Part shown: piece by piece, positions 1-64,000 of the stretch
Numbering within the stretch: position 1 is the first letter of the stretch
Layout of the letters: every line of letters starts with the position of its first letter
NCBI GenBank assembly: GCA_044892525.1
Contig: CM097887.1
Coordinates: 101,906,397-101,970,396, forward strand
Reading direction: 5' to 3'
Source of the DNA: Schmidtea polychroa
Taxonomy: Eukaryota
Length of the DNA stretch: 64,000 nt
Notes under the pieces: model-generated
Seen by the model: the letters and a program-made list of their open reading frames with translations, nothing else
The model's database searches: none
Told to the model about the DNA's origin: nothing
Program-made: the position numbers and the translations under genes

Positions 1-1027
1 TGATTTCATTAAAAAAATATTTTTTTTATGACTGTGAAAAAGTGAAACCGCGTAAAATGGGTACCGCGTAATTCGATTGGTGTAATAGGTTTATAATAAA
101 TATTTTGTAAGTATTTGAAGTCTTCAATCACATAATTATTCTTTCATTACTAAAAATTAGTAATTTCAGAATATCCAAATAAACTTATTTAATTTGCATA
201 CTAAAATGTTGATTATATTACTCATTTCATAATTTATTGGATTTTTAAAACTGTTTGAAGTTTAATATGTAAAGAATTCAAAATGAAAATATAATGACTA
301 ATGGCTGCTATTAATTTTAAAAGTATAAAAGAGGGAAGGTTGTAAATTCAATATAAGTTTTAACCTTATCATTAATTTCATAATTCATAGTTGGTGTGAG
401 GATTTATAATTTCTAAATGTAAATTTTAAGCAGAATGGTTATAAAAATTACGAAAATAAAATCTAGGAAGAAAGTACTTTTAAAAATGATAATTGGGAGA
501 TTATCGTATTATTAAAATTGTGTAATTTTAAAAATTATTGGCCGAATTACAAAAACGTCAATATGAAATGTTTGTTTTTAATAATGAATCATCAATTGAA
601 TGAAAAATTATTTTTGGATTGTTTTGAAATAAAAATATATTATTGATTTAGTATTAAGGAATAGAGAAAAATTAAATACAATAGAAACTAATATAGACAA
701 TAGAAGATTAATTCTGTCATGAAAAATGGAATAACTTTAATTTATTAGCTCCAGAATTATAGTATTCAGATAGAAAGAGAAATGAAGCCATCAAATACTT
801 ACGATAGAAATGGAGAGAAAAATATTGGAATAAATAGATTAAATTAAAATAATAGGAAAATATTTAAAATAAACTTTACAAATGTGTTTTTTTAATTTAA
901 ATAACTTATCTGTATCTAGAAATAGTTCGAAGCATATAAATATCTAAAAAATAACCCAAAAACTCCTCAAATTAAAACTAATTTATATATGAAACTACTC
1001 ATAATATATGGATTTTTACATAATTAG

Positions 1028-4000
1028 ATTGCATTTAATGGTGATGGTAGCCACTTAATTTCCGCCGGTGGTGACAAAGCTCTGAAAGTTTGGCAAATAA
1101 CTGAGCCCAGAGGTTTTGTCAGTGAACATGTCTTTGGTTCAACTGTCGATGACATTCAAGTTTCGTTAAATAAAATTTGTGGATAATTGTATAATAAATA
1201 ATTTTTATGCCAGGTTGGATGCGCTTGGATTGGCGATACCGTCATATCGGTTTCTCTTAGTGGAAATATATCTCTTTTTAAATCTGATGATTTAATAAAG
1301 GGTGACAAACCTTATGAAGTTATTTTGGGTCATCAGAAACCTATAACAGCTTTGACATTTTCATCAGAATTAAATAAATTAATTTCCAGTGATTCTGAAG
1401 GCAAAATACTGATGTGGAACATTGTAAATGGAAAAGCTGAATATCTGTGCAAAAATGTTCACTCGAATCAAATTCAAAGTATAGCACTATCGAATAATAA
1501 TGTTTTCAGTGTCGGAGTTGATGATCGACTTGTTATCACTGATTTACTGTCGAAGAATATCAAGTTAGATACAATTTTATTATTTTCTTTATGCAATCAT
1601 ACACATACTATTTAATAAAGGGTTTTTCAATAAGGACGATATGATTTTAAAATGAAATAAAATAACAGCTGTTTAGTTTCCATCAGCTTTTCTTTAATAT
1701 CTCTTTTGGACAAATCCATTCTGAGAATATCATGAAGTAATATATAACTTTCATAAATTGGCATAATATATGACACATCATTTGAGAAATCTTAAACGAC
1801 TCCAGCTGTGCGTTTAAAGAAAGAACTGCTTGAATTACAACACAAATGGCTCACGTCACGCACTTAGGGGAGGGGGGTCAGACATTTGTGACGATGTGTG
1901 ACGAAGGGGGAGGGGGTTTGACGTCACATTAAAATAATATATTATGATTATTATTTAAACACGTCAAATTAAATAAATTATTTATTCAAATACTCATGAT
2001 TGGTACTTAAATTGTAATAAAACGTTTTCCCATTTAACACGGATATAAAATAATTTACACGATCTAAAGGGGGAGGTCAGACATTTGTGACGATGTGTGA
2101 CGAAGGGGGAGGGGGTCAGAGCAATGTGACGTCATATTTGAGGGGGTCTGACTTTTTGTGACGATGTGTGACAAGGGCAGGGGTGTCAAAAATCGGCCAA
2201 AATCGCGTGACGTCATTTATGGACGGACCCTAATATCAATTGCAAAGCATTATATTAAATAACAAACTTATTTTAATTGGTTTGGTACACCACCAGAAAC
2301 AATCACACACACACACTTGTAACAATTTCTCCGAATTAAACCACAACAGTTTACGATACGACTACATTTCCTTGATTTTGAACCACAAACGATTACATTA
2401 TGTTCTAAATAAAACGTTGGCTTCGTTTACAGGAGTAAATTAGAGGAACCCAATTTCGATGACTTTCTTTTATCACTTTTAAATCATCAAGCGTTTGAGG
2501 GTTATTTTTTTGAATAAATTATTGATTTTATATAACCCCACAAAAAGGAGTTTAATCATAACTTCTTGAAGCCCTTTTAAAAGTAGCATTTCTTAAAATT
2601 ATCGATTCACCAAACTTTAGTTACAATTAGGGAATTCCATATCGAAATACTGGTTAATTTTGTCCGCTATTTAGGTATTCGAATTAAAATAACATTTTAA
2701 TATTTTGATTCCACAAAAACGAAACATATTATAGAGCACATTATAGCATTTCAGAAGAGATAAATATTCTTAAAAAATAAACCCAATAAATTTTTGTTGA
2801 AATATTTTTTTAATGAATTGTGATTTTTATGTTCCCTTACGTTTAAATTATTTAATTTTTCAATGAATTATTAATACTCGCTTTATGTATTTAATTTGAA
2901 ATTGAATAAATATAATTTTATATATAATAACTAGTTAGCGACGTACCCAGGATTTTGAAGGGAGGACAATTTTGATCAATGTAGAATAATATATTATAAA
3001 CTTAACAAAATTAAACATCCATGCGATGTTCTCCTATGCGGAACTCTGTTATGTTATTTTGCAAATTGTAATGATTTTTATATTCTTCTTTTTTCTTCGG
3101 AGAGGAGGATTTGTACCCCAGGCACATTCTGTATACGCACCTCTAACCAATAAATAATATGAATAATTTTGGCAATGGCGTAATTCACATAATTTCTTTG
3201 AAAAGCGGTATTGATTTATCGTCAAATATTGGATTGCATTCTTGCAATAAGTTGATAGTGACATTAGCAGTATGACATATGGTATCGAATCTTTTTAGTA
3301 TATTTAACATTTTCCTTAAAATCCGTAGCAATTTTAAATATTTCCAAAGATTCTCGTGGCACACGTGTTTAGAATCACTTTATTAAATAATGTTTATCTA
3401 ACTTTCTAATAGTTTTTTAATCTTTGCTATTTAAATATATTCAAAGTCTTCATTTCTTTGAGTCCATAGATTTAGATTTTTATTTATTTACCATATATTT
3501 TCACTTGATGAATAGAAGAATAAAGAAGTTTAAAACGATTAAAGTTAAATTTTATTACTCATTAAGCCCGCCTTAGATTATCATGTTACTTTGATAAAAA
3601 TTTTTAAAAAAATATAAATGTGGTTGAAATTTTTGGATAAATTATATCTAACTTAATAATATCAACCAAATTATATATTTAACCAATTCAAAATAATAAT
3701 GTATAATGACTATTACAATGTCAAAACATTTAATCAATTATTAATGCATACTGAAAAATATGGTTATCTAAATAAAATTGAATGCAACGACTTTTTGATC
3801 TTTTTGAATCAGTTGTTGAATTTCTGACTGAGAAGGATCATGTTTTGTGTGCTTTACTAAAAGGCAACAGAAATCATCTTCATTGCCTTTCTGATCTATT
3901 TTCAAAAGTTAATGAAGTTTAATGAAGATACAATGAAGAGAAACGACAGTAACACAATGCCATATAACAATGCCGTACAACACTGATTTAAGTTATAATA

Positions 4001-7000
4001 CCATTGAAGAAATTTTGTTTTCATACTTTTGTAACAGAACTAATAAATTAATGGAAGAGTTTTGAATCATAAAAAAATAAAAACATGCTTACTTCTAAAA
4101 TGAAAATCCTATGCTTATAAATAAAAAGGATCTGACATAATTAAAAGTATCACTCGCAACTAAACTGATAGTTAACCAACATGTGGCCATCTAATATAAT
4201 ATTTTGTAGTATATCATATTAGTTTTAACAGATGGCGTCAAAATCGTTCGTAGTCTTAAATACAGTCACATACCTTACAATTTTATCATTAGGAACAGAA
4301 ATACACTACAAAGCTTCATTCAAAACACATGAAATCTTTATCCATTATAGTCTGAAGAGTTTGAAAACTTAAAATAGTCAGTAATTTTTCGTTTTTCAAC
4401 TGTCGATCCATATTTTATACAAATTTTCAATACCTTTTACTTCAAGTGTTTCTTGTCGAATAAAGAATAACAAATGAGGATAATTTTTCATGAAAATACA
4501 TTTAGAATTATTCAATGCTTATTATAATGAATTATTTTTTATCGGACCATATTTTCTCAAAGCAACTTGAAAATGATTGATGATTTTAAAAGCATTTTGC
4601 CAAGATTTACTGATCATTGAATTTAGGGATGATCTAAAATTGACTTCTCAACCACGAAAAGTATCAGTTGTGGATTCATTGGTAGCGGTTGCTTGTTATA
4701 AAGAGATAATGTTGGCCAATAATACTGAACCATTGACTTTGTTGCCCGTCTCATATGAACCTTCATGTATAGCTCTTAATCCAAACAAAACGATTCTAGT
4801 TGTTGGCGGAGAGGCATAATATTTTATGGTTTAATTGGTCATGCTTTTATTCAAGATTCAGGAGTTCAAGATATTTGTTTATAAAGTAGCCAATGATTAT
4901 CGTTCTTTGTCTATTTTATCGGAATTTACTCTTCTTAATACTCCACGTGATTTTATGTTCTCTAACAATGGCTCGTTATTGGTTTGCGGAGATTCTGATA
5001 GAAAAGTTTCTCTTTTTAAAGTAACATATAAAATCGATGTTTCCTTGTATGGATTGTAAATTTAGGTTGGCCAATTAGACAGTGGGGATTCAATTTTGAC
5101 ACCGTATCATAATGAGCATTGGAAATTTCACACTGGAAGAGTCAGTTGTGTTGCTATAAACACTAATTCAACTTTAGTGGCTTCCGGATCACTGGACTGT
5201 TCAATTATTATTTGGAGTGTGGAACAACCGGCTAATAAATTTATTGTTAAAAGTTAGTTTTTCTAGTTACATGTTTTTTATTTTACCGTATTTTTCGGAC
5301 CATAAGGCGCAATATCATTGATCGACTGCTAACGGTTTTATTTTCATACATAAGGCGCACACGTTAAATGACACAAAACTCCGATAAGTCAAACTTTATT
5401 CAACTCTTTCACAATCAAAGTGCGCCTTATGATCCGAAAAATACGGTAGTTTAGTTTTGTTGGGTTATTAATGATTTATCGGGAAAGATAATATAAAAAA
5501 AGGAAATCCAACACGTTAAGTTTATTTAAATTCAAATTATATATACAATTTGAACTTTCCCTTTACAGAATAGATATCTAATCCAATTGGTCACCTTCTA
5601 ATCGCCTTCACTAAACACGGTCTATTTTAATTTTCCGTAACTCTCGTTGAAATCACGCTTGAACTTGAAATAGTTCTTTACAGGAAACTTTCGCATTCAT
5701 GATCTTCTTTAATTCAATTTTCGACCCGAAAGAAACTGATATTTTAGTAAAAATTAAAATAATTCTACTTTCGCTTGACATGTCATGCTCGGGGATTTTG
5801 TTTCAAATGGGATTGGTTAATCGATTATAATTTATTAATCATTTTGTCTAGTGACGACCAGCCACATCCTTCCAATCGATTTAAAATTATTATATCCGTT
5901 TATGTCTCATCATACTTGTTTCCCCTGAAAAAGATTAATTTTTCAATACTATTGATTAATTTTTTACAATTCAATTTATTTTCTTTGAATTTTGTCAGAT
6001 TATGTCAGTAAAGAAGAAAATTAACAAACAAAAATTTTAATCGATATTATTGTAAAATTACAAAAGTAAATTATTTAAAATACAAACAACAGTTTCAAAT
6101 TATGTATGACAAAATTCAATGTGAAATTTTTACAATACCAAGTACAATTATCGATTTAAGAATTATTGTGTCTCGAAAGCAATTGTTTTTATAATGTTTA
6201 TGTCGGATAAATGAATTATTTATTATGATTAGAAGACTTAAGTGTTATATCCAATAATTATGTCTTTTATTGATTTTCACAGTGCTCTTTGTACATTTTT
6301 TGCCTGAATTTATACAACACAACATTAGTAACTAGGTTATTTATTAAGTTAAAACTTAAATTACTTTCTAAGTCTTTACTTGAATTGACTCCTGAGTTCT
6401 ATTATTGATATTTTCAAAAAATTACCCTACATTCTTAATCTAGAAAATAGCATTTAAACTATATAAGTTATGGAAACACTTTTAAAAAATGATATCCGAA
6501 CAAAATCATATATTCTGTGACCAACGTTCCCTCTAAATTATTTTCAGCGCAGTATATTTAATTCAACCGTTTCATGGCAGTTGTTCCTAGTAAAAAAATG
6601 TGCTATTTTTTATTTTATTTTCACCTTCCAATTAACATATTTATTATAAAACATTACGAATTTTTGATACTCAATATTATTATGTGGTTCATTTTAAATA
6701 TTTAAAAATTTTCAATGTTTATAACCAGATGCATAATAACGGTATATTTCTGTAGTGTCGTTTTAAAACTTTTACAACCACGTTATAGCATTTTGACGCT
6801 TATTTGTATTTAAAGGCTGCTCAGCGCAGCTGACTTTGCGCGCACTGCTGCTTATGGCTTAGAGGGAACATTGTCTGTGAAAACTCTACTTTGATTACAT
6901 TTCGAATATGGATATGATTTCCCCTCGTATGAATCCATCTCTTGTTTTTGGCCTTGTGGTGAATCTAGAAGCCTTTATAAGCAGTTTAACACGACTTTCT

Positions 7001-7423
7001 ACTGATTGGGCGTGATAAAGAAATATTGAGAACACTAATATTTAACGTTGCTGGATCACGAGTCTGCATTTGCAGAATTTGCTCGAACCCATATGGAATT
7101 GTTTCAAATACTAACAAATAGCAAGTTTGGAATTAATTGACTGGATTCAAAACTTTATACTGATAAGAAAGGCATAGGAAAGATCCAAAATTCATCAACC
7201 GAATAAAAATTGTCACCAAAAACATAAATACAGATTTAGAATAAATATAATTTTCATGAATAATTATTATGAAATATTTTTCTTGTTCAGAAATTATGTA
7301 TTTCAATTTTTAGATGCTCATCCAATGAGTAATATTACTAGCCTTGTGTGGACTGACGCTTATACCCTGTTTTCTGCTGGCCAGGATTCCAATATTAAGC
7401 AATGGAAAGTCACGGTCAAATAA
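1028..7423 (+). CDS. WDR1: WD repeat protein 1 / actin-interacting protein 1 (AIP1), 3' portion; exons 1028-1159, 1214-1563, 4627-4813, 4862-5020, 5066-5252, 7314-7423; 5' exons not found in the window
   Basis: Phase-compatible spliced translation IAFNGDGSHLISAGGDKALKVW...GSTVDDIQVGCAW...SVSLSG...GHQKPITAL...WKFHTGRVSCVA...VASGSLDCSIIIW...AHPMSNITSLVW...SAGQDSNIKQWKVTVK* follows the second WD40 propeller of AIP1/WDR1. Introns are 54, 3063, 48 (GC-AG), 45 and 2061 bp. Confidence 0.92.
1865..2232. repeat. Subterminal tandem repeats and one end of a non-autonomous DNA transposon in WDR1 intron
   Basis: Three to four copies of gggg(a)gggggtcagacatttgtgacgatgtgtgac, ending in cgtgacgtcatttatggacggacccta. 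The other end and a TSD were not identified. Confidence 0.5.
3790..4195 (+). pseudogene. Degenerate hAT (Buster-like) transposase C-terminal fragment in WDR1 intron
   Basis: Broken translation LFESVVEFLTEKD...LSDLFSKVNEV resembles the hAT 'YLSDIF..LNE.N' region; it contains stops and frameshifts. Confidence 0.45.
5286..5446. mobile_element. Tc1/mariner-pogo-type MITE, 161 bp
   Basis: 26-bp TIR ccgtatttttcgga(c/t)cataaggcgca with 25/26 matches, flanked by TA on both sides. Confidence 0.88.
6522..6873. mobile_element. hAT-type MITE, 352 bp
   Basis: 15-bp TIR caa(c/t)gttccctctaa (14/15); near-perfect 8-bp TSD tctgtgac/tctgtgaa. Confidence 0.85.
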
Positions 7424-7877
7424 GATTGATTTTGTTTCTCAAACCCTTCACCTTGATTTTCGTGTTTTCAATTAATAAATTTAGATAACTTTTCAATTTA
7501 TAAATGAAACTTTTGATTATTAATTTTCTATATGAAATATATTCTGAAAAAAATTTTAATTTTTATCTGAAACAAAAATTTAATGATAAATTATATTTAT
7601 GAATATTTTTCAAATTCGAAAGAAATCGAAATTATAAAACCACACATTTAATCATGCAAAATATCGAAATAATTGAACAAAAGAAATCAGAAAATATCTC
7701 ATGAAAATCCAAATATATGCATATATAATTTGGGGTTATATTAAAAGTATAAGGATAGGCACTCTAAAATATGATCAAGAATATTTGATTCGATTTCCAT
7801 TCACCTAAACATAACGTAAATTTATGCAAATGATTGATGACTCTCAAGCCAGGTTACATTTTCAAATGCAGAATCTA

Positions 7878-10800
7878 TCAAAATAAAATACGCTTTATCG
7901 TTTTCGAAGCAGCTGAGACAGTATTTCGTCCAGTTAGAATTATATGATTAGGAATTGCTTGAACCATTTCGCTCGAGTATAGATAATCCAACGTACCAAA
8001 AAATAACTTAGTTAGGCAAATATTGCGTGGTAAGTATGAGCACCATATTGGAGCTGTATATGCTGTAGCTGCAAATAATCCAGAGACGATAATTGGATTT
8101 CGAATCATTCTTTGATAAGTTTGTTGAAACAAATTTGGAGAATTAACATGTGAAATAGAATCTAATTAAATATATATTATTAAGTTAGAAAAAGATTTCA
8201 ATCATTGTATTAATTGTAATTACAAAAAATGACTTGCATATCTCCAATTTGCGACATCCATATATTACGTACAAATCGAGTTGAAAAGGAGGTTTTAAAG
8301 TTTGGAAAGGAAAATTTTTGGCGTTAAACGAAAAATATTGAATTTTTATAGATCACCTCCTTTGGATATTAGCACTGGAATGATAAATGAAATTTGGTTT
8401 TTATATCTGCAGCTTGATTAACTTATTTTGTATATGTCAAACAGCGAATTTTAGGTTTATGTTTTAATGATTGTATCACCGAAATTATAATTAATTTGTA
8501 TTTTCAAGAAGCTCGGTATCAATTTACAAATATTACATTTGTTATATGCCGAATTTTACTTTTGGCAATTACATAAATTTTTTTAATTCTGCACATTTTA
8601 ATACAACCTCAAAATAACTATGCCTTTCTATTTATCTTCAATCATTTTATTCCTCTACTCATTCTTTAATTTTCTAATAGCATAATTAAATATTCATACA
8701 ACAATAAAATAAACATGAATGAATGAATTGGACATGAATAATTAATTTACTGCCTGCTATTAACTCCAAAATAATTTATTTAGGGCATTTTATGTGAAAT
8801 ACCGAAATTTATTTATTTTGGATTACAAGTGAAACTTAGATTCTAATTATTGGTGTCTCGGTTTGGATCCACTATATTATCACTTTGGTCACGTCTTCTC
8901 TTCAAATAACTATACCAGAGCTTTCCAACCGGTGTGTCGCGACAATTTAGTGTGTCGGCAGCGCTGCATAGGTGTATATGAAATACAATACATATATATA
9001 GTCCGTCGTGTTTTAGCTGCAAGAACGCTTGTTTACCCTATTCATTAGTTAATCGTTGGAATTCGATATTTATATTTAAATATGTTTCATTGGCTCTTGT
9101 ATAACGGTTTACCATATGGCGTAAGTTGTATGACGTCTGGTTTTCTGGTAAAACTGATTTGCTGTGTCGCGAAATGATGGAAGTCTAAAATATGTGTCAC
9201 AAGCATGAAAAGGTTGGAAAGAACTGAACTATACAGTCACATCAGGTCTCTGGTTACTACGCTTTCATATATAAAATTAAACACGAATACAAAATACTCA
9301 CTATTTTACTCTAATTTGTGATCCATAAATGTCATTCTGTTCTATAGATCTTTCTTGCAACCTTGATTTCATCGGCTTCGTATTTTATTCCCCCTATTGA
9401 ATTTAGTAAATTTCATTGAAATTTCTATGTTCAGTGATTAAAATTCTCGTTTATTCGATGGAAATACCTCCATCTTTATTTTAGTTTCTAAACAAACAGT
9501 CAATTTCGATTGATTTACTAAAATTTGACAAATTACTAATTGTAAATGTACAATTCTTACCACTCTATAATATTGTTTTACAATACTATAATACTAACAT
9601 ATTTGAGCGAATTTTTATAATCATAAATCGAATCCCCTTTAAAGGGACATATTAAATTTTAAATTTAGGTTAAAAAAATTCACGATTTCCTAGTTTTTTC
9701 CGAAGATCAACTTCGGACAGCAAAGTTCAGGACAATGTGAAATAATAAAAAACTATTAAATTTATTAAAATTTGAGGATATATCTTACGAAATTGTGTTA
9801 TCATTATCTCTATAACTCAAAGTTGTCAAAATATTTTGTGTAAATTTTATCTAAAAATTTATGTAGATTTATTATAGTGCGTTTATTCATTACAACGATT
9901 CTACATATCGACATTTCGCATCCATTTTTTAATATATGTTGTGTTTGTGTGTTCAGTTTATTTTTTCTACCACTTTATCACTTTCTATATTAAATGCGTT
10001 TATTCATTCACAGGTCGGTCTGTGTCTATATAATATAAACTTATTAATTTTTTAAACATTTATAAACATTATATATTTATATATATATATATACACGTAC
10101 CAGCTGCCGCCATTATTTCAAATGACATTTCATGACATGAGGCCATTTGTGAAATTGGTAATTCTAAAACAGGTAAAATTTTCTTTTTCATTTTTAAGTC
10201 ATCTTTGTTAATTTCACAAGAAATTGTTGAACAATGTTCATCTAAAATAACTTCTTTACAATCTTCTAAAGTTTCATTATTTAAAATAAGTTGATCTGTT
10301 TCAGAATAAAAAGCGCTATCTGAATTAATTAAATCAATCTCCGAAGATATCTGACCATCATCGCTTTTATTGCATTCAAAAGATTTTCGTGTTGCACGCA
10401 TTTCTTCACAGCTTACTTGAATACTTTTGATTAATTTATCAAGAGATTCCATTGGGTCATCCTTTAGCTTTTTTTTGTTCGAATCTTTTTTGTTCGAACG
10501 TGTTTCATTTTTAGATTCAAATGAAGTTGGTAAATTTCCCGTTGACGCGTCTTGTACGGCTTCATTATACGATGACGTTTCAATTGCAGGTAAAAAAGTA
10601 GAATATGATGATCCTGTGAAGCTATTGTTTAAAAAGTTTTGATTTTCATCAAGTATATCTGTTTTATCAATAGGTCTAAATGTCGTATGAAAAACTTCAT
10701 CTTCACTACAAGTTTCGTCATTGATATGATTATTAAGTGATGTCTTTCTTTCCGGTTTGCAAATATCCACTACTTCATTTAAACTGCTGGAATTACTTTT

Positions 10801-11717
10801 AGTCTTTATAAGGTTTGGACTAAATTCCTTTTGATTGACAATTACTGGAACTTCTTGCTCATATTCTAGTTGATTTTTACATTCACTATTAATATCATTC
10901 CAGGAATAATACTTTATTATCCCATTAGGCAAAGTATCTATGGATGCATTTTTTAATAAATCAGTCGGAGGTTCACTTATGCCTCTACTATTCATTAAAA
11001 ACTTCATTGCTTTTCTGTTAATATTTTCACTTTGATTTCCAATATCAGAAGAAGCAGTCATTATAGTACTGGAAAAACTAACAACATTATTGATAACATT
11101 TTTCACATTATATTTTGCTCGTTTCACTTTTGGACTATGCAAGCAACTGGAAGATCGAATCACTTTACTAGCTTTAGCTTTAAAAACTTCAATTTTAGCT
11201 CTGTGTTTTTCAGTTTTTGCAATTGTAGCAGTTAGAATAACTGGAGAATGGTCACTAGATGAAATAGTCATTTCCTTTCCGTCAGTCGATATGCTTTCTC
11301 TATTAATTATCACTTCACTTTTTCGACTTCCACTGCCAGTGCTAGCTGAACTATTTAAACTCAAACCAGAGTCACGAGCTTTCTTTGACCGCCTTTTAAA
11401 AAGAGAATTCAAAGACAACTTTGATGAATCGACTTTTGCACGAAGACCGACAGAATGAGGCATATCTTCATTTCTAATTCCATCAATTTCTGAAACATTG
11501 ATATTCGGCAATCTGACATCCTGATGAGAACTTGATGTATTTTCAACTTCTTCTTTATGTATTCTGTGCAAAGTTCTTTTTTCGGATTCAAATTTTGATG
11601 GCAAACTGTTAAAAAATGTTTTAAATTTTGATGGTGATTTCCTTCCGGAATTCGCGATTGAAATTGATAGAGAGGCTTTTGTTTGGCTTTCTCCACTAAA
11701 GTCATTACTGCTTTTAT
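7878..11717 (-). CDS. Uncharacterised Ser/Lys/Asn-rich protein; large exon 11717-10101 spliced to terminal exon 8161-7878; 5' exon(s) not located
   Basis: The 511-aa ORF stays open upstream to a tag|at acceptor at 11717. It has a phase-1 donor g|gtacgt at 10101/10100 and a phase-1 acceptor tag|at at 8162/8161, giving ...MAAAD-SISHVNSPNLFQQ...KRILF*. A stop-free 1.6-kb frame is unlikely by chance in AT-rich DNA. Confidence 0.75.
8916..9226. mobile_element. hAT-type MITE, 311 bp, in intron of the orphan gene
   Basis: TIR cag(ag/tt)ctttccaacc (13/15); perfect 8-bp TSD aactatac (8908-8915 and 9227-9234). Confidence 0.9.
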
Positions 11718-14347
11718 CTATAATAAAAGATAAATTTCTATAAGTATTATTTAAAATAAAATTAATATTATTTATTTATTATATTTAAAAAGTATTTTTA
11801 TATAATTAATGTACAAATACGACTCTAGAAAGTAAAGGGGATTATTTAAAATTTTAAGTTTATTAAGCAATTCTTTTTATATTATTAAACAGAGAGCAGT
11901 CAGAGCAGCGTCGCCGTTTTTGAAATATAATTATAATGGCCTCCTTAATTTAATTATAATAATAATAATAATTTCACGAGTCACGTCCGTGGCTTTAGCA
12001 CCGCGAACGAACGCAAAAAATCAAGAGGTGTCGAAAATGGAAATCTTTGACAACGTAACGTCATTATTGGCTCTAAAAATAAAGAGAAATTAAACTTTCG
12101 AGAAAAATGATGACACTGAGCTGGTAGAATAAGAAATTTGCTTTCTAAATTCATACAAAATCTTTTAAAACACAAACAAATGGCAGCAAGATATAGAATT
12201 GAAATAAACGGACTTATGCCTTAGCCTAATATGCGGAGTGGATAAAGAAGACTCGTACATAAATTAAATAAGTGAATCATTGGAATTTTAAAGACAAAAC
12301 AATGAATACCTATAGGTAAATATTAGTGAATTTGTTTTACCTAGTGAATAACATATCTATTATTCATATCTATATTCATATCTATAAATATCTATTACGA
12401 CGTGTTTTTAAAGAAATTTACTGTTGAGATTCCGAGAATCTTAACTTGGTATTTTATATAAATAAATACAATGACACTGACTAGTAAATTCTTTTTAATA
12501 TAACAATTACAAAGGTGATAAAAAGCAAAAAAATATAATACTTTAATATTTTATGTGTGTAAGCGTTTGTATGATTTGTTTTGATGCTTTGTTTCGACTA
12601 CAGCTTCTTGAGCTCCGTGTGTGATTTGTATGGTCTAATTTATATTACAATAACAATTACTGAATTTGCAATTCTTCTTAAATTACATTTTGGGTTTGAT
12701 CTGACAGTAAAAATTTATACTTATATTGAAAAAATATTGAAGCGTAACTCATCCCTTAAAATATTTTGGCACCTCATTTGAGCCTAACAAATTATTATTA
12801 TTTAATTATTTGTCATTTATTTAAACAATTACGCACTTAGAAACTCAAGTGCCTTTAAAAATATCTTGGATGCCATCATTAGAACATTTATTCCCGGACA
12901 GTTTTATCTATCCTGGGATCTTTATTTATTGTATTTAAATGTATATTTTATTGATTTTTAAAAAAAAACAAAGACCATAATGCACCTAATGTTTCATCAT
13001 TTAGACCAAATCTCAGTTTAATGCAAAAGTTTCCAGATGATAAAAAGACTCTTTCGGACTCCACTGAAGTCACAGGAATCGTTGATAGTTGTTCATAAAT
13101 GTTTTGGAGAAAATATCTCTATTTAAAATTGGGAATTAAAATTACAATCTCGTTTTTTATCAGGCTTTCAAATCAATTTTGGTTTCCGATCAATTTAGAA
13201 GGAAAGATTGATGAGGCAATTAATAATCTGTTGAGAATAACATTATTAAGAAGTGTAACTCACCGTGGAACACATCGTTAATTTTGGTGTGGAAAAAGGA
13301 GAAACAGGATGTCAGGCTGTGTCTAGATTTCAGACAGTTAAATTTAGTATCGGTGAGACAGGCTTTCACAATGCCAAATATATCAGAATTATTAGATAAA
13401 CTAGGAGAGCTCAGTATTTCACTTCGATTGACTTGGGTAATGCATTCTATCAAGTTGAACTTGATGAAGAATCAAAAGAAAGGACAGCTTTTTCAACGAA
13501 TGTATGTCAATTTATTTTTAATAGAATGCCTTATGGAAATAGCAGCAGCAGCAGGTACGTTTTAGGAGTTCATGCTGAAACTGCTGGAAAACAGAGTTGG
13601 TACGGTAGTTTACTTGAATGGCATCCTAATATTCACCAATTCAATCAATGAACACTCAAGTTCTAGAGGACGTATTAAAGAGAATAGAGGAAGCTGATTT
13701 GAGAATTAGTTCGGAGAAATGTCACATTTTAAAAAAAGAGGTTAAGTTCCTGGGGCACATTATCTATAAAAATGTCATTCAGGCAGACCCTGCAAGAACA
13801 GAGTCAATACGATCGCTCCAAAGACCAAAATTTATCAAGAGTTTAAGAAGCTTTCTAGGGATATGTAATTATTACTGGAGATTTATTGAAGGATACTCAG
13901 AAAAATCGAGAGCACTAGAGGAACTTTGTGGGAAGAATAAAGAAAAGAAACTAGTATGGACAGATAACTGCGATAAAGCGTTTAACGAGATGAAAAGGCC
14001 ATTGACGTCAACATCAGAGTTGGGTTTCCCCGATGTCAATAACGAGTTTATTTTAGAATCAGACGTCAGTTTTGATACAATCGGTGGGGTATTATCACAG
14101 TTGGACGACGGTGGGCATGAACGGGATATAGTGTATGGATCGCACGCAATGGACAACCACGAAAAAGGATATTGCATAACGAGAAAGGAGTTATTAGCAA
14201 TTTACTATTTTTGCCAACACTTTAATCACTATCTGTAAGGGGGAAGATTTATATTACGCACAGACCAAAAAGCGATCACAATCATGTTGAAGACAAACAA
14301 GCACAATTCAAGACTTGGATCAACTTTCCTAGTAGTTTTGATATAAA

Positions 14348-15212
14348 TGTTGGGGTTCAGTAGGAACCGGAATTAAAGGTTTTGAAATTAAATAATAATT
14401 AATTACTAAAATTAGAATTATAATATAAATAGTATTTAAAAATTACTAAAATTGGAACTAAAATATAAATAGTAATAAATAATTACTAAAAATAGATTTC
14501 TAACAAAAATAGTAATTATTTAAAAATATATAATAAAAATAGTAATTAAATAATTACTATTAATAGAATTAGAATAAATAAATTTATATAAATAGTAGAT
14601 GAAAAATTAGATGAGGGGACGAATTGGAGATAAGTAGATAAGAGAGAAAACCACAGTAGTTAAAAATAGACAAGAAGGAATCAATTGGATTTGGAAAAAA
14701 ACTAATTCTTGTCATTTGATATTCAACCAAACTAATTTGGAAATTTCACATCGTCAAATCTGATTGGAGATTTACAGTAGTTATTAAAATTCCACATCGA
14801 TCGAAAATTAATTTTAACTATTCACGAACTGGAATTATTTATTGCAATATTTTTGGAGTAATTTAGACCAAAGGAAGAAGATTATATTAGTTAGTTTTTT
14901 AGTATCAATATCTAAATAATTATAAATATATATACATATATAGAAGGGTTTATTTGATTAAATAAAAATCTAAATAAGGGAAACCATAACGTCAGCACGT
15001 ATTTTTGTGTTGTTTCGTTATTAATTTTTGTTTGAAAAAGAGTTAACCAATTTCTGGGTTAGCTCCATCGCGTAAAATTTGGTAAACTTCCCTATCTCTT
15101 TTCCGTTCACCTATATCGGGCTGTTGGCGCATTTGGGGCCAGCCTTGATCCTTAGTAATACTCTTTAGGGCGGTTTGTATAACCGTTTTCTGTACTTATA
15201 GAGAGCAGCGTG

Positions 15213-15264
<52 letters not shown>

Positions 15265-15405
15265 GTGTAACTAACCTTTTATTGTTAAATAAATATTTAA
15301 AACATATTTCTTATTTATTTATTTACCTACGCGCATTATAAATTATTTGGAGTCAGATTAGACGTCTTTTGTGTTAGTTCGAATACATACCCATCGAACC
15401 TAACA
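14348..15405 (-). mobile_element. Solo-LTR-like insert, 1058 bp, inside Gypsy pol
   Basis: TGTT...AACA termini with 4-bp TSD taaa (14344-14347 and 15406-15409). Removing it restores the frame SSFDIKIKYRQGTKHANADMLSR. It shares the tctgactcc motif about 50 bp from the 5' end with the inserts at 34421 and 41061. Confidence 0.8.
15214..15262. repeat. (AT)n microsatellite
   Basis: Direct inspection. Confidence 0.9.
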
Positions 15406-15869
15406 TAAAAATAAAATACAGACAAGGGACAAAACACGCTAACGCAGATATGCTATCAAGGAAGACATATAGAACATGTACACAATGTTTATTAATACAC
15501 GAAGATCCAAAGGAGGGCAAGCTAAAGACCAGAAGGATTAATGTGGTAGATAACTACGAGAAGATCGAATAACAAGAGAATAATACAGAGATAAGACAAA
15601 TAAAAGAAGAGATTATCCGAGACGCTTCATTGTAGTTTATTCTAGAATACAGTATAGTGAAGACAAAGGAAAGGAAAATATGAATCCCTGAAGATAGACG
15701 TCACGAGGTGATAAAGACAATCCACAGTTTACTTTTTCATGCGGGAGTCGAAAAAGCGATTTCGTATATGGGAAACAACTATGATATGAAAAATATGAAA
15801 GAAATAGTAAACAAAATAATTAAGGAATGCGAGCCGTGTCAAAGAGTAAACTACAAAAGAGGAAATGAT

Positions 15870-15877
<8 letters not shown>

Positions 15878-15941
<64 letters not shown>
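15878..15941. repeat. (AT)n microsatellite inside Gypsy integrase region
   Basis: Direct inspection; produces the spurious YIYIYI ORFs. Confidence 0.9.
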
Positions 15942-15944
<3 letters not shown>

Positions 15945-16779
15945 TGAAACGTTTAGGAGAAAGAAATATATAGTTACCATAATTGATCAAATTAGTAGAT
16001 ATATAGTACTACGATAATAAGGCAAGATGAAGAGACAATAAAAGAAACTTTCATGTGAGATTGGATATTAAGATTTGGACCACCAATGGAAATCCATATA
16101 GATTTTGGGAAAGAATTCGAATCGAGATTAATATCAGAAATGATAAGGTCGATGGGAATAGAACTTTGCTTTTCAAGTCCATATCATCATAATACGAGCG
16201 GTATCATGGAGATTTAATTCAGAACGATAAGGGACTACATAAATACGTCACTAAAGGAGACGAAAAACAGATTGGACAGAAATATTGCCAGAAATAGAAT
16301 TTACACCGAATGCAACAATACAGAAGTCGATCGGGAAGAGTCCAGTAAAGGTAATATTTGGACGTAAAATATTTAGAGAACGCTGGCACTCAAGGCATGG
16401 ATCGCAAATCAGAAAGTCGAATCTAAAAGAAGGACTTCTCGAATTTTTCGGTCTTTATTCTTTATCAATATCACCTGATGCTCAACTCTTTCCCCATTAA
16501 CCTTATCCGTGATGTGCTTGCCATTAAAATGGAGGCTCCACTCTTCCTTTTGTAATTCCTGTTGATATTGTTTTTTTAGTTTGTCAGCGGCATTGATAGT
16601 TGCCCTGTAAACTCCGGAAACTGATGGCGATGGTATATTTATTATTATACAATGTATATATTTTAGAAGTATGCCAGATAATCTAATCTCAGTTAACATA
16701 TTGGGATCTTGATATTGGTTTTATGCTTTTTAGGGACATACTAAATGAATTAACTCTGTTTTCAGTTTTAGTAAAATTT

Positions 16780-19700
16780 AACGAAGGCCAACATCACGAG
16801 AGAAGAAATCAGAAATTTAGCAAGGGTATATGAGGCACGAGAAGGTTATGATGCAAAAGAACGATTGGATGAAGTTTAGGCAGTAGCTAAATCAACATAT
16901 GCAAACGTTGCTCAAGATAAACAGAAGTAGTGGACTCAAAAATCATCTTTTGATAACAGAATATATTCATGTCGTCAACCAGAAAAGTGTTATCAATATA
17001 GAAATGAAAGAAACGAAAGACAAATTGATAAAGTGAAATCTGTGGCAGAACAATATAATGAAAGGACAACTACTGATCGTAGACCACCACTGTTAGTTTC
17101 AATGAAACATATCGCGAGAAAGGTTTATGATAGATGTTGTGGTTTACCTGAGCCAGCAGAAGAAAGATTAAGACCTGGTCAATGCTTTTGTTGTGGACAA
17201 AGTGATCATATGCGATTTGAGTGTCCGTTGAAGGACAAATGCTTAATATGCTGTAAAGAAGGTCATTTATTTATAATTTGTAATTTGTTAGTAAATTCAA
17301 GAAGTAATACTTAAAGATCGAAACGAAGAGTGTATTGTATGCACGAAGATGACGACGATAGATCAGAAGAATTGATAGAACCAGTCATGCATAATGTTAA
17401 GAGAAAAAAAACCAAGAAGACCCTGTTGTTTACATTTCGTCAGTAGGGTCGAGACAGTAGATGATTATAAAAAACGAAATGTTGTAACGAGGGATGTGAT
17501 GTTTAAGAAGGGTGATGATAGGAAGAGGAGTACGATGGAAATAAATGAATTTTATGATGAAATGCTATGGGATTCAGGAGCTTCAATCAGTGTGATTGGC
17601 AGTCCGACATTGATGGAAAGCAGAGTACGGTTGAGTGGAGTATTTTCAAAAGAAGACGAGAAACCTCTCGGAAGCGTAAATATCTTTGCAAAATGAAACA
17701 AATATCGAGAATTGAATGTTATTATTGTCAAAAAAATTCATCCAGATTTCATAGGAGGGTAGACACCATGAGCATATTTGGCATGGAGCTTAAAGAAGTC
17801 AATAATATTGATGCCGCATTGGTTACTAAGAGATTTACAGATTCTGATCGGTTAGAGTTGGCGTTATCGACGCTCAAGTTGGAAAGAAATTCGAATATCT
17901 AAGTTTAATATCTAAGTTTAGCAACATTTTTATGGTATCGAGTTTTGACTTAGGTCATACAAAAGTAATAACACATGAAATAACCACTTCAGGTCCTCCT
18001 ATTTTACAAAATCCCAGAAGACAACCCATGCATTTAGAAAGCAAAATTGAAGAGTTAGTAAAGAATTTATTAGAAGCTGGAATTGTGAGAAAATGTCAGA
18101 GTCCGTGGAACACACCACTTGTGATAGTTGGAAAACCAGATGGTTCTGTAAGAATGTGCCTAGATTTTAGGTTATTAAATTCAGTCACAGAAAAGTTTTC
18201 ATTTCCGATGCCAGACATGCAGTTGTTATTGGATTGTCTCGGCAAGTCAAAATTATTTTCATCAATTGAGTTAGGTCAGGCCTATTATCAAGTAGAGTTG
18301 CATGAAAATTCCCAAACGAAGACGGCATTTAGTACAAAAGAGGGACAGTTCTGTTTTAACAGGTTACCATTTGGTTTTTCAACAGCCCCTGCCACCTTTC
18401 AGAAATTGATGCATCAGATATTGGAAGGATTAATTTTTAAAGGAGTGGTTGTATATCTTGATGACATTTTAATATATGCAGAAAATAAGTAAACTAATGA
18501 TAAACTTCTATTTGAAGTGTTCACACGAATTAGAGATGCAGGTTTGAAAGTTAATCCTGAGAAATGCAAATAAAAGAAAGATTTCAGAAATTGAAAATGC
18601 AACCGAACCAAAAAGTGTCACAGAATTGAGATCATTCTTAGGTTTAACGAATTATTATCGACGGCTTGTTAGGAATTATTCAATGATAGCAGCATCTTTG
18701 TATGCAGCCACGACAGGTAATGATAAAATGATTGTTTGGAATGAAGAATGTAGAAAAAGTTTTATCAATTTAAAGAAGCACCAATATTAGAATTTCCAAG
18801 GGCAGATCGACTATTTATTATTAATACGGATGCTAGTTTTGGAGCCATAGGTGCAGTTTTATCTCAGATTAAGGAAGACAGTACTGAAGGAGTGATAGCA
18901 TATGGTTCAAGTCATTTGACAACACATGAAATGGGATATTGTGTTACTAGAAAAGAGTTGTTGGCACTCCACGAGTTTATTGTACATTTCAGACAATATT
19001 TATATGGCAGAAGATTTGTAGCCAGAACAGATCACAAGTCATTAGTGTTTATGAACACTACAAAGAAACCAATAAGCCCACAGTTTCAAACATGGATAGC
19101 AAATTTATCTGAATACGATTTTGAGTTACAATATAGGAAGGGAGAAGAACATGGAAATGCAGATGGTATGTCTCGTTTAAATAATACGATATGCGCTCAT
19201 TGTCAGATGAACCACAAGGATGCCAAAGAAACAAAGTGTAGAACTCGGTACATAAATAGTCTACAAGGAAGTTCAAACATTATGGAAATGATTAAACAGA
19301 AGCAAAACGAAGACAAAATTATTTCAGAAATCATATCACATCTTAATGGAAATGAGGCTCATATATCTTATGAAACAATCAGTAGTAATATTTTCAAGTA
19401 TTTAAAAATATTACAGATACAAGAAGACGTATTGATGATTAATACAGATGGGAAAATTGCAGTTGTAGTACCTGGCACGTACGTAAAAACATTTGTAAAT
19501 TATTTTCATGTTGAATTATGCCATCTGGGCATAAAGGAGACCTTATGTTATTTAAAAGATTTTTTCTTTTGGCCATCCATGAATCAGAGTATTACGGAAT
19601 GTATTAATAAATGCAAGATCTGTGCTAGTAGAAAGATTGATCAAGGAAGAACAGAGGAAATCCATTTGCCAAGAACAGGAGAAAGGTTTTTAGAACAGAT

Positions 19701-20480
19701 AGTAGTGGATATTGCATATATGGAAACAAAAGCAAGTAAGAAATATATGATAGTGGTAATAGATCGGTTTAGTAAATTGGTCAATTTATCAGCAACAAGT
19801 ACACAGGATGAATCAACGATTTTGAATGTCATTCTGAATAATTGGATATATCGGTTTGGTAGACCAGAAAGCATTCTTACAGATAGAGGAAGAATTTTTG
19901 AAGGATCAATGTTTCGTGATTGGATGAAAAAATTTGGCATAAAACAAGAATTTAGTTCACCATACCAACATCATTCAAATGGTTTAGCTGAACCAATAAT
20001 AAGAACAGTTCGGGACATGCTGGCAACATCATTGACAGATATTAGAACAGAAAATAATTGGTGCAAATTTTTACCAAAGATTGAATTTAGTTTGAATGCT
20101 ACAGTACAAAACTCGACAAACTTTTCACCTTTTGAAATTGTATATGGTCGGAAGATTAATTTATATTCTAGATTAGGACACATATAAAAAAGCAAAGAAG
20201 AAATTGTAAATAAAACAAAAACAAATTTAGAGAAAGCAGCGACAACAATGAAAAATAGAGATATAGACAAGCGAAGTACTCGGGTATTCATGGTGGGAGA
20301 GGAAGTATTAGTTCGTTTGGAACCACATAGACGAAAGAAGGAGGGAATTCAATATGAGGGACCTTACAAAATTTTAAAATTCTTATCACCAAGACAAGTT
20401 GAATTACAATTTCTAAACTCAATCAAATCAAGAAGAATTGAATCGCTGAAAAGATGCAAAGAAAATGCAGAGGAGGAGAG
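16780..20480 (+). mobile_element. Degenerate Ty3/Gypsy element (gag zinc knuckles, protease, RT, RNase H, integrase)
   Basis: CFCCGQSDHMRFEC and CLICCKEGHLFIIC knuckles; LWDSGASISVI protease; RT with SPWNTPLV, RMCLDFR.LN, LPFG...APATFQ and YLDDILI; RNase H TDAS and TRKELLAL; integrase H-H-C-C, VVDI, TDRG, NGLAE and GPYKI. The purine tract agaggaggagag precedes tgatg at 20481, a possible 3' LTR start. Confidence 0.95.
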
Positions 20481-21994
20481 TGATGTTCAATAATTAATGT
20501 TTATTAATTATATTTGTTTTAATAATACAAAGGACACGTTAAATTAGAAATTTAAATATACTTCATTTATTAATTGTTATTTATTATTATGAGTTGTGAA
20601 GAAATTGTAACTATTTTAATAAATCATTGAAATATTTAATTCTCAGCTGAAAACACCTCACAACTGGAATGAAAAGATAGATTTAATTATTATATTAATT
20701 ATTGATAATTGTCTGGTTAGTTAGGCGAAGGGAAATGTTGATATAATAAATCTAGCAGATATTATTTAAACAACTGACTGGTATATAGTAAAATGAATTA
20801 AACTTCAGGAAATTATCACTACTCTTAGATATGGACAAAGGTGAAAAATGACAGTAAATTTGGAAAGTTTTTGAATAAAGTTTAAAGGGAATTCGAAAAA
20901 AAAGTAATAAAATAATGAAATTTATAATTATTGTTGTGTGCGGAATCACTACAGTTTAATTATTTGTTGTGTAAAAATTTATTATTTCAATTTATCAATA
21001 TTCGTCAAGGGTATCGTTGTCATTTATCTGAACAAGGAGAATCAGACATTGTGAAACCGATTTAGTTTAACTATTAAATTGTTTCTTTATTATTATTTTC
21101 TAAAATACAAAGTATTCCAATTAGAATTTTGTTAAATTTTACCTGTTCTTATTAACTGTTCATTTACTGTATGTGTCAATATGTTATACAGATAAGATCA
21201 TATTTTCAGGGAAAACGTTTATTATTAAAATTATATTTTCTACCCTAAATATCCTAGAGAATATTTACAAAATTATGAATGTAGCAGATTGTATTGAAAG
21301 AAAACTTATCGAACAAATCACTACTTTTATAAAATTTCTTTTATAATGAAAAATATTGAATATTATAATATGTTGGAAAATTTACTAATTAATAGTTTTA
21401 AAACCTATGTTGTGAAAAAAAAACTTAATTGTTAAGAATCTAAAATTTAATTAAAATTAGTTTCTTCCAATAAAAATAGATCAATAAATTTAATATTCTA
21501 TTGCGCTTAAAGTACAAATTTTTTGTTGACTTTATTAAGTATTAATTAATTAATACATTTGAGTTTACTTGAAATGAAAAGTATATAAACTCTCTGTGCC
21601 AAAATAGCCACATTGAAATGTAACAAATAAAAAGGTATTTTGAAATAATTGTTTATATTTTTTTCAAAATATGCTCCTTGAGTGTAATAAGATTAAATAA
21701 CAATAAATAAAAGTTTATTCGTGAAAAATAGACTATATGACATGTGTGTCTACAACACATGTATCATTGGGATGAATAATAAACAATGAAAATCAATCAA
21801 ACATTCATGGCATTCATACATCAGTTACAGGACTCAACATAATACAATATACAACAACGATGTCCAACAGAAATTCGATTGAAGCTACAGTTGTCATTCG
21901 CCACATTAAAAGAAATTTTAAAAAACATGTTTTATTATAAATTTTATGTTTCAATTTTAGAAATTACTAAGGTTTTTTAATAACATTAAAAAAT

Positions 21995-22330
21995 AAGAAA
22001 ATTATTTATTTTGATATTTGGCAATTTTTTTCTAGCATCATGCCTCTGAAATCTGGTGTAAACCACACACTAACAGCACATTTTAAATTTTCATCACTAA
22101 TATTGGATCGGTATTTTGATCATATTTAAGTTCCTGCTGAAAAAGTCGATTCACTAATCCAAGTTGTTATAAGCTAACTCAGTAGTTGAGTTTGACTTTA
22201 AGCTCGTTTGAATTTAAGAGGCGAATCCATATCAATAAAATAGATTCATAGTTTCCAGGATAATCGATCTGGCTTTGAAGTAAAAGTATATCTGCTTCAA
22301 AACCACATCGATCCAAACAAATTCAACGAC
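21995..22330 (-). pseudogene. hAT transposase C-terminal (dimerisation region) relic
   Basis: Translation TTWISESTFSA...SKYRSNISDENLKCAVSVWFTPDF resembles the hAT 'STY.CE..FS...RS.L.DE.L' motif; contains stops. Confidence 0.55.
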
Positions 22331-22334
22331 CTAA

Positions 22335-25300
22335 CTCAGCTCTATCCAATCTATTGCCACGTTGGAACGCAATAAACACATCACAGATATCTTGCACTTG
22401 CCTAATTCAGAACCAATGCACGGAATGATCGAGATAATCTCAACCACATACCCAAACCTCATCACAAAATCCTCTCTGCCATACCACCTACAACCTTATC
22501 GACTCATTATATCCACACATTACTGCATACCACAACACAACCGCGCCAGATCACTCCCACCCATCAAATTCGAATCAGTTAAAGCTGAATTCACCAGTGT
22601 AGAGACTGCAGGCATGTACGCCGTTCATTGTTGGCCTAAGAAACGCAGCTCAGTCCTTACAACGCAGTCCTTACAATTTTTCGGGACGTTCCCACGCTTT
22701 TGCATACCTTAACGATATAATCATAGCATTACCAGACCGCGACATCCACACCAAAGACCAGTACACGGTTCTTAACATATTGAACCGTCATAGCTTACAG
22801 GTCAACGTAAATAAATGCAATTTCTTTTAAAAACGCGTCAGATTCCTTGGTCACATACTCTCATATGCGGGTTGCGCCTTGACGTAATCCGCAGCTTTCC
22901 ATTACCCACCACCGTAACACAACTACATAGTTTTTGTGCATCGTCAATTTCTGTCACAGATTCATAAAAAAACACATCACACATAACGGCACTTCTTTCA
23001 GCACTTAACAAAGGAAAGAAAAACTCCACCAATAACGGGTCCGAAAAACACGTGACGCATTCAACACAGTCAAAGACGTTCTAGTCAAAATTGCAACTCT
23101 TTACAACTCTTGTCATGACCTCCCATTCACCCTCACACAGACGCATCAAATATCGCCGTCGGCACAGTCCTTCATCAAATTAAAGACAATAATTCACTCT
23201 CAATAGAATTTTTTTCTAAAAGATTTTCATCGGCAGAGTTAAAGTACAGTGCATTCGACAGAGAAATACTTGCTATTTTTCTAGCTGTTAAGCATTTTGG
23301 TCACAAAAATGTCCCGGAATTTTCAAAAAAACCGTCTGGTCAGCCTAAATTAAGTCCACATACCACCTACTCCAAAAAATCGCATGGTTCTCATTATTCA
23401 AAGATGTAAAACATTGGGTATCCGAATGTGAAGGCTACCAAAAACGCAAAGTGAACCGACACACTAAATCACCAATCACCTAGTCGGTAAACTACCACCA
23501 GACGACTGGTTTTTTTACATCCCGCCAATAATTGATCGGAAAACACGCTGTTTCGAGGCCGTTCCTGTCTGTGACATCACCGCTCACACGGTCGCACAAG
23601 CTTTAGTATTGTTGGGTTATTGAGTTGATAATAAATTTAAATGTTACTCTGGTAATGTTATACGATCCCCAAATAACACTTGACAACAAAAATCTTTATT
23701 GATAATCACAAATAAACTTTCTCTTTACATTGATAATCAATACAACACTCTGCTTGGTGTCTATACAATGCTTATTACAACACTCAGTGAGGAATAGTAC
23801 TTGCGTATAACACAGAATTAAAAGATCACAAATTACTGATTGGTTTATCAACTAGGACTTTCAGCTGGTTGATTTCTTTGACCTTCTTCACAACTTTATT
23901 CAAATACTCAAATAACTTCTTTTCGTTTTATTTTTCAACTAATTCTTTTATTCAAATCTTCTCCAACAATTATTCTTCAAAATTATTTTATTTACATTTC
24001 TTTTTCACAATCGTTTCTCCAACAACGTTTCGTCCGACGTTGTCTAATTTTTCTCCAATAATTTTATCTCTCAAATTGTCTCACAAATTGTCTTAATTTC
24101 GCGTCACTCCTTTTCTCTCTAATTTTGTCTCCAATTTTGTTCTGATTTCATGTTTACCAGTTTCCCTTTATATAATTATTTTATTTATGGCACTGGCGAC
24201 AGATTTTGTTTTCCCATTTCCATTTTCTTCTGCGTTCACCGCTATGACAGCCTTATCCTCTGACAGATGTCAAGATAGTTTTCCTTTTTTTCCTTTTTTG
24301 TTCAAACGTTTTCTCACAGCAATTACTTTATCACTGGCAGGCTGTCAAGATAAGAATATTGTTGTTTTCCTTTTTTCCAGATTTCAAAATTCCTTTTCCT
24401 TTTTTTACTAATTAATTAGTATTGACCTTGCTTTTTTATTTTCTTGTTTAATTTCTTTTGTTTCCTTCATCTTTCTCATTTTTAATTTCTTTTTACTTCC
24501 GTTTTCTTTTCTGAGTTCCCATAGATCGTCCCGTTTGTTATGGCGATCTTCCCACAGGTAATTTAATTTATTTCTTTATAAATTGTTCTTTAGGTATCCT
24601 CAACAGTATCCACCTGGTTCTAACGTTATGGAATCCCAAAATCTATCATCACTGACCAAGGACCACTATTCAAATCAAATCTTTTTGAACATCTTACATC
24701 CAGCTTTGGCATCAAACTCTTAAGAACCAGCTCCTACCATCTGCAACAAACGGTCTCGTCTAACGCGCTCATCTGACTTTGAAACCATCCGTCAGAATAC
24801 TCTCAACTTTATGGGTCAAAGCGTTACTATTTGTTTTACTATTTGTTTTACAACACACCCAATCGTTCAAACGAAGTGTCTCCTTCACAACTTTTGTCTG
24901 GATCCAATACTTTCATGCCCAACGAACTCATCGATCTTTACTATGACTAACAATTAGACAAGATCGATCTCACACGCAAACTCTTTTTGAGCATAGATAC
25001 CAATCCGTCATTCACATATACCACGTCGTACAAACTATATATACCACATTCTAGTTAGTAACTCACGCATGGATGAGAACAATCGACTCTTCAAACCTCA
25101 AACCCAGATTCATAGGTCCATTCCGCATCATAGAGCTGTACAAAAATACATCGAAACGCAAGATTGACAACAACCACGTCATGGTTTCCATATTAAAACC
25201 ATCTTTTTGCACCCTTGAATACGACGAAATCTTAAGCTATCATATCTCAAAAGACTATAACATAAACGAAGACATATTAGAAGACGTGGAACAACTGACA

Positions 25301-25470
25301 GCTCTACCATACACACCAAATGTGCAACGCTTTAAAATTTTCAACGCTTTCCCTTCCAGACGAACACGTAAACTCTCTCAATACCTCTCAGATTATAAAC
25401 TTCAGTGACTGCCTCCACCGTTATCATCGCCTTTATCTTTTGATACGCTCCGCGTACTTCGGTGGGGTCT
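22335..25470 (+). mobile_element. Highly degenerate Ty3/Gypsy pol of a different lineage, interrupted by a solo-LTR-like insert
   Basis: PPIKFESVKAEF, VNVNKC...RFLGH, TDASNIAVGTVLHQ, YSAFDREILAIFLAVKHF, TSSYHLQ and KPRFIGPFRII fragments; ggtgggg followed by tgtag at 25473 is a possible PPT and 3' LTR start. Confidence 0.85.
23610..24605 (+). mobile_element. Solo-LTR-like insert, 996 bp
   Basis: tgttgggtt...taggtatcctcaaca termini; 4-bp TSD gtat; clearly homologous to 41061-42000. Confidence 0.88.
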
Positions 25471-27898
25471 ATTGTAGTGACTCTGACTTCCACATTAATA
25501 AAAATATCAACTTAATAATTAAACTTAAAATATATTATTAAATTAATTAATTAAAAATTATTGTTTAAATATTCTTTTCTTTCAAGAAAACGTTAAAAAA
25601 AACAATTCATGCATCATTCGACATCTCAAACGTTAACTCTCGTCAAAATCAATAAAAAAAATATTCCAAACATTCGAGAAGCTGACGCCTTTGTTTTTCT
25701 AGCTTAGAAATTTTCCTTAGAATACTAATTCACAATTTCAGTGATTCTCATGATAAAGTTCGTTACGAGAGTCGGTCTGACCAATCCGTATTTGATTGCC
25801 AAAAGGAGTTAATGAACAAAGTTATTCCAGATAAAGATTCCAATACTTTCACATCGTATGATACTGGAGTCTACACGCCCAAATGCAAGTTCATCAACAA
25901 TCTCAGAACAATCGCCAGATCAAGTGTCCATGCTTTCGTGGGAACATTGACTGCTGGAGCAAATATTTCTATGATCGCTTTCAATGTCGTTGTCAATAAA
26001 AACTTTATGCAAATTAGTTTCATGTCTCTACATTTTGTCAAAAGTCAAAATTCAAAAAGTAATACCTAAAGTTTGTTAATATATTAACCATTACACATAA
26101 AAGGACTACGTGCAAATACAATTATATTAGTACCATGGCCTAAATGAATGTCGTTATTAAATTGTAATAAAAAATTGTAACTGTGTACAACTTAAATTAT
26201 TAAAGTAGTCTAATTATATTTGTTAACTTGTATATATTAAAAAAATATATTATGAAAATTTTCGAAAAATAAAATAAACATTCAGAATTAAAGATTTTGA
26301 ATTGAAATTAAGTCAAAAAAACGAAAATTGGAAACCAATTCAAAATTTATTGTAAAATGAATGAAAAATGTATTGCTAATGAACCGCATTGAAATTTCAT
26401 TAATGTAATTTTTAAACAAGTTCAGTTCACAGAATTTCATATAGAAAATTATTTTCTTTCTTTAATCAATACGATTTAAACAAAATTAATCCACATCAAT
26501 TGAAGTTTAATGAATTTCAATTGGTTTAAATTTCAAAGTTCCGTGCCGTTTGTGAATTAATTTGGCGTTTCAACTTTTGTTTACGATTAATTCGATGTCG
26601 TACGATATTGTATAATGAATTTTATTCTATTTCTCTCGTCGATTTAATCAAAATTATTCATGTTAGAAAGTTTTACTAAATTTGTTATTCAAGGAATGAA
26701 ATACTAAATTATCGATTTATTTATCGGATAAAAAACTAATAAAAAACTATGAAAACTTTTACAGTAAATATATTGTATAAAATTTTGAACCCTTCGTAGT
26801 ATTTCAGCATTATTAAGTAGCGCTAAATATACTAAAGATTTTCCGAAATTTATTATTAAAACAAACTGCCAAATAATGCTTGGATAATTAAAAAATGTGT
26901 TCAAAAAATTTTAAAAAGCGATGACAACATACAAAAATCATTCAAATACTATTTAATATATAATATTATAAATTTAGTAAACATATTTAAATTAAAGATA
27001 ATATTGTTATTATTATTTGCTTTTATTTTTTAATATAAAAATTTCACAAATAAATTAATAGTATCAAACTATATTTTAGAAGTCACAAAAATTTAAAACG
27101 CTAACCACATTTCAATATATACATAGGAGCGTGAATGTAGGAAAGACCAGGGGCCACTTAAAAACAAAGCAAAAATAATACATGTTAACCACATTTTTAA
27201 ATAAAAATTATTATGTACTATTAAAATTTGAATGTAATAATTAATAAATACAATGTCAATTAAAAATAAGTTCATACAAAACAATAATAATCACAAAGTT
27301 TTAAACCAATTGTTGAACACATATAAAAGTATAACTATAATTAATCATAGTACTACGTATTATGAGTAACAATTAGAAAGTTGAACAAAAAATCAGAATT
27401 TTGCTTGAAATTACAGATGTAAAAATATTGAAATAACTTTTTGTTTCTTGCTTTTCGTTTTGCATACTTATTATCTCATCACAATCAATAACTTTAAATA
27501 AATCGTTAGCTATATATAAAACAGCCATATTATTTAGTATTTCCTCTGACTTTAAATTTCTTAGGTAATTTTTACTCTTTAGACAAGAAAATGAACGTTT
27601 ATAAACATATCAGGTTTTACCGCCGATTGTAAACTTGTATATAATTAAAATTACGCGTATGAAACCAAACTTGGTGGTAATAGAAAAAAGAGAAAATTAA
27701 GGTTCTTCAAGGCCCTTCAGAAGTGTGTATGTAAATCTATTTTCCTTTTTCACCCTTTACCTGGAGTCCTTGAATAGTTAATAATGATATAATAATATAA
27801 TGAAAATTCATGCATTCCATTTTAAATATAAATATCAAAAGTGCAAATGATAAAATTTTTGTTAACTAAAGTTCACAGAGTATTTTTTAAATAAAATT

Positions 27899-28534
27899 TT
27901 ATTTATTGCACCATATTGTATTAAATTTATAAAAGTGAAAAGGTGCATGCAACGAAGTAAAAATAAAGTCATTGATGAAGAATAAAGTAAAATCTATTTT
28001 TTCAGAGATAAATTTAATTAATAAATAATTGATTTTATTACCTTTTAATATATTTTCTAGTATATCCCATTTATTCAATTCGTCTGAAGCCAACTCATTT
28101 CCAATAAAAATAAATTTAACAGTAGTGTTTTTTAATTCCTCAAAACTGTTAGCACTTAAAGAGAGAACAACAATTTTCGCTAATTTTTCAGAATTCTTAC
28201 AACTTTTGATTAATTTTTCCATACAACTTTTAAATGCTTCTTCTGATTGTGAATTAACTAGAATAAAAACGAAATCTGATTTTCTGAGAAATTTTTTCTC
28301 AAATTGATCGAATTTTAATTTGTAAGCTGATCCAATGGTATCATCAACGTCTAATTTACAATTCCAAACGGACATTCTTTCACGTAATTCAGAAATAGAG
28401 TTTTCAATTTCTTCATTTTCTACATGTAATTTGTGAAATTTTTTGATGTAATTCCTCGGAATTAATGAGTAGATGTTTAAAGACATATTATATCTATGAT
28501 ATAGGCATTTTAACAATAGTTTATTCCAATCCAA
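27899..28534 (-). CDS. Probable internal exon of an unidentified host gene with an alpha/beta-domain-like sequence
   Basis: 211-codon stop-free frame with a plausible donor (LKG, g|gtaat) near 28040. No transposon motifs. The full gene model could not be resolved. Confidence 0.5.
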   Translation of the reverse strand: MDWNKLLLKCLYHRYNMSLNIYSLIPRNYIKKFHKLHVENEEIENSISELRERMSVWNCKLDVDDTIGSAYKLKFDQFEKKFLRKSDFVFILVNSQSEEAFKSCMEKLIKSCKNSEKLAKIVVLSLSANSFEELKNTTVKFIFIGNELASDELNKWDILENILKGNKINYLLIKFISEKIDFTLFFINDFIFTSLHAPFHFYKFNTIWCNK

Positions 28535-29654
28535 AGAAAATCATAGGTTCTACGAAAATCTAAAATCATTAAATTGAGTCCGCTGAGGGTTTCATGTGCA
28601 AAAACATGCCACTTCTCAAATCCTAATTAATGCATACATTACCATTACACATGTACCATTGGTGATCGATTTGTCAATTTGTACAAATGACGACTGATGA
28701 AAACTGTTTGCAGATGTGTTTGTGTGTTCGCATACAGAAAATTCTCTAACTTTAGTGTGCTTCAGTGTTTCGGTAGTAATCATTTTCAAATCTCAATGGG
28801 AAGGACAGTCCAAAATCAAATGGATTTTTTGAATTGCGCACCTCAAAGAAATTAATTTTTTAAATTTTATTCTTAAAGTGCAAATAAATTGGTGAAAATT
28901 CTTCAATGAAAAATATTTAAATCATTTCTAAATAAATAAATTCAAGTTTTTTAAAATTTAATATCTAGAGCAATAAGAATTATAGAATGTATTATATGTC
29001 GCAAACTTCTTTATAAACGGAAATCCGTGTCTATTTGTCTGAAACAAGGAGAACTCTTGTACTGACCTCGGAAATCATGAAATTGCATAGTTTATTCATG
29101 CTGAAATTTATAAGTCAACTCATCTATATATTCAGCTTTCTAAATCGTTCCTTTTCATAGTTGAGTATGTTGTGGTTATACCAAATACGTAAAATAAAAT
29201 AAATAATTACAAATTGTTATAATCAATTTAAGAAATTAATTAAAATTCGAAAAAAGTAAAAAATCAATATTTTTCAGTGGGGATTAGAAACCGGTGATAA
29301 ATGAAATTTTGAAAATGTATAAAATAATTTTAAATCGATAAGAGGTTCCTAGAAGGGTCAGGAACAAAAAACAAATTAATTAATTTATAAATAGATTTTT
29401 AAAGCAGGCCTATTAATCATGGAAGACCTAGCTGAACATAAGCTTAATTGGTCGCTAAATAAAATTGGGGAAAACAAATTTGATATTGGATGAGTGTCTC
29501 ATATCAGCCTAATTGGGTGATAAAATATTGAGGGAAGTTAACCAAAATATTTTATGGGCAGTTAGAGATTTGATTTACATGGAATAATATAGTAGCGAGT
29601 ACGATAATGAATAAATAATAAAATATACGCAAAAATAATAAATCAATGGATTTA

Positions 29655-32600
29655 CTACAAATTGATAAAATTTAGTTTGTAAACTATGGGAAATTTCGAT
29701 AAACCACCATACATAATGAACGAGTTCCACTAATATACCCAATATATTACTCACAATACACAATAACATACATTTTCATCACCAATTAAATATGCCTGTG
29801 AATAATATATTTTTATGCATAAGGAATATGATAAATTTATTACGTTGTCATCATTCACAGAGATGTTCTTTTAAGTGCTATGAAAAGTAATAAATTCTTC
29901 GTGGTTTTTGAAATATGGAAACCCTTTCTGAACTAGTTCCGCTAAGCAGGTACATGCAGTTGAAGGCAGACTTAAAATCAGAAATGTTTAGAGAGATAAA
30001 TATCAAGATAAGCTAACTGTGAGTGATCACAAGCTAAAATAAAACATAGACCTACTCGTGAGGTTTCCTGCCTTATTGCTTAAAAATAAAGTGCATAAAC
30101 AGTGAACAAATTGTTATTGTTTAGTGTTTTCAAATCAAATAAACTTATTGCGTTGAGTTAGGGGTTGATTTATAAAAGGAAACACGGGGTTTGAGATCAT
30201 AATCCCGACTAACCAAATATAGACTAACACTAAGCTAAAAAACCAAAGCTTGGATTACCTTAACTTTCAGGTATCTAAATTTTAAGAAAAGTTTTTACAG
30301 ATTTATGCTAGAACCCAATCTTCAAACAAAAAACAAAATTAAAACATTTTATATGATTATTGCGTTTGTTTTATTCTCACTAAAACTATTTCTATTTTTC
30401 TATAATAGATTCCTTAATTTTTGTCATTATTAGCTGGGTTACCCGTGGCAATATAAGTTGTGTTGTAAAATTGTTTTTCAGTAAAACGTAGTTGTATTTC
30501 AGCACGTTGTTGATCTTGGCGATATTTGGGTCTAAGTATGTTGTCAATAATCTGGAGCTGTGCGACAGAGAAAATCTTACCTAGCTTTGACCTGGGCAGT
30601 CATTAAAGTACAAATTTCTGGTATAAAAACTAACATAAGCACTTGAACCTCAATCATTAATAGTTGATAGCTATGTCACTTCTCTCCATTGACAATCTCG
30701 TCCTGTGTAAAAGTGGAAGATATCTTCAGAAAATTGGATTTGTATTGCGAGCATACAGGCAGACACACATTCACGATTATATATTAGATTTTGAGGTGTC
30801 CTTTATTCCTACATTTAAATTGCCTTTAGTTTAAATTTGTTATATAAGAATCAGTCTCACCGCTATTACCCAGTGAGTGAGGTGTATAATGGACAATGAA
30901 ATCAATATATCAAAGACACCGAATCCTAATCAAAAGAAAAATAGAAGCAAATAAAAAGTAAAAGCTCAAATGAAACAAACAAATAAAAAGATTAGATTTA
31001 TTAACATATAAATCACAAAGCCCAATAATAAACATTTTCATCACCAATCAAATATGCCTGCAAATAAGATATATTTTATGCATGAGGAATATGATAAATT
31101 CGTTACGTTGTCATCATTCACGGTGATGTTCTTTAAAGTACTATCAAAAGTATTAAATTCCTCGTGGTTATTGAAATCTGGATAACCTTTCTGAATATTT
31201 ATATAGTCGATGTCTATCAGAATAGAATGATTACTTTTATCTTATATACATAAATCTTTCCGTCAGATAATAGAACAAAAACCTTGTTATAATTAACTGC
31301 AATTCTCCTTATCTGTGATTCAACTTTGTGAGAATTGGATTTTGAAATCGTCTGAAATACTTGGATGGAAATTGAATAGTAATAATAATAAATTTTACAT
31401 TTCTATTAATGATATTAATGAACATGTCTGAATACGTCAGTATATATGAGCCACCAGGTAGGAAAATCATATCATAAACATTTCCGGATGAATAAGAAAT
31501 AATGGGGAATGGGTCAGACGATTCATCGCCTGGCTGATAAATGTTCCCATCTTTACATCCCATCAAAATTACGGATTTACCTTTAAATTTCAACTTGATA
31601 CTCGACTGGACATACGAACCAGTAATTTTTATAACACCCAAAAAACTAAAATCACTCAATCTAAAAGTATAAAATGACCCGGATATCAATCCAATAAAAA
31701 TTTCTTGATCTATGCATTTTAGCGAAGTGATTTCTGAACCAAATATTTCACTGTAAATGACTTTGTTAGAATCCTAGAATAAAATTAATAATTCAAAATC
31801 GATCTTGATTAAAACAAGTGAATTGAAATATAGTGTATCCGAATTTTGTGAACATTATTATTGTGTAACCAAATAAAGGACACGGGAAATCATATTTTAA
31901 ATATAATCAATATAAAAGTCAGTAAATCAATATAATATAAACGTCGATAAATCAATACAATATAAAAATCGATAAATCAATATAACATAAAAATTGATAA
32001 ATCAATATAATATAAAAGACGATAAATCAATATATTATAAAAATCGATAAATCAATATAATATAAAAGCCGATAAATCAATATAATATAAAAATAGCAAA
32101 ATTATGAAAATCGAAAAACGATTTTCTTTTTAATAATTCAAAAATAATTATCAAAAATTAAAAACATACCAAATTAAAATAGACGAAATATTCTGCAGAG
32201 CTTGCCAATATGATTTGCATATTATTCGTAGCTGTAACGACGAGATGGTTAATCACTCCATCTTTGAAATCGATGAATTTCGAAATGATTTTTAAATTCT
32301 ATAAGTAGTAATCAAGACTCTGAATATAAATGAAATCAATCATACATGTTTATTTCTCAATTGTATCATTCCTTTATTTCCTGAGATTAAAATTCCAGGT
32401 TTAATGTCCAATATTTGAGATAGTAATCGTTTCTTAAACTGTAAAATAATCGGGATTTGACTTTTACTTTCAAAAGAATTTTCAGTTCGTTTTCTTTTTA
32501 ATGGCGTATCTTGTACTGATGCATCGGATTGATTACTTTTTGATTGGTTTAAAAATGCATTTTTCTCATTACATTGAATCTGTTCATTTTGTAAAATATT

Positions 32601-33263
32601 GTTATTACTTTCCACTCGTTTTCTTTTCAATGGTAAATTTTGTACAGATGCGTCAGATTGATTTAAAGGCGTTGTTTCATTATTACACTGGTTTTGTTCG
32701 GTTTTTAAATGTTGATTATTGCTTGCAATCTGATCTACGTCTAAGTCTCTGAAATTGCTTAATGTATTTAAATATATATTTAATGTATTTAAATCTTAAA
32801 ACAAACTGTGATTGATTATTATCATTAATATGACATTCATTATTTGTAGAATTAAAATTATACGATGCCAATGATTCTGTAGTACTATTTTCAAACATTT
32901 CTCCTTTAATAGCAATATGCCGAAAACTTGGTTCTTCGTCACAATTAGAACTTATTTCTGATTATAATATAAATATAAAAATTTTAAATAGTTACTTACC
33001 CCTAACTAACTTAGTTCGTTTATTTTTTAATATAAGTTTTGTCTGAATTAACTAATTAATAAGATTTTATGACTAATCCATATTTATTAAAATATTACTT
33101 GATTTATTGAATTATTTAAAGTATGGATTGCAAATTGGTACGGTTTAATAAAACTTTCACAGTTATAAAGTTCCACTCTTTGAATTTTTATATCATTTCT
33201 TATTTGATCTAATTGGGTTGAAATTTCTTGTATTTCAGAATAAGCTGACTTATCATAATCCAT
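29655..33263 (-). CDS. Uncharacterised protein with N-terminal helical/coiled-coil segment, low-complexity linker with two NLS-like repeats, and C-terminal beta-propeller (WD40-like) region; about 10 exons
   Basis: ATG at 33263 followed by phase-compatible GT-AG exons. Peptides include EIQEISTQLDQIRNDIK, NQSDASVQ..PLKRKR.E (twice), ITSLKCIDQEIFIGLISGSFY, VILMGCKDGNIY, VFVLLSDGKIYVY and FIMYGGLSKFPIVYKL. Stop at 29655. Confidence 0.75.
29772..29927 (-). pseudogene. Intronic duplicate of an 84-nt exon plus a 24-nt micro-exon; the 84-nt copy has an in-frame stop
   Basis: Aligns with 31034-31190. Splice sites are retained and codon 19 changed tta to taa (29871-29873). Confidence 0.8.
31921..32093. 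repeat. 25-bp minisatellite, about 7 copies, intronic
   Basis: Unit gataaatcaatataatataaaaatc starts at 31946, 31971, 31996, 32021, 32046 and 32071, with a variant at 31921. Confidence 0.9.
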
Positions 33264-34420
33264 GGGTAATGGTAATTTAAATTAAACAAATATTTAAACA
33301 ATTTAATTTTATAAATTAAAAAATATAAAATCACTTGACAAAGGCTGTGCCGAAAATTCGTGAATATCAAAAAAAACATCGATATCTTTACTGATTAATA
33401 GTCAATTTTTTATTAAATAAAATGTAATTTGAAAAGAACTCAGGTAAAAATTGAAAAAGTTCTTATAATGAAATAATAAACAATTAAATGATAATTTAAG
33501 CCTTTTACTGCGAAGTATATATTAAAAAAATTCCTTTATTTTATTAAATATATACTTCACTGCAACATGCTTAAATTATCATTTAATTGTTTAACATTTA
33601 ATTAATGCTGCTGTAACTTTAAACTATAAATAAAATAATTATCATAAAATTTTCAAACAAATTCAATTTTAAAATATAATTTAAGATTCCTACAAATGCA
33701 ATTGATTTTATCATTTATGTAATATTGTAATACCTCAAAGTTCTGAATATACTGTAAAATTACAATTTCCCGAAAAAGAAAATTCTATTGGTTTGTCCGG
33801 GCATATTATCTGGAATTATGTACTTGAAAAATGTTGCTATTAGTGATACATGGTATTTTATTCTGAGTAATATTATATTCAGGTCCTTTACGGCAAGGTA
33901 ATTCCCAAGAATAAGTCCAAAAAATTAAAATGTTCAAACTTCCAAAAAAAAAATTAATGTAAACAATTTAACTTAAATTAAATCTATTTAAATTAATTTA
34001 AAATGATTATGATCATCAATTTAAATAAACTCGAATAATAATTTGTTTTCGTTGTTTTATACCCAAAACGAAGTCAATTTCAATGAAGATCATTCACATG
34101 TTTTCCCGGCCCACAGCCACCTCAAAGCAGTAAAATTTCATAAATATTGTTGGGTTAGAACCGAAAATTGAGAGTTTGTTTTAATGGATAGGAAATACAT
34201 AGAATAAAAACCGCACCAAGTTGAATTAGAATCCATGATCATACACCAAATAATACAAAATAAAGTATATAACACATTTAGAATGAGTAAAACACGTATA
34301 ATAAAATTGAGAAGCGCAAGAAGTTGCAATCGCCAACACAGTTAGGAGAAATAAAGCATTCGAAAAATCTGCTAACTACAAAATAAAATAATAATAAATA
34401 GAATAATTGATAATAAAATA

Positions 34421-35478
34421 TGTTGGGTTTTGGATTATTTCAAGTCGGTTCTCTCTGACTCCTAGTGTTCTTTAAATCAAAACAATGAACGACCCAACGT
34501 ATATTGAAACAACAGGTTCACAATTTATTATCACGCTACAATTACTGATCAAAGTTTTATACGATTCTCCGCTCGGCGTTGATGCTTTGCAAACAAATAA
34601 TATTCACCTTTTAATCCTTCAGATTCTCTTGACTCTCGTTTTCCTCGGTTTCTGTTTGGTTTGATTCCTTTTCACCTTTCCGTACTCTTAATTCTATTTC
34701 TTCTTTTCCCTACTTTCCCTAATTCGTTTACCAACTTTTCCTACAGTCTGATTCTTCGAATCCTAGCTGAGGCAAAATGCCGATTTTCTGATTTTCCCTT
34801 TGCTTATATACTCCTCGAAATCAGAATGACAAATGTTTATTGCCGAACCAATCTTTCGTTTGACATTTGCTCCTACGTATTTGCTTCGGCTGTCACCCAT
34901 AATTGGTCCAACGAATCCAGATAATTAATGGCCCTACCGGTCTTCCTACGCGCGCTATCTTCTCCTTAGTCTTTTCCCATTAATCATTGTGTCAAGCTAA
35001 TGGGCCCAATTCTTCATTCTGTTTGCTTTTCTTCTTGTTTACCCAGCTCGGGTTTCCTTTATCTCTCGGGTTCTCCATTGGCTCGGGTTTCCCATTAGCT
35101 CGGGTTTTCCATTAGCCAATTAATTAATTAATTAATGTTTTCTGTTTTTATACATTTGAATGTTTTTCGACCCTTCCTAACCATTTTCTGATAAATCCCT
35201 AATCATCCTCTTGTTGACCATTGGCTACTCTATACCTGTCCCGTTTTCCCATTCGATTTCGATGATTTTTCCATTTATTGATTTTTCTTGAATTTCCGGA
35301 TTTTTGCCTTTCGTAATTGCTTTTGGCATTTTCTAATACTGTTTCCATCACACTTTCCTTTACTATTGATTCTGTGCACGATCCCGCTTTTATTTGTCTT
35401 TTTTCTTCGCTTACTTTCTATTTGAATTATTATCCTAATTTTCATTTAAATTTTAATTTTAATTTACAGACCTCAACA
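34421..35478 (+). mobile_element. Solo-LTR-like insert, 1058 bp, with internal ctcgggtttcc repeats
   Basis: tgttgggtt...gacctcaaca termini; tctgactcc motif; aata on both flanks, nested in a 34-bp direct repeat. Confidence 0.8.
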
Positions 35479-37105
35479 AATAATAATAAATAGAATAATT
35501 GATAATAAATTAATTAATAATATGAAAAGAAATTTTAAGAAAGATTATTGGTCATATTTACATACGAAAGACCATAATCGAATTAATTAGGGATGTTATA
35601 GCTCGCATTTACATACGAAGGAGCTATGACAATGAGTGCATACTTTAAGAAAAGGAACAAGAAAATTTATTTAAAAATTTTGGTTTGATCTAATGGCAGA
35701 GAATGCATGAGTGCACATTCAAATTCAGTATAAATGCTGATTGCAAATTCAGTTGAACAACAGGTTTCAGACATATGCTCTAAGTTTTCAGTTTATGACA
35801 TCGTGGTAAGCTTGAATTTGATTTGGTAAATTTTATGCAATTTGTAATTTTTATGTAATGTTCTAAAGTAATAAATCTTTAAAATTTAATATATTTTATT
35901 TGCAATTATTATTAAATTTAGTTCTACTTATTTTTTGAAATTGTTCATTTCTCGTTTAAATTTTTAGGTTTTGAGTAATAATTTTTATTAGGTTCAACAT
36001 TTATGTTTATTAATTTTGAATAATAGTTTCGGTTGAGTGAATCTTAACATCAATCAAAGATCAGGCTTCTGATTTTATGGGTCGATGGTAGGTACACGAC
36101 ACCCTCAACTGATTTTGGGCCGTAATGTGGCGGCTTCTCCTTGAGTCCGTCGTTGTAAGTATTTTTAGTGAAACATAGGTTAGAACTAGAAATACAGGCA
36201 GGTCTCTGCTCAAATGTTTTGAAGGATAATGTGAATATTGTAAGAAATATAGAACAACATTTATTAACGGGTAAATAAGGACGGATCACTGTGCAAAATT
36301 TTGGAAGATGACATTAGAAAACATCTAGTAATGAGGACCACAATTAAATGAATACATGATAATAATCTGACAATAGAATAGATAATGAACAATGACGTTT
36401 AAGACCTACAATGTTTATAAGACCTTCTATCAGCAGTCCAGAACCCGAAAATGAAAATATCATGAGGAGTAGTTTTAGCAATGGAGCTCACTTGCTCATG
36501 GATTTTCAGCCATTGTGCACAGCACCAACATGGTCATCGCCATGGGTACACAGATGATATTAGCACAATAGTCATGAGGGCGTTTAGGTAGGAGTCGATT
36601 CAACATCTATAAGTACCCCTAACACTTTTAAAAATAAAATGACACACCTCTAAGCGCCAACAATATATATAAACGGGATAAACAGGGAGTGGTAGTTGGC
36701 ACTAGAGAGTTCATTAAAATTGTCACAATACAATATTCAAGAGCGATTTGTATTTGGCCAACTACTCAATAAAAACTAAATCCGTATGAATTTCATTGGA
36801 GAACGTGGGCTTTCATTAAATTATTTACGCTGCTACTGAAGATTGATCAAAAAAAATTTCCATTCGCACTTTATTTAATAAGCCCTAAATAGAAATCTCT
36901 TTCTGAAACACCTTCAGTACCTACATTATTACAAGACCTGGTGTACAGATAAATGTAAGTTTCCCACCAGTTGAGAACCTCGAAATCAAAACTGTATGAG
37001 AAACCCAATAAAATTGTTAACATACATTACAACATGATTTTAAAATAAAAAAAATCATTTGATCAAATACTAATAAAACAAACAATTTTATTTATTATTA
37101 CAATT

Positions 37106-38607
37106 TCACAAGATCTCCATCATCTCCACAGATGAATCAGATTTATCAAAGATTCCATCTTTTCCAGGATCTTCATCATTTTCTAATTGACAATAATACA
37201 AACTCTTAATTGCAAATTTTTACCTATAACTGTAGATTTCAAGTCTTTCAAAGCCACCAAAAATAACCGAAACTGTTTTCTTCGAAACTCAATCTGAAAA
37301 AAAAACCCAATTTAGATATGTTTGCTATATTGCGTAACTAAACTCTCAAAGGATAATGAGAAGTGTAAGAAATTTTATTCCCAATTCTTCAAAAAAATTA
37401 TATGAACAAGACATCAACGGCTTTTCAGACATTAGTTTAGTTGTACCATCAAGTAAAAGAGTTAGTTGTTGGCGTACTATTACTGTAAAAAACTTTGAAT
37501 CAATACATCACGACGTAAATAAACTTTTGTAAAGACACAAGCTTCAAATAACTCTAATTATTAAATAAATAACCTTAAATTAATTCATCAATTGAATCTA
37601 CCCCTTTAAGGCATTATTATTTGACGTATATATGTCAAATATTCTTTAATTAAAAAAACGACTTGAAATAAATCATTTTTCTACCGACTAATTTAATTGA
37701 TAAAAAATAAGCCAATTTTTGAACAATATCCTTAATTAGAATTGTATTTTATAATCATATATTAGTTGTATTTTAGTGACCGTATCCACATGTTTCATAA
37801 TCTATTTTTTGAGAATTTAGAGGCTTGTTATAAAATTATCCTATATACTCATAATGTCATTTTAAAATTATAGATATTACAATTCTTCGATAAAATATAC
37901 CTTTCTGTCCATTGCATTATTTTCACTCTGTAATAATTTTAACTTTGCATTTATTTCTTTCAGCTTCCTTAATTAAAATACTTTATCATTGTAAAATAAC
38001 ATAAAAATTTTTACAGTGTCGATTCATCCCGACTTGGATGTTGAAGAATTATTTTTGCCAAATTATTATATTCTATATAAATTACGTTAAACTGCAAAAA
38101 ACAAATATTAATTACCAATCCTATTTTTTCTAATTTTTTTAGCATTAAACAAATTTTCATGGCAAATTTTAATTTTTTCTTGGGCTAATTCAATTTTCTT
38201 ATCTATTTTACATTAAAACGACATATTAGAATATATCAATACCAATATTAGAGCACAATTCTTTGTAAACTATTTGTTGTTCATTATTCGCTACATAAAC
38301 GAATAGATTGTGAATCATAGCTTGTTTACATTGTAGCATCACACAAATTAATGAATTGTAAAAATCCAGTCTAAACTATAAAATGATTATATATATAACT
38401 TAAATAAAATTTACCTTTTATCTGAAGAAGGCTCAACTTGACAGAATCGAAGGAATGATTTAAGTAAAAAATGCATTCGTTTATCATCATTCCCACTATC
38501 GCCTTCCACGACTAATTTCCTTCTAATTATTTCTTCTGTATAGATTTACATATTAATATGCTGAAAAATTTTTAAATTTCTAAATTACCATCTGAGATTG
38601 CATCCAT
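37106..38607 (-). CDS. THOC7: THO complex subunit 7
   Basis: Spliced translation MDAISDEEIIRRKLVVEGDSGNDDKRMHFLLKSFLRFC...AKKIRKNRIEYNNLAKIILQHPSRDEST...IEFRRKQFRLFL...ENDED matches THOC7 motifs (IRKRLLIDGDG.GDDRR; KRIRKNRQEYDALAKVI.HP.R; LELRRKQF). Confidence 0.92.
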
Positions 38608-40963
38608 TAAATTAGAATATGAAATTTCAAAGAAAATTTAAACAAATAGCTTTTTAATATATACTTTTTTATTCAAATAGATTTAATAAAATTCATTATA
38701 ATTTTTTAATTCGTTTTAATTTATTAAGAAGTTAACTTCTGGACTTCTAATCCTTTCATATAATTTATCACTCACACACAACATACTTCTTTGCTCCTTA
38801 AACCAATCTTAACCAGAAAATATTATCCTCACACAATTGTATTTCACTCAGTCTATCGTCTCCTCTCCGCCATTCTCTCATTATCATTTTTGTTGGCATT
38901 TTGGTGCAAAAATAAACGATCAAAGGTAAACTATGGTCTCAGTGCTTGAACGCCCCATGATTTGAAATGTTCGCGAGCAATGTGCCCACGACGACCGTCA
39001 TGTTGGTGATGCACACTGTGGCAGAAAATAAAGGGCAGGTGAGCTGCCGCGTTATAACTGCTCTCTTTTACTTTCCTAGCGGGTTCCTGGCAGCCGTTAG
39101 AAGGACTTACGCCTATAAGTAGCTAGTTCCCTTATATATATCTTTCTGCTTCCGGATTTCGACTCCTTCAACTTCAATGAACTCTTTACCGTGTCTTTAA
39201 CGTTCGCGAAATTATCCCATGTTATCTTAACTCAGCGCGAAAACAAAACATAATGCAAATTTTGTTATTAGGCAAAACAAAGGAAAAATCAAAAAAAAAT
39301 GTTAAGTACAAGGTTCAGTTCTGATAAGCAATATAATTGATTGATAAAGAACTGAGCTTCACCAGCCATTTCATTCGATGTCTGGATGTAATGCATCGAG
39401 TTTGCACTCGTTTTCACCGACTGACAACAAACAGACTTTATCGGGCATTCTATTTGTAAGTTCGGGAGGATCGATAGTGCGGTGGCTTTCTGGGCTCTTT
39501 TCTTTGCATATCGTTCTGCTTTGGAAAGATTTTTCCTCCGTGATTTGGCGATTGCGGCCACGGGAGTGGGTGCACAGAGATTCATTACCGGCTCGGCCGC
39601 GGGTTGATTTCCCACGACTGAAGACGGACGGACTGTAGGTGGCAGGTTAGACGACGAGCAGCCGGGACATGAGAGCTGAAGAAGAAGACCCGGCCGAAGA
39701 TGATGTTCCGCGATGGTATCCGCGATCACTGCCTTGTAGCCCGATACTCGAGTGACCAGCTCTTTGATTGTTCCTGTACTAGGGCCCTTTGAGCTCGATT
39801 TTTGGCGATGAGACTGTCACGGCAGGGCTCAATCCGATGAAGATGCAGGATATTTTATTTTAGCTGTAGAGGTGAGAATCTCGTGCCTTAATTAATAAAT
39901 TTAATGAATATATTGCCGTGTGATAAGTATTATATCTCTAAAACGAGTTTAGGTGCTATATTGCTAATCATTAATGGAGTTAGTGGTTATTAGTTGATCG
40001 ACAGACCAGGGGAAGTTAAGTATGGGTACAAGAAGCCCTGGGTTTAGTATAATTATTTTTATTCGTTGGTCGTTTGAAATTCAATGATGACGAATCTGTA
40101 GATTGAAAACACTGAGAGAGAGCTGGTGTAGTTTTAATAATTGTAAAGAGAAAAATGTCTAATTTTCGGAGGAAAGAGCCACATCGTACTTAGAGCAAAG
40201 GAAATGTACTGTCATGTAGATATGGCTGACTGTTCGCTTTCTGTTAGGCTTATGTAAGTTGGCGCTAATGGGGGGGGGAACGAAAACCCCGAACAAAATA
40301 TAATATTAATAATAATAATAATATTGAATATAGTATTATGTGAATGACAAGAGTAAAATAGTGTTGAATATGGTATTATATAAATGATTGGATTTTAATA
40401 CTAATGAATATCGTCTTATGTGAATGTTGAAATCATAAAAATAATAAACATGCTATTACTTGAATGGTGAAGTTATAATACTAATGAAAAGTCTCTCGTC
40501 ATAGATGAGCGAACGTATACCTATGAATATGAGAAGGTCGTTTAAAAACTGTTGGGTGCTGTATTAGTGACATGGCCTTATCCTAGTGATCGATCTCGCT
40601 CTGCTTATCACGCCGGTGCTCGCGTAAGAAACTAGTCAGTCAAGCGAAACGTGTCTAGATATCATGCCTGACGGATTCTCCTTCTCAAGTAATTAAATAA
40701 TAATATATTTATTTGTGTAATTTTTTCGTTACCCAGTTCAAAAGTCTTGCAGACCCCAGGTTAAGAACCGATGATCTAAATAATACTAAATACTAACTCT
40801 AAATAATATATATTTATATTTATTTATTTTTTATAATTTTATAATTAATAATTACTTTGGCCTTTTTAAACTTTCAGCCGCATAGAGTAATATGCAAATA
40901 ATAAATATAAATAATATAAATAATAAAAATCATTTCTATATTTTTTACAAAAGCTTAAATTAA

Positions 40964-42150
40964 CACGTTCACGTCGCCACGGATCACCAGTGGCTCGCAC
41001 TAAACCGCCTTATCTGGCGGTGCGTTACCGGTTGGACGTATTTGATTGTGTTATTAGACGTGTTGAGGATACCTAAATGACAAATTATAAACAAATAAAT
41101 AAAATTACTTGGGGGAAAATCGTCATGACAAACGGGACGATCTATGATAACTCAGAAAAGAAAACGGAGGCAAAAAGAAATGAGAAATGAGGAAGAGGAA
41201 GGAAACAAAAGAAATCAAACATGAAAATAAAAACCAAGGTCAGTACTAATTAATTAGTACAAAAAGGAAAAGGAATTTCGAAATCGAGAAAATAGAAAAC
41301 CAACAATATTCTTATCTCGACAGCTTGTCAGAGATAAGAGAAACAAAACAAAACCAGGCTGGAGCCGCAAAAGAGAAAAAATTATAAAATATTGCGACAG
41401 TTGTCAAAGATAACACGGTCGCGGGGAAACTGGGAAATCATGTTGGAGAAAAAAATGTGGAATTGAAGATAAACTGAAGTGCCACAAATCGACGAGGTAT
41501 AAAAGGAGGTAGCACAGCAGAAGCGGAAAAAATATAGAAAGGACAATTTATAAAATTAAGAGAACGTGGGAGAATTGTATTAGCGAACAGTTTGGAGAAA
41601 CCACTGAGAGAACAATTTGGAAGAAATATTTGAATAAAATTCTAACAGAGAAACTAAAAGAAAACAGAAATAAAGAGAATCAGCAAAGAGTTTATTCAGT
41701 TGATAATAGACTAAAGTTAGGCGAGTAAAACCAAGTCAAAATCAGAGAACAACCAGTTAAAATTACCAATTATTACACTCCTCAGTTGTGAGAAATTTGT
41801 CAAATCAAAGTTATGCGAGTGTGCTATTCCTCACCATAGTGTTGCAATAAGCACGGTATAATAGTAGCTTGTTGAGTCAACTGTATCTTTGTGATATTCA
41901 ATAAAGTTTTCAGTGTTAATTGTTATTTGTTGGTCAGTCAAAGACACGCTAGGAGTCAGAGTAAAATTCTAAATTTTATCACCAACTCAATAACCCAACA
42001 GACGTATATTAGGCGTATTATTAGAAAATTTAATGTATATTCATCAAAATATTTATTTTTAATTACAATTATAATTAATAACGTATTATAAACATAACTA
42101 TGCGTCGCCAGATGATGCTCAGCATTAAAATCGGCGCCAGCGTGAACGTG
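40964..42150. mobile_element. piggyBac-type MITE (about 243 bp) split by a solo-LTR-like insert
   Basis: 10-bp TIR cacgttcacg with TTAA on both flanks (40960-40963 and 42151-42154). Confidence 0.8.
41061..42000 (-). mobile_element. Solo-LTR-like insert, 940 bp
   Basis: TGTT/AACA termini; 4-bp TSD gacg; homologous to 23610-24605 at both ends and internally. Confidence 0.88.
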
Positions 42151-43343
42151 TTAAAATTATTTGTATGACCAACCAATCCGGCCCACTATCCACACAAACT
42201 GTTATCATTGGTAAACATGCGGTCTTAAATTGTGTAACATCGCGCATTCACCAATGAGCAAAGTTTGGCTGAATGTGTAAAAGATATTTTAACCTTGAGA
42301 AGATTTATATTTCTAAAAATGTTTATTATTTTATTCTAAAAACAAGTACAGCTATGACTTCAATCATAAATTTAATATTGTCGCCAAAATGTTCATCATT
42401 TTCTGTACACAGATTTATATAAAACGTTAGAGTTAACAATCAACATTCTGTAAATACTTTCTGAAAAAGGCATTTATCAAAGATTTCTCCTGTTTATGCT
42501 CGTAAACAAAATATAATTAAAAAGGTGTCGTATTTTTAACTGTCAATTATAAACTCAATATGTTTCTTATCCTTTTATGGTTAACTTGATATAGCTGTGG
42601 TGTTCTTGAGTTTTCCTTTACATTATTTAATTAAATGGGAAAATCCCATGTGTGGAATAAAAACATTATTATGTATTAAAATAATTAAATTCTTGTTTTT
42701 GAGTATCACAATTTACATTTTTAATTATTTATAGCTTTTATTGTTTTAAATGAAATTTGTTTTTATTCATAGTATTACTTTTGCCACTAAATTTTTGCGG
42801 GAGTTTGAATTAGTTTCATTGTGAATATTTAATAATCTATAGTTCTGGCTTGGGAAATATCACATATTCGAAATTCTGGAGAAAAGTGCAAACCCCAGTC
42901 TGTAATTGCAATATAAATATACTAAGATTGAAATTTTAATAAATGATATTTCAAAATAAAAAGTATGGGAATGGTAAAAAGAGTGTTAAATGTTCTTTGT
43001 TGCAATTAAGTCCCTTCTAATAATGAAATTATAGATCGTTAGATGATGTCCGAGTCATAAAAATTTCAGTTTTTTTTGTTTTAATAATGAAGTTAATATA
43101 GGAAGGCACAAAAATAAGGTAGAATCAGGTTAAAATCATTAAAAACATCAAGAATAATACAAGTGCAAAATCCATTAAAATTGGAAGATTAATACTGTAT
43201 AGGGGAAAAGGGGATGGCTGAACACCGAATCATGAGACGAACTCAAAAATAAAAATTTAGTGAGAGGTCCCTAGAAAAAGTTTAACGAATTAGCAAAGTA
43301 ATTAATTTGCTAATGAAAAACCCGAGCCAATGTGATGCCCTAA

Positions 43344-45201
43344 TCAATAGGAAAACCGATCAGTGTAGAAATCCGAGCTGTGTAAAGAGCTGAACTTTAA
43401 CTCTTTAAAACTTTTTAACTCACGACGACCAATATTCGTTATGAAAAGATTCAGCTTTCCCAAAAAAGCATTAATTACTTTTTTATACGTTATGAGATTA
43501 CAATTTTTTCCTTGTAACTGTTTGTTTAATAAATTAAGTTTTTCAAATATATCTGATAAATAAAATATGTCACATTTTACACTAACCAGCTCCTTTCCGA
43601 ATTCTGCATCTTTCATAAAAGATATAATACTATTCCAAAGCACAACAAACCGTTTTAAACTATTACCCTTAGATAACCACCGAACTTCTGTGTGTAATAG
43701 GAGGCGCTCAAAGCCTTCCTTATTTTCTTCACATAGTTGTCGGAAGAGGCGATCTCGAAGTGGACTTGATTTAATGTAATTTATTGTTTTTATTACAATA
43801 TTAAGAGACTCATGTAAACGCCCTCCTAACTTTTTTGCAACCAAATGTTAACGACGAATTATGCAATGTATACAAAAAATATTTGGCACATCATTCTTCA
43901 GATATGTGATAAATCCTCGATATTTACCAACCATTGAAGCAGCCCCATCTGTTGCGCATACTAGTATATTTTCAAGCGGGACATTTTTCTCCTTAAAAAA
44001 TTTTAACTTCTTGATATATCTTTTCACCTTTTGTGTCAGTTTTAAGTTTTCTGGCAAAGAGCATTTCTTCAATAAACTTGTCATTATCTTGAAATCTAAC
44101 ATACGTTATTAATAGAGCTTCACTATCACGTATAGAAGATTCATCTATTTGGAGGGAAACTTCTTAACTTGCAAATGAGCAATTAGTTGTTTTTCCACAT
44201 CATCTGCCATTTCATCGATACGCTTCGATACTGAAGAATTGCTCAAAGGAATGACTTGAGTAATTGCATTTGGGTTTTGATTCATGACCCTTGAAATAAC
44301 AATAGACACTGATGGCAAAATCAAATATTCAGCAATAGTAAGTTCTCTTCCAACTTTTGCAATTAACTGCGAAATCTCATAAGAAGCAATTAATCCATTG
44401 TCAATCATCGATGACTTTTCATTAAATACTTGTAAAATTGTTTTTCTTGATCGAAAACCATCTCGAAGTTTTTTAAAAAATTCGACTGGCTTGTCTTTTT
44501 TGTCTTCATATGTAGTTTCAAAATGTTTTCGTAATTTGCATGGTCGCATACTCTTGTTTGATAATACAGCCATACACAATAAACACATAGGCTTTTTAAT
44601 ATCTACTGTCAATTGAATAAACCCATACGCGAGATAATTCATGGAATATTGTCGACATTTTTTCTTAGTCTCACTACTCATGGTTATCTAAAAAAATATT
44701 TTTATTTTAATAAAATTTGCTATTAAAGTGATTTAAAAAATCTCATTGGTCTTGAATTACATATACATACATATGTAATAAGAACATTACAATAAAGATA
44801 AAATCGCAAATTTATAAAAACTTACAATTTGTAGAAAATTACAATTCACTGTCGAAAGATCGAATTGTTCCACGTCTCCACTCAATACGTGTCAAAACCC
44901 GACTAACAATAACAAGAATGCGCTTTGCGAACACGTGCAAGATTCAACATGTCTTTGTTTACGCAATGTAAACGCACAGTCAAAAGAAACAAATATATTT
45001 AATATTATATTACCTGTATGTATTAGAATTATTATATTTAATTATTTGCAATGGTGTGACAACTAAATCTTTCTGGCTCAATTTTTTCAATATAATTTAA
45101 ATATATTTTATTATTTTGTTTTAGCTGTGACCCCCCTTAGAGTTTGCTATGGCTCCCCAAAAGTTAATTTTTGCCCTGTGGCCCCAGGTTGAGAATCGCT
45201 G
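43344..45201 (-). mobile_element. hAT (Buster/Charlie-like) transposon with frameshifted, 3'-truncated transposase
   Basis: RQYS..YLAYGF, CLLC...L.N.SM.P.KL.KH, DES, TDGAASMVG, HCI, HTEVRWLSKG and YLSDIFEKLN motifs in three broken frames; 5' TIR cagcgattctcaacc at 45187-45201. Confidence 0.92.
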
Positions 45202-45209
45202 CTATACAG

Positions 45210-45375
45210 GGTAAGATATGGATACCTAGAGACAAAAGACAAGAAATGATAAATGATTTTGCTATCACACACAGGAGCAGAAAATGTGACAAAATATGTA
45301 GCGGACAATTACAATATGGGAGACATAAAAGAATCAGTAAAAGAAACAATTGGACGATGCGTGGCATTAGCATTC
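45210..45375 (+). pseudogene. Gypsy integrase zinc-binding fragment
   Basis: IWIPRDKRQEMI...HTGAENVTKYVADNYNMGDIKESVKETIGRC resembles the integrase at 15690-15850. Confidence 0.55.
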
Positions 45376-45380
45376 TGTAA

Positions 45381-45727
45381 TCTCTGACAGCTGGCAAGAT
45401 ATATACACTTTTTATAATCTATTTTCTCGGATTCCCCTGGCATTTCCCCCTCTATCTCGAGTAGGTAATCGAGATAACAAGTCAATCCAAACTTTGTTTT
45501 ACTTATTGTTTTCCCTTTTTAGCTTTTGTACTTATTAAATAAGAATGACCTTCTTTTATTTAATTGTCTGTTTTTATTGATTCCCTTCTCATTTTCAACA
45601 TTTCTCTTCCATTCCTGTTTTACCGAGTTCCAGACAAATATTCCATTCATTCCCAATTATTACCACCCAATCATTTTACGCCTTCTACAATTATTTTTTC
45701 TATTTTGTAATTTAGGTATCCTCAACA
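45381..45727 (+). mobile_element. 3' fragment of the solo-LTR-like family
   Basis: Ends in tttaggtatcctcaaca like the 23610 and 41061 copies; begins at the shared ctgacag..g.caagat motif. Confidence 0.6.
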
Positions 45728-47285
45728 GTTTAAAGGTTATAGATTTATGTATTAGACTTGAACTTTCCAAAGTTTCAAATGAATTAATTGATTTAGCAAT
45801 GGATAAAAGAGGTCCAAATTCTAAAGTAAAAGGAGAATAATTTTGTATTATTATTTTTACTATAAAATATTTTATTCATATCAAATATATTTTTTTATAT
45901 AAATTAATAAATTAATTAATATTTATACTATTTATAGATAAATTAAATATTTTACTGTTTCATTTGTACTTTCAATAAAAAATCTTTTGTTCAAAATACT
46001 TTTACGATTATAACTACTTAAATAAAAAAATGTCAAAATTTTTGGACAATATCCTCATTAATTATCTAAAAGAAATAATAATTCACATAAAGCGCCATTC
46101 ACAAACGAGTCAATTTGTTATATTTCAATCATTTAAGAAAACTATAAGCGTCGATTATCCATTTTCCTCATTATTTGACTGTATTTCGTAATAATTAATA
46201 TTTCATAGGTTTATTGTTTTTTTTTTTTTTTTTTTTTTTGATTACCAATGATTTGTGAAATATTTGTTCGATTCAATATATTAGCTACGTTGTTTTCGTT
46301 TTTACTGTGTTCATTAAATCCAAGTCTAATTATAATTAAATGCAGGGGCGTCACTTTGCGGGCCGCACCGGTTGAAACTATCAAGGGATGACACCAATTT
46401 CTCAATTTGTCACTAAAATGAAAACAACATTTTATTTTTGTGAAATTTAAAAATTTTATCAATATCTCTAACATAGTTATGGTATACATAATATTTAACG
46501 GAAATTAGGACAGGATTATTGTTTTCATTGTTTCACAGGATTATATTTTCATATTATAAAACCTATAACCAAGGTTTTTTGAATGTCCAAAGTATCAATA
46601 TATAAATCGCCATTCGTACATCTTTTTCACTATATATTTCCATAGCATCACTATCATCATCAGGTTACCTACATTCACGACGGATGAATAACTATACTAT
46701 ATTGATAATATATAAACAAATTATACAATCTATAAATTTTAAATTATAAATAATATTTTTTTAAAAATAATTTTCAATAATCAATAATATTTAAACTTTT
46801 AAAATTATTTAAAAAATATTATTTTAATTATTTTTTTAATTATTTAACATAACTATTATTCAATATACATCAACATACAAAAATTTAATTAAAAACATTC
46901 AACACACACGTATTCACTGCATATTTGTCTAAAATTGAATGAAAATTCAATGATTTTTTTTGAAAAGAGATATAGTTATTAAACAAATAAATGATAAAAT
47001 AATTAACAGCTAATTTATGCTGCTACCAAGAAAATATTATTTTCTAAGTCAAACTCAGTCAAACAAATTACCACGCATCAAAAATACAAAATTTTATAAT
47101 TGTACCATTTAAAGTCTCCCCAAAGTTAATATGACTAAAACTTTGACTTCTAGAAACAGGAAAAATTTCATGACTACTTTAAGAGTATATTTTACAACAT
47201 ATAATTTATTTATTGCACCTTCTAAAGTGTTATCATATTTATATATCTAAAAAATTCTATTCCGTTTTTAAAAAGTAAATACTGA

Positions 47286-49604
47286 TTAATTGCACAGTCC
47301 ATCATCGCAAGTTGTCCCCGAAATGCATTTTGAACACGCAGGCCCAGCTTCGTAAGGCAATTCATTGTTAACATTACCCCTAAATAAATTGGAAAGCTTA
47401 ATTAAATATTTTAACTTGACTCCTCTCACCCTGGAGCATAATTGCAAACTAAAAAATTTATCGAAAATCTCCCATATTTGCATTTTGAAATTCCACAGCC
47501 TATTTCCTTTGATTTCGCCCATATAACCTAAAATAAAAATATAAACAATTTATTTGAATCATTTATTTCAATTACAAAAATACATTAATTTACTTTTTTA
47601 ATACTTAAGCCGAGTATTTTCCAATTTCAGACTTTAGAGGATAAAAATATCTATTCAACTAAACAAACATGTATAACAAATTAACAAAAAATTTAGCACA
47701 AATGTCCAAAACGCACTAGATGCAAATAGTGAAAATAATTTCTTTTATTTCAATGAATTGTATGGAAAATGAAAGAAGAAAATAGGTTAAAATTTTCGAG
47801 AGTATCTCTTTTAAAGTTGTAAAATATAAATAATTTATACGACAACAATGCAAATGAACTATATTGTCATGAGAGTGCAAATTAATTAAAACTAACTAGT
47901 TGCAATCCCTGAATATTCTCAGAAGTAAGATTGTTTGCTAATTTATATTATAATTGCAATACTATATAGATCGATAAAATAATAATGGTATTGATTAATG
48001 ACAAACCAACGTACGTTTTTTGCTTATTAATTTTAATTAATTATTTCGGTTTCGAATATAAAAGTCAAAATATTTCCTGCAGGAAAGTGGAATGGGTACC
48101 AATTGGCAGCCATAATGAAATAAATAAATTTAAATAAAATTTAAATAAACAGCATAAATGCAAAAATTTTAATTAATTTTAAAAATTGTTTACCTCACCA
48201 ATGATAGCAAAATTAAAAAATCTCAGATAAAAAATGGACAAACAGAGGATCAATATGAATTATGGTGTTAAATTTTTTAGCGGGAAATATTTTAATGAAA
48301 ACCCGAAGTTTATAATAGCAGTTTATTTTATTTAGATTTGTCAGTTTTTTTGTCAAAACCAAGTGCACCGTGTGACATTCTTGCTTGAATAAAATTGGTG
48401 GTCTATTCTCTTTTTTGGTATATAGACAAATAAATAAAGAAATTGAAATTAGATCTTTGTATAAAAAGAAAAGTTATTTATTAAATAACAATTTACATTA
48501 AAAGTTTTTCAAATATTTCACATTTATTCAATGCATTTGGGTGAAATGAACGTCAGAATTTTTTAAATTACGATTTAAAAAAATTACACCAAGTAAATTA
48601 ACCCGCCAACTAGGATTATCTAAACTAATTTCTTTTTTACACACAATAAAATGACTATTATGTTATTATAGTTACTAAAAATTTAAATAAAAACTAAAAA
48701 TTTTGTTCGTTTTCCTTAAAAAATATATAAAAATGTATATCGGGTCCAATTGACTCTTATGCACAGATACCAGAAAATTTTCAATGCGCAGAGTGAAGGT
48801 TAAGCTAAATGCCAAAACTTAATTCAAAAAGAATTAGATAAATATTTATCCTCTTTTGTCAACTATCATAAATGNNNNNNNNNNNNNNNNNNNNNNNNNN
48901 NNNNNNNNNNNNNNNNNNNNNNNNNNNNNNNNNNNNNNNNNNNNNNNNNNNNNNNNNNNNNNNNNNNNNNNNNNNNNNNNNNNNNNNNNNNNNNNNNNNN
49001 NNNNNNNNNNNNNNNNNNNNNNNNNNNNNNNNNNNNNNNNNNNNNNNNNNNNNNNNNNNNNNNNNNNNNNNNNNNNNNNNNNNNNNNNNNNNNNNNNNTG
49101 CGTGTAATGCCCGCAAATATTTAAGGAACAGCTATTATCGAAATATGAGTATCCTTTGACTTCATTAAACCATAATTTTACACCTCTATAAAACATATCT
49201 ATAAAAATTCATTTAAATGAGTTTAAGACTTTAAAATGCTTCTTCCACTTGACATGGCAATATTTTGGCCAACCCATTCATGATGACTATAGCTACGTTC
49301 TTGCTTTGAGTCGTGCGAAAACTCGCAACTATCTGCTTTTCTTTGAGCTTTCACTGCTGATTCCTCATTCCATGTCTCGAAAAATAATAATAGTAACAAT
49401 AATTAATTATTAATTTCCACAAGTATTTACCATTTTTAACATGTTGGCAGCCGGTGGTTGACCCGAAACCATTCCTTTTGCAATCAGTTGCCTATATCTA
49501 TTGTGCTCAAAGAGGATTTCTTCTTTCTGTTTTTCATTTAGTTCACTCAGACAAATTCTTATAAAAATAAAATTAATTATTAAAATGAAGAAATTAGAAT
49601 TCAT
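47286..49604 (-). CDS. Secreted CAP/SCP-TAPS (venom allergen-like) protein, copy 1; exons 49604-49431, 49375-49230, 49185-49098, 47527-47430, 47379-47286
   Basis: Signal-peptide-like N-terminus; EHNRYR...QPPAANM; WVGQNIA; WFNE; CGHYTQ; VIWAKS..IGCG; VCNYAPGGN; C-terminal CxxC....C..GLC. The last base of exon 3 falls in an N gap. Confidence 0.92.
48875..49098. other. Assembly gap
   Basis: Run of N. Confidence 1.
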
Positions 49605-50217
49605 TATTCGTGAAAATTTTTCAATCTCAAACTAAGCAATTATTTATACATTTTTTGCTTAAATGAAGTAATGAGATTCATTAAAAGTATGATTGACTGA
49701 TTGAAAAGGGTATCTGATTTTATTTTTTTTTCGTTTTTTTAATTTAAGACGTGATTAAAACATGTCTTCGGACAATAAGGAATCATTCAAAATTGATTTT
49801 TCTATTTTTCACCACAGAAAGAGCACTTCATTTGGTAACTTAATAAAGCGGCAAACAATTTACAATGACACATAAAATTATTCATGAAAAAACGACACTG
49901 AAATAAATGTACCACGTAATGAAACATTAATTTAAGTTTTCAAGAGGATTCGCTAGTTCATATAAAATTCCTATTTTAATAGTTTTATCAGTAATAGTTT
50001 TTACCTTCACCATTGATCGACTGTTTTTCATTTTTATTTCATTTAGATAATACTACAAAAAAATAAATTCAAATTAAACACATTTTCTCCACAACCTGTA
50101 TTAAAGTTTTTATGACAGTTAATTTAATAAAATGTAAATAAAACATTTAAAATTTTTAATTAATTTTAATTAATTTATTTATTTTAAGAAAAGAAATCTA
50201 ATATTTTTTTTATTTAA

Positions 50218-50401
50218 CCCCTTCAGACCTGAATTAAAAAACTGTCACAGTGAAACTGATCACTAATTGTATTGTTGCCAAAAATTGCTCATAGATCGCA
50301 CTAGTGGTATGATTTTAAAACAATCAAAATAGTTTGGTCGATAAAGAATCTATAAGGTTTTAAATGTTATTTGCATAATTCTGCACACGGGTCTGAAGGA
50401 G
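50218..50401. mobile_element. piggyBac-type MITE, 184 bp
   Basis: TIR c(c/t)ccttcagacc(t/c)g (12/14), flanked by TTAA on both sides. Confidence 0.8.
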
Positions 50402-51559
50402 TTAAGAGGGATAAAAGTTGATGTAAGGGTTTTGTTTTATGATGAAAGTAGTTTCAGTCTCTAGTCTTTCTAAAGAGTTTTTAAACTCGTCTTGTCGAAG
50501 TTATCATTTTGTTTCTGGTAATTCCCGTTTTTGATTTTGATTTTCTCATTAACCTTTATCCGTGCAATATGGAACATTTGGTTTTAACACACTTTAACGT
50601 CCCCTCTTAAATTCTACAATCCAGAATTTAATTGCAGACTTTGAGGGACATTATTCTAGATATGGTAGTGTCAAACTTTCAATAATTTCCTGGCTGCATT
50701 GACTAAGAAGGCAAAACCGAACGACACTTCGACACACCACTTTATCCACAACTTCCATTTTGATTGATATAATAATTGTGTAACGCCTAAATTAAAAGGT
50801 AAAAATCAAGAATATTATTCACCAAACATTCAAAATATTATTTATAAATGATGAAAAAAAGTTTAAGAAAGTCCTTTTCTAACGTTTTTCATTGCTGCTA
50901 GATGAGTAAAAGATTTAAATTTTAGCCTGGAAAATATATTTCACGAACTTTTTTTAATGTCTATCGTCAGAGTTTCTTTATTTTGAAAAATAATGAAATA
51001 TCAGCTACACCTTATTTACTCGTATTACATGGGAAATTTTGGTTCAATACATATATTATGAAAATTATATGACAGATTAGTCAAAAATATTAAAAAATCA
51101 GAATTAATTTTCCTGCTTTTGAAAATCGTACCAATGAACATTTTTGATGAGTGCTCGATGAGAAGGGTACACGTTCACATGACAGGCTTGTAAGAATGAC
51201 CTGGATTTTTGTCGACATATATAACATCATTCAGATGACACATGGGATTGTTTAGTTTGAATAGCTGTAGGCAAAGCCACTTTATAACAAACCAATTGAT
51301 CTGCAGAGATTGCATGAGAGTGCAATGTTTGCCGTTTCAAACGCGTCGAATTAGCATACGCTTGTCTCAATTGAAATGATACACCAAAGTGCAATTGATA
51401 ATCATTAATGAGACATTGATTTAGAAATGTCAATTGAGCTTTGTTTTGGTTTTAGTTATTGTAGGAATAGTGTAATATTAAATAATTAATGTTGTAAAAT
51501 AGAATTTCAAAAAATGTGTTTAGTCTTACAAGCTAACTGGGCAATAGAAATCAACAAGA

Positions 51560-52200
51560 TTATAATTGAAAATGCTGGAAAATTCAATGGCAAAAATAGA
51601 GATGTGAAAGAATGGTTCGACAAACTCGAAATTATTTTGGAAGTCAAGAATGTGAAAAATGTCTAGAATGTAATGCCATTTTTACTTGAAGGGCAATCGT
51701 ATGCAGTCTTGAAAGAGTTAATGAAAAGCATCACGACAATGGATTTCGGAATGCTGAAGAATGAATTATTGTAAACCTTCGGTATAAGCGAGCAAGAAGT
51801 CTTTACGAAACTTTTACAGAAAAAGTTATTAATGGGCGATAACTTGGTTGTTCATGTAAATGAATTAAGGTTATTGTTGGAATGTTCAGGTGATCTACTA
51901 ACCCGATATTTTGTAAATAGCTTACCAAGTCATTTGTCAAATCAATTAAAGATGTCAACAGCATCGACAATGAATGAGTTAGTCGCTCAAGCAAAGAAAA
52001 TCGCAAGTCATCAATTTTATGAGAATGAAACGGTTGCAGTAGTAGTACCAAGATCAGATAGTGGAAGACAAGCCAATCGAAAATTCTATATATGCAATAG
52101 TGCTAATCATATGGTAAGATACTGTCCAGAAAAACGCAATGCTAATATTGCTCTGTTGAAATTATCTATACTTATTAGCTATATGGATACCAGTGGATAG
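51560..52200 (+). pseudogene. Degenerate LTR-retrotransposon gag fragment
   Basis: GKFNGKNRDVKEWFDKLE...LLEGQ gag-like N-terminus and CNSANHMVRYC zinc-knuckle remnant; contains stops. Confidence 0.6.
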
Positions 52201-53148
52201 CCAATGACACCACTCAAATTGAATAATACTCATCTGCATCCGATACTTCCGGTAAATTTGATTACAAAATCTTGACGAACAATACAAAATAAAACATCCT
52301 CGGTTGAGTTTAAAAACGAATATAGAGAAAAAAAGCCATTAATCAAAATTTTAAGAAAATTTTTACAATACATTGGAAAAAGTGAATGAAATTGACCGTA
52401 CCTTCAAAATAAGATATCAAAACTGCAATATTGCGATATTGCCGTAGTAAATTATAAAAAAAAATTAAAAATCGGAGTCGGAGCCAGAATCGGTAAATTT
52501 TGAAACGACTCCACAGCCCTTAAAGAAATACTAATTAATTATTTGAAATACACTTATTCACTTAAATAATAAACAAACTATTCGAGTTTGACATGCATGG
52601 TAACAACTTGTTAAGCTGGGATAAAATAATTTAATTTTTTTCGAATTTCGGATTTTCGTGGTTTAAATTTTAAATTTTAAATTAAATTACAAGATAAATT
52701 GATGAAGTTAGGTATATAAAGACCGGAAAATTTTGGACAATTGCCATAACAGCCGAAGAAAGAAAGTTGTAAAAACGAAGATTAAAGAACCAACATTCAA
52801 AGAGGTATTTTTCTTATTGACTTTATCAGATTCGTCTACTTGAGATGGTTTCCCATAGGGTTACCTGGGTATGGAATCAAGTAAAAGTATTTTATTTTCG
52901 TGTGAAAATCAGAACATTTGTGATTTTGTAGTAAAAATTAAACTTATTGTGTTGAGTTGCTTACTTTGCTGAAGAGCACGAGAGATTGGATTTAAGCTCT
53001 TTCCTATCGAATAGAAAAAATTACTAAACATACAATTTTTGCATTTTCTCGTTAAATCGAAGTAGAGTTTTCGGAATTAGATTCGAAATTTTATCTTACA
53101 TTTTATTTTCAAATAATTATTAATAAAACTTTTAAATGGCGTTGTACC

Positions 53149-53402
53149 CAGTGGCGTAATTAGTGGACGCTAGACCCTGCGTTGCGGTGGCCCACCAGCT
53201 ATAGGGGGCCCAAAATTATTACTAAAAAATATTTACAATCATTTTCTAAAACATTTTTCCCGCAGTTATATTTGCCTACAAACATAAAACTATCGTTGAA
53301 TAGCGGCTGCTGTGAAGTCCATGTATTAAACTTTAACCGAAAAAGTTAATTGGAAATATTTTAAATTACGCGAGGGGCCCAAATTTTGAAGTTCCGCCAC
53401 TG
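53149..53402. mobile_element. hAT-type MITE, 254 bp
   Basis: TIR cagtggcg/cgccactg; perfect 8-bp TSD gttgtacc (53141-53148 and 53403-53410). Confidence 0.92.
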
Positions 53403-53817
53403 GTTGTACCATATAATTATTAAGACTATTGAAAGTTTATTTGCATTTTTTACTGTGTTGTACACCGGTTACATTCTTTAGGATTTTTATAGTGTGTTGT
53501 AAGTAATTGTAACATACAATACAGACAATTTATTTGTTATTTGGCCATTTTATCAGACTATTTTAATTTTAGTTATAAATAACTTTAATTATTGCCAGCA
53601 AATAATAAAAAGTTTTGAAAATTTATTTATAATTTCAAATTTTTTAAAAATATTTTCAAAAATATGTATTTTCAATTTTCGAAAATGTTATTCATTGTGT
53701 TTATTTAGTTTTATTACGTTTTCAATTTCTATATTAAATGATGTTTTTCTATGAAATATCAAATGTAACTCGGTAAACAAGAAATCAGTGCATAATTTTT
53801 ATTGTAATATTTTCAAA

Positions 53818-54805
53818 CTAATTACAAAGTCCATCAATACAAGTTGTTCCAATGGGACATTTAGAGCAAATATCTCCTACTTGGTATGGCTTCTCGTCGT
53901 TAGTATTACCGCTAATAATAAATTTTAATTAATATTAATGTAAATATAATTTACCCTGGGGCATAGTTGCAGACCAAAAATAAAATTGTTAAGCTCGAAT
54001 ATGGACAACTAGCCACTCCACAACCAAGTTCCTTTGATTTTGCCCACATTAACTGCATAAGAATAATATTAGAATGTTAAATATTATTTCTTTTCGAAAT
54101 GGTTATAACAATATACTGAAATTTTAGAAATAGAATAAAAATATCAAAATAATTTTTTCTCATAATTATTTTTCAATGAATATTTAATTTGATTATATTT
54201 TTTTAAAATAATTTCTAAATAATTAATTTATTAAATTTCAAAAGAATTTTTCCGTATAAAAATATAATTTATTAATTTAACATGAATTTAACAGTTACTT
54301 GTGTATAATGTCCACAAGATATTCCCGAGCAAGTACCAGAAGTATAAGAATATCCTGTAACTTCATTAAACCAAAGTTCGATACCCCTAAAAAATATTAA
54401 ATATAACATTTATATATAATTTACTTTGATATATTTTGTCCACTGAACATAGCTATGTTTTGTCCAACCCATTGGTAATCCCCATATGTCCGATCGCTCA
54501 TTGAATCATGGGAGAATGAACATTTATCTGCTAATGCCTGTGCTTTTGAAGCGGAATCAGAACTCCAAATCTGAATGAACAAAGTTATAAAAATAATAAA
54601 AATAATTTTTAAAATAATTTACTAATTTCAACATATCAGCTGCAGGTGGTTGACTTGTAACAAGACCTTTCGATACAATTTGCCTAAAACTGTTGTGAGC
54701 TTCCAGAAGTTGAGTTTTTTTATCTTCCGAAAGATCTCCATAACATAAAAAGAGATTACTTAGAATTACAACAATTGCAAGGATTGTATTATTCATTTCA
54801 GTCAT
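53818..54805 (-). CDS. Secreted CAP/SCP (VAL) protein, copy 2 (left palindrome arm); ATG at 54805 or 54796
   Basis: Reverse complement of copy 3; five exons; about 199 aa from the second ATG. Confidence 0.92.
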
Positions 54806-55534
54806 GAATTCGACAGACAATTATCACCAATTTATACATTTTCCCTTTTCGGTGATTGACTTGTTCAATCTGCTGTTTCATCTGTTTCCTTTTTTGTTAT
54901 GGAAAAGTTAAGCACGCAATTTTTAAATGAATAATTTTGTCAAATGTTCAAATATTGGAAAATAAAGTGTTTTCAATAGAAAAAATAATTTCAAAAGATG
55001 AAAACATTTTACTATAAAAGAATTCTATGAAATAATTGAGATTATGATAGGTAAAGAACAAAGGTACATTGTCACCCCTTTCATATCTTATGATGTAATA
55101 ATTTTTCATTATTTTACTGTAATTATTTCTTAAATTACTTTTGGACCTATAATCCTAATTTGGTTTTCTTTGCATGAGAGCATTTTAAAAAATTTGAAAA
55201 TCTTCTCTGATTCTCCTACTCTCATGTGAACCATACAGAACAAAGACCATCTAACCATGAAAAAATGGTCTTACAAAAATAAAAATTATATAATCTAAAT
55301 CAGAAAACTATTCCAAGACGTTTTCATCATAATAACTTTGAGCAGACCATCATTAATGGTTGAAAAATCGATTTTTAAATTTTAATTAAAAAACTTTCAC
55401 GTTTCTAATTTAGAAAAACTTAATGTAGATTAAAAAACCTTATAAATGATACATTATATATATTAAAAGAATTTTTTTTCGAATTTCACCACTGATTTCT
55501 TTTCCATCGTATTTATTAAAAAGCTTGAAGTTTT

Positions 55535-55536
<2 letters not shown>

Positions 55537-55608
<72 letters not shown>
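55537..55608. repeat. (AT)n microsatellite at the palindrome centre
   Basis: Direct inspection. Confidence 0.95.
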
Positions 55609-55610
<2 letters not shown>

Positions 55611-56230
55611 ATTCAGTTTTCAAGCTTTTTAATAAACATTACACACACACATATATATATATATATATTTTTTATTTGTACCGAAATTCAAATAAGTAAG
55701 TTTTCTATATCCTAATAATTATTAAAACAAATTTGGTATTTCAACAGATATTTTTTAACAAAGAATATTGGAATATTTTTCTGATTCAGAATATATAATT
55801 TTATTTTTGTAAGACCATTTCATCTTAAAATATGAAAGGGGTGACAAGGTACCTTTGATCTAGATGGCTCACATGTCTTTACTGTTTACATTTCTAAATT
55901 TTTAATAAAATCCATTTTAAATAAAAAGAGATTTTGAACTAATTTATTACTTGCTAAATATATCATGTAAATAAAGAAAGGAAACCTATCATAATCTCAA
56001 TTATTTCATAGAATTCTTTTATAGTAAAATGTTTTCATCTTTTGAATTTATTTTTTCTATTGAAAACACTTTATTTTCCAATATTTGAACATTTGACAAA
56101 ATTATTCATTTAAAAATTGCGTGCTTAACTTTTCCATAACAAAAAAGGAAACAGATGAAACAGCAGATTGAACAAGTCAATCACCGAAAAGGGAAAATGT
56201 ATAAATTGGTGATAATTGTCTGTCGAATTC

Positions 56231-57218
56231 ATGACTGAAATGAATAATACAATCCTTGCAATTGTTGTAATTCTAAGTAATCTCTTTTTATGTTATGGAG
56301 ATCTTTCGGAAGATAAAAAAACTCAACTTCTGGAAGCTCACAACAGTTTTAGGCAAATTGTATCGAAAGGTCTTGTTACAAGTCAACCACCTGCAGCTGA
56401 TATGTTGAAATTAGTAAATTATTTTAAAAATTATTTTTATTATTTTTATAACTTTGTTCATTCAGATTTGGAGTTCTGATTCCGCTTCAAAAGCACAGGC
56501 ATTAGCAGATAAATGTTCATTCTCCCATGATTCAATGAGCGATCGGACATATGGGGATTACCAATGGGTTGGACAAAACATAGCTATGTTCAGTGGACAA
56601 AATATATCAAAGTAAATTATATATAAATGTTATATTTAATATTTTTTAGGGGTATCGAACTTTGGTTTAATGAAGTTACAGGATATTCTTATACTTCTGG
56701 TACTTGCTCGGGAATATCTTGTGGACATTATACACAAGTAACTGTTAAATTCATGTTAAATTAATAAATTATATTTTTATACGGAAAAATTCTTTTGAAA
56801 TTTAATAAATTAATTATTTAGAAATTATTTAAAAAAAATATAATCAAATTAAATATTCATTGAAAAATAATTATGAGAAAAAATTATTTTGATATTTTTA
56901 TTCTATTTTTAAAATTTCAGTATATTGTTATAACCATTTCGAAAAGAAATAATATTTAACATTCTAATATTATTCTTATGCAGTTAATGTGGGCAAAATC
57001 AAAGGAACTTGGTTGTGGAGTGGCTAGTTGTCCATATTCGAGCTTAACAATTTTATTTTTGGTCTGCAACTATGCCCCAGGGTAAATTATATTTACATTA
57101 ATATTAATTAAAATTTATTATTAGCGGTAATACTAACGACGAGAAGCCATACCAAGTAGGAGATATTTGCTCTAAATGTCCCATTGGAACAACTTGTATT
57201 GATGGACTTTGTAATTAG
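56231..57218 (+). CDS. Secreted CAP/SCP (VAL) protein, copy 3; exons 56231/56240-56413, 56466-56611, 56650-56737, 56984-57081, 57125-57218
   Basis: AHNSFRQ, FSHD, WVGQNIA, WFNE, CGHYTQ, LMWAKS..LGCG, VCNYAPGGN and CSKCPIGTTCIDGLCN*; GT-AG introns of 52, 38, 246 and 43 bp. Confidence 0.93.
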
Positions 57219-57706
57219 TTTGAAAATATTACAATAAAAATTATGCACTGATTTCTTGTTTACCGAGTTACATTTGATATTTCATAGAAAAACATCATTT
57301 AATATAGAAATTGAAAACGTAATAAAACTAAATAAACACAATGAATAACATTTTCGAAAATTAAATAATCAATAAATTGTAAACATCGAAGCCCCTAAGG
57401 CGTAGAGTGTGAAAAAGTAATTTTAATCCTGTAGAATTGAATTAACATTTGGAAAATTAATCACCCGACTTTATAAAATAATAATGCTTAGTATTTCTAG
57501 TCAAAGAGTAATGAGCTTAAGCAGAAAAATCAACATTTCAAAAGATTTCTACATGATGATAATATAAATGCGTTGAAAGCATCTTATTTGGTCAGTAGTC
57601 GCGTTGCCAAAGTAATTTTGGGCAAACCATGGGCCAAGGATATCGCTTATTGCATGATATTAGAAAAACATGTTCAGATGGTGTATTAAGAGAAACCATG
57701 TCATCT

Positions 57707-58088
57707 GCGCGGACGTCAATTGCGCGGGTCNNNNNNNNNNNNNNNNNNNNNNNNNNNNNNNNNNNNNNNNNNNNNNNNNNNNNNNNNNNNNNNNNNNNNN
57801 NNNNNNNNNNNNNNNNNNNNNNNNNNNNNNNNNNNNNNNNNNNNNNNNNNNNNNNNNNNNNNNNNNNNNNNNNNNNNNNNNNNNNNNNNNNNNNNNNNNN
57901 NNNNNNNNNNNNNNNNNNNNNNNNNNNNNNACTCCGAGTCTATCCGACAAAATATTTTGTCCCCCTATGGGTAATGCTCACAAGGGTACTGCTCACGCTC
58001 AACAACTCACAAGGGTATTATTAAACAATTGACTACCCGCGCAGTTGGACCCGCGCAATTGGCGTCCGCGCAATTGACGTGCTACGGT
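57707..58088. mobile_element. Foldback-type element with inverted ends built from caattgcgcgg subrepeats; spans a gap
   Basis: Left tgcgcggacgtcaattgcgcgggtc is the near reverse complement of right gacccgcgcaattggcgtccgcgca. Confidence 0.55.
57731..57930. other. Assembly gap
   Basis: Run of N. Confidence 1.
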
Positions 58089-58089
58089 A

Positions 58090-59293
58090 TTAAGAACATG
58101 GCAAAATAAAAAACATGACAATGCTTGGTAGTTTGAAAAGCACGGCTGTGCTAATAAAAAAGAAGTATCCTTACGTTAGGGATAATCATTGCAGTCTTCA
58201 TTGACAAGGTCTTAATGAATTGTTCTTAATGATTGTGTAAAAATTATAAATGTTATCAAATTAATGTCGTTGAATTCGAACATGTTTGTTATGTAAAAAT
58301 AAGGGAAGTATAAAACATTATTGCCTCACACAGAAGTTCAATGGTTGTCTCGTGGTAAAATATGTATAAGATTTTTTCACTTACGAGATGAAATCAGATT
58401 GTGTTTTACTGACCATTCACATGAATTATCTCATAAATTAAATGCTACGAAATGGATTCAACAAACGGCTTATCTTTCAGATATTTTTTTCTTATTTTAA
58501 TGAAGTAAACCTTCCTCTTCAAACCTTCATTTTCAAAGTTCAAAATAAAATAAATGCAACTATAATGAAATAAAAATTTTGGGGAAATTATATTTTGAGA
58601 GGAAATACTGAATATTTTTTTAATTTACATGATTTTTTAGTCATCGGTAAATCTGAACTTAATGAAAATGTTAAAAAAATATTTATCGCTGCATTTATCA
58701 GATTTACAAAATACTCATCCTGTATATCTTGATTGAGCTTAAAATTCATTTGTAGAATATTGTGATGCCTACCAATTACCAATAAAGGAAAGAGAACAAA
58801 TCAATATTTCAACTGATTCCACATTAAAAATAAAAAGGTTTTGGAGGAGAGATTTTGAATTTTTGATTTCAAATTTTTTCACAATGTCCTTAGCATGCAA
58901 AAAGAACTATTACACATCTGATGCCATTTGTCAACACTTATATGTGTGAAAGATCTTTCTCTCTTAAATATTGCCACAAAATCCAAATATAAAAATAGAT
59001 TAGACGCAGAAGATGACAAAAGGTTGCAAATAACAAGAATCATACCAGTTTTTAATATAATTTGTAATAAAATATAGGCTCAACCTAGTCATTGAGTACA
59101 TTTTTATTTCAAATTTTTATTAATTGTTTTTCATATTAAAATTATATAAAAACTTATATAAAATTATATTAAAAAATAAAATTTTACAACATAAATTTGT
59201 GTTTTCGCTCGATATTTTTTGAAAATTGGGGTATCAATCAATAATAACATTAACAGAAGGCTTCTGATGGTCGTGAAAGGTTGAAGATCGGTG
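58090..59293 (+). mobile_element. Degenerate hAT (Buster-like) transposon, 3' half
   Basis: HCSLH, LLPHTEVQWLSRGK, YLSDIF and TKSKYKNRLDAEDD...AQPSH* motifs; TIR-like ggttgaagatcggtg at 59279-59293. Confidence 0.85.
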
Positions 59294-59352
59294 ATTTAGA
59301 TTATTAAAATAAATTTAAATTAAAAATGGTTTTTGCAAATTTATATTAAAAA

Positions 59353-60659
59353 TCAAATGCACAGTGAATTGATACACTTTGTTTCACTTGGACATTTCGA
59401 GCATGTTGGTCCGCTTGCATATGGAGATTGGTTGTTAAAATTTCCTCTAAAAAGTATATAAATAAAATTATAAAAATGTAAATGGTTATATCTACCCTGT
59501 TCCATAATTGCATACAAGTAATATTACATTCCATTTTAAATGTTTGCATTTACTTGCACCACACCCAAGCTCTTTAGAATCAGCCCATATAACCTACGTT
59601 ATTTTATGTAATAATTAAGAAAATGGAATAATTAAATAAAGCAAGATTAAAACAATGTATAATTATAATTAGATATAAATCAAATGATCCTATTAATCCA
59701 TTAGTCTTGTTTTGACAGTTAGTTTCTGTATGCTTAATTAATTTGTTGCGATGGCATCTATTTTGAACAATAGTAGAGGAAGTTTGCATTCCTTAAATTC
59801 CACAGTAAATGCACAAACACGAAATTATATAAAAAATAATCTTAAAAAATTGAAGCAAAAATGCTACATAAAACGTCATTTAATTATCTTATGAAGTTTC
59901 AGAATATTCATCATTTTATATTTATCTGAAAAAAATTATTTATTAATTAAAAATTGACTTTTTATGTTCAATACTTAATGGTCAAAAGTTTCTAGTAAAA
60001 ACAAAATGGAAGCAATATTTTCAATATACAAAGTTACCCTCGAGATTTGAAATGATTAATGGCATCAGTTAAAAAATTTTGAAAATTATATAACAGGAGT
60101 GTAATTTATAATTCAAAAGCAATTAAAAATACTTGGGTATAATGACCACATGTTTTAATTGAGCATGAATTGTTTGAAAATGTGTATCCGGAATTTTCTT
60201 TGTACCACATTTCTACTCCCCTTAAAGAAAATAATCTAGAAATTCTTACAAATTAAAATATTACTTCACAAAATTGGTATCGGTAAACATGGCAATATTT
60301 TGCCCAACCCATTCGAAATTTGCATATTTGCGATCTGTCACATTGTCGTGGTTAAATTTGCATAAGTTCGCTGTGCGTTGTGCCTTGGAAGCAGATTCGG
60401 AGCTCCATTTCTTAAAAACGTATAATAAATTTAATCTTTTTAAAGCTAATATTCAGAAAATGTTTTATTAATTTTGATGACTTACCATTTTCATCATATT
60501 TGCTGCATTGGGCTGACTTCCTACTTTTCCACTAGCAACTAATTCTCTATACAAGTTATGAGCATCGAGAAGTTGATTCTTTTGTTCTTCACTAAGGTTA
60601 CCCCAGGCAGTCTTGACACAAATAAAAAATAAAGTTGAAATTAAAGTAAGACAATTCAT
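59353..60659 (-). CDS. Secreted CAP/SCP (VAL) protein, copy 4; exons 60659-60486, 60410-60265, 60220-60133, 59593-59496, 59446-59353
   Basis: Signal-peptide-like N-terminus; AHNLYR; FNHD; WVGQNIA; WYKE; CGHYTQ; VIWADSKELGCG; VCNYGTGGN; CSKC...C..SLCI*. Confidence 0.93.
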
Positions 60660-60932
60660 TCTATTATTTATTATAGACTGAGAAATCTCTGAGTTTTTAT
60701 AGAGTTCATGCGTGCATGACCGAACAAGATTTATTAATTTTGTAGGAAATCCAAATTATGTTTTTCATTTATTAAAATTTTTTTCATGATTTTTGAACTT
60801 TCAAACACGCAGACCTATAAGCTTGATTTAATTTATCTCAGTTTAATTGAGTTTTTGTTGAAGAAATGTTACCGATTTAACATAAAATATTAATAAAATT
60901 TGTTGTGAATAACTGTTTTATAAATAGAAATT

Positions 60933-61143
60933 NNNNNNNNNNNNNNNNNNNNNNNNNNNNNNNNNNNNNNNNNNNNNNNNNNNNNNNNNNNNNNNNNNNN
61001 NNNNNNNNNNNNNNNNNNNNNNNNNNNNNNNNNNNNNNNNNNNNNNNNNNNNNNNNNNNNNNNNNNNNNNNNNNNNNNNNNNNNNNNNNNNNNNNNNNNN
61101 NNNNNNNNNNNNNNNNNNNNNNNNNNNNNNNNNNNNNNNNNNN
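60933..61143. other. Assembly gap
   Basis: Run of N. Confidence 1.
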
Positions 61144-61589
61144 AACTTTTCAACATTAGACGCATATAAAAATATAATTGAAATAAATAACTATGGAATC
61201 CTTTTCCGCAAAGGTTCATTCATAGAATAAAATATTTCTGTCTAAAATTTAACAATTATTTCTTCTGCTTTTTGCTCTGATTGAATTTATCTTCTCACTC
61301 ACATAAAATGTTTTAAAGTCTCAAAATTCAAATTTTTTAAAATTCATCAAATGCCAATTGTTTAATAAATTGTTTTAATTCAGTTTGTGACCAAAATATT
61401 AGCAAATATAAGCTTAAGATATTATAATATCCACAAATTTCTTGACCTGAAATCGAATTGTAATTTACCTTAATAAAAATCAAGTATCTTAGTAATATTT
61501 AAAATATGCTAATGTTTAAAATGTGTATTAAGCGGTAATTTAAACCTTTACTCCAGGGTCTTGTTTTCAGATATTTGAGAACAATATAG

Positions 61590-61700
61590 AACTAGGAAGA
61601 TTTAATATCATACAATAAAATTGTTGTGCCTGGTGGCATCAGGCACTCAATCTTGATACTCTAAGGATCATCAACTTGCTAAAATCCATGGTCCTGGAAA
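61590..61700 (-). pseudogene. Possible pogo/Tigger-like transposase relic
   Basis: SIKIECLMPPGTTILLYDIK resembles the pogo 'FLPPNTTS.LQPLD' motif; short and riddled with stops. Confidence 0.3.
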
Positions 61701-62832
61701 ACTATTTCGTGGTCTCATTGCAAGCACCGTGGTGAAAATCATCACGTCTGTTGTGTTTACACAACACATCTAGATTCTAGAAGAACGACACCAGTAATGA
61801 TTTATCACTAATGATTTACAAATACTGAATTCTAATATATCAGCACTGAACTCAAGTGAATTAGAATGAAATGCGGTTTTTTTAATAACCTACAATCATC
61901 CAACCGGAGGGGGGTTAATAATGATGATGACAGTGTTGATTAATGGAAAATAAAACAATTTTGAAAGAATGAGGAGTTTGTCAAAATAAAAGTCCAAATG
62001 TGCTTAATAAATCCAAGACCATACATTAATTGGAAAAGGCTGCTCAAGTTTTTAAAAGATCACAGTAATTCTTAAGACATAACAATACAACTGCTGATAC
62101 TAAGGCAGGACGATGATTAAATCTCTGAACGCAGTTGCATTTAAACCAGTCTAAACTGAATGGCTTAGAAAGATTGCTGTTTAAAATTTGATAATAAAGT
62201 TGCAGTCTATTCTTGATCTAATCCTTGCGCATGTATGCGTGAACACAGGTTATAAAAAAGACACACAAACGAATTTGTTTTTTTACAAATTACTGAAACT
62301 CAGATGTTCTTTAATGACAAAATATACTTTTACTTGTAAAACTTGTTTATATTTTACTTGTAATATAATTTTAAAAATACTTTATCATAGCAAGTTAAAA
62401 ACATCGTTACGTCGATTATCTACAGACTATACAATACTCGAAAATTTTTACTTTTAATATAAAATGTTACACTAAACAAATTTTAAACGACAGTTGTATA
62501 ATGTGTAAAAGTTTCAACATATTTGGCAACTGTGATAAATGTGTAATGTTCGACCATTACTTCTAAATTATTATTCATTAATTCAATTAATGTCATTGCA
62601 GGTACATTAAAATTTGTAAATATTAATAAAAATAATATCTGCATAATTGCAAAACATAATGTTTATTATGAAAATAATTCTAATTTCAATATATAAAATT
62701 TTCATTATGTGTGGTTTGTTTATATCTATCAGAAATAATTTATATCTTCACACGGAGGACATTATTTATATTACCAGTGATATATCTAATTTTTAATCAC
62801 ATTTAGACTGTATTTAAAACTTGTTGACCATA

Positions 62833-63592
62833 ATGGATGAATTTGAATCTGATCCTCAATATAAATTTGTAAGTTAATTAATTTAAATATATTTAAGGTA
62901 TTGAGTATTTATTCTTTTCTGAATAAGGATGAAAAGGAAGAAAATATTCGAGGTAAGAATATAATAATATTGATAGGTTAATTATATCTTATCTAATTAG
63001 CTAACTATGAAAAGCCAACTGAGAATGAAACTTCTTACGTTATTCAAGAAATATGTGAAAATACAGATGTCGAAATTACATCATTAAGTCATACAGATTA
63101 TGAAAAAAATTCTAACAATGTATATTTTTGTAGTAAAATTACAAAATAATTTCAAGTTAAAATAGGATTATATTGATTCAAATGTTGAAAACTTGGCTGA
63201 TTTTAGTTCTACAATAAAGGACTCGAGTTTAGGTTCAAGTGATGTAATTATGTTTGACAACTAATTTTTAATTAAATTTTATTCAAGAAAAATTTGGATT
63301 TATGCTTGATTTGCGAATCAAAAATTTATCCAATGGAAAAGTTGACAGTTGACGGTCGATTATATCACAAGGGTTGTTTTCGATGTTCAAAATGCAAAAC
63401 CGTTTTATCGTAAATTATTCAATTTATTTTGAATAGCTATGATTTTCACCATTGTTCGTTTGTTAAGAAATTTTTATTACTTAGTTTTGATTAATTAAAA
63501 ATAATTTTCATATTTTAGAGTTACAAATTTCAATCTTAGCAACAACTCTATTTATTGTAAAATTCATTTTATGGAGCTATTCAAAATTAGAG
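62833..63592 (+). CDS. LIM-domain protein of the EPLIN/LIMA1-LIMD2 type, partial; 3' end not found in the window
   Basis: Spliced CLICESKIYPMEKLTVDGRLYHKGCFRCSKCKTVLSVTNFNLSNNSIYCKIHFMELFKIRG is a complete LIM double zinc finger with the 'VYPMER...HF.QLFK.KG' signature. It is preceded by acidic short exons; the start ATG is uncertain. Confidence 0.85.
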
Positions 63593-64000
63593 GTATGTTT
63601 TTCATTTTTATTAATTGAATTTTCACCTTTTTAATATAAACACTAAGACTCATGTAAATTTCTCTTAACAATTTCGAATAAAAACCACCACCTACAAATT
63701 GCTTTTATTAAAGTATAATCATAATCGCAATATAATCAACAAAAACTTAAGTTTCATAATTTAATTGTATTTGTTCTCTGTATTACACAAAGTGAGTAAA
63801 AAAAATACATGAAATTTTCAACGATTATACTGTTATAAGAGTTAAGAAAAGTATGACATTTTTATTGCAATTTTAACGAAAAAGTATTGGTATTTTATTT
63901 ATCTTTTCAAAAGAATTTGTATATTCGACTGCCTTATATTCAATAAAATATGATATTTTTGATATAATTTTATCTTGTAGTCTTTGAAAATGCATTTTTA

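What the first reader, a model, noticed from the sequence alone, without database searches (positions are those of the whole stretch)
53674..57362. 3.7-kb palindrome holding two head-to-head secreted CAP/VAL genes, centred on an (AT)n tract
Seen: arms of exactly 1379 bp (53674-55052, 55984-57362), each holding a whole 5-exon VAL gene plus about 250 bp upstream. They are almost identical, with at least 3 non-coding substitutions and no amino-acid difference noticed in the parts compared. The symmetry axis falls on a 72-bp (AT)n run. Established: long (AT)n runs extrude cruciforms and can trigger fold-back inverted duplication. Inference: this is a microsatellite-centred fold-back duplication that doubled the dose of a secreted effector gene around a shared bidirectional promoter.
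Basis: partly seen in the sequence, partly recalled or inferred. Interest (0 to 1): 0.78.

Follow-up and report, generated by a model that had tools for sequence, protein, structure and literature searches.

The report
Small palindrome with twin CAP genes
Two letter-identical, head-to-head copies of a secreted-type CAP/VAL gene sit in a real-looking 3.7-kb inverted duplication, but the central (AT)n run is only an expanded loop of a common mobile element, so this is an ordinary small gene palindrome, not a microsatellite-seeded one.

Summary
The arms 53674-55052 and 55984-57362 are 1379 bp each, with 3 non-coding mismatches. Each carries an intact 5-exon, 202-aa CAP-domain gene with identical coding sequence.

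- The arm axis (55518) lies 19 bp outside the (AT)36 run.
- That run is an expansion inside the hairpin of a high-copy MITE-like element. Eight other copies have the hairpin but no long AT run, and none has flanking inverted duplications.
- DNA between the hairpin and the arms is asymmetric, which argues against fold-back at the AT tract.
- The 931-bp spacer is a repeat mosaic. Next to both arms it keeps mirrored remnants of one low-copy repeat at about 91% identity, against 99.8% in the arms (p = 3.5e-9).

I therefore read this as an older, larger palindrome whose gene arms were kept alike by arm-to-arm gene conversion. Conversion would stop where indels break the homology.

Each gene has its own duplicated 247-bp upstream region with a TATA box, so no shared promoter is needed. 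The genome looks planarian, which makes "effector" doubtful. A second CAP palindrome without an AT run lies 40 Mb away, and the scan has noted similar gene palindromes elsewhere in this genome.

The parts
53674..55052 (-). Left arm of the palindrome (1379 bp)
   Evidence: Ungapped reverse-complement match to 55984-57362 with 3 mismatches
55984..57362 (+). Right arm of the palindrome (1379 bp)
   Evidence: it has only two full-length places in the 781-Mb genome
53818..54805 (-). Left CAP/VAL gene; exons 54623-54805, 54425-54570, 54299-54386, 53955-54052, 53818-53911
   Evidence: Mirror of the right-arm gene model; CDS identical; tblastn
56231..57218 (+). Right CAP/VAL gene, 202 aa; exons 56231-56413, 56466-56611, 56650-56737, 56984-57081, 57125-57218
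   Evidence: Canonical GT..AG introns and an open 609-nt CDS. Exon 4 hits Pfam CAP PF00188 at E 8e-5, above the cut-off. Exons 2 and 4 hit solved CAP proteins colinearly. CAP1-CAP4 motifs are present and residues 7-20 are hydrophobic
56200..56205 (+). TATAAA 26 bp upstream of the right ATG (mirror copy at 54831-54836): probably each copy's own core promoter
   Evidence: its function is inferred
55053..55983 (.). 931-bp spacer, a mosaic of dispersed repeats
   Evidence: Own-genome searches; self-comparison
55441..55640 (+). Copy of a high-copy MITE-like hairpin element
   Evidence: 750 first-look candidates, with scored copies at 73-96% identity on all four large contigs. Alignment by eye with 8 copies. 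DNA hairpin -37.8 kcal/mol, z = -10
55537..55608 (.). (AT)36 run inside the loop of that element
   Evidence: the other copies have only ATATAT-type seeds at this point
55055..55417 (+). Low-copy dispersed repeat 'R3' on the left of the spacer, including pieces a (55055-55099) and b (55263-55316)
   Evidence: About 10 other loci at 69-88% identity, none in an inverted pair
55757..55861 (-). Mirrored R3 remnant on the right: b' 55768-55820 (92.6% to b) and a' 55817-55861 (88.9% to a)
55862..55983 (.). 122-bp right-only segment that breaks the homology exactly at the inner end of the right arm
   Evidence: Part of it resembles the context upstream of R3 in locus L038
57212..57345 (+). Fragment of dispersed repeat 'R1' that forms the 3' UTR with AATAAA at 57233 (mirror copy 53691-53824)
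   Evidence: Six copies at 88-96% identity on other contigs; poly(A) signal
47289..49553 (-). Neighbouring CAP paralogue A (about 60% aa identity); an N run lies in one intron
   Evidence: tblastn; C-terminus ...GLCN* as in the twins
59359..60671 (-). Neighbouring CAP paralogue D (about 40-48% aa identity)
   Evidence: tblastn

Best explanation
This is a genuine small gene-bearing palindrome inside a four-gene CAP/VAL cluster. An inverted duplication copied the minus-strand gene, its upstream region and an adjacent R3 repeat array, producing a head-to-head twin. The duplication originally reached further inward than today's arms, to at least 55316 on the left and 55768 on the right. The inner parts then drifted to about 9% substitutions and acquired a 163-bp left-only and a 122-bp right-only indel. 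The 1379-bp gene-bearing arms stayed or became near-identical through arm-to-arm gene conversion, which stops where the 122-bp heterology interrupts pairing. The left copy is probably the parent. It lies in the same orientation as both neighbouring paralogues, and only on the left does the R3 repeat continue uninterrupted into the spacer. The central (AT)36 is a microsatellite grown from an ATATAT seed in the hairpin loop of a MITE-like element in the single-copy core of the spacer, and it is most likely a bystander. Each twin has its own duplicated promoter region. The net effect is two identical doses of a secreted-type CAP protein. What is shown: the anatomy, the gene model, the repeat identities and the step in identity. 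What is inferred: gene conversion, which copy is the parent, secretion and expression.
For: Arms and mismatches. Gene model and CAP identity. The cluster runs A(-), L(-), R(+), D(-). The spacer is a repeat mosaic and the AT run lies in a dispersed hairpin element. Mirrored R3 pieces lie next to both arm ends at 88.9% and 92.6% identity, while other R3 loci are never in inverted pairs. Step in identity: 3/1379 differences in the arms against 9/99 in the inner pieces, Fisher p = 3.5e-9; using non-coding arm sites only, p = 3.8e-7. A second CAP palindrome has 2652-bp arms, 19 mismatches and a 12.5-kb spacer without an AT run. Six DNA-type runs from two studies hold 71-91% of the stretch's sampled words. 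Arm-to-arm conversion that maintains over 99% identity is established for mammalian sex-chromosome palindromes (PMC8600007, PMC8981503, listed).
Against: Neither the reality of all four junctions nor gene conversion is therefore directly shown. The inner mirrored pieces total only 99 bp and belong to a repeat family with tandem-like sub-units, so their alignment is somewhat ambiguous; one unrelated copy matches 45 bp of b' equally well at 93%. With 1.4-kb arms this is far smaller than the classic conversion-maintained palindromes. An N run lies 369 bp beyond the right arm.
Confidence: 0.6

Rival explanations
1. This is a very recent one-step inverted duplication, made by double template switching or a fold-back with a 931-bp loop, with boundaries exactly at today's arm ends. 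The mirrored R3 pieces in the spacer are unrelated leftovers of a repeat-rich region, and no gene conversion is involved.
For: Arm identity is 99.8%, and two of the three differences might be homopolymer-border errors. The arm ends are sharp. Inverted duplications with a single-copy spacer are the known outcome of fold-back or template switching (PMC3907307; PMC10766183). R3 has tandem-like sub-units, which makes short matches easier to obtain.
Against: R3 has only about 10-25 detectable loci in 781 Mb. Two copies within 1 kb, mirrored and abutting both arm ends, are very unlikely by chance. Other R3 loci are not in inverted pairs. Piece a and piece a' match only each other in the genome.
Confidence: 0.17
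2. The (AT)n tract, or the hairpin element holding it, extruded a cruciform or stalled a fork and directly seeded a fold-back. It therefore marks the origin and centre of the palindrome.
For: The hairpin element lies almost exactly in the middle of the asymmetric core: 124 bp to its left and about 116-127 bp to its right, between 55317 and 55756-55767. It forms a very stable DNA hairpin. AT-rich palindromes are known fragile sites (review PMC7999016). Long AT runs occur only about once per 20 kb in this window.
Against: The arm axis lies outside the run. The sequences directly flanking the hairpin are not mirror images, although more distal ones still are at about 91% identity; fold-back priming at the hairpin predicts the opposite. 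0 of 8 other element copies and 0 of 4 other long AT runs have flanking inverted duplications. The second CAP palindrome lacks an AT run. The element could have inserted after the duplication.
Confidence: 0.1
3. This is an assembly artefact: a fold-back chimeric read or a misjoin created the second copy.
For: An N run lies 369 bp outside the right arm. The arms are almost identical. No read evidence was obtained.
Against: Fold-back chimeras give spacer-less palindromes that run to a contig end. Here there is a 931-bp asymmetric spacer, 368 bp of unique sequence beyond the right arm, and diverged mirrored remnants that an artefact cannot produce. A similar CAP palindrome exists elsewhere.
Confidence: 0.07

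Closest known systems
Gene-bearing palindromes of mammalian X and Y chromosomes, maintained by arm-to-arm gene conversion (PMC8600007, PMC8981503, PMC8327919)
   Same: Inverted arms with over 99% identity carry a multi-copy gene around a unique spacer. Arm identity is much higher than that of adjacent, once-homologous sequence.
   Different: The arms here are 1.4 kb rather than 10 kb to 1.5 Mb. The host is an autosome-like large contig of an invertebrate genome. Conversion is inferred from one genome and not shown by cross-species or population data.
Fold-back or template-switch inverted duplications with a single-copy spacer (Hermetz et al. 2014, PMC3907307; ODIRA, PMC10766183)
   Same: The structure is arm, spacer, inverted arm, and a hairpin-forming sequence is present in the spacer.
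   Different: It is interstitial with very short arms and has no terminal deletion or dicentric signature. Junction microhomology could not be established. The present arm boundary looks secondary, set by an indel, and not like the original breakpoint.
Platyhelminth group 1 venom allergen-like (VAL) proteins, CAP/SCP/TAPS superfamily (Chalmers and Hoffmann 2012, PMC3435950)
   Same: It is a single CAP domain of about 200 aa with all four CAP motifs, a hydrophobic signal-like N-terminus and a cysteine-rich mature part. It belongs to a large lineage-specific family, as described for turbellarians.
   Different: Group assignment by phylogeny and by the six conserved cysteines was not done. Turbellarian VALs have no parasitic 'effector' role.
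MITE or foldback short dispersed elements that carry or seed TA microsatellites
   Same: The element is short (about 170-200 bp), high-copy, has an internal hairpin and TA-rich insertion sites, and has an AT repeat grown inside one copy.
   Different: Most copies have a unique 5' part plus a hairpin, without clean terminal inverted repeats. The class and the target-site duplication are unresolved.

Membership tests
CAP / SCP-TAPS superfamily (Pfam PF00188) | Match to the CAP domain profile above the curated cut-off | tested here: met
   Exon 4 alone scores 23.9 bits against a cut-off of 21.1, E 8e-5, at profile positions 90-117. The spliced full-length protein could not be submitted because it has no reference.
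CAP / SCP-TAPS superfamily (Pfam PF00188) | Signature motifs CAP1 (PS01009), CAP2 (PS01010), CAP3 (HNxxR) and CAP4 (G[EQ]N[ILV]) | tested here: met
   Regular-expression hits at residues 135, 164, 37 and 97/105 of the 202-aa product.
CAP / SCP-TAPS superfamily (Pfam PF00188) | Sequence similarity to solved CAP proteins in colinear positions | tested here: met
   Exon 2 hits pseudecin, SmVAL4 (4p27) and Ves v 5. Exon 4 hits Ves v 5, triflin and SmVAL4. E values are 0.002-0.08 for queries of 32-48 aa.
CAP / SCP-TAPS superfamily (Pfam PF00188) | Alpha-beta-alpha sandwich fold | not tested
   No structure was predicted, because the spliced protein has no reference to hand in.
Platyhelminth group 1 VAL (secreted class) | N-terminal signal peptide | tested here: inconclusive
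   Residues 7-20 have mean hydropathy up to 2.65 and are followed by CYG/DL. No signal-peptide predictor was available.
Platyhelminth group 1 VAL (secreted class) | Six conserved disulphide cysteines and clustering with group 1 in a tree | not tested
   There are 10 Cys after the putative signal. No alignment with reference VALs was made.
Conversion-maintained palindrome | Inverted arms with over 99% identity around a unique spacer | tested here: met
   99.78% identity over 1379 bp, with a 931-bp spacer.
Conversion-maintained palindrome | Arm identity higher than expected from the age of the duplication | tested here: met
   Mirrored inner remnants show 9/99 differences against 3/1379 in the arms, p = 3.5e-9. 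This is indirect and comes from one genome.
Conversion-maintained palindrome | Concerted evolution seen across species or individuals | not testable with these tools
   No relatives of this genome are available.
Fold-back inverted duplication seeded at an AT-rich palindrome | Symmetry axis on the AT palindrome, with mirrored sequence starting at its base | tested here: not met
   The axis is at 55518 and the run at 55537-55608. The flanks 55317-55440 and 55641-55756 show no inverted similarity.
Fold-back inverted duplication seeded at an AT-rich palindrome | Short inverted microhomology at the spacer/arm boundary | tested here: inconclusive
   The present boundary coincides with an indel in a repeat array. 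The original breakpoint, about 55757-55768, is too diverged to read.
MITE-like dispersed element (for 55441-55640) | Short, high-copy and dispersed, with an internal or terminal inverted repeat | tested here: met
   750 candidate places, with copies on all large contigs. A hairpin is shared by 8 copies. Fold z = -10.
MITE-like dispersed element (for 55441-55640) | Defined terminal inverted repeats and a target-site duplication | tested here: inconclusive
   Insertion sites are TA-rich, but no clean target-site duplication or terminal inverted repeat appears in most copies. One copy (L024) is a full foldback.

The most novel reading that the evidence does not exclude
Hairpin-forming mobile elements such as the one holding the (AT)36 act as replication barriers. 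These barriers repeatedly seed template-switch inverted duplications in this planarian-type genome. The resulting small palindromes, then homogenised by gene conversion, would be a general route by which secreted gene families such as CAP/VAL expand there.
Probability: 0.1. Interest if true: 0.55.

Novelty: new member of a known kind. Interest (0 to 1): 0.3.

Why it matters
The locus is a compact example of a gene-bearing palindrome outside vertebrate sex chromosomes. Diverged inner remnants sit beside near-identical arms, which gives an internal yardstick for gene conversion. Together with a second CAP palindrome and other palindromes noted in the same genome, it suggests that inverted duplication plus homogenisation is a regular mode of gene-family growth in this repeat-rich genome. 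On its own it is ordinary. It does not show a new mechanism, and the attractive microsatellite-seeding idea is not supported.

Tried and rejected
- **Read evidence.** The look-up of sequencing runs failed three times as busy and then listed 15 runs. One local script compared window flanks that include them with the window itself.
- **Independent contigs.** I looked up an ORF crossing the left inner junction and the exon-4 ORF with the look-up of encoding contigs. Nothing is on record for either.
- **Full-length protein searches.** Homologue search, structure prediction and a Pfam scan of the whole protein were left out. The spliced 202-aa protein has no reference and I did not type it. The exons were searched separately instead.
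- **Naming the organism.** A protein-atlas search with a 511-aa ORF gave only sub-threshold hits. The literature search for planarian palindromes returned nothing relevant.
- **Composite foldback transposon.** I considered that the whole spacer is one foldback transposon with R3-type inverted ends. I rejected this because other R3 loci have no inverted partner.
- **Transposon-supplied C-terminus.** I considered that the R1 fragment supplies the C-terminus. I rejected this because paralogue A ends with the same ...GLCN*.
- **Independent dating.** R1 differs from its nearest copy at 4/113 sites, against 9/99 for the inner remnants. I judged this too weak to date conversion and did not compute a test.
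Full report
**Observation**

The segment 53674-55052 is the reverse complement of 55984-57362, 1379 bp each, with three mismatches. Two are in intron 3 (54127/56909 and 54205/56831). One is 184 bp upstream of the start codon (54989/56047). Identity collapses immediately outside both ends. This is the only long high-identity repeat in the 64-kb window, and the arm has just these two full-length places in the 781-Mb genome. Two of the three differences sit at the border of an A run and a T run, so they may be polishing errors.

**The genes**

Each arm holds a five-exon gene with canonical GT..AG introns. On the right the exons are 56231-56413, 56466-56611, 56650-56737, 56984-57081 and 57125-57218. 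The 609-nt coding sequence is identical in the two arms.

Evidence that the 202-aa product is a CAP protein:
- Exon 4 alone passes Pfam's CAP (PF00188) cut-off.
- Exons 2 and 4 independently hit solved CAP proteins (Ves v 5, triflin, pseudecin, Schistosoma VAL4) at colinear positions.
- All four CAP signature motifs are present.

The N-terminus has a hydrophobic core at residues 7-20, consistent with a signal peptide, and ten cysteines follow it. This fits the secreted group 1 class of platyhelminth VALs (PMC3435950). Group membership itself was not tested.

The twins lie in a cluster of four CAP genes: paralogue A at 47289-49553 (-), the left twin (-), the right twin (+) and paralogue D at 59359-60671 (-). 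The right, plus-strand copy is therefore the odd one out.

**The spacer and the AT run**

The arm axis is at 55518. The (AT)36 run is at 55537-55608, so the axis falls 19 bp outside it.

More importantly, the run is not a feature specific to this locus. Window 55441-55640 is a copy of a short dispersed element with 750 first-look candidates in the genome; the scored copies are 73-96% identical and lie on all four large contigs. Eight other copies, read side by side, share a 5' part of about 75 nt followed by a hairpin of about 100 nt. The loop of that hairpin contains only ATATAT-type seeds. In the window copy the loop has been replaced by (AT)36. The element folds into a very stable DNA hairpin of -37.8 kcal/mol, z = -10.

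Control comparisons:
- None of the eight other copies is flanked by an inverted duplication within 1.5 kb.
- None of four other AT runs of 30 bp or more, in the DNA I hold, is flanked by one either.

**Degenerate inner symmetry**

The rest of the spacer is also repeat-derived.
- The left side, 55055-55417, is a low-copy dispersed repeat that I call R3. It has about 10 other loci at 69-88% identity and tandem-like sub-units.
- The right side carries a mirrored R3 remnant at 55757-55861.
- Piece a (55055-55099) matches a' (55817-55861) at 88.9%, and these two match nothing else in the genome.
- Piece b (55263-55316) matches b' (55768-55820) at 92.6%.
- On the left, a and b are separated by 163 bp. 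The ends of that interval share an ATGA microhomology with the fused a'b' junction.
- On the right, a 122-bp segment (55862-55983) separates a' from the arm.
- Other R3 loci never occur as inverted pairs.

The mirrored arrangement abutting both arms is therefore best explained by the duplication itself. The palindrome originally reached inward at least to 55316/55768. R3 continues uninterrupted into the spacer (to about 55417) only on the left, which marks the left copy as the probable parent.

**The step in identity**

The arms differ at 3 of 1379 sites, or 3 of 770 non-coding sites. The mirrored inner pieces differ at 9 of 99 sites. Fisher's test gives p = 3.5e-9, and p = 3.8e-7 for non-coding arm sites only.

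One duplication event cannot produce both values. Either the arms were homogenised after the event by arm-to-arm gene conversion, or the inner pieces do not derive from the duplication. The high-identity block ends exactly where the 122-bp heterology begins, and beyond it only 45 bp of homology remain before the next indel. That is what a conversion tract limited by heterology would look like. This is the established behaviour of much larger palindromes on mammalian sex chromosomes (PMC8600007, PMC8981503). Here it remains an inference from a single genome.

**Why not a fold-back at the AT tract**

Fold-back priming at a hairpin predicts mirrored sequence starting at the base of the hairpin. 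Here the 124 bp to the left of the element (55317-55440) and the roughly 116-127 bp to its right (55641-55756/55767) show no inverted similarity, while more distal pieces are still about 91% alike.

A simple fold-back also yields arms that run on to a break or a chromosome end, with a disomic spacer (PMC3907307). It does not yield 1.4-2 kb interstitial arms. A double template switch (PMC10766183) fits the interstitial structure better. The hairpin element could have stalled a fork, but nothing here shows that, and it may have inserted later.

**Promoter and 'effector'**

Each arm contains its own 247-bp upstream region, with TATAAA at 56200 (mirror copy at 54831-54836), 26 bp before the first ATG. 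The two start codons are 1425 bp apart. A shared bidirectional promoter is not needed.

The genome has 781 Mb, 29% GC, four very large contigs, introns of about 40-55 bp (38-53 bp for three of the four; intron 3 is 246 bp), Gypsy-type retroelement remains and at least 91 CAP-domain matches. From memory this matches a planarian such as Schmidtea. Earlier notes of the scan also call it planarian-type. I could not test this. If it is true, 'secreted effector' in the parasitological sense does not apply.

**Is it real?**

An N run lies 369 bp outside the right arm.

Several features argue against a fold-back chimera or a misjoin:
- the spacer is asymmetric and 931 bp long;
- 368 bp of unique sequence lie beyond the right arm;
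- the mirrored remnants are diverged;
- the arms are not perfectly identical.

Six DNA-type runs from two studies hold 71-91% of the stretch's sampled words. Two probable RNA runs hold 10-13%, compatible with exon-only coverage. Neither set was laid on the sequence.

**Recurrence**

A paralogous CAP pair about 40 Mb away on the same contig forms another palindrome: 142734023-142736674 (+) and 142749197-142751848 (-). Its arms are 2652 bp with 19 mismatches and no gaps. The genes lie tail to tail around a 12.5-kb spacer, which has no AT run of 16 bp or more. Earlier notes of this scan describe other gene-bearing palindromes in the same genome that were also read as homogenised by gene conversion (s1-223937, s1-225475). 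One note makes the same 'stepwise divergence' point for this very spacer (s1-237220), which my tests support.

**Verdict**

This is a real-looking, ordinary small gene palindrome: a new member of a known kind. The microsatellite-seeded fold-back, the shared promoter and the effector reading are not supported.

Noticed in passing
G000:C3:142734023-142751848 (loci L033-L036): A second CAP-gene palindrome. It has 2652-bp arms at 99.28% identity (19 mismatches, no gaps). The genes lie tail to tail around a 12.5-kb spacer that contains other inverted repeats but no long AT run.
   Followed up: partly
G000:C2:149372475-149548709 and unplaced contig C559: A head-to-tail array of about 70 or more CAP-domain units with a strict 2589-bp period, all on the minus strand and nearly identical in score. 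About 13 further units lie on contig C559.
   Followed up: no
window 57212-57345 and mirror 53691-53824: The 3' UTR of both twins starts within a few bases of the stop codon. It is a fragment of a dispersed repeat (six copies at 88-96% identity on other contigs) and carries the first AATAAA, at 57233.
   Followed up: partly
window 57697-58081: The 200-N run at 57731-57930 is flanked by an unusually GC-rich 34-nt inverted repeat (57697-57730 and 58048-58081, 88% complementary).
   Followed up: no
window 13648-20187: Remains of Gypsy-type LTR retrotransposons on the plus strand: reverse transcriptase, RNase H and integrase domains. Two long AT runs, at 15215-15262 and 15876-15941, lie between the fragments.
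   Followed up: partly
window 10069-11604 (-): A 511-aa open reading frame, exceptional for 29% GC DNA. It has no Pfam match and only sub-threshold atlas neighbours.
   Followed up: partly
window 47289-49553 (-): CAP paralogue A has its exons split by the 224-N run at 48875-49098. Exon 3 ends 3 bp from the Ns, so the gene model there cannot be completed.
   Followed up: no
window 55634-55668: A compound (CA)4(TA)9 microsatellite lies directly after the hairpin element. It is followed, at 55670-55740, by yet another dispersed repeat with about 20 copies at 79-85% identity.
   Followed up: partly
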